NCBI GenBank assembly: GCA_963787835.1
Contig: CAWBEI010000002.1
Span: forward strand, 320,001-384,000
Direction of reading: 5' to 3'
Length of the DNA: 64,000 nucleotides
Origin: Ignavibacteriota bacterium
Lineage (GTDB): Bacteria > Bacteroidota > Ignavibacteria > Palsa-1295
Each line of letters starts with the position of its first letter. Position 1 is the stretch's first letter. The notes beneath the pieces were generated by a model, which saw only the letters and a list, made by a program, of their open reading frames with translations, had not been told where the DNA came from and searched no databases. The translations under genes and the position numbers were made by a program. Positions 1-64,000 of this stretch are shown in pieces.

Positions 1-59
1 AAATAGAATGTGCCGATGTATTTGCATAGTCTTGTAATTGAAAAAATGAAGAAGAACGT

Positions 60-1040
60 TTAATGTGTAACGATGATACGGCGAACCTCCGATGCTGTTG
101 CAGTCGAAAGCCGGGCGAAATAAATTCCGTTGGGTAGATTTCCCGTCAGGAGGGGTACATCGTATTGCCCCGGCGAGTATCCTCCATCGAACAGAGTGGA
201 AACTGGAGTCCCCGATGCATCGAAGAGCTCGATCTGCGCACCCCCTCCATCCAGCGTAGAAAAATGCAAAACAGTCTCGCCGGCAAGGGTTCGTTCTACA
301 TAAAATGAAAGTGGATCCTGATTTGCGGGATATAATTCCGCCACACTCCCAGCCGGACTGGATACGTAGGCAACCATTACTAAATTTGGATAGGCATAGA
401 GAGTACTGGCGCCCAAATGCTGACCGGCAAGGTAATATTGATACGCGGTGGAATTCACTCCATAGGGAGTATCGAGCAGCAGTCGTGATCGATCCCGCTC
501 ATCGTCGAGCGGAAGTTGCGTGGCAGAGGTCAGCGAATCGATCCATACGAAGGATTTCGTTTCTTTGGGATAGGGAGCAACCTCCGAAACAAAGAAATCC
601 GTATCGGCGATCGCGATATGGCTCATTGGGAACGAATAGAGCTCGGCCGTATCCTTTTTGTACACGGTATCCACGTAAGAGCCCGTGTAGGGAGAATTGA
701 AATTCGCATACGGATGGCCACCCGTCCAGGCCACTGGAACTGCTTCCACGAGGATATAGGCGTCCGCGCCGAAGCTATCGGTCGCCATGAGCACCGACAC
801 GCTATCAATGAACGTGTTCGGGTACGGGCAGGTAAAGCGTTCCGAATAGCCAATGATGGTTCGTGCAGTGTCGGTCCCAGACGTCGCACCATAGGTTGCC
901 GGCAACGCCAAAAAAGAATTCGTCGTTATGAGGTTCTGATTGAAATAATATAATTCAGTACTTTTTTGCTGGCACCATGCCGGTGCAGCGAACATCAGAA
1001 CACTGAAACAAAAAAGGACGCTGTTAATAAAAAATTTCAT
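60..1040 (-). CDS. Secreted protein with T9SS type-A-like C-terminal sorting domain
   Basis: Signal peptide MKFFINSVLFCFSVLMFAAPAWC (ATG 1040 preferred); C-terminus IELFDASGTPV...LPNGIYFARLS...RRIIVTH fits the T9SS CTD pattern. Confidence 0.75.
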   Translation of the reverse strand: MKFFINSVLFCFSVLMFAAPAWCQQKSTELYYFNQNLITTNSFLALPATYGATSGTDTARTIIGYSERFTCPYPNTFIDSVSVLMATDSFGADAYILVEAVPVAWTGGHPYANFNSPYTGSYVDTVYKKDTAELYSFPMSHIAIADTDFFVSEVAPYPKETKSFVWIDSLTSATQLPLDDERDRSRLLLDTPYGVNSTAYQYYLAGQHLGASTLYAYPNLVMVAYVSSPAGSVAELYPANQDPLSFYVERTLAGETVLHFSTLDGGGAQIELFDASGTPVSTLFDGGYSPGQYDVPLLTGNLPNGIYFARLSTATASEVRRIIVTH

Positions 1041-1080
1041 ACCAGAGAACACGTGCTAATAAAAAAAGATACGATAAAGA

Positions 1081-1116
1081 AATGGAGGGCGTTGCCTGAT
1101 GCAACGGCCCTCCATT
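1081..1116 (-). terminator. Hairpin, probable terminator between the two T9SS genes
   Basis: AATGGAGGGCGTTGC-CTGAT-GCAACGGCCCTCCATT inverted repeat. Confidence 0.5.
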
Positions 1117-1151
1117 CTAATTACTTCTATCGAAACCGTTCACTCATCGTC

Positions 1152-2729
1152 TCATTGAACGATGAGGTTCGTCGTTTGGGTTTCAGACCCAGCCTGGACC
1201 AGGACAAAGTATAATCCCGAGCTGATCGAGGAGCCGTTGATCAGCAGGGTATGAGACCCTGCCGACATCGCCTCATTAGCAAGCTGCAGTACAAGGTTGC
1301 CCGATCGGTCAAAGACTCGAACTGTGACTTGTGCACTGGTCTGAAGGCTCAGAGTAAGCGAACTGCTAATTCCAGCCCTTAGTGGGTTCGGCACTAATGG
1401 CTCGACAGACAGATTTCCCCCACCTCCGACCTGTTTGCTTCCAAGCTTGATAGAATCTATCGGTGGAAGCCCACCACCGCCGCCAACTGGATTACCTCCT
1501 GGAAGAATCAGTCTGCCTGGAAGGATTGGATTGGAGGTGCCACCACCCGTTCCAACCTTACTTGTCGAATCATTGGATCCACCGCCACCAGAAGTGCCAG
1601 TAGTATCCTTACCACCACCGCCGGTATTAATGGTATCGTTACGACCTCCGGTTGTATCCGGCGGTAACGGAACAATGATAGTGTCCGGTGGGATCGGAAT
1701 GATAATGGTATCCGGCGGGAGCGGATGAATTCCCGTATCAGAGCCATGATGAGCATTGATAAGGCTGTCTAAACGATGCCAGAAGAGGGAATCAAAGCCC
1801 GGTCCACCACCGGTGGTATCTCGGTGACCTAATCCACCAGTATCCGGAGGCAACGGATGAATACCCGTATCAAGGAAGTGATGCCCGAGGAACAGGGTAT
1901 CAAGCCGGTGCCGGAAGAGCGAATCAAAGCCAGGACCACCGCCGGTCGTATCATGATGACCTAACCCACCAGTATCCGGAGGGAATGGATTAATACCGGT
2001 ATCAGGGCCATGATGGGAATTGATGAGGCTGTCTAAACGATGCCGAAACAGCGTATCGAAGCCTGGTCCGCCGCCTGTGGTATCACCACGACCGTGACCT
2101 AATCCACCAGTATCCGGGGGTAATGGATGAATGCCGGTATCGAGGAAGTGATGTCCCTGGAACAGGCTATCCAGCCGGTGACGGAATAGAGAATCAAAGC
2201 CAGGGCCACCGCCAGTGGTATCCCCGTGACCATGACCTAATCCACCAGTATCGGGTGGTAGCGGATGAATGCCGGTATCTGGACCGTGATGTGAATTGAT
2301 GAGGCTATCTAAACGATGCCTGAGGAGTGTATCGAAGCCGGGTCCTCCGCCAGTCGTATCGCCATGACCTCGACCAAGGGTATCCGGAGGTAATCGATGC
2401 ATGCCGGTATCGGGGCCGTGATGTGAATTAATAAGACTGTCTAGACGATGCCGGAAGAGCGAGTCAAAACCCGGTCCGCCGCCGTTCGTATCGGGCGGAA
2501 GCGGGTGATGGTTTGTATCCGGCGGCAAAATTCCGGTATCGGGCGGAAAAGGCAAAATACCCGTATCCAGCCGATGATGTGCATTGATGATGCTATCGAG
2601 CCGATGCAATAGCGTGGTATCACCAAAGTGAAAATTCGAATCCGGACCACCACCTGGCTGTGCAAGACCCAATGAAGGGCTGACCGCAAAAAGGGCCAGG
2701 AGGATAAATAATTGAAGCGTTACTTTCAT
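1152..2729 (-). CDS. His/Gly/Pro/Asp-rich tandem-repeat secreted protein with T9SS CTD
   Basis: Signal peptide MKVTLQLFILLALFAVSPSLGLA; six GGGPGFD(S/T)LxxHRLD...DTG repeats; CTD VPNPLR...VRVFDRSGNLV...SSGLYFVLVQ. Confidence 0.8.
   Translation of the reverse strand: MKVTLQLFILLALFAVSPSLGLAQPGGGPDSNFHFGDTTLLHRLDSIINAHHRLDTGILPFPPDTGILPPDTNHHPLPPDTNGGGPGFDSLFRHRLDSLINSHHGPDTGMHRLPPDTLGRGHGDTTGGGPGFDTLLRHRLDSLINSHHGPDTGIHPLPPDTGGLGHGHGDTTGGGPGFDSLFRHRLDSLFQGHHFLDTGIHPLPPDTGGLGHGRGDTTGGGPGFDTLFRHRLDSLINSHHGPDTGINPFPPDTGGLGHHDTTGGGPGFDSLFRHRLDTLFLGHHFLDTGIHPLPPDTGGLGHRDTTGGGPGFDSLFWHRLDSLINAHHGSDTGIHPLPPDTIIIPIPPDTIIVPLPPDTTGGRNDTINTGGGGKDTTGTSGGGGSNDSTSKVGTGGGTSNPILPGRLILPGGNPVGGGGGLPPIDSIKLGSKQVGGGGNLSVEPLVPNPLRAGISSSLTLSLQTSAQVTVRVFDRSGNLVLQLANEAMSAGSHTLLINGSSISSGLYFVLVQAGSETQTTNLIVQ
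1720..2660 (-). repeat. Coding tandem repeat, about 6-7 units of 135-141 bp
   Basis: Recurring ccaccagtatc / ggatgaat.ccggtatc / aaacgatgcc blocks; boundaries approximate. Confidence 0.8.
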
Positions 2730-3073
2730 GATATCTTTATTATTCGATAAATCCAATTTTTCTTTCCCTATTCTCAAAGAACACTATCTTTGAGATTAAG
2801 GTTTTTTCAATGATTCTGACCCGGAAGAACAATAGGTATAATAGCTGACAAGCATTCGACGCCGGCAATGTCTCTTTGGTTTAATTTCCGAAGTGGAAAT
2901 TTTTACTGCCTTCCGGAAGAGGACCAAAGAAAACTACCTGCTCCAATTTTAACACCGAATGGATGGAGATATAACGAATTATTTTTCTAAATTTTTGTGT
3001 TTGTGGTGTCCGATTTAGATTTTTCCTCCTCTTACTCGAAAAACGGCATCGATTATTATATCAGGTTACTCAC

Positions 3074-4255
3074 ATGGCACAGGAAATACTCAACCCCGTC
3101 AGCGCTTCCACTCCAGCAAACGGCAGCACAAAAGCTGCACCTGCAAAAGCAGGCCTCGAGGACGTCGTCGCTGGAACCAGCGACATTTGTTTTCTCGATG
3201 GTAAGCACGGCATCCTCGCCTATCGCGGATATGACATCCACGATCTCGTAAAAGGCTCCTTCGAAGAAACCGCGTACCTTTTGCTCTTTGGCAAACTACC
3301 GAACGAGGCCGAATTAGCCGAGTTCAGCGGAAAGCTTGTTGCCAGCCGCAACGTACCGGCGCAAGTCAAGCAGCGCCTTTCGGAGTTCCCGCGCAACATC
3401 CATCCGATGGCGGCGCTGCGAACTCTTGTGAGCGAGGCGGGCCTCTATGATGTGCAGGCGGAAGATATGTCCCGCGAGGCTAATATCGAGAAGGGCATTC
3501 GGCTGATCGGCATGCTGCCGCTTCTCGTAGCTTATTTCGATGCCGCTCGCAATGGCCGAGCTTTTGTAGAGCCGAAAGATTCCCTCGGCCATGCCGCAAA
3601 TTATTTGTACATGTTGCTCGGAAAAGAGCAGGATGAGGAAATCGTTAAAATGTTCGACTCCGCGCTTACGCTTCATGCCGATCACGAGTTTAATGCTTCC
3701 ACCTTCACCGCGCGATGTATCGCGGCGACTCTTGCGGACATGTATTCTGCAGTAACCGGTGCGATCGGCGCACTCAAAGGCCCGTTACATGGTGGCGCCA
3801 ACAAGCAAGTAATGAAAATGCTGCTGCGCGTAGGCGATCCGGCAAAGGCGAAAGAATGGATCACCGATGCGCTGGCTCGTAAAGAGAAGGTCATGGGATT
3901 CGGGCACCGCGTCTATCGCACCGAGGATCCTCGCGCTACTCATCTCCGCAAATTCTCCGAAGCCATGGGCAAGCGTACCGGCGAAATGCAATGGTTCCAG
4001 ATGTCCAAGACCATCGAGGAATTTATTCTTCAGGAGAAAAAGCTGTACTCGAACGTCGATTTTTATTCAGCGAGTACGTATTACCTCATGGGTATTCCAC
4101 TGGATCTCTACACGCCGATCTTCGCGATCAGCCGCGTATCTGGATGGGTGGCCCACATTTTGGAGCAATACGCGCATAACCGCATCATTCGCCCGATGGC
4201 CGAATACACCGGCCCAGTCGATCAGGTGTGGCAGCCGGTGGAGGCGAGAAGTTAA
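3074..4255 (+). CDS. Citrate synthase / 2-methylcitrate synthase (short dimeric type)
   Basis: GLEDVVAGTS, LHADHEFNASTF, GPLHGGAN, MGFGHRVY, DPR and NVDFYS motifs. Confidence 0.93.
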   Translation: MAQEILNPVSASTPANGSTKAAPAKAGLEDVVAGTSDICFLDGKHGILAYRGYDIHDLVKGSFEETAYLLLFGKLPNEAELAEFSGKLVASRNVPAQVKQRLSEFPRNIHPMAALRTLVSEAGLYDVQAEDMSREANIEKGIRLIGMLPLLVAYFDAARNGRAFVEPKDSLGHAANYLYMLLGKEQDEEIVKMFDSALTLHADHEFNASTFTARCIAATLADMYSAVTGAIGALKGPLHGGANKQVMKMLLRVGDPAKAKEWITDALARKEKVMGFGHRVYRTEDPRATHLRKFSEAMGKRTGEMQWFQMSKTIEEFILQEKKLYSNVDFYSASTYYLMGIPLDLYTPIFAISRVSGWVAHILEQYAHNRIIRPMAEYTGPVDQVWQPVEARS

Positions 4256-4277
4256 TTCGAGAAAATTCTTTCGAATG

Positions 4278-4309
4278 AAAAAGCCCCTGAAATTATTCAG
4301 GGGCTTTTT
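4278..4309. terminator. Bidirectional intrinsic terminator
   Basis: AAAAGCCCCTGAA-ATTA-TTCAGGGGCTTTT between convergent genes. Confidence 0.8.
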
Positions 4310-4323
4310 AATTTTATGAAAGA

Positions 4324-5739
4324 TCAATTCGCTGGCCGCGATCGTATCCGATTCCCTAATCCCCTCACCCACTTCCCTATTTTTAACGGGTGCTCCGAAG
4401 CCGCGCGCCAGGTGAGGAATATACCTGTAAGCAGCAGAATAAGATTCCCACCCCACATACCCCAGAACGGAGAGATGACTGCACGGTCGGCAAGCTTTTC
4501 ACCGCCAATGAGAAATACCCAATAGAGTACGAAAAACCCGATGGAAAGCCCGGTTCCTGCACCCACGCCGCTTCGTTTCGCCAATGCTCCGAGCGGGATA
4601 CCGATCAAGGCGAAAATAATACACGATGCCGGGATCGCATATTTCTTGTGGGTCTCGACCAAGTAATTGTCCATATCCTCCTGCGTTTCACGCAACGAAG
4701 AAAAATCGTTCTGCATCGCAAGTTGATGCGGGGTGAAGAGATCGCGCATGCGGGAAGCGGTCGTCGGGTTGGAATGCTCTGGCGGCGGCTTCGGAGGGTT
4801 TAACGAGGTCATGGCTGCAGCAAAGGCCTGAAGATGGGTCTTCCAATTACCGATCTCCCGCGCTTGCAGTCCTTCATCGGCATGGACCTTTTTCATCAGA
4901 TCGGTCGCGGAGAGTTCCCTGCCGCTGCGCTCCGATTCGCCTTCGTGCATGAAATCGTATCCACTCGTCGGAACTTTCACGATATACGTTCCGAAATGCC
5001 CGCGCCGGTATTCCGTGGGTTGCGAGGCAAAGACCTCGTGCATTTCGCCATCGTTCAGCGTGAGAATGATACTGCGAAAATCCGGCGTGAACGAGAGATG
5101 CCCCGTCTTCGCGGTAAGCACGCGAGATTCCGAAGGATCGGCATGATCGTAGATCGTGACATCCCCGAGATCGTTCGTTTTCGGATCGACGCGGCGAGAG
5201 AGAATGGAATAGCCGGGAATTTCATCGCCCGTGGTGAACGTACCCGGCTGAATAATAAGTGATGGCTTCTTGCGATTGATATCGGTCATCAGATCCTTTG
5301 CGCGATGGTTAGCATCCGGCAGAATGATGTTATTAAACTGAAGATCGAACACCGCGACGAGCGCACTAAGGATCAGCACAGGGAACATCATGCGCCCGAG
5401 GCTGACGCCGGCGGCTTTCATGGCTGTTAGTTCGTTCGCCGCCGCCATAGAGCCGAACGCCATCACGCCCGCAACCAGCACTGCCATTGGAACCGCAAGC
5501 ACGACCATCCATGCCAGATTAAAAACGATGAGTTCGATGATCGTCCACAAACTTAACCCGCGCCCAACGATGCGGTCGATGAAGCGCATCAGGAATTGCA
5601 ACAAAAACACGAACATGATGACCGAAAGCGCCATCAGGAAGGGCCCCGCCGCCTCGCGGACAATATAGTCCCAGATATGCGCGGAAGTCTTCCACCACCG
5701 GTGGCGTCCGCTCAAGCTTTGTTTAATTTCATGATCCAT
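4324..5739 (-). CDS. lptF: LPS export permease LptF (LptF/LptG family)
   Basis: IWDYIVRE..PF, NELTAMKAAGVS, VETHKKYAIPAS..FALIGIPLG; start placed at ATG 5739. Confidence 0.85.
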   Translation of the reverse strand: MDHEIKQSLSGRHRWWKTSAHIWDYIVREAAGPFLMALSVIMFVFLLQFLMRFIDRIVGRGLSLWTIIELIVFNLAWMVVLAVPMAVLVAGVMAFGSMAAANELTAMKAAGVSLGRMMFPVLILSALVAVFDLQFNNIILPDANHRAKDLMTDINRKKPSLIIQPGTFTTGDEIPGYSILSRRVDPKTNDLGDVTIYDHADPSESRVLTAKTGHLSFTPDFRSIILTLNDGEMHEVFASQPTEYRRGHFGTYIVKVPTSGYDFMHEGESERSGRELSATDLMKKVHADEGLQAREIGNWKTHLQAFAAAMTSLNPPKPPPEHSNPTTASRMRDLFTPHQLAMQNDFSSLRETQEDMDNYLVETHKKYAIPASCIIFALIGIPLGALAKRSGVGAGTGLSIGFFVLYWVFLIGGEKLADRAVISPFWGMWGGNLILLLTGIFLTWRAASEHPLKIGKWVRGLGNRIRSRPAN

Positions 5740-5995
5740 CTGGGTATTACACAATGCTTTCGCAGAAATCGCTCCTTTGTTTCGAATAAGCAGCCTGGTC
5801 AAGTCATGAAAACACAACAATAGTAGTGTGACACGTTTCACATCGTATTTTTGCTGCATGAGCAAACTACCCAATGCCGAGAACGCATTGGATTTTGTCC
5901 TCGTCGGGTTAGATCGTGAAGCTACCATACGAAGCTCCTGGATCGTCCTGCATGGGGAAACTTTCCCTCGGTTTGCAGGTTGTTCTATTCTATAG

Positions 5996-6244
5996 ATGCT
6001 TTCCAACACTCCCGTATCGCTTCTCGATGTGGTCGCGCTCTCGGAGCCGGTTCCGCAGAATGGCCTCGATGCAGGCCAGGTTGGCACTATTGTCGAAATG
6101 CTGGGACGCGATACGTACGAGGTTGAGTTTAGCGACGATAACGGCAGAACGTATGCACAACTCGCGCTACGACGAAGTCAGATCCTTCCCCTTCATTTTT
6201 CCGATCATCCCGAGCAACGTTCACCTTCGGAGCGGTTCAATTAG
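5996..6244 (+). CDS. DUF4926 domain protein
   Basis: LLDVVAL...GLDAGQVGTIVEML...YEVEFSDDNGRTYA matches the family pattern as I recall it. Confidence 0.75.
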   Translation: MLSNTPVSLLDVVALSEPVPQNGLDAGQVGTIVEMLGRDTYEVEFSDDNGRTYAQLALRRSQILPLHFSDHPEQRSPSERFN

Positions 6245-6384
6245 ATCGATTTAAGGACTGAAACGCTACCACCGGTGGTACTACATCCTAAATAATCACG
6301 GAGCGTGGGAAGATGACCCGGAAAAACCTGAGCGCAAGTAGCGAGGACGCACGAACAACGGGAAACTGATACAACCGTTACATC

Positions 6385-6526
6385 GTAGGGACGTGCTGCG
6401 CACGTCCACTCCCGGAGAATTAGGAGAGCTGCTATGATCTACTTTCAAACCGGACCGACCAATATGTATGCACAAAAATTCCGTGCGGCGTGGCAAGGGG
6501 GACGGACGTGCGCAGCACGTCCGTAC
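6385..6526. repeat. Inverted pair of GTAG/GTAC-type REP-like palindromes (REPIN-like)
   Basis: GTAGGGACGTGCTGCGCACGTCC at 6385-6407 and near reverse complement at 6504-6526. Confidence 0.75.
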
Positions 6527-8392
6527 GCCCGGACCGACCAATATGTGTGCACAAAATTTCCGTTTGGCGTGGCAAGGGGGACTGGAAATATTACGAAGGT
6601 CAGGTCCGCGCGCGTCGCTCGCCTGACCCTCTGTTTTCTGTTTTTTTCATTTTTTATAATCAATTCAAATACACAGGCACAATGGAAACTCCTCAAAGCC
6701 AGTCCCGGCAATTTCGAAGTAATATATTTTCTGGATCTTCCCGGGCCATCGAGAATAGGATTTCTGGGTGGTTTCGACTCTTTATTTAAGACTACTGATG
6801 GAGGCAGTACATGGAAGCCAATTATTTTTGATGACCCGAATGCCGGTTATGGGGGCGTTACTCGTTATAATGATATTACATTCAAGGATTCCATAACAGG
6901 ATGGGTGGCGACGGATTTTGGTGGTTTTAAAACAACTGACGGTGGTGAAACGTGGTTCTTGGTTACTATAAATGACAGTGGCTCAGGGGGCACCGTGTGG
7001 GGCATTTATTACGATAAAGTGAGTGATGGTCTATTCCTTTCTACATTTGCTGGTGCCGCACCAGTGTGGCATGGGTTTAACGAACTCTCCTGGGATGAGG
7101 GTGTAACGTGGAAACCTTTCGCATCTGTTGGGAATGAAAACTCCGGAGGTTTTGCCTTTGCCGACGGTAATAATGGTTTATTATCATGGGGTGATTATTG
7201 GCCTGCCCCGTGGTGGCGCACGACAGATGGTGGGCATTCATGGAACGCTTTATCATTTGATACAGCATGTTGGCAGCCATTGGCCATTGCTAGAACAAAA
7301 ACCTATTTCGCGGTTTCTTCCCCCGGAAATGTATTCCGAACCGATAACGCTGGAGACACATGGTCGCTTATTTACTCCTTCCCACCCCAAATTCGTATGC
7401 CAGACGGCCCTGATTCTGGACAAACGGGGAGTTGCATCCGGGGCAACTTAGATAGCCTTTATGTCATGGCTTGCTCTGGCTGCTATCTCTCTACCGATCA
7501 AGGACTTTCATGGAAATACCTTTGTGGTGTGCCTGACCTGAGAATACCAACACAACGTTTTTACCTTAGAGACAAATTGTTATATGTCATTGGCTTTGAT
7601 TCGACACGTTATGCTCAGCTTTGGATGCTAAATATAGATTCCCTCAACACGGTCACTTCAAGTTCGTCCGTGCAGTTGGGTAATGGGTTAAAGCAGGAAA
7701 CCATTTATTCGGGGGATACGGTACGGGTGTATTATCTTTCTGATTCAGGGCTTGGTTCTGAGATCGGGAGCGATTCAATTTCCATTAGCATTTCGTTCGA
7801 TACGAATTCACTTTCACTCGTGCGCTTTGTGCCCGATTCCGGTTGGAGCATCAAAGATTCTTCCTATTCAAACGGAACGTATCATTTGCTGCTTGTCGAT
7901 TCGGATTCATTAGGTTTAGATAGTTCCGCAGTCATTCTCCGCGCCGATTTTGCATCCTATTTATCATCCACGCCCCAAAGCAAGGTGTATCTGGATAGCG
8001 TGCATTTCTATGGTCACCGCCTGAACTGCGATTGCGCAGTAGCTTCGGTCACCGGCGCGGATTCCGTCGAAATAGATTTCGAGGGCTGCGCGGATTCGCT
8101 TCTTCTTGCGGCGATGAGTGGCAAGCCGCTGTTCACGATCGAGAGCATTCAGCCGAATCCGGCGCAGGATGAGATTACGGTGCATCTATCGGGGAATGTT
8201 CAGCCGGTTATCGAGATGTATGATGCGTTGGGCAGAAGTGTGCTAAACTGCAACCCGACCACCCCCCAGCCCCCTCCTTCTATAGGAGGGGGAGTAATTC
8301 TCGATGTGTCGAACGTGCCATCGGGAATATATTTTGTTCGGGTGTCGGCGGGTGGGTATGTGCAGTCGCGGAGCGTGGTGGTGCAGCATTGA
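6434..8392 (+). CDS. BNR/Ycf48-like beta-propeller secreted protein with T9SS CTD (true start probably downstream of 6434)
   Basis: Repeated Asp-box KTTDGGxTW; signal-like LTLCFLFFSFFIINSNTQAQW; CTD IQPNPAQ...YDALGRSV...VPSGIYFVRV. Confidence 0.8.
   Translation: MIYFQTGPTNMYAQKFRAAWQGGRTCAARPYARTDQYVCTKFPFGVARGTGNITKVRSARVARLTLCFLFFSFFIINSNTQAQWKLLKASPGNFEVIYFLDLPGPSRIGFLGGFDSLFKTTDGGSTWKPIIFDDPNAGYGGVTRYNDITFKDSITGWVATDFGGFKTTDGGETWFLVTINDSGSGGTVWGIYYDKVSDGLFLSTFAGAAPVWHGFNELSWDEGVTWKPFASVGNENSGGFAFADGNNGLLSWGDYWPAPWWRTTDGGHSWNALSFDTACWQPLAIARTKTYFAVSSPGNVFRTDNAGDTWSLIYSFPPQIRMPDGPDSGQTGSCIRGNLDSLYVMACSGCYLSTDQGLSWKYLCGVPDLRIPTQRFYLRDKLLYVIGFDSTRYAQLWMLNIDSLNTVTSSSSVQLGNGLKQETIYSGDTVRVYYLSDSGLGSEIGSDSISISISFDTNSLSLVRFVPDSGWSIKDSSYSNGTYHLLLVDSDSLGLDSSAVILRADFASYLSSTPQSKVYLDSVHFYGHRLNCDCAVASVTGADSVEIDFEGCADSLLLAAMSGKPLFTIESIQPNPAQDEITVHLSGNVQPVIEMYDALGRSVLNCNPTTPQPPPSIGGGVILDVSNVPSGIYFVRVSAGGYVQSRSVVVQH
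8261..8294 (+). repeat. ACCCCCxxxCCCCCTCCT-N-AGGAGGGGG palindrome, in-frame in the T9SS CTD
   Basis: Near-identical copies at 34013, 42124 and 51930. Confidence 0.85.
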
Positions 8393-8459
8393 CCAGGATC
8401 TCATAATAATTGTTGAATTTTGTGGCAGGTGTGAAATGTGTCGTATATTGGAGCATGAT

Positions 8460-8616
8460 ATTACAAGCACCTATTTCTCTGAGAACAAACATTGCATAAG
8501 TTCATGAAAGAAAGAGGTGAGTTCATTAAATGACAATTCAATTGAGAGTAATAGGCACCTTTGCTGAAAGAACAAATGGCGAATTCAGCACAGGAACGGC
8601 ACAGCTCATGAACTCC
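8460..8616 (+). repeat. Bipartite dispersed non-coding repeat (two related GCACCT...TTCAT units 87 bp apart), intact copy
   Basis: 8460-8540 matches the reverse complement of 32651-32731 at 75/81 nt; 8541-8616 resembles the reverse complement of 22213-22290. Confidence 0.85.
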
Positions 8617-8722
8617 AAAAGAACAAACACACGAAAAGCGTTGCAATGAGCAAACGGAATGGATCGATTTGAAACTATCAGCCAGCCGAAGGGTTTATCA
8701 ATGCTTCGATCTTTTGCTTTTT

Positions 8723-9343
8723 ATGAAATACATACGAATCCCATCCCTATTGTTTCTGCTTTCGGTTGCGCTCGGCAGCATCTCCGGCTGCTCGAAGAGT
8801 TCCACATCCCCGGAAACGACGGCCACGCTTCCCTCCATACCGACGGTCGGAAGCTCGTTCATTATGCTGGATAATAATTCGATCACCACGTATGATACCG
8901 TAGTTGCGACCACGCTTCTTGATACAGCTCATCATGGCTCGACCGTGAGAGAATTTAACGCAACCGATGCTTCGAATGGCGGGACTTATTCGATGTTTCA
9001 GTCCTTTCTGACCAATGGTGATCTGGCAATCTCAGGTACTTCCTGGGGCCCGACGGGTGTCTTTGAAGCGCTTCCGTTTGCGTCTCACACCACCGTTACG
9101 ACTACGTTTTTCGATCAGGGCACATCTTCGACCGATACGATCACGGCCGTTTATCATAGCGGGAGTGCAGCTTATGTGCTTAATAAGCAGTCCTACGCCA
9201 CCGATAGCGTGACCGTTACTGCGTATTCACAGGGAACGGTGCTTCAATATTACTATACATACATTCCCGCTATTGGCCTGATCGCAAATTATGCCAGGTC
9301 AGACGGATATTCCCAATGGCTCACATCCTATACCGCAAAATAA
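8723..9343 (+). CDS. Hypothetical lipoprotein, Thr/Ser-rich
   Basis: MKYIRIPSLLFLLSVALGSISG-C lipobox. Confidence 0.7.
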   Translation: MKYIRIPSLLFLLSVALGSISGCSKSSTSPETTATLPSIPTVGSSFIMLDNNSITTYDTVVATTLLDTAHHGSTVREFNATDASNGGTYSMFQSFLTNGDLAISGTSWGPTGVFEALPFASHTTVTTTFFDQGTSSTDTITAVYHSGSAAYVLNKQSYATDSVTVTAYSQGTVLQYYYTYIPAIGLIANYARSDGYSQWLTSYTAK

Positions 9344-9485
9344 TCCCAGAACCAACCGGCACGATTTCTTTGAAAACGTTGTACGTATTAATAGAGAAGT
9401 TTGACCTCATTTCTCGCGAAGAACCGGTCGAGCTTCTAAAAATCCTGAACCGCGCGTTCAAATAGTCGTATATTTGTATCGTTAC

Positions 9486-9929
9486 ATGAAGAAAATCATC
9501 ATTTCCGGCGTTCTTTTAGCGTTTTTCGCGCTTGCCGGGTTTGATTTTGCCGGAGGGGTGGATTCGCTGACCGCCCAACCCGATGGCGATGGCATCACGC
9601 TTAACTGGCAATCGGAGATCGAGACCGGGATCGTTCGATACACCGTGCAGCGCGAGAATATCAACAGTACCGCGAACAATTTCCAGAGTGTTGGAACCGT
9701 CACCCCGACCGGGAATTACTCTTTTTATAAGTTCCAGGATAATCACTTGAGTTCAGCTCCGCTCGCCGGTCAAGGCGGCAACATGCAGCCCCTTTCGGAC
9801 GCCTATAAATACCGTTTGGAGATCGACCTTGCCAACGGTGACCTCAGTTATTCCCAAACCGTAAGCGTGACGAAGCCCTCCAGCGGAGTACGCCGAACCT
9901 GGGGAATGATAAAAGAGATGTTCCATTAA
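9486..9929 (+). CDS. Small secreted FN3-like protein with C-terminal TWGxIK motif
   Basis: Signal peptide; ITLNWQS...YTVQR...YKFQD...YKYRLEI; ends RRTWGMIKEMFH. Confidence 0.7.
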   Translation: MKKIIISGVLLAFFALAGFDFAGGVDSLTAQPDGDGITLNWQSEIETGIVRYTVQRENINSTANNFQSVGTVTPTGNYSFYKFQDNHLSSAPLAGQGGNMQPLSDAYKYRLEIDLANGDLSYSQTVSVTKPSSGVRRTWGMIKEMFH

Positions 9930-10050
9930 TTCGGCCTTAGAAAGGTCAACCCCTGACCGCCTCCCAGCGTTGAATCTCTTTACCTCCCGGAACGGGTAGA
10001 TTGGTCGTGAAGTTATATTAGTGGAGCATTATTCCACTTCTCGCGCTGCC

Positions 10051-10638
10051 ATGAAATCCATTTTTACGATCGTACTTTTTCTCTCCGTTGCTCAGGCGGG
10101 AAGCCTTCGTGCGAGTGGCCCGAGGATCGAGCACAAGCTCGGCGGGGATTCTACCATCTTTTCCATGACGCTCGCGCCGAACGAGCATCCCAAAGTGGGT
10201 GGGTCATTTCATGTTATTATACATGTCACGCCGGGGCACGACTGGCATGTCTATAGCTCCAAAATGTCAACGGATGGCGGGCTGGTGCCACTGACGCTCG
10301 TGGTGCCACCGGAACTTAGTGAGTTTTTCGAGGTTCAAAATATAGAAGAGTCCGGCGACATTAAAACCGCCTACGACTCCAACTTCGATGCAGTGACCAT
10401 GGCACATTTTACACCATACGACCTGACGGCCACGATCAAAGTGAAAGAGAAACCGAATCCGGATTCGGCCTTCTACCTGTTGCTGCATTTCCAGACCTGC
10501 AACGAGAACATGTGCATGCCGCCGCGTACCTTCGAAGTACCAATGACCTTCCTCGGCCAGGCACCGATTAAACTGCGTATTGCTGGGGTCATGAAACGGC
10601 CTCCATTCGAATTGGCCAGCATTTACAAACCCGAATGA
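10051..10638 (+). CDS. Stand-alone DsbD N-terminal (alpha)-like domain protein
   Basis: Signal peptide; WHVYS and FQTCNENMCMPP motifs; homologous to the N-terminus of 11228-13321. Confidence 0.75.
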   Translation: MKSIFTIVLFLSVAQAGSLRASGPRIEHKLGGDSTIFSMTLAPNEHPKVGGSFHVIIHVTPGHDWHVYSSKMSTDGGLVPLTLVVPPELSEFFEVQNIEESGDIKTAYDSNFDAVTMAHFTPYDLTATIKVKEKPNPDSAFYLLLHFQTCNENMCMPPRTFEVPMTFLGQAPIKLRIAGVMKRPPFELASIYKPE

Positions 10639-11231
10639 AACTTCGGATAAGACATATCGCCCTTTGCGCGACGCTCCTAATTATGGGAGTGGGGGTAGGG
10701 TATGCCAAAGAGCCAAGAATCTCCACGCAACTCTATGCGGATTCTACTTACTTTACCATGAAAGTAATGAAAGGATCAAAAATTGCAGCCGGCAAAAGTT
10801 TCAAAGTGAAAATTCATGTCGCGGTTCATCCATCGTGGCATGTGTGGAGTTCGACCATGTCAGATGACGGTGGTCTCCTGCCTCTTACCGTTAAGGTTCC
10901 AGACTCGCTGGCGAAATATTTCGAAATTAGTCGCCTGAAAGAGATAAGCACACCGAAAATGGGTTACGATTCGAACTTTATGGTGCTTCTAAAAGCGAAC
11001 CATGAACCATTCGATTTGATCGCCACGATTGCTGTGAAACGGAATCCTCCGGCTCACATTCCACTTCGGCTGCTTGTGAAATACCAGGCCGTTAGTTCGA
11101 CTTATTGCATGCCACCATGTACTTATGAAGTTCCAATGACATTTCTCGGTCAACCGCCAATCAAACTTCGTGCTACGAATGTTGTAAAGTCGGAACCCTT
11201 CGAATTGGCAAGCCTTTATCAACCCGAATGA
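10635..11231 (+). CDS. Second stand-alone DsbD alpha-like paralog with altered Cys motif
   Basis: WHVWS, YQAVSSTYCMPPCTY; C-terminal tail shared with the preceding gene; ATGA overlaps on both sides. Confidence 0.7.
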   Translation: MKLRIRHIALCATLLIMGVGVGYAKEPRISTQLYADSTYFTMKVMKGSKIAAGKSFKVKIHVAVHPSWHVWSSTMSDDGGLLPLTVKVPDSLAKYFEISRLKEISTPKMGYDSNFMVLLKANHEPFDLIATIAVKRNPPAHIPLRLLVKYQAVSSTYCMPPCTYEVPMTFLGQPPIKLRATNVVKSEPFELASLYQPE

Positions 11232-13321
11232 CGCACCATGTAAGACATATCCTGCTTTGCCTGACGCTCCTAATTGCGGGAGTGGGGGTTGGCCATGCGA
11301 AAGATCCAAGGCTGGCAACAAAACTATATTCGGATTCCGCCATCTTCAAGGTGCAATTGGTGAAAGGTGAGGTTCCAACTACCGGCAAATCTTTTAAGGT
11401 TAAGATCCATGTTGATGTTCACAACCCTTGGCACATTTGGAGTTCCATAATGTCCGATGAAGGGGGACTTATCCCACTGAGAGTAAAGATCCCTGATTCG
11501 ATCTCAAATTTTTTCGAGTTGGAAAGCCTAAAAGAGATCAGTAAGCCCGTCGTATCTTATGATTCGAATTTCATGCAGGTTACGAAGGCGATCCACCAAC
11601 CGTTCGACCTGATCGCTTCCATCAAGGTAAAACGTAATTCCTCTACTCCGATAGCCTTCTGGTTACATGTGGTCTATCAGACTTGCAATGAGAGCAACTG
11701 CCTCCCGCCAGCAATGTTTGATGCTCCAATGGATGTCATTGGCGACCGCCCGCTGCAATTACAAATCGCCTATGGTATTCCTGATACAACTCCGGCCCAT
11801 GGCGATTCAATGGGCCAACTGGGTTTGCATAAAGACTCAACAGCTGGAATAGGTCTTACAGCCAACGGCGCACAAAGCCAGCCTCCCTCGGGAGGCCAAG
11901 CTACGGCTCCCGCGGCAAATGGGGATGTCGCCAAAATTGCTGAGAGTTCGATCTGGCAGTTCATGCTTGCTGCTGCAGGATTCGGCCTGCTGGCATTGCT
12001 CACGCCGTGCGTATTTCCGATGGTGCCGATCACGGTCAGCTTTTTTACAAAGCGTAATGCCGGCTCGAAGAAGGAAGCCGCGAAAGATGCATTCCTTTAT
12101 GCCGGCGGTATCGTCGTGACGTTCGTGCTTCTTGGTTTCATGCTCTCGCTTATTGCGGGACCGGCTGGCATCAATCAGTTTGCAGCGAATCCCTGGGCAA
12201 ATCTTGTGATCGCTGCGATCTTTATCGCCTTCGCGCTGAACCTCTTTGGGCTGTTCGAGATCGGCGTTCCCTCTTCGGTGCTATCGAAGTTAAATATGAC
12301 CGCCCAAAAATCGAAGAACCGTACCTTCTCGGTGGTTCTGATGGGTTTTGTGTTTTCACTGACAAGTTTTACGTGCACCGTCCCCTTCGTGGGAACGCTG
12401 ATGGTCGCGTTCTCTCGCGGTTCCTGGTTCGTGCCGCTCCTTGGGATGGTAGTGTTTGCCAGCATCTTTGCAGCTCCGTTCTTCCTGTTGGCGCTCTTTC
12501 CGAATGCGATGAAATCGCTGCCGCGCTCGGGCACGTGGATGAATAATGTGAAAGTCGTGATGGGCTTTCTCGAAATTGCTGCAGCGCTGAAATTCTTTTC
12601 GAATGTCGATCTGATCTGGTCGTGGCATTTCTTCTCACGCGATCTGGTTCTTGCAATGTGGGTTGCCATAGCGATCATCACAACGGTCTATCTATTGGGA
12701 CGTTTTCAGCTATCGCACGATACACCGGTCGAGCAGATCGGAGCGATCCGCGTGCTCATTGCTGTGCTATTCCTTTCCGTTGGGATCTATTTATACACGG
12801 GGTTCAATGGACATCCGTTGGGACAGATCGATGCGTTCCTGCCGCCAACAGACTCCGGAGAAGCGACACAATCGGCTTCGGTAACACCTACCGCCTCACC
12901 TGGTGGCGGCACACAAGCCTCGCAAGTTTCCCTGCAATGGATACCATCCTATTCCGCCGCGTTAGCCGAGGCCAAGCGTACCGGGAAAAACATTTTCATC
13001 GATTTTACCGGTTACACCTGCACGAATTGCCGTGCCATGGAAGCCACCGTCTTTAGCCGCCAGGATGTTAAGCAGATGTTCCAGAAATTTGTGCTTGCGC
13101 GGCTTTATACCGATAACGGCACGCCGCTGAACGATACGAACCGCGACCTCGAAGAGAGCCGGTTCAATACGATAGCGCTTCCCTTCTATGTCATCATCTC
13201 TCCGGATGATAAGCTACTCGCAACCTTCCCGGGCTTCGACAGCAATGCCGAGCATTTCAAGAATTTCCTGGAACTCCAAAAACAATCCGGCAGCACTTCG
13301 GTTGCGATGTTGGGACGTTGA
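11228..13321 (+). CDS. dsbD: Thiol:disulfide interchange protein DsbD
   Basis: YQTCNESNCLPP; membrane domain LLTPCVFPMVP and SFTCTVP; thioredoxin domain IDFTGYTCTNCRAME. Confidence 0.9.
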   Translation: MTHHVRHILLCLTLLIAGVGVGHAKDPRLATKLYSDSAIFKVQLVKGEVPTTGKSFKVKIHVDVHNPWHIWSSIMSDEGGLIPLRVKIPDSISNFFELESLKEISKPVVSYDSNFMQVTKAIHQPFDLIASIKVKRNSSTPIAFWLHVVYQTCNESNCLPPAMFDAPMDVIGDRPLQLQIAYGIPDTTPAHGDSMGQLGLHKDSTAGIGLTANGAQSQPPSGGQATAPAANGDVAKIAESSIWQFMLAAAGFGLLALLTPCVFPMVPITVSFFTKRNAGSKKEAAKDAFLYAGGIVVTFVLLGFMLSLIAGPAGINQFAANPWANLVIAAIFIAFALNLFGLFEIGVPSSVLSKLNMTAQKSKNRTFSVVLMGFVFSLTSFTCTVPFVGTLMVAFSRGSWFVPLLGMVVFASIFAAPFFLLALFPNAMKSLPRSGTWMNNVKVVMGFLEIAAALKFFSNVDLIWSWHFFSRDLVLAMWVAIAIITTVYLLGRFQLSHDTPVEQIGAIRVLIAVLFLSVGIYLYTGFNGHPLGQIDAFLPPTDSGEATQSASVTPTASPGGGTQASQVSLQWIPSYSAALAEAKRTGKNIFIDFTGYTCTNCRAMEATVFSRQDVKQMFQKFVLARLYTDNGTPLNDTNRDLEESRFNTIALPFYVIISPDDKLLATFPGFDSNAEHFKNFLELQKQSGSTSVAMLGR

Positions 13322-13355
13322 TTCCATCCCTGACTCCATCATACATTCTGTCCGA

Positions 13356-13387
13356 TCCCAGGGGTGGAGTGAAACGGAACCCTGGGA
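13356..13387. repeat. REP-like palindrome
   Basis: TCCCAGGGGTGGAGTGAAACGGAACCCTGGGA, intergenic. Confidence 0.45.
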
Positions 13388-13444
13388 CTCCGTGGTTGCG
13401 GAACACGGGTATCATTCAACGTTCGAATCCATTTCTAAATAGTA

Positions 13445-15331
13445 GTGCCAGCCATTCCTAACGATCCAGTGAAGACCATCGAAAACCGCTTCACCGCGCG
13501 GCTTCGAACGGCTCAGGCTCGTCCGATCTTAACGGATGGCTCTATGGCGGCAACGCTCCATGCTGCCGGTTTGACCGATGCGCTTATCGAGCATTATAAT
13601 CTTACGCAGCCGATCGCAGTCGAGCATGCGCACCGCCGCTTTGCCGAGGCGGGCGCGGAACTGCTGATGACGAATACCGAGCATGCGAACCCGATCACGC
13701 TCGCCAAGTATCTCATCGCCGATAAGACGTTCGAGATCAACCGCAAAGGAGTATGGCTCACGCGGGCAGTCGCGAACGATCATGGCGGTCTGGTAGCGGC
13801 GGCGCTTGGACCAATCGGGAAATTTCTAGCACCGATTGGGCCGCTGAATCATGCGGACGTTCGCCGCGCCTATCGCGAACAGCTTTTTGCGCTTACGGAC
13901 GGTGGCCCGGATGTGATCATCCTGAAAAGCTTTATCGACCTAACGGAATTAGAGATCGCCATCGAAGAAGCCCAGCTCGTCGCGCCGCATCTGCCGATCA
14001 TTGCGCAAAAAACATTCCCGGAAGATGGCGCACTTCTTGCAACGGATTTCGCACGTAATGTGGCGGAGCGCCTTCGATCTCATGGGGTCGCGGTAATAGG
14101 ATCGAATGGAACGGTTGGTCCGAACAGGATGCTCTCGATCATCCAGGCATTCGCAGTTCCAGACATCCCGATCAGTGCACAACCAGATATTGGCATTCCT
14201 ACCCTTATCGATGGGCACGCCATCTACCATGCGACACCAGACTATCTCGGATTGGGTGCAAAACGGCTGGTGGAAGCTGGTGTTTCTATTATCGGTGCTT
14301 CCGGCGGGGCTTTGCCAGAACATATTCGGGCTATTCGCGATAGCATTGCAGACCTGGAAGCCGGAGAAATAAAATTCCAAAAGATCGCCGTGAGATCTGA
14401 ACAGCGAAACGGGCAGACAAATGAGGCGCTGTTCTCGCAATTCAAACGGAATCTCGGCAAAAAATTTCTTTCAACGGTCGAACTGGATGTTCCTCGCGGG
14501 CTTGATATGTCGAGCGTACTGGAGGGTGCATCGTATCTTGCCAAAGCTGGGATCGATGCGGTGAACATCACGGATGGGGCGCGTGCGCGGCTTCGAATGA
14601 GTTCCATCACGCTTGGGCATCTTGTGCAATCGAAATGCGGGATAGAAGCCATGACGCATCTGGCATGCCGGGATCGAAATATGGTTGGATTGCAATCCGA
14701 ATTGCTTGGTGCAGATGCGCTTGGTGTCCGGAATATTTTGTGTGTCACCGGCGATCCTGCGCAGATCGGCGATTACCCTTATGCGACAAGCGTGTATGAT
14801 ATTGATTCGATCGGACTTATTCGCGCCGTGAAATCGATGAATGAGGGCTGTGATCTGGTCGGCAATCCAATTTCAGGCGGAGAAATTAATTGCACGCATT
14901 TTCTGATCGCCTGCGGCTGCAATCCGATCGCGGATGACATGGATCGTGAAGCATCTCGTATCCAACGCAAGATCGATGAAGGATGCGAAGTGGTATTCAC
15001 GCAGCCACTCTTCGAGATGAGTGCGCTTGAGAGATTCCTACAGATCATCAAGCCGTTTCAGGGAAACGCAAGGATCATGCTGGGCATTCTGCCGCTTCGA
15101 AGCAAGCGCCATGCGGAATTCCTGCACTATGAAGTACCGGGCATGTCCATCCCAAATTGGATCCAGGAACGAATTGCCAAACGCGCAACGGTCGAAGAAC
15201 AAAGTGCCGAGGGCATTGCGATTTGCGTGGACTTTTTGAAAGAAGCGAAATCGCTCGTCGATGGTGTGTATCTCATGCCGCCATTTAAGAAATATGAGAT
15301 GGCAGTCGATATATTGGAGAAGATAGGATAA
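13445..15331 (+). CDS. yitJ: Homocysteine S-methyltransferase-like / methylenetetrahydrofolate reductase fusion (YitJ family)
   Basis: AGAELLMTNT N-terminal domain; MTHFR motifs TVELDVPRG, VNITDGARARLRMS, HLACRDRN, VTGDP, FTQP. Confidence 0.85.
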   Translation: MPAIPNDPVKTIENRFTARLRTAQARPILTDGSMAATLHAAGLTDALIEHYNLTQPIAVEHAHRRFAEAGAELLMTNTEHANPITLAKYLIADKTFEINRKGVWLTRAVANDHGGLVAAALGPIGKFLAPIGPLNHADVRRAYREQLFALTDGGPDVIILKSFIDLTELEIAIEEAQLVAPHLPIIAQKTFPEDGALLATDFARNVAERLRSHGVAVIGSNGTVGPNRMLSIIQAFAVPDIPISAQPDIGIPTLIDGHAIYHATPDYLGLGAKRLVEAGVSIIGASGGALPEHIRAIRDSIADLEAGEIKFQKIAVRSEQRNGQTNEALFSQFKRNLGKKFLSTVELDVPRGLDMSSVLEGASYLAKAGIDAVNITDGARARLRMSSITLGHLVQSKCGIEAMTHLACRDRNMVGLQSELLGADALGVRNILCVTGDPAQIGDYPYATSVYDIDSIGLIRAVKSMNEGCDLVGNPISGGEINCTHFLIACGCNPIADDMDREASRIQRKIDEGCEVVFTQPLFEMSALERFLQIIKPFQGNARIMLGILPLRSKRHAEFLHYEVPGMSIPNWIQERIAKRATVEEQSAEGIAICVDFLKEAKSLVDGVYLMPPFKKYEMAVDILEKIG

Positions 15332-16282
15332 ATGGTGCAAAGATCTTTTCCACGTGTGGGTATCGTGCTTGTAAACTGGAATAGTTACGAGGATACATCC
15401 GTGTGCCTGCGCTCGTTGGAAGCGATAACGTACCCTCGTGTGGAAATTATTGTGGTGGATAACGGCTCGAAGGATCATTCGTTAGCCAAACTTCACGCGG
15501 AATTTCCCAATGTCACCCACATTCATTCTGAAGAGAATACCGGATTCACCGGTGGTAACAATCTTGGGATCGATCATGCGATCGAAGCGGGATGCGATCA
15601 TGTGCTGCTTCTAAATAACGACACCATTGTTCTGCCAGGTTTTCTGGAACCATTAGTGGCGCGGTTAGAATCAGATCCCAAGATCGCCGCAGCCAGTGGA
15701 AAGATCTATTATGCTCCTCAAACGCGCGGCGGGGAAGACCAAGTTATCTGGTACGCCGGTTGCTATCGCAAGTGGCACATGGGTTATCATCATTATGGCG
15801 TTGAAGAGAAAGACACCGGGCAATTCGAGACACCGAAAGAGATTCCCTACGCATCCGGCTGCCTCATGCTGCTTCGCGGGAGCGTGATACAGGAAATTGG
15901 CGTTCTCTCACCCGAATACTTTATTTATTGGGAAGAAGCCGATTGGTGCCACCGCGCTCGCGATGCCGGATATATCTGTATGTATGAACCCAAGAGCGTG
16001 ATCTACCATAATTTTACAAGCGCGGCACTTGGGTATGAAACGGCATTCCACATGTACATGCAATATAGGAACTGTTTCATCTATGCGAAGAAACATTACC
16101 ATGGGTTCGAATCCGTTCGCTTTTGGACGCTCTACCCATTATATATGGTCTATCGCTGGATCTTCGATCTTCGAGCAAAAAACCCCAAAGCGGCTCGGGC
16201 GATCTGGTGGGGCATGCGGGATTATTTCAAAGGTTACCGGGGAAAACAAGGATTAGTAGAACGCGGATTTATGAAAGCTTAA
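15332..16282 (+). CDS. Glycosyltransferase family 2
   Basis: IVLVNWNS, VVDNGSKD, NTGFTGGNNLG, LLLNND, YWEEADW. Confidence 0.9.
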   Translation: MVQRSFPRVGIVLVNWNSYEDTSVCLRSLEAITYPRVEIIVVDNGSKDHSLAKLHAEFPNVTHIHSEENTGFTGGNNLGIDHAIEAGCDHVLLLNNDTIVLPGFLEPLVARLESDPKIAAASGKIYYAPQTRGGEDQVIWYAGCYRKWHMGYHHYGVEEKDTGQFETPKEIPYASGCLMLLRGSVIQEIGVLSPEYFIYWEEADWCHRARDAGYICMYEPKSVIYHNFTSAALGYETAFHMYMQYRNCFIYAKKHYHGFESVRFWTLYPLYMVYRWIFDLRAKNPKAARAIWWGMRDYFKGYRGKQGLVERGFMKA

Positions 16283-16289
16283 TTTACAC

Positions 16290-17285
16290 ATGCCACGATC
16301 ACTCGTTACCGGCGCCGCCGGATTTATAGGTTCCCATGTTGTCGATGCGTTGATCGAACGCGGTCACGAGGTCGTGGCGCTTGACGATCTTTCCGGCGGA
16401 TTTGCCGATAACGTGAATCCAAGAGCCAAATTCGTTCAAGCAAGCTGCGTGGACCACGAGTATCTTGCCCGACTGTTCAACGAACATGCTTTCGATTACG
16501 TCTTCCATTTGGCGGCCTACGCTGCAGAGGGGCTTTCACATTTTATCAAGCGGTTCAATTACACCAATAATGTGATCGGCTCGGTGAACCTCATCAATGA
16601 AGCAGTGAACCATAATGTGAAGCGGTTCATCTTCACAAGTTCGATCGCCGTCTACGGAAAAAACCAATTGCCGATGCGCGAAGACCTCACGCCCGCGCCT
16701 GAAGATTCCTATGGTATTGCCAAATATGCTGTGGAACTCGATCTGAAAGCTTCCCACGAAATGTTCGGATTAGATTATGTGATCTTCCGCCCTCATAATG
16801 TGTATGGCGAGCGCCAGAACACCGGCGATAAATATCGAAACGTGATTGGAATTTTTATGAATCAAACCCTCGCGGGTGAGCCGTTCACCATTTTTGGCGA
16901 TGGCGAGCAAAAGCGCGCGTTCTCGTACATCGGTGATGTCGCTCCTATCATCGCCGAAAGCGCAATGCACGAAGGCGCGAAGAATGAAATATTTAATGTC
17001 GGCGCTGATGCTGTTTACACGGTCAATCAACTTGCTACTGAGGTGATGAACGCAATGGGAACGCCAACAGAAGTGCGACATCTCCCAGCTCGTAACGAGG
17101 TAGTCGATGCATGGAGCGATCACACGAAAGTACAGCGTGTGTTCGGAAAACAACAAGAAACACCACTTTCTGAAGGTCTTAAACAAATGGCGGATTGGGT
17201 TCGAGTAAACGGACCGAGACAATCAAAACCATTCGAAGGCATCGAGATCGAAAAGAACCTTCCTCCAAGCTGGAAGATAAAATGA
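16290..17285 (+). CDS. NAD-dependent nucleotide-sugar epimerase/dehydratase
   Basis: LVTGAAGFIGSH, YGIAK (YxxxK), RPHNVYG. Confidence 0.92.
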   Translation: MPRSLVTGAAGFIGSHVVDALIERGHEVVALDDLSGGFADNVNPRAKFVQASCVDHEYLARLFNEHAFDYVFHLAAYAAEGLSHFIKRFNYTNNVIGSVNLINEAVNHNVKRFIFTSSIAVYGKNQLPMREDLTPAPEDSYGIAKYAVELDLKASHEMFGLDYVIFRPHNVYGERQNTGDKYRNVIGIFMNQTLAGEPFTIFGDGEQKRAFSYIGDVAPIIAESAMHEGAKNEIFNVGADAVYTVNQLATEVMNAMGTPTEVRHLPARNEVVDAWSDHTKVQRVFGKQQETPLSEGLKQMADWVRVNGPRQSKPFEGIEIEKNLPPSWKIK

Positions 17286-17315
17286 GTTGATGTTGTAACT
17301 TCGAAGTATGATTCG

Positions 17316-20300
17316 GTGTCAATGAAACCATTGGCACCCTTTGTGTCATACTTCAATATGGTCAATACATTTCTTCTCGTTCTGCATAAAGTTTTTGTCA
17401 ACGGTTTTGTATCCTCCGGTTTTTCAAGGATTCGTAGAGGATCTCTTCTTTCACTTGCTCTTCTAGCCGGTATAGGCTGGTATGCCCTTCGTGAAACTAA
17501 CGCTCACGAAAACGGGATAACGGGGCAGACGCAAAAATCGACGAATGCCGGGTGTTCCTGTCATTGTTCGAGTTCCTCCTCCAGCACGACGGTCACGTTA
17601 ACTGCTTCGAGTGGCTACTCTCCGCTTACCACTGAGCCAAATACAACGTATGATTTTACCATTACGGTCGCGAACAGCGACGAAAGCGATGGCGGATGTG
17701 ATATATCAACATACTCCGGTAATGGGCTGACGGCAGGAACTGGTCTATATGCGTCCAACGGAGAACTGACACACAGTAGCCCAAAAAGTTTTTCTGGAAA
17801 CGGGTATTGCAGTTGGACTTTTACCTACACCACCGGTTCAACCGCAGGATGGGATACGATCTATGCTACCGGCAACGCGGTCAACGGGGATGGCAGTGAT
17901 GACAATGGCAATTGCGATGACAAGTGGAACTGGGCCCCGAAATTTATTATCCACATAATTGAACCGACAAAGCGAGCATCGCTAAGCCGAGAACTCGATC
18001 GCGCTTGGGCAACTTCGTGTCGGTCACCGTGTTGCAGATTCTCTCACGATCGCTTCTTATGGGGATACCACGATCACGATCAGCTCAAGCGCAATGAAGG
18101 GCGGCTCCCCCTTCTCGAGTTATCCGACAACAACGAACCGCACGATCGCAACAGGTTCCTTCGAGATCGATAGTGCAATTTTCGCTCCTACTTCTCGCGG
18201 TACATTTCACGACTCGCTTATTTTCAATACCAATTCCGATACAGTTCCACAGCAACGTATGGGACTGGCTGTGAGCGGCCAAGGCATTCAGGCTATTTTT
18301 AACTCGACGAATGGAACAAGTCTCGCATTTGGGAATTTACATGCCGGAGACACCGCGACACAAACATTCTCTTTCTCGAATACAGGCGACGATACACTCT
18401 TCCTGCAAACACCTTCTATCTCCGGTAGTGGATTTTCCATTGCTTCTGGGCTTTCAGCGTTTACCTATCCTCCGAACCAATCCGGAAGTGTTGTTGTGCA
18501 ATTTGCACCGACCGCGAAACAATCGTACAGCGGAACCCTGAGCTTCTCGGCCTCGGATGGTGTATCGGCACCGACCGTGTCGCTCAGCGGGAATGGCATC
18601 CTGCCACAAATTCAAGTATCGAGTTCTGATAACCTCGGTACCATTCGCGTGGGACAGACCTTGGATGGCTCAGTTACGTTTCAAAATGTTGGGAATGATA
18701 CGCTGCACATATCAAACGCTACGCTCAGCCAATCGTCCACATTCTTTAGCATTGGCTCGTACGATCAGTCCGTTATTCCAAATAGAAGCGACACGATGCA
18801 AATTTCTTATACACCGAACGCGGAAGAAACCGACGACGCAACGCTTCATTTCTCGACTGACGACCCCAACGATTCGGCAGTAACGATCTCAATCAGTGCT
18901 ACCGGCGCCCTCCCCCACATGGTAGTCGAAGAGAAGAACGATACTGTAAATATGGGGCAAATAAAAATAAACTCCAGTACGACCGCTACGATCGGCATCG
19001 CCAACAATGGAGGGGTTGACCTTACTGTTTCCAGTGTCAGCGTAAGCCCACGTCCCTTTGCGCTCGATGGAAGTATCCACATCGTGAGTGCCGGAACAAC
19101 TTCGAGTGTAACGGTGGGGTTTTCGCCAACAGTAGCTGGAACCTTTACCGGGGAGCTCATCGTGCAAGGAGACGATCCGAATAATGCGTCGGATACGGTT
19201 TATCTCTCTGGCACTGGCATTACCACTGCGCTCTCCATCGATCCCAGCAGCGTCGATTTCGGACGAGTTCCCATCTTCGCGGATAAGCTGGATACGATTA
19301 CCCTCAGTGATTCCGGGAAGGCAAATGTAACGATTTACAGTGCACAACTCTCTCCAGCAACAGGCGCGTTTAGCGTCGTCGGAGCGACGCCAACCCAGGT
19401 GCTTGCCGGAGGATCTGCCGTTATCGTTCTTAACTTCGATCCGGATTCGAATGTGATTTATTCTGGCATACTGACGCTAACGACCGATGACGCCAACACG
19501 CCGATCAGGACGATCGCTCTCAGCGGGCTTGGCGTAAAGGATCCGTTCACGGCGACTCCCTCTCAAGTCGATTTTGGGCAGGTATCGGTTTTGACGACCG
19601 TTCAGGACACGATCACCATGAATAATGCCGGGACCTCGAGTGTAACGATCTCGAATGCTCAGCTTTTGCCGGCTTCCGGCTCATTTACTATCGTTGGAAC
19701 TGTTCCAGATCAAATCCCTGCAGGAGGCTCTGCAATAATGATCGTCAGTTTCCATCCCGATACCGCCGGCCAGCTACTCCGGAACGATCTCGCTGACCAC
19801 AAACGACGCCAGCGTTCCGATCCGCAGCATTACGTTATCTGGAACCGGGATCAAGGGTGCCCTTTCTGTAAATCCATCCTCCATTAATTTTGGCACCGTG
19901 TTGATTGGCCATGATTCCAGTATCACTGCAACGCTCCACAATACCGGCCAGGCAAGTATTGATATTGATTCGATCATGCTCACTGGTTCGAATAATGCCG
20001 GATTCAGATATGGTGCATTTTCCATCCCTCTGACCATTTTGGCCGGGAATTCAACTACCATGAATATAAGCTTCTCGCCTACCATCGCGGGAAGTTATCC
20101 TGGCAACGTACAACTTATTTTGCAAGACGGCACCTCGATAAATATTTCGCTTCAGGGCGTTGCAACAGGTGCCGGAGTATCACAAAACGAATTCAAAGCA
20201 TCCCAGTTTTCGCTATCGTTATCGCCGAACCCGGCCGGGAACTCTGTCCTTGCACATGCTTCCCTCGCGAGACCATCAGAGACCCTTCTGGAGATCTTCG

Positions 20301-20467
20301 ATGCCACTGGGCACATGGTGCTTTCCCTGCCGATCGGAATGCTATCCGAAGGCAACTATGACATTTTCGTACCAACAGCAAGTTTGGCGAATGGCAGCTA
20401 CTTCGTCCGTGTGAGTAACACGAATGGGGATGCTGCCGAAGCGCAATTGGTGATAGAAAAACAATAA
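17316..20467 (+). CDS. Large secreted protein (Reeler/choice-of-anchor-V-like domain, multiple ASH/choice-of-anchor-D Ig-like repeats, T9SS CTD) split by two +1 frameshifts
   Basis: ORFs 17316-18173, 18094-19887 and 19898-20467 join if one base is removed near 17988 and near 19771; repeats xDFGxV...NxG...FxP...LSGxG continue across both junctions. Confidence 0.75.
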
Positions 20468-20470
20468 AGG

Positions 20471-20503
20471 AAAAGGGACACGCGGACTGCGTGTCCCTTT
20501 TTT
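20471..20503. terminator. Bidirectional intrinsic terminator
   Basis: AAAAGGGACACGC-GGACT-GCGTGTCCCTTTT. Confidence 0.8.
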
Positions 20504-20527
20504 ATTCTCGAAGAGAGAAATCGTTAC

Positions 20528-21124
20528 TTAGTGGGCTGTCTTTCTGACAGCACCGTGATGTTGCTCGGCTGCTGGCGCGGCTGCCGGTGCGGCTTTCTTA
20601 GCCGGTTCGGCCTTCTTTTCAGGTGCGGCTGCCTTCGTTGTGTCAGCGGCAGGAGCAGCAGCAGCAATTTGCTGAATGCGCTGCTGGAGGCTGGAGTGAG
20701 CGTCCTGCAAACTCTTCCACTTATCCGTAAGATCAGTGGTGGCAGTTCCTAAATGATCGTCCGCAGCCTTCAAGCTATCTTGCTGGTCGGGCGTGGCATT
20801 CATATACATCTTTGCATTATCGACAAGCGCGCTGAGAGCGGTCATGTCGGCCTCATGCTTCATGAGATCGGACTTGACCATGCCGATCATCGTCGTATCG
20901 GCGCCTGGTTTTGCTGCAGCCGTCGCGAGCGTGGCCATCCATTGATCGTGATCGGTGTGCATGGTCGTCATGCCTTGATTGATCTGATCGATGAGTGTTT
21001 GAGCCGACGCTTTCTTCGTAGCATAATCGGTTGCAAGCTGTTCATCTTTCTTGCTGCATGCAGCCATCCCGATCGTAAAAGCTGCGAGCATCGCTAACAA
21101 TGATAATTTTCGTAAAGAGATCAT
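20528..21124 (-). CDS. Helical lipoprotein with Ala/Pro/Lys-rich tail
   Basis: MISLRKLSLLAMLAAFTIGMAA-C lipobox. Confidence 0.75.
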   Translation of the reverse strand: MISLRKLSLLAMLAAFTIGMAACSKKDEQLATDYATKKASAQTLIDQINQGMTTMHTDHDQWMATLATAAAKPGADTTMIGMVKSDLMKHEADMTALSALVDNAKMYMNATPDQQDSLKAADDHLGTATTDLTDKWKSLQDAHSSLQQRIQQIAAAAPAADTTKAAAPEKKAEPAKKAAPAAAPAAEQHHGAVRKTAH

Positions 21125-21338
21125 ATCTAATGGTTTGTTTTTGAGTGAGCTGTTCACAAGCAGCGTTTGGAATGATGAGTCATTCGCAGAACGCGATCCT
21201 GTGGTTAGTTGAAAAAATCTATGCCGGATGGTTCATGATAGAACCGCCCATGCGTCGCGCGAAAACAAAGAAATTGCTGAAAAGTGCTAATAGGAGTTCT
21301 GGGATAAGCAGATTATAACCTGATCAATAATTTGTATT

Positions 21339-21418
21339 GTCATTCCCGCGAAAGCGGGAATCCGAACCCCGCCCTTGCCTTAAAGCCAAACCTGGATTCC
21401 CGCTTTCGTGGGAATGAC
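21339..21418. repeat. GTCATTCCCGCGAAAGCGGGAATCC inverted REP-like pair
   Basis: Inverted copy GGATTCCCGCTTTCGTGGGAATGAC; same family at 41174-41253. Confidence 0.85.
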
Positions 21419-21430
21419 AGAAAACCTTGA

Positions 21431-22099
21431 CTACCGCATCCGCTCCCTCGCCAATTCATAGACTCGCTCGACCTGAGCTTCGATCGTCAGACGGGTCGTA
21501 TCGAGTTCAATGGCGTCCGGAGCCTTCCGAAGCGGCGAGATCGTGCGTTCCCTGTCGCGCTTATCCCGCTCCTCTATTTGTTGCCGGAGTTCTTCGAGTG
21601 GGATTTGCGTGCCAAGCCGCTCGAACTCGATTTCTCGCCGTTCCGCTCGAACGCTGGCATCTGCGATCAAAAATATTTTTAACTCCGCGTCAGGGAACAC
21701 CACGGTTCCGATATCGCGGCCTTCGAGCACTACGCCACCATCGCTGCCAAGTTCGCGCTGTTTCTCCACCATCTTTGCCCGCACATCAGCAAGAGTTGAA
21801 AGCTCGCTTGCCAGAAGTGCAATATCCGGCTCCAGAATTTCGCGGGAAACATCCACGCCGTTCAACAGGATATTTCCTTTCTCGTCAAATCCGATCTCTG
21901 CCTGAGAAAGCAGTTCGTGAACCCGCGCGGGATCGTGCCCGTGATGATCGCGGCGACGCACCATCAGAGCAAATGCGCGATACATCGCACCCGTATTGAG
22001 ATGCGTGTAGCCGAGCCGAGCCGCGACTTGCTTGGCAGTCGTGCTCTTACCGGAGGCCGTCGGGCCATCGATCGCTATGATTATTCCTTTAGGGCGCAA
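21431..22099 (-). CDS. cmk: Cytidylate kinase
   Basis: IAIDGPTASGKST, NTGAMYR, EGRDIGTVVFPDAELKIFL, RD..D..R..SPL. Confidence 0.95.
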   Translation of the reverse strand: MRPKGIIIAIDGPTASGKSTTAKQVAARLGYTHLNTGAMYRAFALMVRRRDHHGHDPARVHELLSQAEIGFDEKGNILLNGVDVSREILEPDIALLASELSTLADVRAKMVEKQRELGSDGGVVLEGRDIGTVVFPDAELKIFLIADASVRAERREIEFERLGTQIPLEELRQQIEERDKRDRERTISPLRKAPDAIELDTTRLTIEAQVERVYELARERMR

Positions 22100-22212
22100 T
22101 GTTTTATAATAGATTCGCTAAGAAGAGGAAATGACATGAGTATGTTCCGAATCATCTAAGAATGATACCAGGTCTTGGCTCGAACAATGCATCTAATATT
22201 TTTTTTTACAAA

Positions 22213-22292
22213 TTCATTTAATGAACTGTGGCGTTTCCGAGCCAATTTCGCCAATATGTCTTTTAGAAATAGGTGCCCTTTAAACGCAATTG
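22213..22292 (-). repeat. Second half of the bipartite repeat, left flank of the island
   Basis: Reverse complement CAATTGCGTTTAAAGGGCACCTATTTCTAAAAG...CACAGTTCATTAAATG aligns with 8539-8612. Confidence 0.7.
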
Positions 22293-22348
22293 GGTACTGT
22301 CCTAATTAGACTTGGTTCCTAAAACGATATAGTTTTTGTTGTTAAGGC

Positions 22349-22693
22349 TTACATCCCAATGCTTCCCATAAGTTGACGCACGATGCTCTGAATTAAATTC
22401 GGAGTGACTTCATTGAGCGAAAACGGTTGACCGGCATCTTGTTCAACGATAATTTTACCTTTACGAATCGAGAGCGGGATCATCCTTGTGATAGTAGGAG
22501 ACTCCGAATAGCCGGAAAAATGAATACGAAAACATCTCTCTTCCAGCCCATTTTTAGTTTCGGTAATAGTCAAGCTGCACCGATCTGAGTCGTGGATTAT
22601 TTCTGCGACAATATCGGGGTTTTGTACTAACCTCATTTTAATAAGGTCGAAGGTTGGAAGCATTATCTGGTTCGCACATTCATCAAAGTTCAT
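22349..22693 (-). CDS. Hypothetical passenger protein
   Basis: 114-aa ORF with upstream GGAAT-N17-CGTT motif. Confidence 0.55.
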   Translation of the reverse strand: MNFDECANQIMLPTFDLIKMRLVQNPDIVAEIIHDSDRCSLTITETKNGLEERCFRIHFSGYSESPTITRMIPLSIRKGKIIVEQDAGQPFSLNEVTPNLIQSIVRQLMGSIGM

Positions 22694-22807
22694 ACTCTCG
22701 GAACGCCAGAGATTCGAGTGGCATTCCCATCCCCACGGGCAGGTTCGGTGCTTTCAGGTTTTCCGATTGAGGAAACGATACGAGGAATATTGCCGTAAGA
22801 AGAACTG

Positions 22808-23152
22808 ATGGATTATCGTGGTCAAGAAGCATATTATGATGAAAAAGGAACACTTCGCCGAAAAAGCGACGGCGTGAGGATTGTTCTCACTCTAAAAGAA
22901 AGAGAGCAATATAAAAAAGAAGGCTATCTTTCTAACGGCGTAGAGACCGAGCCTCTTAGAGAAGAAAAATTGCAACGTCAGGGTTGTATGCTTTTATTGC
23001 TGAAGGATAAGTCACTGAACGACAAAGAAACTGAGCGGCGCATCAGCGCATTCGCAAAACAACTTATTAGAGAGAACAAAGGCAATCCTGACTTCTGGGT
23101 CATTCGCGCCCCAGAGGACAATACACAACCCTCTCATTGGACGGTTTTATGA
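22808..23152 (+). CDS. Hypothetical passenger protein
   Basis: 114-aa ORF after GAAAC-N17-CGTA motif. Confidence 0.55.
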   Translation: MDYRGQEAYYDEKGTLRRKSDGVRIVLTLKEREQYKKEGYLSNGVETEPLREEKLQRQGCMLLLLKDKSLNDKETERRISAFAKQLIRENKGNPDFWVIRAPEDNTQPSHWTVL

Positions 23153-23373
23153 TCGTCGGATGGAGCGACATATTTGTCTAAAATCTTGGTAATCTCATCT
23201 TCTGCGGAGCATTCTAAGCAAATGGCATAGTAGGTAAGGGCGAACGACTCTTCGTTTTCATATTCTCCTTTAACCGATTTAACGACCTCAACGGTATGCT
23301 TATCGTTAGTTGTGCATTTCGTATTCGCAAATCGTTTTTTAATTTCAGGGGGAATGCGAGGGATTGTTTCCAT
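23134..23373 (-). CDS. Small hypothetical passenger protein (Cys/His, CxxC)
   Basis: 79-aa ORF co-directional with the IS1595 transposase. Confidence 0.45.
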   Translation of the reverse strand: METIPRIPPEIKKRFANTKCTTNDKHTVEVVKSVKGEYENEESFALTYYAICLECSAEDEITKILDKYVAPSDDHKTVQ

Positions 23374-23379
23374 ACAAAT

Positions 23380-23565
23380 TCAACATTCGCTGGAGTTAAA
23401 GCATTCTTCAGGATCGAGCGCGCTTATTCGAAGCCGCTTTGCTCCATCGTGGCTTTCTTGCATAATACTCCGCACGGCGCGCCCGAAGCTCTTCGGTTCT
23501 TCGGAGGTCGTGTTTGTGTTTGGCGCGGAGTTCATTGGAACGGGTTGATCGAGGAGTCTTTTCAT
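23380..23565 (-). CDS. Small ORF coupled to the IS1595 transposase
   Basis: ATGA overlap with the transposase stop. Confidence 0.4.
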   Translation of the reverse strand: MKRLLDQPVPMNSAPNTNTTSEEPKSFGRAVRSIMQESHDGAKRLRISALDPEECFNSSEC

Positions 23566-24482
23566 AAGGATGCTCCGGTCAATTCCTCATACGTCAGCCG
23601 TTTGCCGAAGAGCATCGTGGCCGCCTTGATGAATCTGCCGGAGTCATTGTCCTTTCTGTTATCGTACCGGAAACCCTGTTCGTCAAGGTAGCGGTCAAGA
23701 TGATAGGGTTCAACGTGGATGTACGTGCCTTTGAGGGCGCGCTTCACCAGCGACCAATAGTTCTCAATGGTATTCGAATGCGTGTTACCCTTGACGTATT
23801 CACCGCGTTTGTGATTGACAGTCGAGTGATCGTAAACGACACCGAGTGCCTTGTACGAATTCGCTTCGTCACTGTAAAGGGTTGAGCCGACCTTCACGGT
23901 TGCAAGCACTTGATTCTGAAGCGTCCGTGCGTGAGTGTTCTCAATGACGCGCGCCTGTACTTTGCCACCCCGTTCAACGGCCCCGAACACGATGGTCTTA
24001 CCATCGCTTCCGCCACGGGATTTTACTTTGTTCGCGTGACGATTGCGCTCGGCACCGCCGAAGTAACTTTCATCTATCTCGACAGAACCCGTAAGTTTTT
24101 CCCCCGCATCCTTGGCAATACTTTCTCGGATCCTATGCCCGACATGCCATGCGCTCTTTTGTGTAATTTCTAAGGCCCGTGCTATTTCGTAGGAGCTAAT
24201 TCCATTCTTACAATTAACGACCATCCACACCGCAGGAATCCATTTTGTAATGGGAATTGGCGAGTTGTGCATGACCGTCCCGGCCTTCAAGGAGAACTGC
24301 TTCTTGCAGTCCCGGCATTTGAAGGCCGGACGAGTACGCATTCCGTAGATTGCTGTGGAGCCGCACTTTATGCAGCATCGTTCACCGCCATGCCAATAAA
24401 GCTCCGACAGGAATTCGACGCATACCACTTCCGAGGAGTAGTAGCGTACCGCTTCGAGTAGGCTTTTGGGTGTTTTGAGCAT
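23562..24482 (-). CDS. IS1595-family (ISXO2-like) DDE transposase
   Basis: Zn ribbon CIKC...CRDC; VEIDESYFGG, YSDE, VNH, HSNTIENYWS..KR, YLDE..FRY, KRLTYEEL. Confidence 0.92.
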   Translation of the reverse strand: MLKTPKSLLEAVRYYSSEVVCVEFLSELYWHGGERCCIKCGSTAIYGMRTRPAFKCRDCKKQFSLKAGTVMHNSPIPITKWIPAVWMVVNCKNGISSYEIARALEITQKSAWHVGHRIRESIAKDAGEKLTGSVEIDESYFGGAERNRHANKVKSRGGSDGKTIVFGAVERGGKVQARVIENTHARTLQNQVLATVKVGSTLYSDEANSYKALGVVYDHSTVNHKRGEYVKGNTHSNTIENYWSLVKRALKGTYIHVEPYHLDRYLDEQGFRYDNRKDNDSGRFIKAATMLFGKRLTYEELTGASL

Positions 24483-24979
24483 GATCGTGAGTTATTAGGA
24501 ACGTTCCCGGTGGAAATTGGATTAAATAGAAATACCCGATCATTAATAATAATGATCGGGCAAGTTGTGGCCCAAGCCACACGATTAAATTGTGCCAGAA
24601 TTCGCGTTCTGGTAGTAGCATGATGAGTGCGCGGGGGCGTTCTCGTCATGTACCCGGAGTGTGATTACTCCGGGTTTTCTTTTTCCGAATGAAGAAGCGT
24701 GGTCGATGCGGCTCATACGGAAAGAAAATCACATAAAAAACCCCAAGATATTACCTGAAAAACTCGCTTGCTGGCGTTGAGTCCCGACCGAAGCCGGGTA
24801 GGTAAATCTTGGGGTCAAACCCAAAAAAGTTTCAGTTGTATCGCCAGCAAGACGATGTAGGCTTTCACCTGACTTGGTTGCTAACGTATCATTACACTGT
24901 TCGTTTCAGTTCGCATGAAAAAAGTGGAAACTCTGAAAGCGGATTTGGGTTTCCATCGTGGCCTTTGGAACTAAATGGG

Positions 24980-26506
24980 TTATTTAGTAATCGCCAGATT
25001 GATGTAGCTCACCATATCTCCCACCCTAACGCGGCATACATATTTTCCCGATGGGAGCGTCTCCGTGCCGAGCGAAATGGATTGTGGGCCTTCGTTTGAA
25101 TAACCGTTCATAACCTCCATTATTTGTTTTCCCAGGGGATCATAAATAGCAATCTGCGTAAAGCTGGATTCTACTGTTGTAAATTTCAAGGTCATTCCAC
25201 CGCTTGAAGGATTTGGGAAAACTTCGGGGTTAAACCAATCGGGCTGTTGAGGGGTGGAAACACCCAACGTCGTATCTGAATGAGTCGGGCAATAAAGTTT
25301 CGCGAACATGCAGGAATCATCGCTCCCAAGTCCGCGTGGAGCGATGTTAGGTTGCGCCTGCTTAGATCCCATCAACATCCAATATCCTGGTATGCTACTC
25401 TTACAATAATTATAGTTATTAACGCAGGTGTCTCCACGAACAATCGTATCTGGATGTAGTAACCCGAGCCAATGGCCGATCTCATGCTCGATTATTTCCT
25501 TAAAGCTGAAATCATAAAACCCTTGATTTGCCGCGCCGGGGTCTGGGGCAGGTCCCGTGTACCATCCCATCAATGGACTCTGGTGTAGCTTGTAACCAGG
25601 AATAGGCTGAAGGGCATCGTTTCCATTTTGGTAGAAGAAGCTATTTGTTGCATTGTAAGTAATAAACCGATAATTTGAGTTCGGACATGCGCCTCCATCG
25701 GGGCATCCCGGATGCCCATACGTCCATGCAACAGGATAGCCGGCTTTTTTCAATCCAGATGCTTGATAAGTTCCTTGAAAGTGAAGGATATTAGTGTCCG
25801 GAATTATGAGGATACAGCAGGTTGTGTCGCCAGTAAATCCGCAAATTCCAAGCCACGCATTTAGATCGGATTGAGCATCAGAACTTGCACCACCCGTGTT
25901 CCAAACCTGATCGTAATGCACATCTGAGCCGTTGGCGTATGATATAGAGTCACTTATGTAAGTGTTGTATCTTTCTATATCGATTTCAAAGATTGAGTAA
26001 TCTTCTCTATCGCAGTCATAAACCGATAATGCCTCTTCATATTCTTCGTCATAGTCATAATTATCACGATTAGGAGGAACATCTGGTTCATGTCCATCAT
26101 GCACTTGGTGGAAATCGGTATCCCATTCGTCTAACCCGGCATTATAGGTTCCGGTATCCAAGACCTCACCCGGATCGGGAATGCAGCCGGAGAAAACATC
26201 ATAAGTATCTGGTAACGAAACAGGTTCTGGCGGCTCTGGAACAGGATCGGTCGGTTGATCGAATACACTCGTGTCAGGTGGAATTACATTTACACAACCC
26301 GGTATTTTCGATTTGGAGGGTGTGTAGCTTGGTGGTGGGTCATTCGGGTTTGTCGAACATTGCACGCCTTGAGCACCTGTAACGAAACAAAATACGTAAG
26401 GGAAACTCTCATTCCCGCATGGAATAGGGCAATGTATCGCCTGTGCCAACCCAATAGACGAAACGAAAAGGGAAGCAGCGATTAGAAGAAGTGGAAAAGA
26501 CTTCAT
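24980..26506 (-). CDS. Secreted metzincin-type zinc metalloprotease with T9SS CTD
   Basis: Signal peptide; HEIGHWLGLLH (HExxHxxGxxH) with a downstream Met; CTD VFPNPSS...LPSGKYVCRV. Confidence 0.8.
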   Translation of the reverse strand: MKSFPLLLIAASLFVSSIGLAQAIHCPIPCGNESFPYVFCFVTGAQGVQCSTNPNDPPPSYTPSKSKIPGCVNVIPPDTSVFDQPTDPVPEPPEPVSLPDTYDVFSGCIPDPGEVLDTGTYNAGLDEWDTDFHQVHDGHEPDVPPNRDNYDYDEEYEEALSVYDCDREDYSIFEIDIERYNTYISDSISYANGSDVHYDQVWNTGGASSDAQSDLNAWLGICGFTGDTTCCILIIPDTNILHFQGTYQASGLKKAGYPVAWTYGHPGCPDGGACPNSNYRFITYNATNSFFYQNGNDALQPIPGYKLHQSPLMGWYTGPAPDPGAANQGFYDFSFKEIIEHEIGHWLGLLHPDTIVRGDTCVNNYNYCKSSIPGYWMLMGSKQAQPNIAPRGLGSDDSCMFAKLYCPTHSDTTLGVSTPQQPDWFNPEVFPNPSSGGMTLKFTTVESSFTQIAIYDPLGKQIMEVMNGYSNEGPQSISLGTETLPSGKYVCRVRVGDMVSYINLAITK

Positions 26507-26545
26507 TGTTTGCTCCTTGTGGTTTTGGGAAGTGAATATGAACGA

Positions 26546-27592
26546 TTATGGATGGAGAATATTATAGATTCTCGCGCGAAGTCTTGACTTCCAGACCGCA
26601 ACCGTTAGACCACCAGAAATGGAGGCACCAAGTCCGAAATCGTCGTTAGGATCAACCACATGACCGCTTACGACTCTATACATCGCTCCTTGATTTCCAA
26701 AGACACCCCAATAAGGTTGAATGCTGAAATAGCCATTGGCGGTATCAATTCCAATTCCTGCGATTCGAAGGAACACGATGTATTCTCCTCCCGGCCTGAT
26801 CCACCATCCGGTCGAATCAGACAAAGCAGGCGAAAAAGGCATTTCATCACCTGCAATTGCACTTGCCCATTCGGGTGAATATTCAAATTGAATACACGCA
26901 CCACTATCAGCGCGAACTGCATACGTTGGCCAAGTTGAAGCATAGCTCATGGTTGTAATCTCATTGGATTTCCGGTGAGTGTGCATGTCTTCGCCGATAC
27001 AGAGTGGAATTTTTTGTCCCTTGATTTCATCAAGGATTGTGGAATTAACCAATACTATGTGTGGGGTAATGTTATCTGACGAGTTATACTTGACGATGGT
27101 ATCCCCGATAGTCACGTCCGCGATAATATCGGAAGCAAGAATAAAACCTGTACGACCGGTATCGCCTATACCATTTCCAATTTGATTAGCTAATATTGGA
27201 ATTGAGTTACCAGGGTTACCTTTATAGTGCCAAGAATAATCTGGGTGCCCTCCAAGAGGCCATGAACTGATCTCCCATTGATATAATGATAACGGATTAT
27301 CGTCACTAACTTTGTAAAGCATCTCGGCAAGGAACGTCATCGTGTCATCGTGCCCAAGATTCCCGATCCATTTGTTGATCAAGTTCCATTGCGTTGAGCG
27401 CATAAGTTCATCGGCCCAAAGGTATGCGCTTGCCACGTCGGAAGGTTGACTATCATATAGTGGTGGGACGGTCGTGAGAAGTGGGAGGCTATACTTGATT
27501 AAACCTGGATAATTCGGCCCCGTTTGGCTTCTCACAGCAGGTGCGGCAAAAAAACCTGCCCAAAGAAAGAGGATGAACATGATTCGTTTCAT
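26546..27592 (-). CDS. Secreted hypothetical protein upstream of the protease
   Basis: Signal peptide MKRIMFILFLWAGFFAAPAVRS; 39-bp gap to the protease gene. Confidence 0.7.
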   Translation of the reverse strand: MKRIMFILFLWAGFFAAPAVRSQTGPNYPGLIKYSLPLLTTVPPLYDSQPSDVASAYLWADELMRSTQWNLINKWIGNLGHDDTMTFLAEMLYKVSDDNPLSLYQWEISSWPLGGHPDYSWHYKGNPGNSIPILANQIGNGIGDTGRTGFILASDIIADVTIGDTIVKYNSSDNITPHIVLVNSTILDEIKGQKIPLCIGEDMHTHRKSNEITTMSYASTWPTYAVRADSGACIQFEYSPEWASAIAGDEMPFSPALSDSTGWWIRPGGEYIVFLRIAGIGIDTANGYFSIQPYWGVFGNQGAMYRVVSGHVVDPNDDFGLGASISGGLTVAVWKSRLRARIYNILHP

Positions 27593-27937
27593 AAAAACCC
27601 TTCCAGAAATGAATATTTGAAGTATGAAATTCAACTAACAGCACAAAGATACAACACTTTTTCCATCAAGTTTTAGATTTGATTTTCCGAATTGCAGGAG
27701 AATAGTAGGGTATTTGCAGGTGCTTTTTTCAAATGAAATGGGCGTTATCGTGGCTCTTTTCAACGGTTCATCGTGCATGATCAATTATTATGGAGGTTCT
27801 TATGATAATCGTGTTGCGAAGCATATTTTGTAAGAAAGCAACGATGGAGTAAGGAGGATAGAATCGGTGTTCGAAAGAAAGTCCGATGCTCACATGCCAA
27901 TGAAAAGCAACGGACTTCACCTCAAACAAAAATCATA

Positions 27938-28144
27938 ATGCTGAATGTACCGAAAACACTACTAAAAGAATTCGACGATATTATGAAAGCAAGCAAATGT
28001 GGTAATGACCGCTCCCACGTTATTTACGGAGATATAAACTGGGTTGTACGCGATGCGGCTGGCCTAAATCGTTACGATTGGTATATTAGATGTAGCGAGA
28101 ATGGGTGTTCCTTCACGGATCATGGTACTATCTGGCGGCCTTGA
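27938..28144 (+). CDS. Small hypothetical passenger protein (Cys/His-rich)
   Basis: 68-aa ORF, overlaps the convergent ORF. Confidence 0.35.
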   Translation: MLNVPKTLLKEFDDIMKASKCGNDRSHVIYGDINWVVRDAAGLNRYDWYIRCSENGCSFTDHGTIWRP

Positions 28145-28366
28145 ATCGAGGGGTAAATGAACTTCATTCCATTCTTCATTGGTTTGAGGCATAACATCGA
28201 AAAGCGGATCGTCTTTGAATTTTTCAACAATGTACTCGATAAATTCTTGATCTTTTGGACATTGCAATACCGCACCCGTGTGATAAGGATTCCCTCGCTC
28301 GGTGAATCGTGTTTCCCTCAGACGAAAATAGATGGCAACGTATTCTTTTTGTTCATCAGAAATCAT
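28064..28366 (-). CDS. Hypothetical passenger protein
   Basis: Shares its 35-bp upstream element with 22808-23152. Confidence 0.5.
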   Translation of the reverse strand: MISDEQKEYVAIYFRLRETRFTERGNPYHTGAVLQCPKDQEFIEYIVEKFKDDPLFDVMPQTNEEWNEVHLPLDSRPPDSTMIREGTPILATSNIPIVTI

Positions 28367-28509
28367 AATTCTACTTAAGGTAACGCCGCTTGTATCGTTT
28401 CCTCAATCGGAAATCCTGAAAGCGGCGTAACTTTATTTGGAAACCTCTGGTTGATTCTAATATATTAGTGCCATTTGACTTAGTTCCTAAAACGATATAG
28501 TATTTGTTG

Positions 28510-28758
28510 TTAAGAGGTTTTCGCTTCAGCCATCACAAAAACTCGATGACGGTAATTACCTTGTTCGCCTTCTTGGAAAAGACAGTGATTAACGCGGGAG
28601 ATTATGTAGTCCATCTTGCTATGATTAAATTCTTCACCGACTGATGGAATGACCGGTGCATGGTTGAGTGGGTATTCGCACTCGAACTCATACATAATCT
28701 GACCGCCTTCACGGAGAACGTATTGCACGGCGTATGTTACGCTTTTGATTGAATCCAT
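28510..28758 (-). CDS. Hypothetical passenger protein
   Basis: 82-aa ORF with TGAAC-N17-CGTT motif and the same flanking modules as 22349-22693. Confidence 0.55.
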   Translation of the reverse strand: MDSIKSVTYAVQYVLREGGQIMYEFECEYPLNHAPVIPSVGEEFNHSKMDYIISRVNHCLFQEGEQGNYRHRVFVMAEAKTS

Positions 28759-28887
28759 TGTGTTGTTGTTTCCTTTCGACCCTCGGAACGCCTTAAATTC
28801 GTGGCTCGTTCATGTCTCCCGAATGCGTTATTATCATCGAATATGGCGTTGAGCCACACTCCTGAAATTATTCACAATTAAAACAAT

Positions 28888-29136
28888 ATGTCTATGCAAA
28901 TTAAATTCAACCTTACGGGCAAATCGAACGGCATTAAAACTTACGATGTAAAGAGCGGAGAGGCTACTCTTACCACCGCAAGAAGATTGCCGGGTGTAAC
29001 GGGCTATGAAATCATCAATCCCCAAAACAACGAAGCAAAACAGGGGTTGGCAGGGGAACTCTTACGTGAGTTCTTCCCAGACCTACGGGGCGCTGCTTTA
29101 GAGATTGAAGATCAGGACGGCATGGCCATTATGTAG
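28888..29136 (+). CDS. Hypothetical passenger protein
   Basis: 82-aa ORF followed by a terminator hairpin. Confidence 0.5.
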   Translation: MSMQIKFNLTGKSNGIKTYDVKSGEATLTTARRLPGVTGYEIINPQNNEAKQGLAGELLREFFPDLRGAALEIEDQDGMAIM

Positions 29137-29147
29137 GGATGTTCAGA

Positions 29148-29173
29148 GAAGGGCGGCCCAATGGCCGCCCTTC
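29148..29173. terminator. Hairpin terminator between convergent genes
   Basis: GAAGGGCGGCC-CAAT-GGCCGCCCTTC. Confidence 0.65.
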
Positions 29174-29175
29174 AT

Positions 29176-29809
29176 TTATTGTAACACAGTATCCCATCCC
29201 CACGCACTGTTCGCAATCCCTGCCATTTGAGCCGGAGTGCAACCGATCGAGGAATGAAAGCGCATGAAATTGTAATGATAGAAGTGAAGATTCACTGCGG
29301 CTCGTAGGTTATCGAGCTTCTTGCTCCAAGCGTTTGTCAGCCTTGTCAGTCGCCTCAACCCCATACGCATCGTGAGGTTTTGCCTCTCGATGTAGCTGGT
29401 GGAAATATCTTCTACCAGTGGTGCGCCGAATATGACTCGTAGCGTTACTCCGACCAGACGGGCGGGTGAGTAACGACGCTCCCCAATGTACGCCTCGGAA
29501 TACTTTTTGTGAACTTGTCCGTAATCAATGGCACTCTTTCCATAGACCTTGTAAATCGCACTCACATAAGCATTCCAGGCATCGGTGCTGAGTTGGTAGC
29601 GGGTTTCGATGCGATCTCGAAGCTGTTCGAGAAGCTTCATAGCACTCCACCCATCACGCTTGCCAACATAGAATGCTGGTACGAGCTTGCTATCTGCATC
29701 AATGGCAACGAAGGTGTAAGCGTCACCATATTCCGCTTTATCAGCTAACGGATCTACACGTTTCTGTTTCTTTCCCACGTATCCCCAGACTTCATCGAGC
29801 TGTATCCTT
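29176..29809 (-). pseudogene. 5'-truncated IS1-like DDE transposase
   Basis: IQLDEVWGYVGKK, STD, ISTSYIERQNLTMRM; homologous to 30285-31139 but the HTH N-terminus is replaced exactly at the TIR starting at 29810. Confidence 0.85.
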
Positions 29810-29860
29810 GGTAGTGGCTCAGTTTGGGAACTTTCGATATTTTTATACTGAATTATGTTT

Positions 29861-30058
29861 ATGAACACACAAAAGATCGAAGTCGGCGATATGGTGAAAT
29901 TGAAAAACGGCGCAACGGTATTAATGTCCGTTCACGAATTGAACGGACATGGGATAGAATGCGATTGGTTAGATAACGAGAATAGATCGCAAAGACAGAC
30001 CTTTGCACCTGCCCAACTTATCCGTTTAACCGATTCCCAAAATAGTCAACGAGAATGA
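29861..30058 (+). CDS. YodC/DUF2158-like small protein
   Basis: IEVGDMVKLKNGATVLMSV...IECDW...QTFAPAQL. Confidence 0.7.
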   Translation: MNTQKIEVGDMVKLKNGATVLMSVHELNGHGIECDWLDNENRSQRQTFAPAQLIRLTDSQNSQRE

Positions 30059-30212
30059 GTTGCTCCGTTATGAAGGCACCTTCTTGGAGTTCCCCGTTTT
30101 TGCTGAACCATTGGCAAATCCAATGATCTCCTGAGCCTTTGCGATTAACGCTCATTATTGGAGTGCCCTGAATGAATCCAAGATGGACTAAAGAGCCGGG
30201 TTTTATTTCCAT
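30018..30212 (-). CDS. Second YodC/DUF2158-like small protein
   Basis: IKPGSLVHL...GTPIMSV...WICQWF...EGAFITEQL. Confidence 0.65.
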   Translation of the reverse strand: MEIKPGSLVHLGFIQGTPIMSVNRKGSGDHWICQWFSKNGELQEGAFITEQLILVDYFGNRLNG

Positions 30213-30243
30213 GATTGTAATAGAATTATGGTTATGAAATAGA

Positions 30244-30271
30244 ACGGGCTGGGGTGAAGTCCCAGCCCGTT
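30244..30271 (-). terminator. Hairpin after the transposase
   Basis: AACGGGCTGGG-GTGAAGT-CCCAGCCCGTT. Confidence 0.6.
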
Positions 30272-30284
30272 TGCGTTAACACGC

Positions 30285-31139
30285 TTAGTCAACCGTCAAA
30301 TCCCGTGTGTCAAGCAGGTCAACCAAGTCACCAATACTCCAAAGGTGATTCGTGAGTCCCGCCTTCATTGCAGGGGTCATTCTAAGGGACTGGTGAACCC
30401 TCACGAAATTGTAGTGCATGAAGTGCAAAGCGATTGATGCGATATGATGCTCAACGCTTTTCGAGAACCCATTCGTGAGCCGGGTAAAACGGCGCATTGA
30501 CATTCTCATTGTGAGGTTTTGACGCTCAACGATTGATGTAGAAATGTGATCGGCATTCGGATTTCCGAACTTCGGCTGTTTCTCAATGCTAATAACTTCA
30601 CCGGGGCTGTATCGCACGTCTGGCGAGTTGCCAGCACCTTTGCCATATTTCTTTACAAGCATTGCATAATCTACACCGTTGACGCCGAACGACTCACGAA
30701 CGGCGGTAAAATAATTTGCATGTGCGTCCGTTGTCAACTGAACGCGGTTAGCGAGACGGCTCGCTACATCACTCATGAACATATAGGCGTACTCTCCGTC
30801 ACGCCGTCCTACGAGCCATGAAATGATTAATTTGGAATCTGTATCAATGGCAGTCCAAGTCCACTGGGAACCAACATTGCCGGAAGCTCTCTCACCGTCC
30901 GTGCAATTAGCGTCTTTCTTTCCTACGAAGCTCCAAATCTCATCGGCCTCAACACGTTGCGCCGTGACACCCTTAACATTCTCATCGTGGAACTTCTCAC
31001 ACGCCGCACCTAAGTCAAGAAGGAGCTTAGAAATGGTATTCCGCGACACGTCAACCATGCGCGAAATCGCACGGATGGAATTGCCCTCGACAAGTGCCGA
31101 TACGATCTGAATTTGTTTGTCTCTGTTTAGCTTGTTCAT
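30285..31139 (-). CDS. IS1-like single-ORF transposase (HTH + DDE, no Zn finger)
   Basis: LVEGNSIRAISRMVDVSRNTI (HTH); VEADEIWSFVGKK; LTTD; HISTSIVERQNLTMRMSMRRFTRLTNGFSK. Confidence 0.9.
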   Translation of the reverse strand: MNKLNRDKQIQIVSALVEGNSIRAISRMVDVSRNTISKLLLDLGAACEKFHDENVKGVTAQRVEADEIWSFVGKKDANCTDGERASGNVGSQWTWTAIDTDSKLIISWLVGRRDGEYAYMFMSDVASRLANRVQLTTDAHANYFTAVRESFGVNGVDYAMLVKKYGKGAGNSPDVRYSPGEVISIEKQPKFGNPNADHISTSIVERQNLTMRMSMRRFTRLTNGFSKSVEHHIASIALHFMHYNFVRVHQSLRMTPAMKAGLTNHLWSIGDLVDLLDTRDLTVD

Positions 31140-31215
31140 GATAACTTAAACGGGTTACCCTAAGCATAAGTTTCAGTTTGTTTATTATTCTTCAAACAAA
31201 ATAGCATTCGTTAAG

Positions 31216-31470
31216 AAACCCGCGCCGGAACAATCCCGGCGCGGGTATGGTTAGTATAACCACGAGAGAAGCCGCCCGCCCGCAAAAGCAAACGGCTCCC
31301 CCTCCGTAACGCAAAAGCGTTACGCCTTTCACGGTAATCGTAAAAAGGGTGCTGGTGAAGCCACTAAAGGCTCTAACCGATTCCACGAAGTAGAAAGCGA
31401 CAGGAATCAGGCCACCAGCAAAATCAATATTAGGGGCTAATTTCGCCGTAGGAAGCGATTTTAGCCCTTT
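31216..31470 (-). ncRNA. Candidate structured non-coding RNA inside the transposon
   Basis: Six consecutive stem-loops, e.g. CGTAACGC-AAAA-GCGTTACG and a GCTGGTG...CACCAGC multiloop, ending in a terminator-like CCCGCGCCGG/CCGGCGCGGG hairpin. Confidence 0.45.
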
Positions 31471-31926
31471 TTATTCATCTTGTTTCGCTAAATTCCATTC
31501 TTTTAACCAGATTAAGTCGCCCTGACGCACGATTCTATCATCTTGTCCAACGCCGATAGCGAAGTTTCGGAATTCAAAAGTCTTGTTTCCGCTTCCCTTA
31601 TAGCCGTTTTTAACGAGGTGGTCGTATGCTTTCCTGAGAGAGTATTTGGCTGTTTTCTGTATTTTTAATAGCGCATAGGTCGCATTCGATGCCGTCATGC
31701 CAGTATAGAGTCCGGGCGACGGTAGATCGCCCTCATCCTCTTCATTCTCGGAAGCATCCTGTTCATCTTCATTTTCATCCGAAATCTCAATAAATTGTAG
31801 GAGTTCATCCGCCACGCCGGGTTTTAAGAATGAGGCAAGCCGATCATTCTCTTCCTTCAAAATCTCAATTTTTCCATCATTTTCAGCGATTTTAGCCCTA
31901 ATTTTGCTCTCTGAAAAGGTTATCAT
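31471..31926 (-). CDS. Hypothetical passenger protein (coiled coil, acidic linker, possible winged-helix C-terminus)
   Basis: Start MITFSE (31926) or ATG 31992; KIEILKEENDRLASFL heptads; DENEDEQDASENEEDE linker. Confidence 0.6.
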   Translation of the reverse strand: MITFSESKIRAKIAENDGKIEILKEENDRLASFLKPGVADELLQFIEISDENEDEQDASENEEDEGDLPSPGLYTGMTASNATYALLKIQKTAKYSLRKAYDHLVKNGYKGSGNKTFEFRNFAIGVGQDDRIVRQGDLIWLKEWNLAKQDE

Positions 31927-31995
31927 GATTTTCTCTGAATTATTTTTTGATGTTCTCGGTTCTATGGTTGCTACAAAATGCAAAACAGCCATTAG

Positions 31996-32072
31996 TAGCG
32001 GGGCGGGGGATCGAACCCCGCTCCTCTGGATCGAAAGTCCAGTGACCTACTGCCAAGTTAGTCTATCCCGCT
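31996..32072 (-). tRNA. Atypical tRNA-Glu(UUC)-like gene
   Basis: Cloverleaf: acceptor AGCGGGA/CCCCGCT, D stem GACT/GGTC with GG in a 12-nt loop, anticodon arm CTGGA-CTTTCGA-TCCAG, T arm CGGGG-TTCGATC-CCCCG, discriminator A followed by CTA. Confidence 0.8.
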
Positions 32073-32332
32073 GTTGAACTTAAAGGAATTGACCGAGTAA
32101 GCCGCCAAGCTTTTACCCGGTCTTTTTCGTTTAAGTGCACCCAACTAACCTTAACGGGTTCGAAAAGATTCATTAGTTAAATGGAAATAATGTAGTTAAA
32201 ATTTTAACGCCTCATTTCAGCAACAACAACTCGAAGCGTAAGACGTAGCTCAATACAGTTTTCAGCGCGTCAGATAAGGACGGAATCGACCCGAACGCGC
32301 CTGTATGACAATGAATAATTCCCACCACAGAT

Positions 32333-32566
32333 TCAATCTGTTTTCTTCTTCCACCGGGCTTTAGCCGCTTTTTTAGCAATCTCAGACCGCTTCTCGGCAC
32401 TTAGACGGGTCGCCCGAAGCTTTCCGCCCTCAGAACCCTTTTTTACGAATACTTCGCGGGGAATGGCTGTTTCTTCCTCGGTAGGCTCTATTTGACCCGT
32501 TGCATATTGCATGATCTTAAAAGCGCGTTGGTTTGGGTCACGGGGTAGTTTTTTGGGTTTTATCAT
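32333..32566 (-). CDS. Small basic transposon-associated protein (PRDPNQ / GGKxRA..LS..RSEIAKKAA.ARW family)
   Basis: Motif I recognise beside this type of IS1-like transposase (often auto-annotated histone-H1-like or RNA-binding); first gene inside the right TIR. Confidence 0.75.
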   Translation of the reverse strand: MIKPKKLPRDPNQRAFKIMQYATGQIEPTEEETAIPREVFVKKGSEGGKLRATRLSAEKRSEIAKKAAKARWKKKTD

Positions 32567-32650
32567 AACCCCTTAACGTTGCTTAGGGGGTAAGCATTGC
32601 TATAAAAAGTATAAAACACGAAACAATGGTTCCGAAAATGAGCCACTACC

Positions 32651-32731
32651 TGAATTGTCATTTAATGAACTCACCTCTTTCTTTCATGAACTTATGCAAT
32701 ATTTGTTCTTCCAGAAATAGGTGCTCTTAAT
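32651..32731 (-). repeat. First half of the bipartite repeat, right flank of the island
   Basis: 75/81 identical to 8460-8540; the 50 nt next to the TIR are identical. Confidence 0.9.
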
Positions 32732-32789
32732 ACCACTCTCTAATATACGACACTTTTCCCAGACGCCACGAAATTCGAAATTTTCTTTG

Positions 32790-33047
32790 ACCTCGGAGGC
32801 AGACGGCTCAAGCCATGCGGTGTAGCCTTGACCTTTAGGTCACAGTGTGATTTCTTTGTGCTCCGCGACCGTGGCCTGAAGGTCACGGCTATGCCGCTTC
32901 TTTCATTGGGGCGTGATTTGATCTGAGCCAATCATCGAAACCATCACACGAATCACATAAATCATAGTTCAGACTCGGAGGCGGACGACGCAAGCCGAGC
33001 AGTGTAGACGTGACCTACAGGTCACGGTATAAATTCTTTGCGCTCCG
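32790..33047. repeat. Cluster of GTAG-type REP-like units with ~75-bp direct repeats
   Basis: CTCGGAGGC.GACG.C.CAAGCC...GTGTAG.C.TGACCT..AGGTCAC.GT...TTCTTTG.GCTCCG near 32792 and 32974; inverted unit near 32869-32891. Confidence 0.7.
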
Positions 33048-33201
33048 GTCATAAATCCCCGCACGGACTGCTCCGCTCCCATATCTTCCACCACCGCGCG
33101 TTTAAATGTGGTTCGTCCGAGTGTTAGGATTGCCCTGAGCCTGTCGAACGGGTCTGGGAACCTGGGGCGTTCGGTGCCGTTCTTGAGTCCTCCAGCCTCC
33201 C

Positions 33202-33884
33202 GCTCCGTAGGAGCGCAATATTTGTAGCCCCCGGTTTCAACCGGGGGTTGAGGAGGGCACAGGAATCATAAGCTCCGGAGGAGCGGCATATCACCCCAGC
33301 GCGGTAAAATCGAACAAGTATCGTTCATCGTATGGAATACCAAACGCTTCGAGCAGCGCAATATACTCCTCACGGAATGTATGCTTTTTATGATGCGCTT
33401 CCTGATTCTGAATGTACGCGATGACATGGTCTAATTGGGAACGCGAATAGGAGAATGCGCCAAAACCCTCCTGCCAACAAAAATGCCGCGTCATCCACGA
33501 CTGCTCGTTCAGCCAGAGCGTTGAACTCGCCTTGATGTGCTTGACAAGATCCGAGATCGATTGATCGGGCTTCAAGCCAACCAGAATGTGGATATGATCC
33601 GGCTCGTTTTCAATTGCAATGAGTTTATGTTTGTGATTTTGAATGATACCCGTAATGTATTTTTGAAGTTCCTCTTTATGCTCGCGTGGGATGAGGTTTT
33701 CACGACCTTTGACAGCAAAAACAAGATGAATATAAAGTTGTGTGTAGGTATTGGCCATTTGGGTGATATTACGCTCCTACGGAGCTAAGGGGTATTATTC
33801 GTGCTCCGCAACCCCCGATTAAAATCGGGGGCTACAAAGATTAGGCTCCTAATGGAGCCATGTAATATTCCGCTCCTGGAGCTT
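33202..33884 (-). mobile_element. Y1-transposase locus flanked by inverted REP-like palindromes (RAYT-like layout)
   Basis: Left GCTCCGTAGGAGC...GTAGCCCCCGGTTTCAACCGGGGG; right CCCCCGATTAAAATCGGGGGCTAC...GCTCCTAATGGAGC. Confidence 0.65.
33291..33758 (-). CDS. tnpA: IS200/IS605-family TnpA (Y1 HUH transposase)
   Basis: YIHLVFAVKGR, PDHIHIL (HUH), FCWQEGFGAFSYS, YIQNQ. Confidence 0.9.
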   Translation of the reverse strand: MANTYTQLYIHLVFAVKGRENLIPREHKEELQKYITGIIQNHKHKLIAIENEPDHIHILVGLKPDQSISDLVKHIKASSTLWLNEQSWMTRHFCWQEGFGAFSYSRSQLDHVIAYIQNQEAHHKKHTFREEYIALLEAFGIPYDERYLFDFTALG

Positions 33885-34012
33885 AAAATCGCTCAAATTT
33901 TCTCCTGCACAATTCATAAAAATTTTCCAGTGCCATTTACGGCACCTTTGTGATTTGGTGCGGTGTTCCTGAATTCGGACTTATTTACGAAAACGGGTGT
34001 TCCACCCTGACC

Positions 34013-34044
34013 ACCCCCCAGCCCCCTCCTTGAAAAGGAGGGGG
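34013..34044 (+). repeat. CCCCCTCCT/AGGAGGGGG palindrome in the recA leader
   Basis: ACCCCCCAGCCCCCTCCTTGAAAAGGAGGGGG. Confidence 0.85.
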
Positions 34045-34079
34045 TAATAAAAATCTTTTAATCGGAAAGCACTTAAACT

Positions 34080-35168
34080 ATGCAAGACACAGCAACGAGA
34101 GACGCGCGTAAGAAAGCACTCACGATCGCGATGGACGCGATCGAGAAAAATCACGGCAAGGGATCGGTCATGCGATTGGGCGATCAGCCGCATGTGAAAG
34201 TGGATGTGATCCCCACCGGCTCGCTTTCCATCGATGCTGCGATCGGCATTGGCGGCGTGCCGCGCGGCCGCGTGATCGAGATCTTCGGACCGGAATCCTC
34301 CGGTAAAACCACGCTGTGCCTGCATATCATCGCGGAAGCGCAAAAGCGCGGCGGAAACGCTGCTTTTATCGATGCCGAGCATGCACTCGATGTGAATTAC
34401 TCGAAGCGTCTCGGCGTGAATGTGGATGAGCTTATTCTCTCGCAGCCTGAATTTGGCGAACAGGCGCTTGATATTCTTGAACAGCTTGTGCGTTCGGCTG
34501 CGCTCGATGTCATTGTTGTCGATTCCGTTGCCGCGCTTACGCCTCGCGCAGAAATTGAAGGCGAAATGGGCGATGCGCAGATGGGATCTCATGCGCGGCT
34601 TATGTCGCAGGCCATGCGGAAAATTACGGCCGTTATCGGCAAATCCGGTACGACGGTTATCTTCACCAATCAATTACGCTCAAAGATCGGCGTGATGTAT
34701 GGCAATCCCGAAACAACGACGGGCGGCAATGCGCTGAAATTTTATGCCTCGGTGCGCCTGGATATTCGCCGCCGCGATGTCATTAAAGAAGGCACGGAAA
34801 TTATTGGCAATCGCGTGCGCGTGAAAGTCGTGAAGAACAAACTTGCGCCGCCATTCCGCGAAGTGGAGTTCGATGTGCTCTACAACGAAGGCATCTCGAA
34901 AATGGGCGATATGATCGATGTTGGCATCGAGAACGACATCATTCAGAAATCAGGCTCGTGGTTCTCCTTCGAAGGCGAGCGCATCGGCCAGGGACGCGAA
35001 TCTGTCAAGGCATTCCTGAAAGAAAATGCGGATTCCTTCGCAAAAGTTGAGAAAGCTGTGAGGAAAAAACTTGGTATCGAGATCGAAGGAATCGCCGGCA
35101 ACCTTGCGACGAATGGTGCCGTCGCAGCGGGCGGGGTGATCGAGGAGAAGAAAAAGAGGGCCACCTGA
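34080..35168 (+). CDS. recA: Recombinase RecA
   Basis: [43 protein letters not shown]. Confidence 0.98.
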
Positions 35169-35207
35169 ACCGGGATTTATGAGATGAATGGGATGTTTGG
35201 GATGGGT

Positions 35208-36182
35208 ATGAAACGATATCTTTTCATAATAGCAATTTTCGCATCATCCTGCTCGTCGAGTTCGACCTCACCAGGATCGGCTCCAAGCTATGGTTCGGGA
35301 GAGTTTGGTTTCACTGTGAACGGCCAGACCGTGGATCGTATCGGGGATGATAAAGGTACGGCCGCTTCGGCGACAATTGCAAGCAATTCTTGGCTAACAA
35401 TATCACTCACATACCCCGGTGAGCTACGAGGTTATGCAATGAATGGTGTAAACATAAGCCTGAAAATGTGGCAATTACGCACGGGCACTCTTGAAGTGAA
35501 AGGCAAATATAATCCTGTAACGCCGCAAGATTCAAATTGCGCAATTCCTTCGCTGCAGTATGTCGGTGTGGACGAATCAGTAGTTAGTACCTACCCGCAA
35601 GGGAGTGTGACTATAACGAAGATAGATACTTTGAATAACCTTGTCAGTGGTAGATTCCAATTCATTATAGACGATGCACCACTTCCTTACGATACCGTTA
35701 CCAATGGTTTCTTCAATGATGTTCCAATCATTACGGGTGGCGGAGGTTTTGCTGGATCTCTGTCTGGAATTCGGAACGATGACAATAATGGGGTATATCG
35801 CGACGACTCATTTCATTCCCCTAAAAATGGGATTGCATCAATAACATGTTACAAAGATGCTGGAACGAAAAATTTAGAAATTCAGGCCAATGTTTATTAT
35901 CCTGACGCAAGCTCTACCTATTTTAACATCACGCTGTACAATGCACAAGACGGATATTTCCCGTTTACCGGATACAGCGGAGGCGCATTCGGACTTTTTT
36001 CAGACAGTAATGGGGCGGATGGTGGCTTTTTCTCTGGTGGCATAACCATCACTAAATTTGATACTGTAAATCACCGATTTTCTGGATCATTTAGCATCAA
36101 TGCATCAGGTGGTGCGGGAGGGGTCACCTTCAATTCAACGTTCCAAGGCACAATCGATAGCGTCCGTTGGTATGATCTTTAG
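35208..36182 (+). CDS. Hypothetical lipoprotein with internally duplicated beta domain
   Basis: MKRYLFIIAIFASS-C; repeated G.(V/I)TITK.DT.N...SG.F motif. Confidence 0.7.
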   Translation: MKRYLFIIAIFASSCSSSSTSPGSAPSYGSGEFGFTVNGQTVDRIGDDKGTAASATIASNSWLTISLTYPGELRGYAMNGVNISLKMWQLRTGTLEVKGKYNPVTPQDSNCAIPSLQYVGVDESVVSTYPQGSVTITKIDTLNNLVSGRFQFIIDDAPLPYDTVTNGFFNDVPIITGGGGFAGSLSGIRNDDNNGVYRDDSFHSPKNGIASITCYKDAGTKNLEIQANVYYPDASSTYFNITLYNAQDGYFPFTGYSGGAFGLFSDSNGADGGFFSGGITITKFDTVNHRFSGSFSINASGGAGGVTFNSTFQGTIDSVRWYDL

Positions 36183-36296
36183 GTTTTCAGACCATTACTC
36201 GACCGATAACCCATCGGCCTACAACGCAAAGTCCATGCTTGCTGTTATGGGATCGACCGTCAATAAGTAAATTTTCAAAAATTGGAGAATATAAAA

Positions 36297-36701
36297 ATGC
36301 TTCGAAGATTACTTCTTATTTCAATTGCATTCACCCTTGTCGCGTGTGCAACGCCTTATGTTAAAAATGCCGGTGGGCTGTTCAGCGGGAGCGGTTATCA
36401 GGATATACCCATCGATTCCACCACCTACCGCATCGTCTTCTACGGAAGCCACGGCGCCACAAGCCTGGAGCAAGTGGATCGGTATGCGTTTTACCGTTCC
36501 GCAGAGCTAACAGAAGAAAAAGGCTACGATTATTTCATCATCCAGCAAAGTGGCGCGGATGAAAAGAATCGCATCGCGTGGAATACCGTACGCATGTTCA
36601 AAGGCCAGCCTCCTGAAAACGATTTTGCCACGTTCGATGCGCGAACGGTCATAAGGGAAATGGCCCCGTACATTCAGCGAGGCGAGGAAGGAGCTAAATA
36701 G
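36297..36701 (+). CDS. CC0125/CC1285-like lipoprotein 1
   Basis: LVA-C lipobox; GYQDIPIDSTTYRIVF...YRSAELT..KGYDYF. Confidence 0.75.
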   Translation: MLRRLLLISIAFTLVACATPYVKNAGGLFSGSGYQDIPIDSTTYRIVFYGSHGATSLEQVDRYAFYRSAELTEEKGYDYFIIQQSGADEKNRIAWNTVRMFKGQPPENDFATFDARTVIREMAPYIQRGEEGAK

Positions 36702-36783
36702 TCGGTATCCCATGTTTTGATTTTGTATTTGTGCTTTCTTTTCTTCCATTTTTTATTTCTTCAACCATTGCCGCTTTATCCTT

Positions 36784-37318
36784 ATGAAAAACAAACAGAG
36801 TGTCATCGCCGTGTTAGGGATCGGATTGTTGTTCTTAGCTTCCTGCGCTACAAAGTACGCACCAGCCACTGGCTCGTTTTGGGACGGCCATACCGGTTAT
36901 TCCGAGATCCCGCTCGATAGCACTATCTACCAAGTCACGTTCTGTGGTAATAATAATACCACAGATGAAGTTGTAAACCGGTATGCCCTTTACCGCTGTG
37001 CGGAACTTACCTCGCAGCGCGGGTTCGATTACTTCGAGGTACTCGATAATAACGATGTCGCCGCGATCACCTCGACCGTCAATCATAATAATACGCAGAA
37101 GACGGAAGTGGAGCACAAGGTCGATCCGCAAACCGGCAGAGTTGTCCCGGTGACCGTTACCACCAATAATGGAAGTTCCACCGTAACCACACAAGCTGCG
37201 CACACGGTAACGAAAACCATTCGGATGTTCCAGGGGGACCGTCCGGGCAGAAGACCCTAATGCCTTCGACGCCAAATCCATGGTTACAATGATGGCGCCG
37301 AGCATTCAGCGTCCATAA
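36784..37318 (+). CDS. CC0125/CC1285-like lipoprotein 2, +1 frameshift near 37245
   Basis: LAS-C; YRCAELTSQRGFDYF; removing one G in CCGGG restores the conserved tail AEDPNAFDAKSMVTMMAPSIQRP ending at 37318. Confidence 0.7.
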
Positions 37319-37339
37319 GAACGCAATCCTATCCTTGCC

Positions 37340-37759
37340 ATGAAAGGACTAGCACTTTTTCTATTATTCTGTTGCGGGCTACTGTTTTCTGCATGCTCCT
37401 CGCCCACGAGATACGCTGCCAATCCCGATCCCGCGCTTGGCAATTACGGTTATAGCGAGGTGCAGGAAGACTCCACAAGGTTCCAGGTTACCTTTGCTGC
37501 AAATTACCAGACACCGACGCAAACGGTAGATCAATACGCCCTTTACCGCTGTGCAGAGCTGACGGTACAACGCGGATTCGATTATTTTATCGTACTTCAC
37601 TCAAAGAATTCTACCTATCTGCTGGGCCGTCGCCGCGAACCTTCGACCACCAAGACCATCCGGATGTTCTTGGGCGAAAGTCCAAAAAGAAATCCGAACG
37701 CCTACGATGCAAAGACCCTGTTGGGCGTGATGGGCCCGAGCATCGAACGCGGAGATTGA
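37340..37759 (+). CDS. CC0125/CC1285-like lipoprotein 3
   Basis: FSA-C; GYSEVQEDSTRFQVTF...YRCAELTVQRGFDYF...PNAYDAK. Confidence 0.75.
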   Translation: MKGLALFLLFCCGLLFSACSSPTRYAANPDPALGNYGYSEVQEDSTRFQVTFAANYQTPTQTVDQYALYRCAELTVQRGFDYFIVLHSKNSTYLLGRRREPSTTKTIRMFLGESPKRNPNAYDAKTLLGVMGPSIERGD

Positions 37760-37762
37760 GGT

Positions 37763-38431
37763 ATGGAAGGCCGCATCACGTCGATCGTCCGGCAAAAGAA
37801 GGATAAAGCTCGCGCCTCGATCTTCTTGGATGAGGAATTTGCATTTGGTGTTTGCGATCAGACCGTCGAACAGTTCCGTCTTCGAAAAGGCGATTACATC
37901 GATCGTGAGATATTCGAAAAGATCACGCAGTTCGATCTTTTTGTGGAATCCAAACGCATTGCCCTCGCCTATTTGAATTACCGCGCCCGCAGCGAGAAAG
38001 AGATCCGTGAGCGGCTTCAAAAAGAAGACATTCCGGAACCCATCCTTTTACAAGTCCTGGAATTCCTGAAGGAACATAACCTGATCGACGATGAAGCGTG
38101 GTCCAAGTCCTTTGTGAACGATAAATTGATTCGGAAGCCGGTGTCTTCAAAACAATTAGCGTATGGCTTAGCCCAAAAGGGAGTATCGAAAGAAGTGATC
38201 GAAGAGACGATCACGGGTCTGAATGCGAACGAAAGCGACGAAAGCCGTGCGATGCGTGCCGCCGAAAAACGCTGGCCTCGCATTCTGAAAACTGAACCCG
38301 ACCCTCGAAAACAAAAGCAGAAACTCTACACTTTTCTCGCCGGACGTGGGTTCTCGTTTGAGACAATCAATGAAGTATATAAAAAAATTGCCATGGACGC
38401 AAAGGATAGCATGGACGATGGAGATGTTTGA
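37763..38431 (+). CDS. recX: Regulatory protein RecX
   Basis: SIFLDEEFAFGV, ALAYLNYRARSEKEIRERL, FLAGRGFS; downstream of recA. Confidence 0.88.
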   Translation: MEGRITSIVRQKKDKARASIFLDEEFAFGVCDQTVEQFRLRKGDYIDREIFEKITQFDLFVESKRIALAYLNYRARSEKEIRERLQKEDIPEPILLQVLEFLKEHNLIDDEAWSKSFVNDKLIRKPVSSKQLAYGLAQKGVSKEVIEETITGLNANESDESRAMRAAEKRWPRILKTEPDPRKQKQKLYTFLAGRGFSFETINEVYKKIAMDAKDSMDDGDV

Positions 38432-38470
38432 TCGCCCCATCATTCATCTTTCATCATTCAACATTGCCCC

Positions 38471-39424
38471 ATGACCCTCGCTCGCGGCATATTTATTTTT
38501 CTCGGGGCGCTGATATTTTCTGCGCTGTTGTGGGCATACGTTCGGCTTTCAGCGGCTTACGAGGCGGATGTCGATCTGCCGATGAAACTCACCGCGCCGA
38601 AAGGATATGCGCTCGCCTCCGGATTACCGGAACGGCTGCACACCCGGGTGCGTGGTGCAGGCTGGCAGATCCTGCTCATGGGTTTTACCAAGAATGCGGA
38701 TTTTCAGCTCGATCTTTCCGAACGCGCCCTTCCGCCGGAAAACATTGTCACGCTGCATTCCGATGAAATTTCGAATGCCGCCGTACTGCCAAGCGAACTG
38801 CGCGTGCTAAAGGTCGAGCCCGATTCACTCGGGCTGCAATTCAGCAAAGCCATCGAAAAACAAGTTCCGATCGAGTCCCGCCTGGAGATCCATCCCGCCA
38901 GAGGTTATACGATCGTGGGTGAACCGGTGATAACCCCCCGAAGTGTTTCGGTACTCGGCGCCATGGAAGTACTCGATTCGCTGAGAACTTTCCCAACGCA
39001 ATCTCTTCGCGTGAACGATGCGAAGGAAGATGTGGATCGTGCGGTACTTCTTTCTGATTCGCTGGATAATTTCATTACGGTAACGAACGCGCCAAAAATT
39101 ACCGTTCATGTTTCCGTGCAAGCCATCGGAGAGCGAAAAGTAAAAGGAGTCCCGGTGACCATCGATGCACTGCCTCCGCAATTCGATCTGCTGCTCATAC
39201 CCGGAACGATAGCTGTCACCGTTCGTGGCGGCGTCTCGGAACTTGCAAAGCTTACTCCCGCTTCCATCCATGCGCGGGTGCTGTATAACCCGATGCTGCT
39301 CGACACCGCAAGCGTGGTAACCCCGCAAATAGACGTTCCCAAAGGACTGACGTATCTCTCCGCAGATCCTCCCAGTGTGAAGTTCATCCTAAGAAGAAAG
39401 AGCGTCGTTCATGCTGCTCCGTGA
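38471..39424 (+). CDS. YbbR/CdaR-like membrane-anchored protein
   Basis: N-terminal TM ..ALLWAYV; repeated P..V.V.V.G YbbR-type modules. Confidence 0.7.
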   Translation: MTLARGIFIFLGALIFSALLWAYVRLSAAYEADVDLPMKLTAPKGYALASGLPERLHTRVRGAGWQILLMGFTKNADFQLDLSERALPPENIVTLHSDEISNAAVLPSELRVLKVEPDSLGLQFSKAIEKQVPIESRLEIHPARGYTIVGEPVITPRSVSVLGAMEVLDSLRTFPTQSLRVNDAKEDVDRAVLLSDSLDNFITVTNAPKITVHVSVQAIGERKVKGVPVTIDALPPQFDLLLIPGTIAVTVRGGVSELAKLTPASIHARVLYNPMLLDTASVVTPQIDVPKGLTYLSADPPSVKFILRRKSVVHAAP

Positions 39425-41171
39425 CGCTTCCTTCGTGGTCGTCGATGTGGAAACGACGGGATTAAATGCCGCACAGCACCGCATCACCGAGATAGGGCTG
39501 GTACGGATTGAATCGGGTTCCATCACGGAGTCCTTTCAATCGCTAATCAATCCGGAGCAATACATCTCGCCATTCATCACCCAGCACACGGGAATCACGA
39601 ATGCGATGGTCTATGATAAGCCGAAATTTCGGGAGATCGCGCCGGAGATCCTGAATTTTATTGCACGATCGAATGCACCGGTGCTGGTTGGACACAACGT
39701 AAAGTTCGATCACGGATTTCTTCTGGCATCCTTCGAACGCGCGGGAATTCTCTTCGAAACAATCCAAGGCCCCCTCTGCACATGCCGGCTTGCACGGCGT
39801 TTGCTGCCACAACTTGGAAGCAAATCGCTCAAGAGCGTGCAGGATCATTTCGGAATAAAGAATTCCAGGCAGCATCGCGCATTAGGGGACGCCGAGGCTA
39901 CCGCCAAGATCCTTGCGAATTTCATTGGAATGGTGGGTGACTTAGAGATCGAAACGGTCGAGGATCTTCTGCGCCTGCAATTTGCGAAACCAAATTATGC
40001 ACGCCGCAAAACCAAGCGGGAGCTTTCCTTGCGCGAGAAAGTACGTATGTTCCCGGACCGCCCCGGTGTGTATATGATGACGAGCCGAACCGGCGATGTG
40101 CTCTACGTCGGTAAAGCGAAGAGCCTGCACGAACGCGTTGCTTCCTATTTTATGCAATCGCATACGGAAGGAACCAAGCTCACCCGAATGATGCGCGCCG
40201 TGCAGGATATAACCTACGAAGAAACAGGCAGCGAGCTTTCTGCGCTGTTGTTGGAAAGCAAAAAGATAAAGGAGCTGAATCCGCGGTTCAATTCGCTCGA
40301 TAGGCGGTACAAACCGCAAAGTTTTATCCGGCTGGATGTGCAGAACGAATTTCCGGAACTGACGTTCATTCGGGAACCCGCACCCGATGGCGCAGAATAT
40401 TTCGGCCCATTTCGGTCGCGCGAGGCAGCGGAATCCCTGATGGAGATCCTGAACCATGCGTTCAAACTCCGTGAGTGCGGCGATAAATTTAAGATCGGCG
40501 CTGATGTTCGGCCCTGCTTGTACTACGAGATCGACCGGTGCAATGCACCATGCGCGCTTTTGCAAACAAAAGAATCCTATCGCGAGGAAGTAAAACGCCT
40601 GCAAGAATTCCTTGCCGCTGGAGACGAAGGAATTTTAGCGCACATCGAGGCGATGATGCGTGAGGCATCCGATAAGTTGGATTTCGAGGAAGCCCTATTC
40701 TATAAAGATCGGCTTTTTGAACTCCGCCGCGTGCTTGGCAATGGTGATAGACCCTCGGCCAGCCTTAGCGCAAATGATTTTGTCTTGATGAACCCACTCA
40801 ATGCCTCGGAATGCGAGATATATTTTGTCCGTTTCGGGCAATTGATGAAACAAATGGTTCTCGGCGCTGGGCATCTTGCCATTGCGGAGCAATGGTTCTC
40901 GCGTCAGCTTCGCATGTATTACGGTGCAACGTCCTCGTTGCCACCCTCGGCCGGCAAACCCGAGATCGACGAAATGCGCATCCTTTCCCGATGGGTAGAA
41001 TCCAGCAAGAAAAAAGGTAGCCGCGTGGTGTATCTGAGCGAACCATGGGAACATTCCGTCAAGAAATTAGTCGAAGAGTTGAGATCGATCCTTGTGGAAT
41101 CACAGAAAGAATTATCACAATCACGATCGAGTCAGCGTAAGCTTCTGCTTAAGCCCATGAAAACAGCCTAA
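39411..41171 (+). CDS. DEDDh exonuclease (DnaQ-like) fused to a UvrC/Cho-like GIY-YIG nuclease
   Basis: VVDVETTG, GHNVKFD, HRALGDA; PGVYMM..LYVGKAKSL; Cys cluster LREC..RPCLYYEIDRCNAPC; UVR motif LDFEEA. Confidence 0.88.
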   Translation: MLLRDASFVVVDVETTGLNAAQHRITEIGLVRIESGSITESFQSLINPEQYISPFITQHTGITNAMVYDKPKFREIAPEILNFIARSNAPVLVGHNVKFDHGFLLASFERAGILFETIQGPLCTCRLARRLLPQLGSKSLKSVQDHFGIKNSRQHRALGDAEATAKILANFIGMVGDLEIETVEDLLRLQFAKPNYARRKTKRELSLREKVRMFPDRPGVYMMTSRTGDVLYVGKAKSLHERVASYFMQSHTEGTKLTRMMRAVQDITYEETGSELSALLLESKKIKELNPRFNSLDRRYKPQSFIRLDVQNEFPELTFIREPAPDGAEYFGPFRSREAAESLMEILNHAFKLRECGDKFKIGADVRPCLYYEIDRCNAPCALLQTKESYREEVKRLQEFLAAGDEGILAHIEAMMREASDKLDFEEALFYKDRLFELRRVLGNGDRPSASLSANDFVLMNPLNASECEIYFVRFGQLMKQMVLGAGHLAIAEQWFSRQLRMYYGATSSLPPSAGKPEIDEMRILSRWVESSKKKGSRVVYLSEPWEHSVKKLVEELRSILVESQKELSQSRSSQRKLLLKPMKTA

Positions 41172-41173
41172 TT

Positions 41174-41253
41174 GTCATTCCCGCGAAAGAGGGAATCCAG
41201 ATCTTGAATGTCATCTCATTTCGGGTCTGGATTCCAGCTTTCGCGGGAATGAC
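41174..41253. repeat. GTCATTCCCGCGAAAG-type inverted REP-like pair
   Basis: Same family as 21339-21418. Confidence 0.85.
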
Positions 41254-41388
41254 ATGATTGGCAAAATTTTCGTGCGACTTTAGGGCTGCTCATGTCTCTT
41301 ATCTCCAAATCCGAAGAATGGTGACCGGTCATTATCCTCGGGCTAACACACACCATAGGTGCTACTTGACCATTGGTGCTAACACAGC

Positions 41389-41997
41389 ATGACACTACAG
41401 GCAGCGAGCATTTCGGCTCGCGATAGCGAGAAGCACACGCGATTCATGGCCCTATTGGAGCCGTGCCTTGCGAAGCTTTCCCGTTACTGCCATGCGATGA
41501 CAAAGGATGTCGAGGATGGACGCGATCTGCTATCGGATGCGATCCTGCTGGCCTACGAGAACTTCGATAAACTTCGAGCGCCGGAAGCTTTCACGAGCTA
41601 TATCTTCACCACGGCGCGCCGGTTATTTTACCGGCGCGAGCGAAGAAAAAAGTTCTGGGGAGTATTCGGAAGCGAAGCGGAAGCCATCGCAGACGAGCGG
41701 GAACCCACGCCCGAGGTGCGTATAGATCTCGAAGCGCTCGACCGCGCACTGACGCAATTACCCGAAAAACAACGCGAGGCCGTGATACTTTTCGAAATTT
41801 CCGGGCTTTCGCTCGCGGAAATTCGGAACGTGCAGGGCGGATCGCTTTCGGGTGTGAAATCGCGCATTGTACGCGGACGCGAAAAGCTGGCTGAACTGCT
41901 CGGCGAGCGACCGCTCAGGCAGACAAGGACGCCTGCTCCACGTGAGACATCTTTTGAAAGATCGCAAGTCGCTTATATGATGAGGGAGAAACTATGA
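41389..41997 (+). CDS. ECF RNA polymerase sigma factor
   Basis: Region 2 DGRDLLSDAIL..F.SYIFT.ARR; region 4 LPEKQREAVILFEISGLSLAEI..GVKSRI.RGR. Confidence 0.9.
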   Translation: MTLQAASISARDSEKHTRFMALLEPCLAKLSRYCHAMTKDVEDGRDLLSDAILLAYENFDKLRAPEAFTSYIFTTARRLFYRRERRKKFWGVFGSEAEAIADEREPTPEVRIDLEALDRALTQLPEKQREAVILFEISGLSLAEIRNVQGGSLSGVKSRIVRGREKLAELLGERPLRQTRTPAPRETSFERSQVAYMMREKL

Positions 41998-44480
41998 AGA
42001 ACGATACACTTCAACCATCCGAGAACTTAGCGAATCACTTCGCGCCTTACCGCGAGGAAGCGCCGCTGATCTCTCTTCCCGAAGTCGAAAAGCTCCTTAC
42101 CGGTAGTGCCACGCTGAAAAACCACCCCCCAACCCCCTCCTTCTTTAGGAGGGGGAGTTTCTTCAACAATAGGAGAATTCTTATGACACTCAGCGGAATC
42201 GCCGGACTTGCAACTTTCAGCTATTTTGCATTTTTTAGTAACCATTTTAATGGGACAATTGGGACTACTGCTACTAATGGGCCTAACACAACCCAGAGGT
42301 CCTATTTGACCCAGCCGTCCCATGACCTTGCCACTGATACACGTTCGCAGCTTGCAACACCTGCAAGCACTACTGCGAAACACACTTCACAGCTTCTCAA
42401 AACTGGCAACGTACATGGCCCCTGGAGCGCCGGCAACGACCAGTTCTACGCCGATCTCTCGCCGGAGGAATTAGCGAAGCTGGGGATTGTGGTGAATGCG
42501 GATACGGTTATAGCATATAAGTTACCACCAAATAAACCCCTCGAATCCATGCAGCTTACTGCCCATTCCATTGGAGGCGGTAACGCAAAAGCAACATTAC
42601 CTGCGGGTGTCAATCCACCAAGCTTTTTCCCTGTCCTTATGACCCGTAACAACGGACACGGTGCAGCTTTCGTCATCGAAGAAAAAGGCCGAACACAGGA
42701 ATGGGGAATGGTTTCAGATGATGAAGGGCAGAAAATGGTTCGGGATTGGCTACAATCACCCGGTACGCCAGGTTACTCCCCGATATGGTTCAAAACAAGT
42801 TCCTTTAAGATATCAGACACCTCCGTAGAAATCAATAAGTGGACACTCGAAGTTGGGAAAAATTTTGCTAAACCCCCAATGCCGTTCTGTGTGCCGAATA
42901 TAGACGGTCTTTCGGAAAGCACAAAAGCCGCACTCATGCAACTGGCCAATTATTATTCCGGCAAAGCGGAAAAACCTGATTTCACAATGCCCAAAAATCT
43001 TTTTCTCAATGTGGATACTGTTACGCCACAAAATATGCTGGATGAAATCGACAGCGAAGAAAATGATGCTACCATGACGCATCTTCGTTCAACAATGGCG
43101 CGCTTAAATGAACTTGTTCCTGTCATTGTTCGGCCCAAAGGCGGTTCCGGTGCGCCTGACACAAACGATTTCATCTTTTGGTACGAGCCAAGCGAAGCAC
43201 TATTCAATGCACTGCCGCCAGCACAAGCAGTAATATTCCGAGAGAAGTTGAATACACCCCCGCATTGCATGACATCACCAAATGCCGTACTGACGAGCGC
43301 GGAGGTTACCTTTTGCGTAGATCATCCACAAACTGTTCATATCACCGTGCGCGACCTGACCGGAAAGGATCGTATCAGTTGGGACAAAGCCGCAATTACT
43401 GGGGACAACGTCGATACATTCAGCACGGCGACTTTGGCTTCCGGCATGTATCTCGTCACTGTAAAAGATGACGATGGGAACGAACGCACCCGCCGCATGT
43501 GGATAGAGAATACACATCCGAAGGAGCCGGGATGGGAATATGAGAATATGAAACCCGACGCAGAGCATGCAATGGAAACATTCTCTACGTTTGGAGGAGA
43601 TACCACAGATAATATTCAAAAAGCGATTCTTAATATCACCTGCATCGTTATGGATAACGAAAAGCTTGCAAGTATTGGCATCGAAAACAATGATAGCCTT
43701 GCTGCATTCTACCATTCGACTACCAAAGCTGGAACTGTAGATTATGTCGGTGTTCTCCGGAATTCAAAAGTCAAATCATTATCAAAGGACCCAATAATAG
43801 ATGGAGTTAAGCCAAAATTTCTCCAGCTAAATGATATTACATCCGTGACCGTACCAACATTCCATCCATTGTTCGTTACAGATGGCCGTGGAGTTAAAAG
43901 ACTTTTCATGACTGATTTTTCCAACATACCAACATTCGATGCCGCCGAAAATCTTCGAAAGATTCACGAAATGAATAAGAAGTTCGATGAAGCTGACCAA
44001 CTCATCCCCATCCTACTTCGGGCCGATAATTCTTCCGATTCCGTCGGCTCTCGCGACCTCATCTTCTGGTACAAACCTACGCCGGAGTTCCTTGCGGCAC
44101 TTCCGGATTCCGAGCGAGCGGTTGCGCAAATGATGTCAAGCGGTACGAACAATCCTCCGGCTTCGGCAACCGATGTACACGGTGCAATCCAGGAAGCTAT
44201 TGCCTATCCAAATCCCTCGCATGGGAAGTTCAACGTCAACGTGACATTAAACGCCAAGCGCACGATCACGATCACACTTCGGAACTTGCTCGGCCAAGAG
44301 GCTGCCCCACCTGTTCAAACTTATCAAATGGGAATGTCCGCTACACCCAATAGCGTGACATATACCTACTCACCGTGGCCAACGCTCGATTTCAGCTCTG
44401 TACCAGAGGGCGTGTATCTCCTCGATATTTCCTCCGATCAGGGCGAACGATATATCGAGCGGGTGGTGATTGCGCATTGA
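41994..44480 (+). CDS. Putative anti-sigma-like membrane-anchored protein with a duplicated module and two T9SS-CTD-like domains
   Basis: ATGA overlap with the sigma gene; one TM (ILMTLSGIAGLATFSYFAFF); repeats FIFWYEPSEALFNALP / LIFWYKPTPEFLAALP; CTD-like LASGMYLVTV and YPNPS..VPEGVYLLDI. Confidence 0.7.
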   Translation: MKNDTLQPSENLANHFAPYREEAPLISLPEVEKLLTGSATLKNHPPTPSFFRRGSFFNNRRILMTLSGIAGLATFSYFAFFSNHFNGTIGTTATNGPNTTQRSYLTQPSHDLATDTRSQLATPASTTAKHTSQLLKTGNVHGPWSAGNDQFYADLSPEELAKLGIVVNADTVIAYKLPPNKPLESMQLTAHSIGGGNAKATLPAGVNPPSFFPVLMTRNNGHGAAFVIEEKGRTQEWGMVSDDEGQKMVRDWLQSPGTPGYSPIWFKTSSFKISDTSVEINKWTLEVGKNFAKPPMPFCVPNIDGLSESTKAALMQLANYYSGKAEKPDFTMPKNLFLNVDTVTPQNMLDEIDSEENDATMTHLRSTMARLNELVPVIVRPKGGSGAPDTNDFIFWYEPSEALFNALPPAQAVIFREKLNTPPHCMTSPNAVLTSAEVTFCVDHPQTVHITVRDLTGKDRISWDKAAITGDNVDTFSTATLASGMYLVTVKDDDGNERTRRMWIENTHPKEPGWEYENMKPDAEHAMETFSTFGGDTTDNIQKAILNITCIVMDNEKLASIGIENNDSLAAFYHSTTKAGTVDYVGVLRNSKVKSLSKDPIIDGVKPKFLQLNDITSVTVPTFHPLFVTDGRGVKRLFMTDFSNIPTFDAAENLRKIHEMNKKFDEADQLIPILLRADNSSDSVGSRDLIFWYKPTPEFLAALPDSERAVAQMMSSGTNNPPASATDVHGAIQEAIAYPNPSHGKFNVNVTLNAKRTITITLRNLLGQEAAPPVQTYQMGMSATPNSVTYTYSPWPTLDFSSVPEGVYLLDISSDQGERYIERVVIAH

Positions 44481-44501
44481 GATTATCCGGCGTTTGATTA
44501 C

Positions 44502-44628
44502 GTCATTGCGAGGAGAATCAAACGACCGGAGGGAGTTTGATTCGACGAAGCAATCTCAAACTTGCAGCGAAGAGATTGCTTCGTCAGAATCACTCCGCTA
44601 TCGCTGCGTGATTCCTCCTCGCAATGAC
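44502..44628. repeat. GTCATTGCGAGG...GAAGCAATC inverted REP-like pair
   Basis: GTCATTGCGAGGAG...CTCCTCGCAATGAC; same family at 63783-63908. Confidence 0.85.
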
Positions 44629-44640
44629 ATTAAAATAAAC

Positions 44641-44676
44641 AAAAGCGCACCCGCCATTGCGGCGGGTGCGCTTTTT
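44641..44676. terminator. Bidirectional intrinsic terminator
   Basis: AAAAGCGCACCCGCC-ATTGC-GGCGGGTGCGCTTTT. Confidence 0.8.
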
Positions 44677-44697
44677 ATATCTCAACAACGATGATTG

Positions 44698-45060
44698 TTA
44701 ATGTGCCATCGGTGCGCGGCCACCACGCCCACGGCCGGGTGCTCCCCAATGTCCATCGACGAAGCCGTAACGTCCGCCCCGGCGCGGGTAGCGCGGCCCA
44801 TACCAAACGTATCCGGGATGCGGCGGGCGTTCCCAGCGTCCGGGAACCCAGATATAAGCCCCGGCGGCATAGTCCCACCGGTGATACCCGGCGATCCATA
44901 CCCCATCGGGATAGGGCGCGGCAACAACGACTTCGTGACGCGGCGGCGGCGGGCCGATGTGAATATCGAAACTGACCTGCGCGAACGCAGGCGCAGCGGG
45001 CGTCAACGCTGCCAACGCTAAGAGCCCGCAAAAACTGATGACTTTCATTACATTACGCAT
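44698..45060 (-). CDS. YXWGXW (WxxGxW) repeat protein
   Basis: Signal peptide; IGPPPPRHEVV, VWIAGYHRW, YIWVPGRW; AAGGAG RBS upstream. Confidence 0.8.
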   Translation of the reverse strand: MRNVMKVISFCGLLALAALTPAAPAFAQVSFDIHIGPPPPRHEVVVAAPYPDGVWIAGYHRWDYAAGAYIWVPGRWERPPHPGYVWYGPRYPRRGGRYGFVDGHWGAPGRGRGGRAPMAH

Positions 45061-45456
45061 GTGGTGTCTCCTTTTAAATTGTTTGTCTAATGATTAGATG
45101 TCTATTCATACGCAAAACGTTTAAAGAGTTATGCAAAAACGAGGCCGAATTAGATTAATTGTTCTTAAGAAAACCGGGGTGATCTTCTTGACCCAAATTC
45201 CACCAAAAAAAATCATTTTCTCCCGCCGCTAATTAAAGTTCATAGAATTTGGTTTGCATTAATTCTATATTCCGCAGCCTGCTCCGGAAGCTCGCCAAAG
45301 GCAGCTTGCCAAAATGGGCTTCGGGAGATGCCAGGCGGATGTGCCCCAAGCGCACAATGGATTTGGATCATCGATGATAGATCATGGATCATCCTCCGAG
45401 GCCCGCTATTCATACGGCATTATCCCATGCGGAGCACATTAGCACCTTAATACTAC

Positions 45457-47511
45457 ATGCAGGAAGAATTGCAATCAGAAGAACAACCGGTTAGTCCGGA
45501 AGAACAACCGATCACTCGGGAAGAACAACCGGTTACTCCGGAAGAACAGTCGGCCACTCCGGATACCATTCCACCTGGCGACCAAACAGCCGATCCAGCA
45601 GGCACACCATCCGATCCAGCCGCTACGCGAGCGCCAGCGGCTACCGCAAGCAGCTACCGTGATATTATAGCGGAACGTCTGGCCCGGCAAGCATCCTCCG
45701 CGATGCGCGGCGAACCCGAGACATCCCCGCACAGTCCAATGGCACATTCCTCGGACGTCGAGCCGACGCATAGGCCTACCTCAGCTTCGGAAGAAACGAC
45801 GCCCGGGCTCCAGCAGCCTCTTGAACCAAGAGGCGGACAGATGGAGCTTCAAAACAATGAATCCAATGAGAGCGCCGTGAAGGAAGCCGGCGATGCAGGA
45901 CTTTCAGGCCGCGAACGTGCGAGAATTCGGCAGCAGGAACGCGCTGCCCTTCGGAAACAAGGTGGGCGCCCGAGCGCACCACGCGAGGAAGCAACCGAAG
46001 ATCAGGAACCAGTTTTATCGGAAGAAGCGCCTGTTGAATCTGCTGCAGAAGCACAAGCACGAAAAGATATTATCGCGGAACGCATGGCCCGCAGAGGCGG
46101 CGATCGGGAGAACAGGCGCCCAGAACGAAACCGCGAGGATCGTCCAGGTGGAGAGGAACGCCCACGTGAAGAAGGACGAAACCGCCGAGAGGAGCCTCGC
46201 CGGGAACCACAACCTCGTGAAGAAGCCCCACGCGAACGTTCGCGCGATGCCGCTGTAAAGCCCCGAACGGAATCGGTTCCCGAAGGACTTACGCTCCGCT
46301 CTGCACAGTCTGCCCCAAAGACCATAGAAGAACCCCGCCGCCGCGAACAGGGTGGCCCACGTCCCCCGATCGATCGTCCGGCGACCGATCGGCAACCACG
46401 ATCCGAAGCGCCTCGCACCGGTGAAAAGGGCTTGGATGCTGCACATGCGCTGGCAGGAAAATTAGGAATTTCCGTTGTGGTGCCACTCTTTAACGAGCAG
46501 GATTCCCTTCGTGAACTGACCGCTTCGCTCAAGCAACAACTGATGCGTCTGGCCGGACCGAAATACGAGATCCTCTATATCAACGATGGCTCGACCGACC
46601 GGTCGGGCGAGATCCTGCAGGACATCCTTGCTACAAGTTCCCGCATCAGCGTCATTACATTCCGGCGCAATCTCGGAAAATCAGCGGCGCTCGCGGCAGG
46701 ATTTACCGAGGCCCAATATGGTATTGTTATCACGCTGGATGCTGACTTGCAGGACGACCCACAGGAATTCGTCAACTTGGTCGCAAAACTTGCGGAGGGC
46801 TATGACCTCGTCAGTGGCTGGAAGAAACAGCGCCACGACCCGATGTCAAAAACAGGCCCAAGTAAATTCTTCAACTGGGTCACGGGAATTTTTAGCGGCA
46901 TCAAGCTTCACGATTTCAATTGCGGCCTCAAGGCTTACCGCAAAGAAGTGACCGAAAGCCTTCAGGTCTATGGCGAACTGCACCGGTATCTGCCGGCGCT
47001 TGCGTATTGGCAGGGGTTCCGTGTTTCGGAGATCCCGGTCACGCATCATCCACGCAAGTTCGGGAAATCGAAGTTCGGTTCGAGCCGCTTCTTCAAGGGT
47101 TTTCTCGATCTGCTCAGCATCGTGTTCACGAATCGCTACGGCAAACGCCCGCTGCACCTGTTTGGCACCATAGGTACGCTCATGGCCATTGCCGGATTTA
47201 TTATTGACATCTGGCTAACCGTTGAATGGGCGCTTGGGCTTACATCGCTCTCGAATCGTCCGATCCTTCTGCTGGGCTTGCTGCTGATCTTAGTAGGCGT
47301 ACAGCTTATTTCGATCGGGCTATTAGGCGAGATGATCGTAAAGAATGTGGCATCGAAGGCGCCGCTGAACTACCAGAAAGAAAAAGGCAAACCCTCCGCC
47401 GAAGCGCGCGAGCGCCGTGCCTCGCGAATGAATGCTCGCGGCCCAAGACCACCTCGTCCTGATGGACGCCCACCGCGACCGGAACAACGCTCGCCTCAAC
47501 GCCGTCCTTAA
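45457..47511 (+). CDS. GT2 polyprenol-phosphate glycosyltransferase (ArnC/DPM-like) with long disordered N-terminus
   Basis: ISVVVPLFNEQ, INDGSTD, RRNLGKSAAL, LDADLQDDP, LHDFNCGLKAYR, YGELHRYLP; two C-terminal TMs. Confidence 0.88.
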   Translation: MQEELQSEEQPVSPEEQPITREEQPVTPEEQSATPDTIPPGDQTADPAGTPSDPAATRAPAATASSYRDIIAERLARQASSAMRGEPETSPHSPMAHSSDVEPTHRPTSASEETTPGLQQPLEPRGGQMELQNNESNESAVKEAGDAGLSGRERARIRQQERAALRKQGGRPSAPREEATEDQEPVLSEEAPVESAAEAQARKDIIAERMARRGGDRENRRPERNREDRPGGEERPREEGRNRREEPRREPQPREEAPRERSRDAAVKPRTESVPEGLTLRSAQSAPKTIEEPRRREQGGPRPPIDRPATDRQPRSEAPRTGEKGLDAAHALAGKLGISVVVPLFNEQDSLRELTASLKQQLMRLAGPKYEILYINDGSTDRSGEILQDILATSSRISVITFRRNLGKSAALAAGFTEAQYGIVITLDADLQDDPQEFVNLVAKLAEGYDLVSGWKKQRHDPMSKTGPSKFFNWVTGIFSGIKLHDFNCGLKAYRKEVTESLQVYGELHRYLPALAYWQGFRVSEIPVTHHPRKFGKSKFGSSRFFKGFLDLLSIVFTNRYGKRPLHLFGTIGTLMAIAGFIIDIWLTVEWALGLTSLSNRPILLLGLLLILVGVQLISIGLLGEMIVKNVASKAPLNYQKEKGKPSAEARERRASRMNARGPRPPRPDGRPPRPEQRSPQRRP

Positions 47512-47619
47512 TTAAGAATTAATAAGTAAGAATTAAGAGTTGAGGGAATTGATTACATGCAATAGGCTTTTGGGAACGAGGAGTTTTTTCCTCGTCTAAT
47601 TCTTAATTCTTAATTCTTA
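47509..47619. repeat. Inverted arrays of AATTAAG / TTCTTAA heptamers
   Basis: TAATTAAGAATTAATAAGTAAGAATTAAGAG ... TAATTCTTAATTCTTAATTCTTA; related array at 61138-61178. Confidence 0.65.
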
Positions 47620-47620
47620 C

Positions 47621-48757
47621 TTGATCTATAAATCAGATTGTCGTCATTTCAGAGGGGATATTCCCTGCGCGCCGAACAAGCGCGAGGGCGTTCATTGCGA
47701 TGGATGCCCGCATTACGACGCGATTACTGAGAATGTATTAATTATTAAGCTCGGCGCCGCCGGCGATGTGTTGCGTACCACGCCGATCCTTACGCCGCTC
47801 CGCAAGCAGCATCCTCACGCCCGCATCTGGTGGCTGACGCATTCGTCGGAGCTGGTTCCCAGATCGCAGGTCGATCGCATTTTGTCGTGGAAATCGGAAA
47901 ATCTCGAAATTCTTCATGCGCTGCATTTTTCTCGCATTCTGAATCTCGATAAAGATCATTATGCCTGCGCGCTGGCATCCTCGCTCGATGCCGATGTAAA
48001 AGATGGTTTTGTACTCGGCGCATTCGGCGAAGCGGAACCCGCGAACGAACGCGCGAAGGCCAAATTCATTACCGGTATCTTCGATGATGTCAGCCTTCAA
48101 AATCATAAAGATTATCCTACCGAGTTGTTCGAGCTTTGCGGCTATGAATTTCACGGCGAAGAATATATTATCGACGTGCCTGCTCCGGAAGCATTCCCAT
48201 TACTCGACGCATCGCGTCCGGTCGTTGGACTGAATACCGGCGCGGGTGCGCGCTGGACTTCGCGGCTCTGGAGTATCGAGAACTGGGTGGAGTTAGCGGA
48301 GCGCATTCACGCTTCCGGGAAGAACGTGCTTCTGCTTGGCGGGCCGGATGAGGACGCTCGCAATCGGGAAATTCATCGCCGGACCAACGGCAAGGCACAG
48401 TATATCGGCTTTTTTGCGCTTCAGCAGTTCATTGGGCTTATGCAGCATTGCGAGCTTGTCGTGACGGGCGTTACGATGGGAATGCATATTGCCATTGCGC
48501 TGAAAAAGAAGATCGTGCTCATCAACAACATTTTCAATCCCTACGAATTTGGGAATTTGTATGGATTAGGCGAGATCGTCCAGCCGGACGCACAATGCAA
48601 ATGCTTCTTCCGTGGCGAGTGCATCAATCCCGAGTATTTTTGCCTCGACCGTTTGAGTGTCGAGAAAGTATTTGCCTCGCTCGAGCGCGTTTCGGTTACC
48701 CCAAACGGCAAGCACCAGCAAGCTCCGCTTGTGATGCCGGGGATGATAACGATGTAA
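47621..48757 (+). CDS. Glycosyltransferase family 9 (heptosyltransferase-like) with Cys-rich termini
   Basis: LIIKLGAAGDVLRTTP, VGLNTGAG.RW...W, VTGVTMGMHIAIAL; TTG start. Confidence 0.85.
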   Translation: MIYKSDCRHFRGDIPCAPNKREGVHCDGCPHYDAITENVLIIKLGAAGDVLRTTPILTPLRKQHPHARIWWLTHSSELVPRSQVDRILSWKSENLEILHALHFSRILNLDKDHYACALASSLDADVKDGFVLGAFGEAEPANERAKAKFITGIFDDVSLQNHKDYPTELFELCGYEFHGEEYIIDVPAPEAFPLLDASRPVVGLNTGAGARWTSRLWSIENWVELAERIHASGKNVLLLGGPDEDARNREIHRRTNGKAQYIGFFALQQFIGLMQHCELVVTGVTMGMHIAIALKKKIVLINNIFNPYEFGNLYGLGEIVQPDAQCKCFFRGECINPEYFCLDRLSVEKVFASLERVSVTPNGKHQQAPLVMPGMITM

Positions 48758-48774
48758 AGCCTTAGGGTTTGTTC

Positions 48775-50904
48775 CTATTTCTGTTTAGCTTCTAATGCCT
48801 CAAGGCGTCGCTCCATTTCAGCAATAGTCTTTTCCTGCGCTTCGGATTGCGCATGTTCCTTCTTCAATTCCTCCAGCAACAGCACTGAAAGCATCGGATA
48901 TTTTACGGCATCGGGAATAACTTCCTCAGACTTTGATCCGGGTATCACATCTTTCGATTTTGCATATTCCGCAAGTTCTGGAAGCACTTTCGCCACATCT
49001 TCTGCGACAAGGCCGAAATATTCCTTCCCATCAATCTTAGAAGTATAACTCACGGGACGTAGATCGTACAGTTTGTCGGTATTGATATCCAGATCGTGAA
49101 TATTGGTTTTGTACCGTGCCGAAGAAGTGCTGCGCATGATCTGCCCTGTTGATGTTACCACCATGTTTGGGGAATTAGCCGTTGTGGCTGCATACGCTCC
49201 CTGGCAATAAAGTGATGAGACTGCACTATTCCCAAGCACTACTTGATTGCTCGTCGTTGCCTGTGCTCCGCTGCCAAGCGTAGTAGTGTTATTGAGACTG
49301 GAGGACGTTGGCCCCGAGCTCGAACCAATTGCCGTATTATCATTGCCAGTTGCATTTTGATTCAAGGCAAGATAGCCGAGCGCTGTATTGCGATAACCAA
49401 TAGAATCGGAAAAAAGCACATGATAACCAACGCCTGTATTATACGCACCGGTGGAATTCCAGAATAATGCAGATGATCCTACAGCGGTGTTTGCCGTTGC
49501 GCTATCAAGAATGGCGGGGCTATTCAGTGACCAGGAATACCCATTTCGGTAAAGCGCAGAATCCCCAATCGCGACGAGATATGATCGTTCCCATGAATAG
49601 GAGAGTGCTTCAGAACCAACCGCGACATTGAAGGAGCCTGAATCGACGTTATCCATGCTGTTCACGCCAACTGCGGTATTTTCTGACCCGTATTTAATAT
49701 TATACATAGAGCCAAATCCGACTGCACAATTAAAGGAAGGTGAATTCGTGTTTTCCATCGCTTCTGTACCGAAGGCGCTGTTGCCTGATCCCTGGCAATA
49801 CTTTAGAGTGGATGCTCCAAAAGCTGCATTGCTACTACCGCTCTGACACGTCTCTAAAGCCAAGTCGCCGCAAGCCGTGTTGCCACCTCCACTCGTATCA
49901 GATTGAATCGCATCAAAACCAACCGCGGTGTTTGCAGAACCTCCGGAAATCGAATGAAGAGCGCCAATACCCAAAGCGGTATTTGCAATCAAGCCGTGAT
50001 CGCTTGTGCCCGATCCCGCGCCTAAATAGACACAGGACCCATTATCTCGGCAATCTTGAAGATTCTTTATTGAATCAGGTCCGCTCGATTGGGTAACGGT
50101 CGCCGGTTTCCACGTTTTTCCGTCCCATGTTAATACTTGCCCGGTATCTGCATTCTGCTTTCCGAGCGAGATCGTTGCGATGGGGCCGCTTCCGTTCGTG
50201 ATCGTAATGCTGCTGTCGGAATTTTGAACGGCCTGAATGCCCGTACCTCCCGTGAAGGTTTGGGAATGAATCGTTATCGTAGTTCCGGTATCGGCGATGG
50301 TCGTACCACCCGCACCCACGAGCGTTAGTTTCCCCGCCGCCGAGTTGAGCGAGAGTACGCCGCTATTTCCTATACCGATACTTCCAGAATTGTTCGCGAT
50401 ACTGATGCCACTGCCTCCCGTGATCGTGATCGAGCCATAGGAACCGTTCACGTTACTGACATAAGAACCGGATAGCGCGTTCGCCGTCGTGGCGTGCGTT
50501 GCATAATTCGCCGAATCGGCATTCAACGCCCGAAAGGCATAGGGTGCGAAGCTGACCGTCGAGCGTGGGGTCAGTTCCGGCGCGCCATCGACGGATACTC
50601 CCAGGTAATACTGTTTCGTGAAATCGAGCGTGGGTAGCAGCGGAGTTACCGCGCCAATCGCAAGATTGAAAATGCCGTTCACTACCATGACGGTTTGTGT
50701 TTCCGAATACAGCGGTGATCCGCCTGTCTCGGAGGTATAGAGCCGGATGGTCAGCGTGTCCGTGCCATTGACGGCCACTCCGTTATTCTGGAGTAATCCC
50801 TGATACGAAATGGTCGGTGACGTTTGGCCCGACACATTAGTGTTGAAAAGTGCGAGAACTCCAACGATCCATGCAATGGATAAGCAGACGGTATATTTTT
50901 TCAT
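48775..50904 (-). CDS. Secreted fibre/adhesin-like protein with NTAxG beta-helix repeats and a peptidase S74-type chaperone tail
   Basis: Signal peptide; ISYQGLL N-terminal module; NTAVG/NTALG repeats; SSARYKTNIHDL..LRPVSY..GLVAEDV..coiled coil. Confidence 0.8.
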   Translation of the reverse strand: MKKYTVCLSIAWIVGVLALFNTNVSGQTSPTISYQGLLQNNGVAVNGTDTLTIRLYTSETGGSPLYSETQTVMVVNGIFNLAIGAVTPLLPTLDFTKQYYLGVSVDGAPELTPRSTVSFAPYAFRALNADSANYATHATTANALSGSYVSNVNGSYGSITITGGSGISIANNSGSIGIGNSGVLSLNSAAGKLTLVGAGGTTIADTGTTITIHSQTFTGGTGIQAVQNSDSSITITNGSGPIATISLGKQNADTGQVLTWDGKTWKPATVTQSSGPDSIKNLQDCRDNGSCVYLGAGSGTSDHGLIANTALGIGALHSISGGSANTAVGFDAIQSDTSGGGNTACGDLALETCQSGSSNAAFGASTLKYCQGSGNSAFGTEAMENTNSPSFNCAVGFGSMYNIKYGSENTAVGVNSMDNVDSGSFNVAVGSEALSYSWERSYLVAIGDSALYRNGYSWSLNSPAILDSATANTAVGSSALFWNSTGAYNTGVGYHVLFSDSIGYRNTALGYLALNQNATGNDNTAIGSSSGPTSSSLNNTTTLGSGAQATTSNQVVLGNSAVSSLYCQGAYAATTANSPNMVVTSTGQIMRSTSSARYKTNIHDLDINTDKLYDLRPVSYTSKIDGKEYFGLVAEDVAKVLPELAEYAKSKDVIPGSKSEEVIPDAVKYPMLSVLLLEELKKEHAQSEAQEKTIAEMERRLEALEAKQK

Positions 50905-51080
50905 AGAATTCCCGGAAATGGGTACATTACACACAGGAGACGACACGGGGAATCACCCAAAAGTCACAATAGCTTGAAAAAACTGAAGCTCCAAAACTTC
51001 TCACCCCGAACCCACTTCACCTGAAGAACAGGTGTAGAAGATTCGGGGCGAGGATCATTCGGTCTCGAAAAGGCTCTCGC

Positions 51081-51437
51081 TCACTCGCGAGAACGATCCC
51101 GCACTGCCTCGTGCCGAATCTGTGCACCGGGCCGAGCGTGGGTTTCTTTGTGCTTCAGGAGAAGTTTTTCGATCACTTTCATCGACATGTCGATCGCTTT
51201 ATGGGTCTCATCGGCGGACTCTTTCACCTTTAGCGTATCTCCGGGAACATGAATGAGCGATTCGAACGTCTTCTTATGTCCGTTAGAGCCCTCCTGATCT
51301 ACAATAAATTCCGCGCTGATTATGTTGGAATGTTCCCCATCGGAAAATTTATTGGCGACATGTTCAAATTCTGTCGTGATATACTTTTGGACTGCCTCTC
51401 GTGCCGCCTCGTGGCGGACTTGAATTCTAATGTTCAT
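51081..51437 (-). CDS. hpf: Ribosome hibernation promoting factor (HPF/RaiA, short form)
   Basis: MNIRIQVRH..VQKYI..IHVPGDTL..AID....IEKLLLKHKE; follows xerC. Confidence 0.75.
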   Translation of the reverse strand: MNIRIQVRHEAAREAVQKYITTEFEHVANKFSDGEHSNIISAEFIVDQEGSNGHKKTFESLIHVPGDTLKVKESADETHKAIDMSMKVIEKLLLKHKETHARPGAQIRHEAVRDRSRE

Positions 51438-51626
51438 AATGGTTTCTTTCATTAATATCGGTAAAAATTGTCCGCTCTGGGTACCGCACTGAAAACTTCT
51501 GAAAAATGGCAAATGTATCGGGAAAGGCGTTTGATCTCATAATAGTATCTACAGCAATTATACTGCCAATGTGCTCATATTGTAACACTATCGTAACGAT
51601 TTTATTACATTAAAGAAAACACCATA

Positions 51627-52706
51627 TTAGGGCTCCGTTCCGCTCCGGGGGTGCGCCTGATCATAGACGGATCTCATGCGCTCGATGGTAAGATGCGTGT
51701 ATCGCTGCGTGGTCCGCAGGGATTCGTGACCGAGTATCTCCTTTACCGCCCGAAGATCAGCTCCGTGATCGAGCAGATGAGTAGCCGTCGTATGCCGCAA
51801 CATGTGCGGATGTGCGCGGGACATGTCCGGTTGGCCTGCAAACGCCTTGGATACAATATCATACACCATTCTGGGCGTAAGTCGCTTGCCATTTTTTAGG
51901 AGAAATAGCGCGTGTGTGTCTTCAAAACCACCCCCTGGCCCCCTCCTTCTTAAGGAGGGGGAAATCGAACGGTGTGCCAAATATTCTTTGATGGCAGTCA
52001 CTGCTTTCGCTCCGATGGGAACGATGCGCTGTTTGGATCCTTTGCCGATCACGCGAACGGTGCGCGCCTTCAGGTCAAGCTCTCTGAGATCGATAGAACA
52101 TAGTTCCGACCGGCGAAGCCCGCTGGAATAGAGTAATTCTATAACGGCACGATCGCGGAGCGATAAGGAAGGAATCGCTGGAAGGGATGAAGGATGAGGG
52201 ATGAAGGATGAAGGTGGGAGCGAATTTCCTTCATCCTTCATCCTTCCAGCATCGTCGGCGATGCGTCCCTCATCCTTTTCCCGTGAGAGAACGTCCGCCA
52301 TTGCGCGTTCACTTACGACGTTTGGTAGATTCTTTTCTGCTTTAGGAGTCTTGAGGAGCCGGGCGGCATTGAATTCAAAAATTCCCTGCTTGACAAGGAA
52401 CTTCACGAACGACCGAACGGCCGCAAGCTTTCGGCCGATGGAGCTTGCTTTCATCGTCTTGGTAATTCCCTTTTGTGCCGGGTAAGCGGTCTGTTCGGAA
52501 AGCGTATGGAGATACCGGCGGAGGGCATAGAGATCGTCATGGGTGCCGGCGAGCACGAGGCGCTCCGATTTTAGGATACGGTAGAGATCGACGAGATCGC
52601 CTTCGTAGGCTTCAATGGTTTTGGGACTCGCCTCGCGCTCGTGTTCGAGGTATTCGAGAAAGGAGCGAAGCCATCGGGGGAAATCAGTGTAGAAATCCAT
52701 AGCCAC
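51627..52706 (-). CDS. xerC: Tyrosine recombinase XerC with two in-frame repeat insertions
   Basis: RDRAVIELLYSSGLRRSEL, GKGSKQR, HPHMLRHTTATHLL, LGH, TTQRYTH; smg-xerC-hpf context. Confidence 0.85.
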   Translation of the reverse strand: MAMDFYTDFPRWLRSFLEYLEHEREASPKTIEAYEGDLVDLYRILKSERLVLAGTHDDLYALRRYLHTLSEQTAYPAQKGITKTMKASSIGRKLAAVRSFVKFLVKQGIFEFNAARLLKTPKAEKNLPNVVSERAMADVLSREKDEGRIADDAGRMKDEGNSLPPSSFIPHPSSLPAIPSLSLRDRAVIELLYSSGLRRSELCSIDLRELDLKARTVRVIGKGSKQRIVPIGAKAVTAIKEYLAHRSISPSLRRRGPGGGFEDTHALFLLKNGKRLTPRMVYDIVSKAFAGQPDMSRAHPHMLRHTTATHLLDHGADLRAVKEILGHESLRTTQRYTHLTIERMRSVYDQAHPRSGTEP

Positions 52707-52760
52707 CAGTTCGCCGGATGCATCGGCGACGATGCTGCTTCCGGTTTGTATCGAACGCTC

Positions 52761-53309
52761 TTAATGGACCCGATCGGAGCCGGTTAACATCACGCGCCCT
52801 AATGGAGAATACGGAGCATCGAAATGGAACAACATGCTGGTCACGAAATCCTTGACCTCTTCCAGCGAGGCGCTTTGCGCGCCGGAAAGCATGATGCGGT
52901 CGATCATGAACTCCAGATCGGAATCCGTAAGAATTCCCAGTTCAAGCATTTGCAGCATGAAGCCACGGGCTTCCTTGGAAATAACGGAACTTTCTATTTC
53001 GTGATAGACGCGGAAACTTGCGAGATCCTTCGCGGGGCCAAGCAAGCTCGGCTTTTTTCCGAACGGTACGGCAAGGATAAGCGGGTCGTCCGAGCCTTGC
53101 GAAAATTTATCGATCAGCCAGGAGAACGCGGTCGATATTTCGATCTCGCTAAAACCACGCACCGAAAGCGGTTTGAGGTCGATCTCGGCAAGGGGTTTGT
53201 TCTCTTTGATCTCCGAAAGGAGAAAAAACACGATCTCCATGATGCGCTCCCGCCCAGAGGCATCCGGCGCGCCGGATACATTCTGTTCGAGTGAGTTATT
53301 CGCGTTCAT
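52761..53309 (-). CDS. smg: Smg/DUF494 family protein
   Basis: GFSEIEISTAFSWL, FRVYHEIE, RGFMLQMLELGIL..EFMIDR. Confidence 0.75.
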   Translation of the reverse strand: MNANNSLEQNVSGAPDASGRERIMEIVFFLLSEIKENKPLAEIDLKPLSVRGFSEIEISTAFSWLIDKFSQGSDDPLILAVPFGKKPSLLGPAKDLASFRVYHEIESSVISKEARGFMLQMLELGILTDSDLEFMIDRIMLSGAQSASLEEVKDFVTSMLFHFDAPYSPLGRVMLTGSDRVH

Positions 53310-53360
53310 CGTACTAATTTCTATTAAAAGAGGAGCCGTGACATCAGTCGGCTATATTCA

Positions 53361-53801
53361 TCATTGGAATGTAGCCAAATACCAACGCTCCCGTGTTCTC
53401 ATTTGTTTCCTGGCCGAAGCAGTCTTATCCTTATAGCCCGCGAGGTGCAAAACGCCATGAATAATGAGGTGAACGATCTCCATATCCACTGTTCGCCTAA
53501 ACCGTTTGGCATTCTCCATCGCACGTTCAACGCTGATGTAAATTTCAGATTCCAGCGCGGTTTCTGACCGTTCGATCTCGAAGGTGATAACATCCGTCAG
53601 CCAATCGTGGCCCAATGCCGTGCGATTGATCTCCAGCAGTTCATCATCCGACATCGAAACGACCGACAGATCGAACTTCCCTATTTCAGGCAAGTCGGTC
53701 TCCGCAACGAGCACAGCAGCCTGTTTCATGTTCGCTCGAAGCTCGGCTGGGATGGCAAAAATCTTTCGAGCCTGAGCCGTCTGCGTCAAACTAAATTTCA
53801 A
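53361..53801 (-). CDS. ybeY: rRNA maturation endoribonuclease YbeY
   Basis: INRTALGHDWLTDVITF, EIYISVERA, HGVLHLAGYKD. Confidence 0.88.
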   Translation of the reverse strand: MKFSLTQTAQARKIFAIPAELRANMKQAAVLVAETDLPEIGKFDLSVVSMSDDELLEINRTALGHDWLTDVITFEIERSETALESEIYISVERAMENAKRFRRTVDMEIVHLIIHGVLHLAGYKDKTASARKQMRTRERWYLATFQ

Positions 53802-53822
53802 CTGAAAATTGCTTTTGTTAAT

Positions 53823-53947
53823 GTCATCCTGAGCGGAGTTCGTTCGACGAAGGAGAACGAACGGAGTCGAAGGATCTGGTGCATGTCCGGAGATCCTTCG
53901 ACTTCGTCTTCCGCCGCTCCGCTACGGAAGACTACGCTCAGGATGAC
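53823..53947. repeat. GTCATCCTGAGCG...GTCGAAGGATCT inverted REP-like pair
   Basis: GTCATCCTGAGCG ... AGATCCTTCGACT ... CGCTCAGGATGAC. Confidence 0.85.
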
Positions 53948-53969
53948 ATGGAAAATTCTGGCGAGGCCA

Positions 53970-54452
53970 CTATTCCTCGTTACGAAAAACTTCGGTGTGT
54001 TCGGCAAAGATCTTCAACGCAACGGCGGCGCGCAAATCCTCATCGCCAACTTCGGAAAGCTCCATCGGTCCCAGCGATTCAGAGATATTCATATACACCT
54101 GGATCGCCCCGCGTGAGCTTAACGTGAGCATCGAAAGCTTACCCGGCGTGGGACGCGAATAAAATGCCGCTTCTTCCGTTGCAGCAAGCAAACGAATCTC
54201 CTCGATGCCGTGCAATTCCACAATACCAAGCGCAGAGGTAACCACCACGCAGGCGTCGCCATTCTGCTCCATCAAATTAATTTCAAGAAGCGGGCTTTCG
54301 CCAGCAACGGCACCGCCGCCATCGGTTCGGGACGTATGATAAATAAGGATATTCGCCTCACGCGAATCCATTCCTGTATCACGCGCGCTCGACATCGCAA
54401 TACCCTCTAAGGTATCGGCAAGGCGTTCGATCAATTCCGGTCGTAAAAGCAT
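53970..54452 (-). CDS. Hypothetical protein
   Basis: 160-aa ORF co-directional with ybeY; GAAC-N18-CGTT motif upstream. Confidence 0.6.
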   Translation of the reverse strand: MLLRPELIERLADTLEGIAMSSARDTGMDSREANILIYHTSRTDGGGAVAGESPLLEINLMEQNGDACVVVTSALGIVELHGIEEIRLLAATEEAAFYSRPTPGKLSMLTLSSRGAIQVYMNISESLGPMELSEVGDEDLRAAVALKIFAEHTEVFRNEE

Positions 54453-54563
54453 GTGTTCTGAACGGAGCGTCCGGCACAGAGGGTTCTCTGCCAGCAGTGT
54501 TCCAGTACGAAAATACGGAATAAATTGGGGGGTGGGGTCTGAACCGGGATTTACGTGATTCGC

Positions 54564-54623
54564 GTGTACACCGGGTTTTAACCCGGTGAAGTGTCCTCCA
54601 CCGGGTTAAAACCCGGTGTACAC
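54564..54623. repeat. Inverted pair of GTACACCGGGTT..AACCCGGTG palindromes
   Basis: GTGTACACCGGGTTTTAACCCGGTG...CACCGGGTTAAAACCCGGTGTACAC. Confidence 0.75.
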
Positions 54624-54634
54624 AGGAAAGTTAG

Positions 54635-56821
54635 TCACCGCATCAGCACCACCGGCAGCGTCTCCACCTGCCCATTCATGCGAATGAGGCATTCATACAC
54701 ACCTTGTTTAGCGTAGGCATTCTTGCCTGCGTCCCAGGTAAAACTGTGCTCTCCTGCACCCAACTCACCGGAAAACAGCCGCGCAACCTCCACGCCAAGC
54801 ATATTCACAATGGATACCTCCGCATATCCGGCAGCTTGCGACGTGAAGGTGATCTGGGTGGATTGGGAGAAGGGGTTGGGGTAAACAAAAGCTTCAGTTT
54901 GAGGAGGCAGTTTTTCCGATACAGAACTTGCTGCAATCATTTCAGATACAGGCCTGCGCCAAACGCCACTATCCGTGCCAATGAAAATATTCGAATTGGT
55001 CGAAGCAATTGTGTATACATCAGAGTCGTGTAAACCCTGATTGAATTTTGTCCAGAAGTCCCGTTTATATGATGAGAAATAGAATCCATGTGGGCAGCCA
55101 CAGAGGAGAAACGAACCATTATTGTCAAACCATGAAATAGATACTTTATCAAGGGAATCTAATCCCCAATTCAAGGATTGCCAAGTGCCACCTAAATCTG
55201 TTGAAACTACTACTCCACCATATTCGTCGCCATAAGCATCAACATAAAAACGAGTTGTACCAATGCTGTCCGTATCAATCGCCAGTGCATTCACCCCATA
55301 ATCATTGTTCGAGAATTGGTTAAGAATGTCCCAACTACGCCCCTGATCTTTGGAAAGAAAAACGCAACTTTCTAGATTAAAAATTCCCCCGGCAAATAAG
55401 TAGCTGCCGTTAGAGGTCAAATTAAGAAAAAGTGATGTCATAGGCGTACTGAGTATTTTCCAAGTCGTGCCATAGTTGGTGGAACGAACTAAATCGCCAT
55501 ACCACGAGGCAGCATACAAAAACGTATCTATTGTCGCAAATGACAGTACTTCCGGATCATTTGACGGGAAATTTGGAAAACCAGAATCGACTAATGACCA
55601 AGAATCTCCGTAATCCGTAGAGCGAAATGGCCCTGACGCTGTCCCCGCAAATATGATCGGGCCTGCGCTCGAATGAATGACATTGAGAGCGGTTATTCCT
55701 ACATCCGACAAACCACGATTACGCTGAACCCATGAAAATCCGGTATCTGTAGAAAGATAAATCCCAAGAGAGGTTCCAGCAAAAAGGTTTTCGCCATCCT
55801 TCAATAAAACACTCGTTTGAAGAACGGATGTAAGTCCCGTATCAAATTCCACCCAACTTTGGCCTGAATCAATAGAGCAAAAAATTCCGTTGGTCGTCAA
55901 AATAAAGAGGCTTGTGTCTCGGATTATTACATCGCTGACAATCGTATTAAAGAGACCCTTATTACTGGATACCCAACTGTTTCCGTCATCGCTTGATAAG
56001 AAAATTCCTCCATTGGTTGCAGCCACGAGTTTAGCTCCGCAACGAGTGATCTTGTTGACATTACTATCGGTCAAACCGTTATTAGCGGGACGCCAGCTTG
56101 CACCTAAATCTGTAGAAGAAAAAATACCTTCACTTGAAATGGAGGCAAATACTTTTATACCACTATCCCCAAATAGCATAGCTGTCAATGCTTCATAATG
56201 AAATGGAAGGGTTGAGTCAACTTCGGTCCAGCTTACCCCGTTATTGCTTGAGCGGAAAATTTGCCCAAACTCTGTTCCAGCTAATATGTATCCTGGAATA
56301 GTAACAAGACTGATAACGTATTGAAAATCAATATCGGAATCAGCCGGAACCCACGTCGCTCCTGAATCTGATGATCGAAATACTCCGCTCTCATACGTAC
56401 CTGCAAAGACAAACGAATCATTTACTGTAAAACAATTAACGGTATTATCGGTGAGGCCCGTACTTGACCATTCCCAATTCACACCACCATCCGTTGAAGC
56501 ATAAATGCTGTTGCCAACATTGCCAGTATAACCACTATCGAGTCCTACTAAGAGCTTTGAACCAATCGCCGTGATTGCCATTACATAGCGATTGAATGGC
56601 AACGGAAATTTTGTGCTTTTCCATGTTTTGCTACTACCTGTCAACGAGGCAATCGGGTCGAGAGAAGTATTCCCAGCAAAGACCGTTGAATCCGCCACAG
56701 CAAGAAACGTTGACCAAACGCCGTATGGACCATTGGTCTCCACCCATTGCCCACGAACAGTAGATACAGTGGAGAGAGTAAATATAAATATCGAAAAGCT
56801 TAGGACGAGTTTGTGTTTCAT
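54635..56821 (-). CDS. BNR/Asp-box beta-propeller secreted protein with T9SS CTD
   Basis: Signal peptide ending GQW; many SxDxGxxW repeats; CTD VYPNPFSQST...GVYECLIR. Confidence 0.85.
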   Translation of the reverse strand: MKHKLVLSFSIFIFTLSTVSTVRGQWVETNGPYGVWSTFLAVADSTVFAGNTSLDPIASLTGSSKTWKSTKFPLPFNRYVMAITAIGSKLLVGLDSGYTGNVGNSIYASTDGGVNWEWSSTGLTDNTVNCFTVNDSFVFAGTYESGVFRSSDSGATWVPADSDIDFQYVISLVTIPGYILAGTEFGQIFRSSNNGVSWTEVDSTLPFHYEALTAMLFGDSGIKVFASISSEGIFSSTDLGASWRPANNGLTDSNVNKITRCGAKLVAATNGGIFLSSDDGNSWVSSNKGLFNTIVSDVIIRDTSLFILTTNGIFCSIDSGQSWVEFDTGLTSVLQTSVLLKDGENLFAGTSLGIYLSTDTGFSWVQRNRGLSDVGITALNVIHSSAGPIIFAGTASGPFRSTDYGDSWSLVDSGFPNFPSNDPEVLSFATIDTFLYAASWYGDLVRSTNYGTTWKILSTPMTSLFLNLTSNGSYLFAGGIFNLESCVFLSKDQGRSWDILNQFSNNDYGVNALAIDTDSIGTTRFYVDAYGDEYGGVVVSTDLGGTWQSLNWGLDSLDKVSISWFDNNGSFLLCGCPHGFYFSSYKRDFWTKFNQGLHDSDVYTIASTNSNIFIGTDSGVWRRPVSEMIAASSVSEKLPPQTEAFVYPNPFSQSTQITFTSQAAGYAEVSIVNMLGVEVARLFSGELGAGEHSFTWDAGKNAYAKQGVYECLIRMNGQVETLPVVLMR

Positions 56822-57203
56822 TTCCTAATAACACATCAGCAAACCATTAGTCGTGGGAGCAGCACACACGTCGGCATCACCGCGAGCGCGGCGAAGAGGG
56901 TGAGTGCGAGAAGCTGTTTCGGGAACATGGTAGTATTTGTATGGAAAACCTTAAGAGAGGTTAAAAGTGCCGATGGTAATGGTCAATTCGGAGCGGCTAT
57001 TTTTTAATTGAGTTGACGGGCAGCTATTTCTCGGAGAAATAATACGGATGAATTATGACCTTGAGGTCTTCAAGATAGCTTTATCTTCATTCATCGGAAT
57101 CAGAAAACTGAAACATGGATTTGTTGCTTACGTTAGAAAACATCGCCTCTTATCTCAGGCAAGCATTTTCTCTACAACAAATTTTAATACAGGAATCAGA
57201 TAT

Positions 57204-58811
57204 ATGTTAAAGAAACGACCATTAGTAGCAGCCATCTTTTTGGTGGTGATCGGTTTGGTATTCGGAGCGACCTTAGTAACCGGCTTTGGCAGTTGGAAAG
57301 GCATGAACATTGCCTTTGGCGCCAGTCAGCCGGAGCTTGGAGGACCTGCCCCCGAGCTACCGAACGATCAGGTACTCGAAAGCTTGAACGGCTCGTTCGT
57401 CGCGATCGCTAAAGCGGTTCAGCCAACGATCGTCCAGATCAATGTCAAGACCGAAGCACCGAAAGTCGCAAAGAACGACAAGAGCGATAACAACAACCCA
57501 TTTCAGCACTTTTTCAATTTCGGCAATGGCGATGATGGAAGTGGCAATGGCGACATCCCGTTCTTCCAAATGCAGCCCCAGCAACGTGGGCCTGAAGAAG
57601 GTATTGGCTCCGGTGTTATCATCACCAGCGATGGATATATTCTTACCAATAACCACGTAGTAAAGGACGCGGCGAAAAAAGGTGGAATTACCGTCCAAAT
57701 GACTGATAAACGAGTGTTCGATGCCCGATTGGTTGGCACCGATCCAACAACAGACCTGGCCGTCATCAAGATCGAAGCTTCGAACCTTCCGGTCGCCGCG
57801 CTCGGCAATTCCGATCAGCTTGCCGTTGGGCAGGTGGTATTGGCGGTCGGTAATCCGCTTGGGCTCGAATCGACGGTAACGGAGGGCATCGTATCCTCGC
57901 TTGGTCGTCCGCTTCAGATCTCGGAGGATAAGAACGTCGGCAATTACGGCATCTCGAATTTCATTCAGACCGATGCCGCGATCAATCCCGGTAATTCCGG
58001 AGGCGGGCTGTTCAATATCAAGGGCGAGGTTATTGGCATTAACTCGGCGATCGAATCGACGACAGGTATGTTCGCCGGTTACGGATTTGCTATCCCGATC
58101 AATATGGCCAAGGGCGTCGCTAACGACCTTATCAAGACCGGCAAAGTAAACCGCGGCTATATTGGGGTGCAGATCGCCAACGTCGATCAAACGATGGCCG
58201 AGGCGCTTGGCCTCGATCGCCCACGCGGGGTTCGCATCGATGAGATCGTCAAAGGTGGCGCCGGTGAAGCAGCAGGGCTCAAGCAGAATGATGTTATCCT
58301 TTCCGTCGATGGGCATGAGACCAATGCCTCGAACCAATTGCAGGGCCTGATCGGCATGCACCACGCCGGAGACCACGTTACACTGCACATCTGGCGCGAT
58401 GGAAAAGAACTGGAGAAGACGGTTACGCTCAAGCCTCGCGAGGAGATCGCCGATAATGACGCAGATGCCGATACCGACAACGGACAAGCTGAGACCCAGG
58501 AAGAATCAGCGAAATCAACAGCTACATTGGATAATGTCGGCTTGACGGTGCGCAATGTAACGGCAGATGACAAAGATACCTATCATGTATCGAATGGCGT
58601 CGTCATCACGAACATTCAGATGGCTTCCGAAGCGCAGCACGAAGGGCTCCGCACCAATTACGTGATCACCGAAGCGGCTCACCAAAAGGTGACCGATGCC
58701 GGAAAGTTCGAAAAGATCATCAAGGATAACCAGGGCAAAGCGGTGGGCCTGAACGTCGTCGATAATAAAGGCGATTCGCACTTCTACGCGATTAAAGTTC
58801 CAACCGAATAA
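57204..58811 (+). CDS. degP: Periplasmic serine protease DegP/HtrA (two PDZ domains)
   Basis: GSGVII..GYILTNNHVV, DLAVIKI, IQTDAAINPGNSGG; start at ATG 57204. Confidence 0.93.
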   Translation: MLKKRPLVAAIFLVVIGLVFGATLVTGFGSWKGMNIAFGASQPELGGPAPELPNDQVLESLNGSFVAIAKAVQPTIVQINVKTEAPKVAKNDKSDNNNPFQHFFNFGNGDDGSGNGDIPFFQMQPQQRGPEEGIGSGVIITSDGYILTNNHVVKDAAKKGGITVQMTDKRVFDARLVGTDPTTDLAVIKIEASNLPVAALGNSDQLAVGQVVLAVGNPLGLESTVTEGIVSSLGRPLQISEDKNVGNYGISNFIQTDAAINPGNSGGGLFNIKGEVIGINSAIESTTGMFAGYGFAIPINMAKGVANDLIKTGKVNRGYIGVQIANVDQTMAEALGLDRPRGVRIDEIVKGGAGEAAGLKQNDVILSVDGHETNASNQLQGLIGMHHAGDHVTLHIWRDGKELEKTVTLKPREEIADNDADADTDNGQAETQEESAKSTATLDNVGLTVRNVTADDKDTYHVSNGVVITNIQMASEAQHEGLRTNYVITEAAHQKVTDAGKFEKIIKDNQGKAVGLNVVDNKGDSHFYAIKVPTE

Positions 58812-58835
58812 GTAATAGAATAGATCCATAGCGTA

Positions 58836-58866
58836 AGGGGGACAGGCGGTTTAGTCTGTCCCTCTT
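58836..58866 (+). terminator. Hairpin terminator after degP
   Basis: AGGGGGACAGGC-GGTTTA-GTCTGTCCCTCT. Confidence 0.6.
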
Positions 58867-59153
58867 GATTTTAAGGGATTGGATTGTTCTTTTCAAGCGC
58901 CGCGTTGATAGATCTGGAATGATCGTTTCCCGGATTCGAAAACTTTTGATGGAAGCAGCCATGCTGCTATTCCTGCTGACGGTCTCGCCGGCCATATATG
59001 CCATGTCGGAAATTGAGTCGCGGAAAACACATCGCGATGCGGTTAAGGTACAGATGGTAACTATCAGGTTGCGACGGCGAGCACTTGACCGAAGAATGAA
59101 TCCCTATATGCTTGTTGGATCTTACGATCCTATCTCTTTACGATATATCAATT

Positions 59154-59423
59154 ATGGAACTTGGAACGATCGCGTTCTCGCCTAACGGAATGACCGAATA
59201 CCGCGCACTGCTCGAAGATGAATTATTTCGCGGCGGCGAATCGAAAGGCCGCTTGCGAACGGCGTTGACCATCCTGACCGATATGCTCATCGAACTGAAC
59301 GCGCTGGAAATTTACTATCAGAAGCCATCGCTGAAATCCATTGTCCCGGCAGAAATAGCGGCGTTGAGGGCTAAGATCGATGCAGTGAAAAATCTCATCC
59401 AGGATTCGATCGGTCTGGAATAA
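59154..59423 (+). CDS. Small hypothetical helical protein
   Basis: Stop overlaps the start of the adenosyltransferase gene (TAATG). Confidence 0.55.
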   Translation: MELGTIAFSPNGMTEYRALLEDELFRGGESKGRLRTALTILTDMLIELNALEIYYQKPSLKSIVPAEIAALRAKIDAVKNLIQDSIGLE

Positions 59424-59986
59424 TGGCAACAAAGATCTATACCAAAACAGGTGACGATGGCACGACCGGCCTGTTCGGCGGCGGCAGGGTCAGGAAGGAT
59501 TCCGCTCGGATCGAAGCCTATGGAAATGTTGATGAGCTGGATTCCGTGATCGGACTTTGCAGATCATTAGATGGGAATGATTGGATCGAACCGCTTCTCC
59601 AACAAATTCAGAACAACCTGTTCGTCCTCGGAGCCGATCTTGCCACGCCACTGGAAACCCGCTCAAACTATAACATTCCTCGAATCACCGAGGAAGATTC
59701 GAAACGGTTAGAGCTTGCGATCGATGGGCATACCGCCATACTTCCGGAACTCAAACATTTCATTCATCCGGGAGGATGCGAACTTGCTGCTCGATTACAT
59801 CTTGCACGAACCGTTTGCCGACGCGCTGAGCGCTCGGTGGTTCATCTTGCCGCACAGGAAGAGATCGGAAAATACGATCTAATCTATCTTAATCGGCTTT
59901 CTGATCTGCTTTTTACGCTTGCACGACGAGCAAATCAGCTCGCTGGCGTGAAGGATGTGGAATGGGATGGAAAGTCCGGAGCATAG
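59423..59986 (+). CDS. pduO: PduO-type cob(I)alamin adenosyltransferase
   Basis: KIYTKTGDDGTTGL, RIEAYGNVDEL, ARTVCRRAER, YLNRLSDLLF. Confidence 0.92.
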   Translation: MATKIYTKTGDDGTTGLFGGGRVRKDSARIEAYGNVDELDSVIGLCRSLDGNDWIEPLLQQIQNNLFVLGADLATPLETRSNYNIPRITEEDSKRLELAIDGHTAILPELKHFIHPGGCELAARLHLARTVCRRAERSVVHLAAQEEIGKYDLIYLNRLSDLLFTLARRANQLAGVKDVEWDGKSGA

Positions 59987-59988
59987 TT

Positions 59989-61134
59989 TTACGCGGTCTT
60001 GACCGTTTCCTTCTTCTCCTGCCAACTCGTCCAATATTCCTTCCATTCAGCAGATTCCCCTGCCGGAGCAATTTTTAGTGGGCGTTTTGCATCCAGCATC
60101 ATGGCATATTCGTTAGTGCGAGTAATATTCGGATTGGCTTTCAGCGCCTTCGGATGCGGGCCATGATGAATGCCTTGTGGATGCAGCGTCATCATTGCCG
60201 GTTTGATATTATCGCGCGAGAAGAAATCACCATCGTGGTAAAATAGCACTTCATCGTAATCGGTGTTGCGATGATAGAATGGCACGCGCAACGTATCGGG
60301 ATCTTCTTCCAACGGACGCGGAAGGAATGAGCAGATCACAAAATTATCTGCAAGAAATGTGGTATGCGCGCTCGGTGGCAGATGCACCCGTGGTGACATC
60401 ACGGGACGAATATCGCGCATGTTGATCTTGTAGGCAGTAAGATCGCCCTTCCAGCCGACAAGATCGATCGGATGATATGGATAAAAGATGGAGGTATATT
60501 CGCCAAGCCGCTTAATGCGAATTTCATATTCCTTCCCATTCGTATCTTGCCTTTTCTCGTACGGAATAAATTCGGGAATCGTAATGGCGGACATATCGTA
60601 AAGCGCATGCATTCCGAGAATCCCTTTTTGCTCGGGCGTTGGCGGCATGATCTCGGAATGCGCTTCGACGCACACGATAAAATTATCTTTGGTCGATGGA
60701 ATGAAGCGGTAGGTCGTCGCACGCGGCATCACGATATAATCGCCAGGTTCATAATCGAGCATCCCGAAATCGGTCTCGATCTTTCCCGTACCCTTATGAA
60801 TAAAGAACAGCTCGTCGCCATCGGCATTACGTGAATAAAATGGCGCAGCTTCGGCTCGGCGGCTGATAGAAAGGATGAGATCGTCATTATAAAGCACTGG
60901 TTCGGATGTGCCGCGCGCGTCAGTCATGTCCGAAGGCTTAACCCTGTCGAGATAGAACGCATGAGGCCGCAAATTCCCCTCGATGCGCGTCCAGCCCGTC
61001 GGAGGATGAACGTGGTACAGATGCGACACGCGGCCAAAAAAGCCTTCGCGCCCATGCTCTTCTTCGAATGATCCTTCCGGCAGCGCAACGTGCGCCTGCC
61101 TGGTTGCTTGTCCTTTAACGATCGGCCAGTTCAT
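59989..61134 (-). CDS. hmgA: Homogentisate 1,2-dioxygenase
   Basis: NADGDELFFIH, DLVGWKGD, HLPPSAHTTF, PFYHRNTDYDEVLFY, HPQGIHHGP. Confidence 0.9.
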   Translation of the reverse strand: MNWPIVKGQATRQAHVALPEGSFEEEHGREGFFGRVSHLYHVHPPTGWTRIEGNLRPHAFYLDRVKPSDMTDARGTSEPVLYNDDLILSISRRAEAAPFYSRNADGDELFFIHKGTGKIETDFGMLDYEPGDYIVMPRATTYRFIPSTKDNFIVCVEAHSEIMPPTPEQKGILGMHALYDMSAITIPEFIPYEKRQDTNGKEYEIRIKRLGEYTSIFYPYHPIDLVGWKGDLTAYKINMRDIRPVMSPRVHLPPSAHTTFLADNFVICSFLPRPLEEDPDTLRVPFYHRNTDYDEVLFYHDGDFFSRDNIKPAMMTLHPQGIHHGPHPKALKANPNITRTNEYAMMLDAKRPLKIAPAGESAEWKEYWTSWQEKKETVKTA

Positions 61135-61249
61135 GTCAATTAAGAATTTAAATTTGAGAATTAAGAGTTAAGGAATTTGTCACATACAGATCCTAAACCG
61201 CAATATCACTAAACCCTATCGGGATAACCAGCGTTCGGCATAACATTCC

Positions 61250-61741
61250 ATGAATCATAGCAAAATAAACCTAAGCGCGATTGATTCGCTCATTAGCACC
61301 GGCGAGCCACTCATCACCGCGCTTTCGAATGCAGCGGCGCTGTTGTATAATTCGATCGAACGCATAAATTGGTGCGGATTCTATCTATTCGATGGCGAAA
61401 AGCTCGTGCTGGGCCCCTTCGGAGGAAAACCAGCTTGCACGACAATAGAGCTGGGAAAAGGAGTTTGTGGAATAGCAGCTTCAGAGCGCAAAATTATTCG
61501 CGTAGCGGATGTAAATGAATTTCCAGGCCATATCGCATGCGATCCGGCTTCGCAATCTGAAATAGTTCTTCCGATTATTCTTTCCAATAGTCGGCTTTTC
61601 GGTGTGCTCGATGTTGACGCTCCCATGAAAAACCGATTTACAGACGAGGATGAAAAAATGCTCTCGAACGTAGTAATGATATTGGAGAGTAAGTTCAGCA
61701 CGATCGTCGAGCGTGCGGGTGGAATATCCTTGCTTGCGTAA
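61250..61741 (+). CDS. msrC: GAF-domain free methionine-R-sulfoxide reductase
   Basis: NWCGFY, LGPFGGKPAC, GKGVCG, FPGHIACD..S.SEIV.P, GVLDVD. Confidence 0.85.
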   Translation: MNHSKINLSAIDSLISTGEPLITALSNAAALLYNSIERINWCGFYLFDGEKLVLGPFGGKPACTTIELGKGVCGIAASERKIIRVADVNEFPGHIACDPASQSEIVLPIILSNSRLFGVLDVDAPMKNRFTDEDEKMLSNVVMILESKFSTIVERAGGISLLA

Positions 61742-61744
61742 ACT

Positions 61745-63934
61745 CTATTTTTGCCCACCGAGAATCGAATCCAGCGGCGTCTCGACTTCTACTTTCACCG
61801 TGCGGCAATAATAGCGTCCTTCGGGAAGATGATTATCATAGAGCAAATTGGATGGGCCGATTCCCTTTGTGCTCGTGATCGATGCGGTTGGTTTATCTGC
61901 AATGATAAGATCGCGGACATTAAATGCGCGCGCTTCGGATAATTTTTGGTTGTGATCGAGTTCCCCTAAATTATCGGTGGAACCTGTGATCGTCGCCGTC
62001 GAAGCCGGATATAATGATTTCGCTACGAACGCGGAGATCATCCGCTGGTTCTGCTCATCGATCGAAGATTGGTCGAAATCGAACACGATGAGCGAGAGCC
62101 GGCTCAACTCGAATGGGTTGATCGTCTTGGAGGCCGAAAGTGCAACCTCCTGAGAAGAATGTGCTCCATTTGTGGAAGTCGCTGCAAGTGTAAGCGAGAG
62201 TGAATCCTTTGTGCTAAGTGTCTTTGCCAGAGATTCCACTTGTCCATCGCTTGGCTTCCAGGGAATTGTACTCGGCGGTGTACCCTCTCCGGACGATTCA
62301 AAGACGGTGTTCCCCTCAGAAGCGATCGTAAGATGCCAATTCCGAACTCCGATGGAACTCGACGCGCTTAATGCAATAGGGATGGTCTTCGGAACTGCCG
62401 ACTCCTCGCGAAATCGCTCATGCACGATCGGCTTGAGAATCTGATCGTTATCCGATGATAACTCCACCCTGCGGTTCTCTTCAAACCCCTCCGGATATTC
62501 TGTGCTTGATGGATTCTTCGGTACATCGGAGGTGGTAATCACAAGCCGTTCGGGATCGATCTTCCAGACACTATTCAAATAATCACGAACAGCAAGCGCG
62601 CGCCGCTGCGCCAGATCCTTTTCAACATCTTCAATCCCTTCGGAACCGGACTTACCCTCGCGGCCGTCCGTGGTACCATTGATCGTGAGCTTCGCACCCG
62701 GATTTGCCTGCATACGGCTACCAACCACATTCAGGATCTGATAATAAGATTCCAGCGAACGATGAGGAAGTTCACTTTCACGAAATTGCATAGCTGCATC
62801 GGGAGCGATCTGCGCATATCGGTCCGGAAGCACCGCACTTGCGCTATCGAAAAAGATGTAAGGAAGAATTGGGAACGTCTCGGTAACCGTCGTTTCTATG
62901 ATGTGGAATGGTTCACTCGCCATGGGCTCCACGGTGACCTTCGGCGCAAATGCGTTTGGATTTTCGTGTTGAACAACGGGTGGAGGAGCTGGCTTTTCCG
63001 GTGGAAGAAGTGGCTCTTCTGTCGCTCCATTCGGCGGACGGTTCCATCTGACTGCCACCCCTACACTAACCGAGGAGACACGCCACGACCTCCCAGACTC
63101 CACGGCATTCAGTGGATAATAATATGATAGTTCCGGTGATGCCGTAAGAATCGGCCCAAAAGGAAGTTCATATCCGACGGTTCCGGTAACCCCAAGCATC
63201 GTATTTACTCCCTGGATCGGCCCCGCGCCATCCGTGAGCGTCGTGGAATTATTCTGCGGATAGACCACGCCTTGTGGCGAAAGGATCGACTCCGTCTGTT
63301 TATAGGTCGCAAGGTGTCCGAGTGGAACTCCCGCGTTAAATTCGGCTAAGCAATAAGCTGCGAAATGCTTTATGGGAGTAAGGCGAAGGCCTCCTGAAAA
63401 ATCAATGTACGGAAGGTTCGCAGAGAACGAATTCTGACGAGTGAGCGGGACATAAACATTGGAATTTGGATTAAGAATAGTGAGTTCATTTGTCACACTT
63501 TGCCCAAAAGCGCCACCACGCTCTGCAAAGCCCAAACCAAACGTAAGATCGAGCCGTCTGTAAAAATTGAACGGTACTTCACCGAAAAAGTCGATCTGAT
63601 AGCCAGCACCGGTCCCGTTCGAAAACGTACCGCATTGCGGGCACCCGGCCACGATCTCGGAATTCGTTTGATGAAAATTTTCAAGATATCCCGCTCGAAC
63701 ACCTGCATGAAACGTTGAAGTAAGCGGATCGGAAGCTTGAGCACATGCCTTAAGTTGAAACCCGATCAAACCAAGAAAAATCGTCATTGCGAGGAGGATC
63801 GAACGACCGAAGGAAGTTCGATCCGACGAAGCAATCCCTCCACCTTGGTGAAGAGATTGCTTCGAAGCGATTGAAATGCTACGCCTTTCAATCGCTTCTC
63901 GCAATGACAGATTCATGATTGCGTTTCCTTCCAT
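61745..63934 (-). CDS. OmpA-family outer-membrane protein with two OmpA-like domains (start uncertain)
   Basis: Beta-strand-rich N-terminus; TINGTTD..LAQRRA..ENRRVEL and ITGSTDNLG..NQKLSEARA..GRYYCRTV. Confidence 0.82.
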   Translation of the reverse strand: MEGNAIMNLSLREAIERRSISIASKQSLHQGGGIASSDRTSFGRSILLAMTIFLGLIGFQLKACAQASDPLTSTFHAGVRAGYLENFHQTNSEIVAGCPQCGTFSNGTGAGYQIDFFGEVPFNFYRRLDLTFGLGFAERGGAFGQSVTNELTILNPNSNVYVPLTRQNSFSANLPYIDFSGGLRLTPIKHFAAYCLAEFNAGVPLGHLATYKQTESILSPQGVVYPQNNSTTLTDGAGPIQGVNTMLGVTGTVGYELPFGPILTASPELSYYYPLNAVESGRSWRVSSVSVGVAVRWNRPPNGATEEPLLPPEKPAPPPVVQHENPNAFAPKVTVEPMASEPFHIIETTVTETFPILPYIFFDSASAVLPDRYAQIAPDAAMQFRESELPHRSLESYYQILNVVGSRMQANPGAKLTINGTTDGREGKSGSEGIEDVEKDLAQRRALAVRDYLNSVWKIDPERLVITTSDVPKNPSSTEYPEGFEENRRVELSSDNDQILKPIVHERFREESAVPKTIPIALSASSSIGVRNWHLTIASEGNTVFESSGEGTPPSTIPWKPSDGQVESLAKTLSTKDSLSLTLAATSTNGAHSSQEVALSASKTINPFELSRLSLIVFDFDQSSIDEQNQRMISAFVAKSLYPASTATITGSTDNLGELDHNQKLSEARAFNVRDLIIADKPTASITSTKGIGPSNLLYDNHLPEGRYYCRTVKVEVETPLDSILGGQK
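63783..63908. repeat. GTCATTGCGAG...GAAGCAATC inverted REP-like pair inside the 5' end of the OmpA ORF
   Basis: Same family as 44502-44628; open in the OmpA frame. Confidence 0.85.
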
Positions 63935-64000
63935 TATTACCGTATGACGACAAACCTCTCGCTTGCACGGTAATCTCCGGCATGGAAGATGATGGAATAG

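Follow-up and report, generated by a model that had tools for sequence, protein, structure and literature searches.

Within the 64,000-nt window analysed here, from a contig of an Ignavibacteriota bacterium, an ECF sigma factor gene overlaps a gene for a partner protein with a short conserved head, one candidate membrane helix and T9SS-type CTDs. On sequence and its conservation, the two very probably form a sigma/anti-sigma pair, with the head predicted to bind the sigma factor. A second start at Met64 of the partner is likely used as well, the gene then making a headless short form beside the long anti-sigma. As to what the pair responds to, we tentatively propose, at a little short of an even chance, a single-pass anti-sigma with two in-frame products whose CTD is a cargo mimic docking on the T9SS outer-membrane machinery. 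The features, all on the forward strand, are as follows.

41273..41301 (+), ECF-type promoter-like site: -35 box from 41273, -10 box from 41293
41311..41351 (+), conserved 5′ leader element: 10-bp palindrome at 41322-41331, hairpin or operator
41389..41997 (+), ECF sigma factor: 202 aa, conserved C-terminal tail (alignment); PF04542, PF08281 and TIGR02937 above cut-off
41994..44480 (+), partner gene, long form: 828 aa, ATGA-coupled, own Shine-Dalgarno at 41984-41988
41994..42182 (+), N-terminal head, residues 1-63, putative anti-sigma domain: conserved; two helices at low confidence (model pLDDT < 50)
42171..42185 (+), internal Shine-Dalgarno (42171-42176) and in-frame ATG of Met64 (42183-42185): predicted start of a 765-aa headless form
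42177..42236 (+), weakly hydrophobic helix, residues 62-81, predicted membrane anchor: Gly/Ser/Thr/Ala-rich; modelled as helix 57-81 at low pLDDT
42237..42431 (+), low-complexity linker of ~65 aa, predicted disordered: poorly conserved; pLDDT < 50 over residues 31-139
42432..43256 (+), module 1: conserved split domain with a long variable insert
43266..43508 (+), CTD 1: internal here but at the C-terminus in relatives with one module; TIGR04183 over 429-500; invariant Cys425 and Cys441
43626..44141 (+), module 2: same domain, short insert; model pLDDT 88.8, pTM 0.83, no PDB match
44193..44477 (+), CTD 2: terminal T9SS type A sorting domain; PF18962 over 738-826

The gene pair, its promoter and its distribution

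The sigma ORF (41389-41997) and the partner ORF (41994-44480) share an ATGA overlap, and the coupling described in the initial annotation holds. The upstream product is an ECF factor (sigma70 group 4), with sigma70 r2 and r4_2 above cut-off and no r1.2 or r3 match in the domain-model search. The N-terminal segment of about 60 aa noted earlier in the partner comprises 63 aa and is conserved as a head; a short conserved head before a single membrane-helix candidate is an anti-sigma-type layout. The single transmembrane helix claimed at the outset is confirmed as the sole hydrophobic segment of the partner, at about residues 62-81, and as conserved, but it is judged from hydropathy and is weak (Kyte-Doolittle 19-mer maximum 1.63; 1.4-3.0 among relatives). 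Both forms would be anchored in the inner membrane with the CTD in the periplasm, and the invariant cysteine pair suggests an oxidising compartment. As a separate matter, a mis-called extension was considered for the 63-aa head and rejected, the head being conserved and having its own ribosome-binding site and the ATGA coupling.

RseA/RsiW-type single-pass anti-sigmas are characterised by coupled genes, a short head, a weak helix rich in small residues and an autoregulated operon. The present pair resembles them in gene order, head and helix and, if its promoter is read correctly, in autoregulation; it differs in that the head and the outer domains match nothing by sequence in Pfam, NCBIfam or PDB (best E 0.28 for the head profile against PDB). 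Among 15 aligned upstream regions the promoter-like site is present 5′ of the sigma gene in 14, a paralogue alone lacking it; among remote regions it occurs in 4 of 23. Scanning the family for the exact pattern gave 18 sites, of which 15 precede this sigma gene, one precedes an outer-membrane-protein-like gene and two are uninformative, while the reversed-pattern control returned one site; a matrix scan scored highly at this operon only. A conserved ECF promoter of this kind probably makes the operon autoregulated. Neither scan placed a T9SS gene under the conserved promoter, although weaker targets may have escaped both. The leader palindrome forms nine predicted pairs (-3.7 kcal/mol) with a covariation term of 0, and may act either as RNA structure or as an operator.

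Conservation of the pair, a check proposed with the initial annotation, was borne out across Kapabacteria-like genomes: the sigma gene lies immediately 5′ of the partner at 10 of 12 genome loci (the other two lack upstream DNA), at 11 of 11 held-out loci and in all 20 remote regions fetched. The head profile matched in 35 of 251 class genomes, in four families, whereas SprA is present in 251 of 251, so the pair is not a core T9SS regulator. In phylum-wide searches the module was matched in 11 of 401 genomes, all of the same class, and the head profile gave five weak matches outside the class, four of them to unrelated proteins; the pair family was not found outside the class in the genomes searched. 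Of 144 further family representatives, 115 have the head, and 110 of those terminate in a CTD. Since the insert varies freely, from tens to hundreds of residues, while head and terminal CTD are retained, the parts that are kept are head, helix and CTD. One relative (L126), in a GldM-positive genome, has the sigma factor, head, Met and helix and no CTD match.

A candidate second start at Met64

Of 40 partners, 39 have a Met where the helix begins, as do 108 of 116 representatives. Pairing energy at this Met reaches -3 kcal/mol or lower in 37 of 39 cases, against 27% of 493 other in-frame ATGs, and control helices of the same genome carry a Met in 102 of 318 cases and a Met with a site in 24 of 318. 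Both Met and site recur at 7 of 11 held-out loci (-4.0 to -9.5); among 13 held-out members, five are without the Met and one has a weak site, so that the short form appears dispensable in some lineages. Sequence comparison thus finds a conserved start codon with an initiation signal beyond coding constraint; the sequences are related, and the P values attached to it are therefore overstated. A look-up of sequencing runs showed none listed for RNA.

It is rather improbable, in our estimate, that Met64 instead reflects a protein-level constraint, such as a protease site or a helix cap, that the purine run arises from the basic residues ahead of the helix, and that a single product is made. Lys, Arg and Gly codons are indeed purine-rich, many single-sequence synonymous tests were non-significant, and the genome does not rely on Shine-Dalgarno sites generally, 24% of 88 cargo starts having a pairing energy of -3 kcal/mol or lower, which is about background; the mRNA around Met64 is also not unusually open. 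A protein-level constraint would nevertheless hardly account for the Arg codon four codons 5′ of Met64, which is the rare AGG in 15 of 16 close relatives (25 of 249 among other Arg codons of the same genes; 5% genome-wide), or for a purine core that falls in different codon frames in different lineages. The Met64 context, moreover, outscores 99.4% of 9860 internal ATGs, and the four other anti-sigma-like partners of the genome have no comparable site at the helix start (best -4.0). This alternative concerns nothing but the second start, and any of the readings weighed below could hold alongside it.

The initial annotation had warned that the hydrophobic segment might be a cleaved signal peptide entered from a downstream start. 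A start of that kind probably does exist. Because both it and the first start are conserved, and because the segment past Met64 lacks the basic n-region and mostly the cleavage box found in real cargo signal peptides, the idea of a tethered partner is left standing. The long form, whose helix begins at residue 62, shows no cleavable N-terminal Sec signal peptide.

Modules, CTDs and the host secretion system

The HMM test suggested for both CTDs gave two stretches above cut-off: TIGR04183 at 55.3 bits (cut-off 23; best stretch 429-500) and PF18962 at 49.1 bits (cut-off 27; best stretch 738-826). The twofold repetition of module motifs was likewise verified (LAKLGI/LASIGI, P.F.P, LVPVI/LIPIL, IFWY.P, ALP); BLAST of the partner against itself returned the diagonal only, and a single-module paralogue of the genome aligns with both copies (E 8.5e-14 and 1.6e-6). 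The emphasis placed on two CTDs did not survive. This partner is the sole ORF with two matches among 137 CTD-bearing ORFs of the genome, homologues have one to three CTDs, 11 of 34 terminate immediately after CTD 1, and only 5 of 144 further representatives have two. We therefore rejected CTD duplication as a key trait: one CTD is the norm and the duplication is incidental, while the CTD is terminal and above cut-off in nearly all members. For the module 2 model, Foldseek gave no match at E<=0.001, which does not in itself prove a new fold, and VIA-align a best Z of 4.3 over 41 residues; ESM Atlas gave no usable match for either module, and the full-length model retrieved multi-Ig proteins only, at a TM-score of ~0.1.

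The host genome encodes SprA, four PorV and PorU, together with two M50 proteases, and 148 of its 150 scored CTD matches lie above cut-off. GldK, GldL, GldM and GldN were not detected in this genome or its class: neither this genome nor any of 36 class genomes had a detectable GldLM motor, and Pfam models of the Gld proteins matched nothing in four carrier genomes, while a control genome was matched. A divergent energiser may nonetheless be encoded. CTD loading on PorV/SprA is reported to be motor-free, release being the energy-requiring step (PMC10994853), and an engineered inner-membrane-tethered CTD protein, PorA, is described as not surface-exposed in P. gingivalis, where a CTD can nonetheless act as a periplasmic signal even when tethered (PMC12152298).

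In the mechanism that we propose, the head would bind and silence the sigma factor, while the CTD, as a cargo mimic, would dock on the T9SS outer-membrane machinery with no export. Cleavage would hinge on the state of the CTD, which may be engaged by PorV/SprA or by a CTD-binding chaperone, or else pushed off by cargo that has backed up; the long form would then be cut outside and afterwards within the membrane by an RseP-type protease, and the freed sigma factor would re-transcribe its own operon. The headless form may compete for docking sites or for the protease and so set the threshold. Input through T9SS docking is, taken by itself, nearly as plausible as its opposite. A bolder version, which we consider somewhat unlikely, makes the product of the hidden start a T9SS cargo or decoy and that of the first start the tethered anti-sigma sensor, their ratio reading the capacity of a GldLM-less T9SS; this would be a one-gene checkpoint with a domain of undescribed fold.

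FlgM, which acts on sigma-28, is a soluble anti-sigma exported whole. By analogy with it, the initial annotation had suggested that the T9SS could act on the tethered protein and strip the inhibitor off by export or pulling. The two would share one element, an anti-sigma bearing the signal of a secretion system; the CTDs are real, translocon and PorU are present, and the class must possess some unknown energiser for its many cargo proteins. Unlike FlgM, however, the partner has a conserved hydrophobic helix after its head, in a host without a detectable known T9SS motor, and a 65-aa linker would be short for a steady thread across both membranes. Together with the energy needed for release (PMC10994853) and the failure of tethered PorA to reach the surface as described in PMC12152298, this makes release by export very unlikely; with no detectable GldK/L/M/N, CTD docking that gates proteolysis would fit better.

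We also think it unlikely that the short form is a real T9SS cargo with an atypical signal peptide, exported as the main output of the operon, with the long-form anti-sigma sensing it or its ligand via the shared module. The conserved second start, a terminal CTD of standard type, a promoter almost exclusive to this operon and a loose cleavage box in 69 of 108 short forms would suit an exported product, as would the fact that gene callers took the internal Met as the start in 11 of 144 representatives (possibly cut contigs). Such cargo would nonetheless be aberrant: Lys/Arg is missing from the first 6 residues of 102 of 108 short forms but occurs at least once within the first 7 of 86 of 88 cargo signal peptides, and motif counts find a strict Ala cleavage box in 20 of 108 short forms versus 78 of 103 cargo proteins. 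Rather improbable, too, is an ordinary envelope-stress ECF/anti-sigma pair that senses some cue from the periplasm or envelope through the module and its variable insert; the CTD would then be an Ig-like domain recruited to help folding, to act as a spacer or to bind a partner outside the T9SS, for example a PorY-like kinase. The variable CTD number and the lack of a T9SS regulon in the promoter scans are in keeping with such a pair, and the same sigma clade also has partners with barrel-like tails (tree support 99/97; barrels judged by eye, with no Pfam support), whose heads are weakly similar to the one here (probability 44.6% and 10.4%). The PorA CTD, moreover, is reported to signal without PorV, PorU, Sov or PorL (PMC12152298). 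An ordinary pair would, however, leave the second start unexplained, and the CTD has stayed terminal and above cut-off where the insert was free to change.

Relation to known systems and significance

A close layout is that of the Dma family (Dma1/Das1 and Dma2/Das2 of Bacteroides thetaiotaomicron; PMC10927553), in which an ECF sigma factor likewise lies beside a partner with a cytoplasmic head, one inner-membrane helix and a disordered tether; its C-terminal domain is directed to the outer membrane, and proteolytic release is proposed. That domain is an eight-stranded barrel there and a T9SS type A CTD (PF18962/TIGR04183) here; the tether here is shorter than the long one that crosses the periplasm in Dma proteins, with ~65 predicted-disordered residues leading into folded domains, including a module of unknown fold before the CTD, and the partner here has a conserved second start. 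The cognate sigma factors of the Dma family belong to group ECF21. In the PorA-PorY-PorX-SigP cascade of Porphyromonas gingivalis, a T9SS CTD is the periplasmic signal that leads to an ECF sigma factor, much as is proposed here (PMC12152298; PMC7712824). Its CTD works tethered to the inner membrane, and accumulation on T9SS failure is proposed as the input; PorA is, however, a separate cargo acting via a histidine kinase (PMC12152298), whereas the present protein combines CTD, anchor and predicted anti-sigma head in a single polypeptide, and the promoter scans found no T9SS regulon for the pair. In-frame second starts are known from the MrcB (PBP1b), ClpB and InfB proteoform pairs, and the long form of MrcB has an extension before its membrane anchor, as here (PMC11005335); the part lost in our case is instead a predicted regulatory head. 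The term 'anti-sigma' is absent from the main text of that paper, and the ECF classification supplement, in its available part, has no CTD domain term. A literature search retrieved no T9SS-tailed or dual-start anti-sigma, although subscription papers or supplements may hold one.

If the proposed mechanism is true, the state of the T9SS would be linked directly to transcription within one polypeptide, unlike in the PorA-PorXY-SigP route, and an anti-sigma switch would be tuned by a headless twin from the same gene. The class keeps SprA (251 of 251 genomes), and this genome has well over a hundred CTD proteins, with no GldLM motor detectable in the 36 class genomes or in this one. The conserved promoter would offer a ready reporter for how such a T9SS is energised.

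The sigma/partner pair and its family

The arrangement of the ECF sigma gene (41389-41997) and its partner (41994-44480), a predicted anti-sigma factor, is real and conserved. ORF calls confirmed the two reading frames and ATGA overlap described in the initial annotation, and profile matches its domain assignments: the sigma factor comprises regions 2 and 4 and no others, both CTD stretches claimed for the partner were recovered with TIGR04183 and PF18962, and the two module copies were recognizable because the host's single-module paralogue aligns twice, once per copy. By hydropathy, the partner has a single, weak hydrophobic segment (residues 62-81), and it alone among the 137 CTD-bearing ORFs of the host genome yields two CTD hits.

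Homologues of partner residues 1-425 comprise 34 proteins among 7992 candidates, one bearing the name Candidatus Kapabacteria; counted by eye in the alignment, 22 carry a second module and CTD (one of them has three), 11 end after the first CTD and one is broken off. Of 12 genome loci, 10 have the sigma gene directly 5' of the partner gene and two have no upstream DNA. Among 26 loci from genomes and metagenomes, 19 show ATGA coupling, and the others are either fragmentary or frameshifted. Within the class, a profile of the head and helix found matches in 35 of 251 genomes, spread over four families, and all 20 remote regions fetched encode a sigma factor and a partner with a CTD-like tail, assigned by motif. 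Against 1.8 billion representatives, the module profile gave 800 hits at E<=0.001; among the 144 new proteins within the best 150 of these, 115 have the head, 135 a terminal CTD, 110 both and five two CTDs. On these counts, what the family keeps is the head, helix and terminal CTD, and the duplication is a local elaboration. Pfam models run on 20 of the 144 found the CTD in all (over cut-off in 19) and, besides CTDs, a single overlapping FlgD hit.

The module is a domain split by an insert that measures anything from tens to hundreds of residues; its short-insert copy has a confident predicted fold (pLDDT 88.8), and a search of this model against the PDB gave no match. At three loci (L064, L067 and L068), the head, Met, helix and CTD accompany a helical outer region in the module's place, so the middle domain is exchangeable. 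The host has a second pair of this family (L118, G000:C2:559266-561712), an ECF sigma gene with a 576-aa partner. This partner contains one module with one CTD, as well as a repeat-rich insert and an internal Met, and the promoter pattern seen in the window is absent upstream of the pair. In a GldM-positive genome (L126, G106:C4), an ECF sigma factor accompanies a partner with a similar head, Met and helix, whose C-terminal region differs and has no CTD match.

Of 15 aligned regions 5' of the sigma gene, 14 contain a two-box ECF-type site, as do 4 of the 23 remote ones. A search of 31 family genomes for an exact pattern gave 18 sites. This sigma gene follows 15 of them; of the other three, one precedes an outer-membrane-protein-like gene and two are uninformative, and the exact-pattern search found no T9SS gene behind such a site. 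Because ECF factors usually autoregulate, we infer that this sigma factor reads the site. The leader of the sigma gene (41311-41351) contains an invariant palindrome of 10 bp, possibly a hairpin or else the operator of another regulator.

The stretches 41173-41254, 44502-44628 and 44641-44675 comprise REP-like inverted repeats on both sides of the operon and, downstream, a perfect 15-bp hairpin with A/T ends that resembles a bidirectional terminator. On the 5' side (33291-41171) lie a transposase-like ORF (by eye), recA, lipoprotein genes, a recX-like gene, a YbbR-domain gene and a DEDD exonuclease/GIY-YIG fusion; this order is kept in several relatives and shows no sign of a functional tie to the pair. 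The minus strand encodes a small YXWGXW-like repeat protein with a weak BcpO match (44698-45060) and a 723-aa protein with an S74 intramolecular chaperone domain (48775-50946).

A probable second start at Met64

Met64, which would open a headless 765-aa product (codon 42183-42185), is invariant in 34 of 34 aligned homologues within an otherwise variable helix, and a Shine-Dalgarno motif lies six bases 5' of its codon. A Met begins the helix in 39 of 40 partners. In 37 of these 39, pairing with the 16S tail is at least as strong as -3 kcal/mol, a level that 27% of 493 other in-frame ATGs reach; of the 318 control helices in the host, a Met is found in 102 and a Met together with such a site in 24. 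For the Arg four codons before Met64, 15 of 16 close relatives use AGG; this codon accounts for 25 of the 249 other Arg codons of those genes and for 5% genome-wide. In other lineages the same purine core is spelled across different codon frames, which points to selection at the nucleotide level; the combined synonymous-codon null of 6e-9 is overstated, the sequences being kin. In protein-only data, the Met is present in 108 of 116 representatives, and in 70 of these 108 it is preceded by a residue all of whose codons begin with A (background 28%), in line with the promotion of initiation by A at -3 in Flavobacterium (PMC6847099). On a matrix trained on 88 cargo starts, the context of Met64 ranks above 61% of those starts and above 99.4% of 9860 internal ATGs. 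At locus L109 (G255:C119), the unit of ribosome-binding site and Met before the helix is tandemly duplicated.

Against a second start, Shine-Dalgarno use is not general in the host (24% of cargo starts), the mRNA around Met64 is not unusually open, and among 13 held-out members seven have the Met and site, one a weak site and five no Met. Taken together, we consider it unlikely that the start is not real.

The host T9SS

SprA, PorU and four PorV are encoded in the host genome alongside about 150 CTD proteins (CTD matches over cut-off number at least 148), and GldK, GldL, GldM and GldN are undetectable there. The Pfam models for GldM and GldN hit a control genome but not one of four carrier genomes; GldM had matches in 38 of the 151 phylum genomes and in 0 of the 36 from families of the host's class, whereas SprA matched all 251 class genomes. 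The host T9SS may be motor-less or differently energised. Partial T9SS gene sets have been noted for Chlorobi and Ignavibacteria; the literature searched contained no paper on them.

The PorX-like response regulators below, which we take to be such by resemblance, are convergent with and adjoin the partner gene in three genomes.

L001:8409-9935, PorX-like response regulator
L002:9270-10853, PorX-like response regulator
L007:6548-8134, PorX-like response regulator

In the host, a presumed PorX-like regulator follows a PorV-family gene (L119:856-3547).

Weighing the mechanism

The initial annotation raised the possibility that T9SS engagement of the tethered partner releases the sigma factor, on the model of FlgM export. 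The F. johnsoniae motor is needed for release and not for loading on the translocon (PMC10994853), and an uncleavable P. gingivalis PorA signalled without surface exposure (PMC12152298). Given these precedents and the undetectable GldKLMN, docking without export is more plausible than pulling, and FlgM-like export becomes very improbable. It is unlikely that the short form is exported as the operon's effector: 102 of 108 short forms have neither Lys nor Arg among their first six residues, whereas 86 of 88 cargo proteins have at least one within the first seven, and a strict cleavage box occurs in 20 of 108 versus 78 of 103. The predicted short form thus does not look like ordinary cargo, and we infer that it stays membrane-anchored. 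A passive CTD, with the module sensing another cue, is improbable as well.

The pair would work like one of the Dma or RseA type, but its partner lacks the barrel that characterizes Dma (PMC10927553). CTD-partnered sigma factors form one supported clade with three host sigma factors whose partners have tails that look barrel-like by eye. Beyond the window's pair and L118, four ECF genes (L114, L115, L116 and L117) each precede a head-helix-linker protein with a barrel-like tail, Dma-like by eye and without a Pfam hit; in the case of L115, two ORFs make up the partner. A signalling CTD has its precedent in PorA-PorY, and paired starts on either side of a membrane anchor have theirs in MrcB (PMC11005335). 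In the literature searched, no anti-sigma factor with a T9SS tail and none with two starts was found.

Most likely, the elements would act together as follows. The long form would hold the sigma factor at the inner membrane, and its CTD would serve as a cargo mimic whose docking state gates proteolysis; the host genome encodes two M50 proteases. The headless form would buffer the signal.
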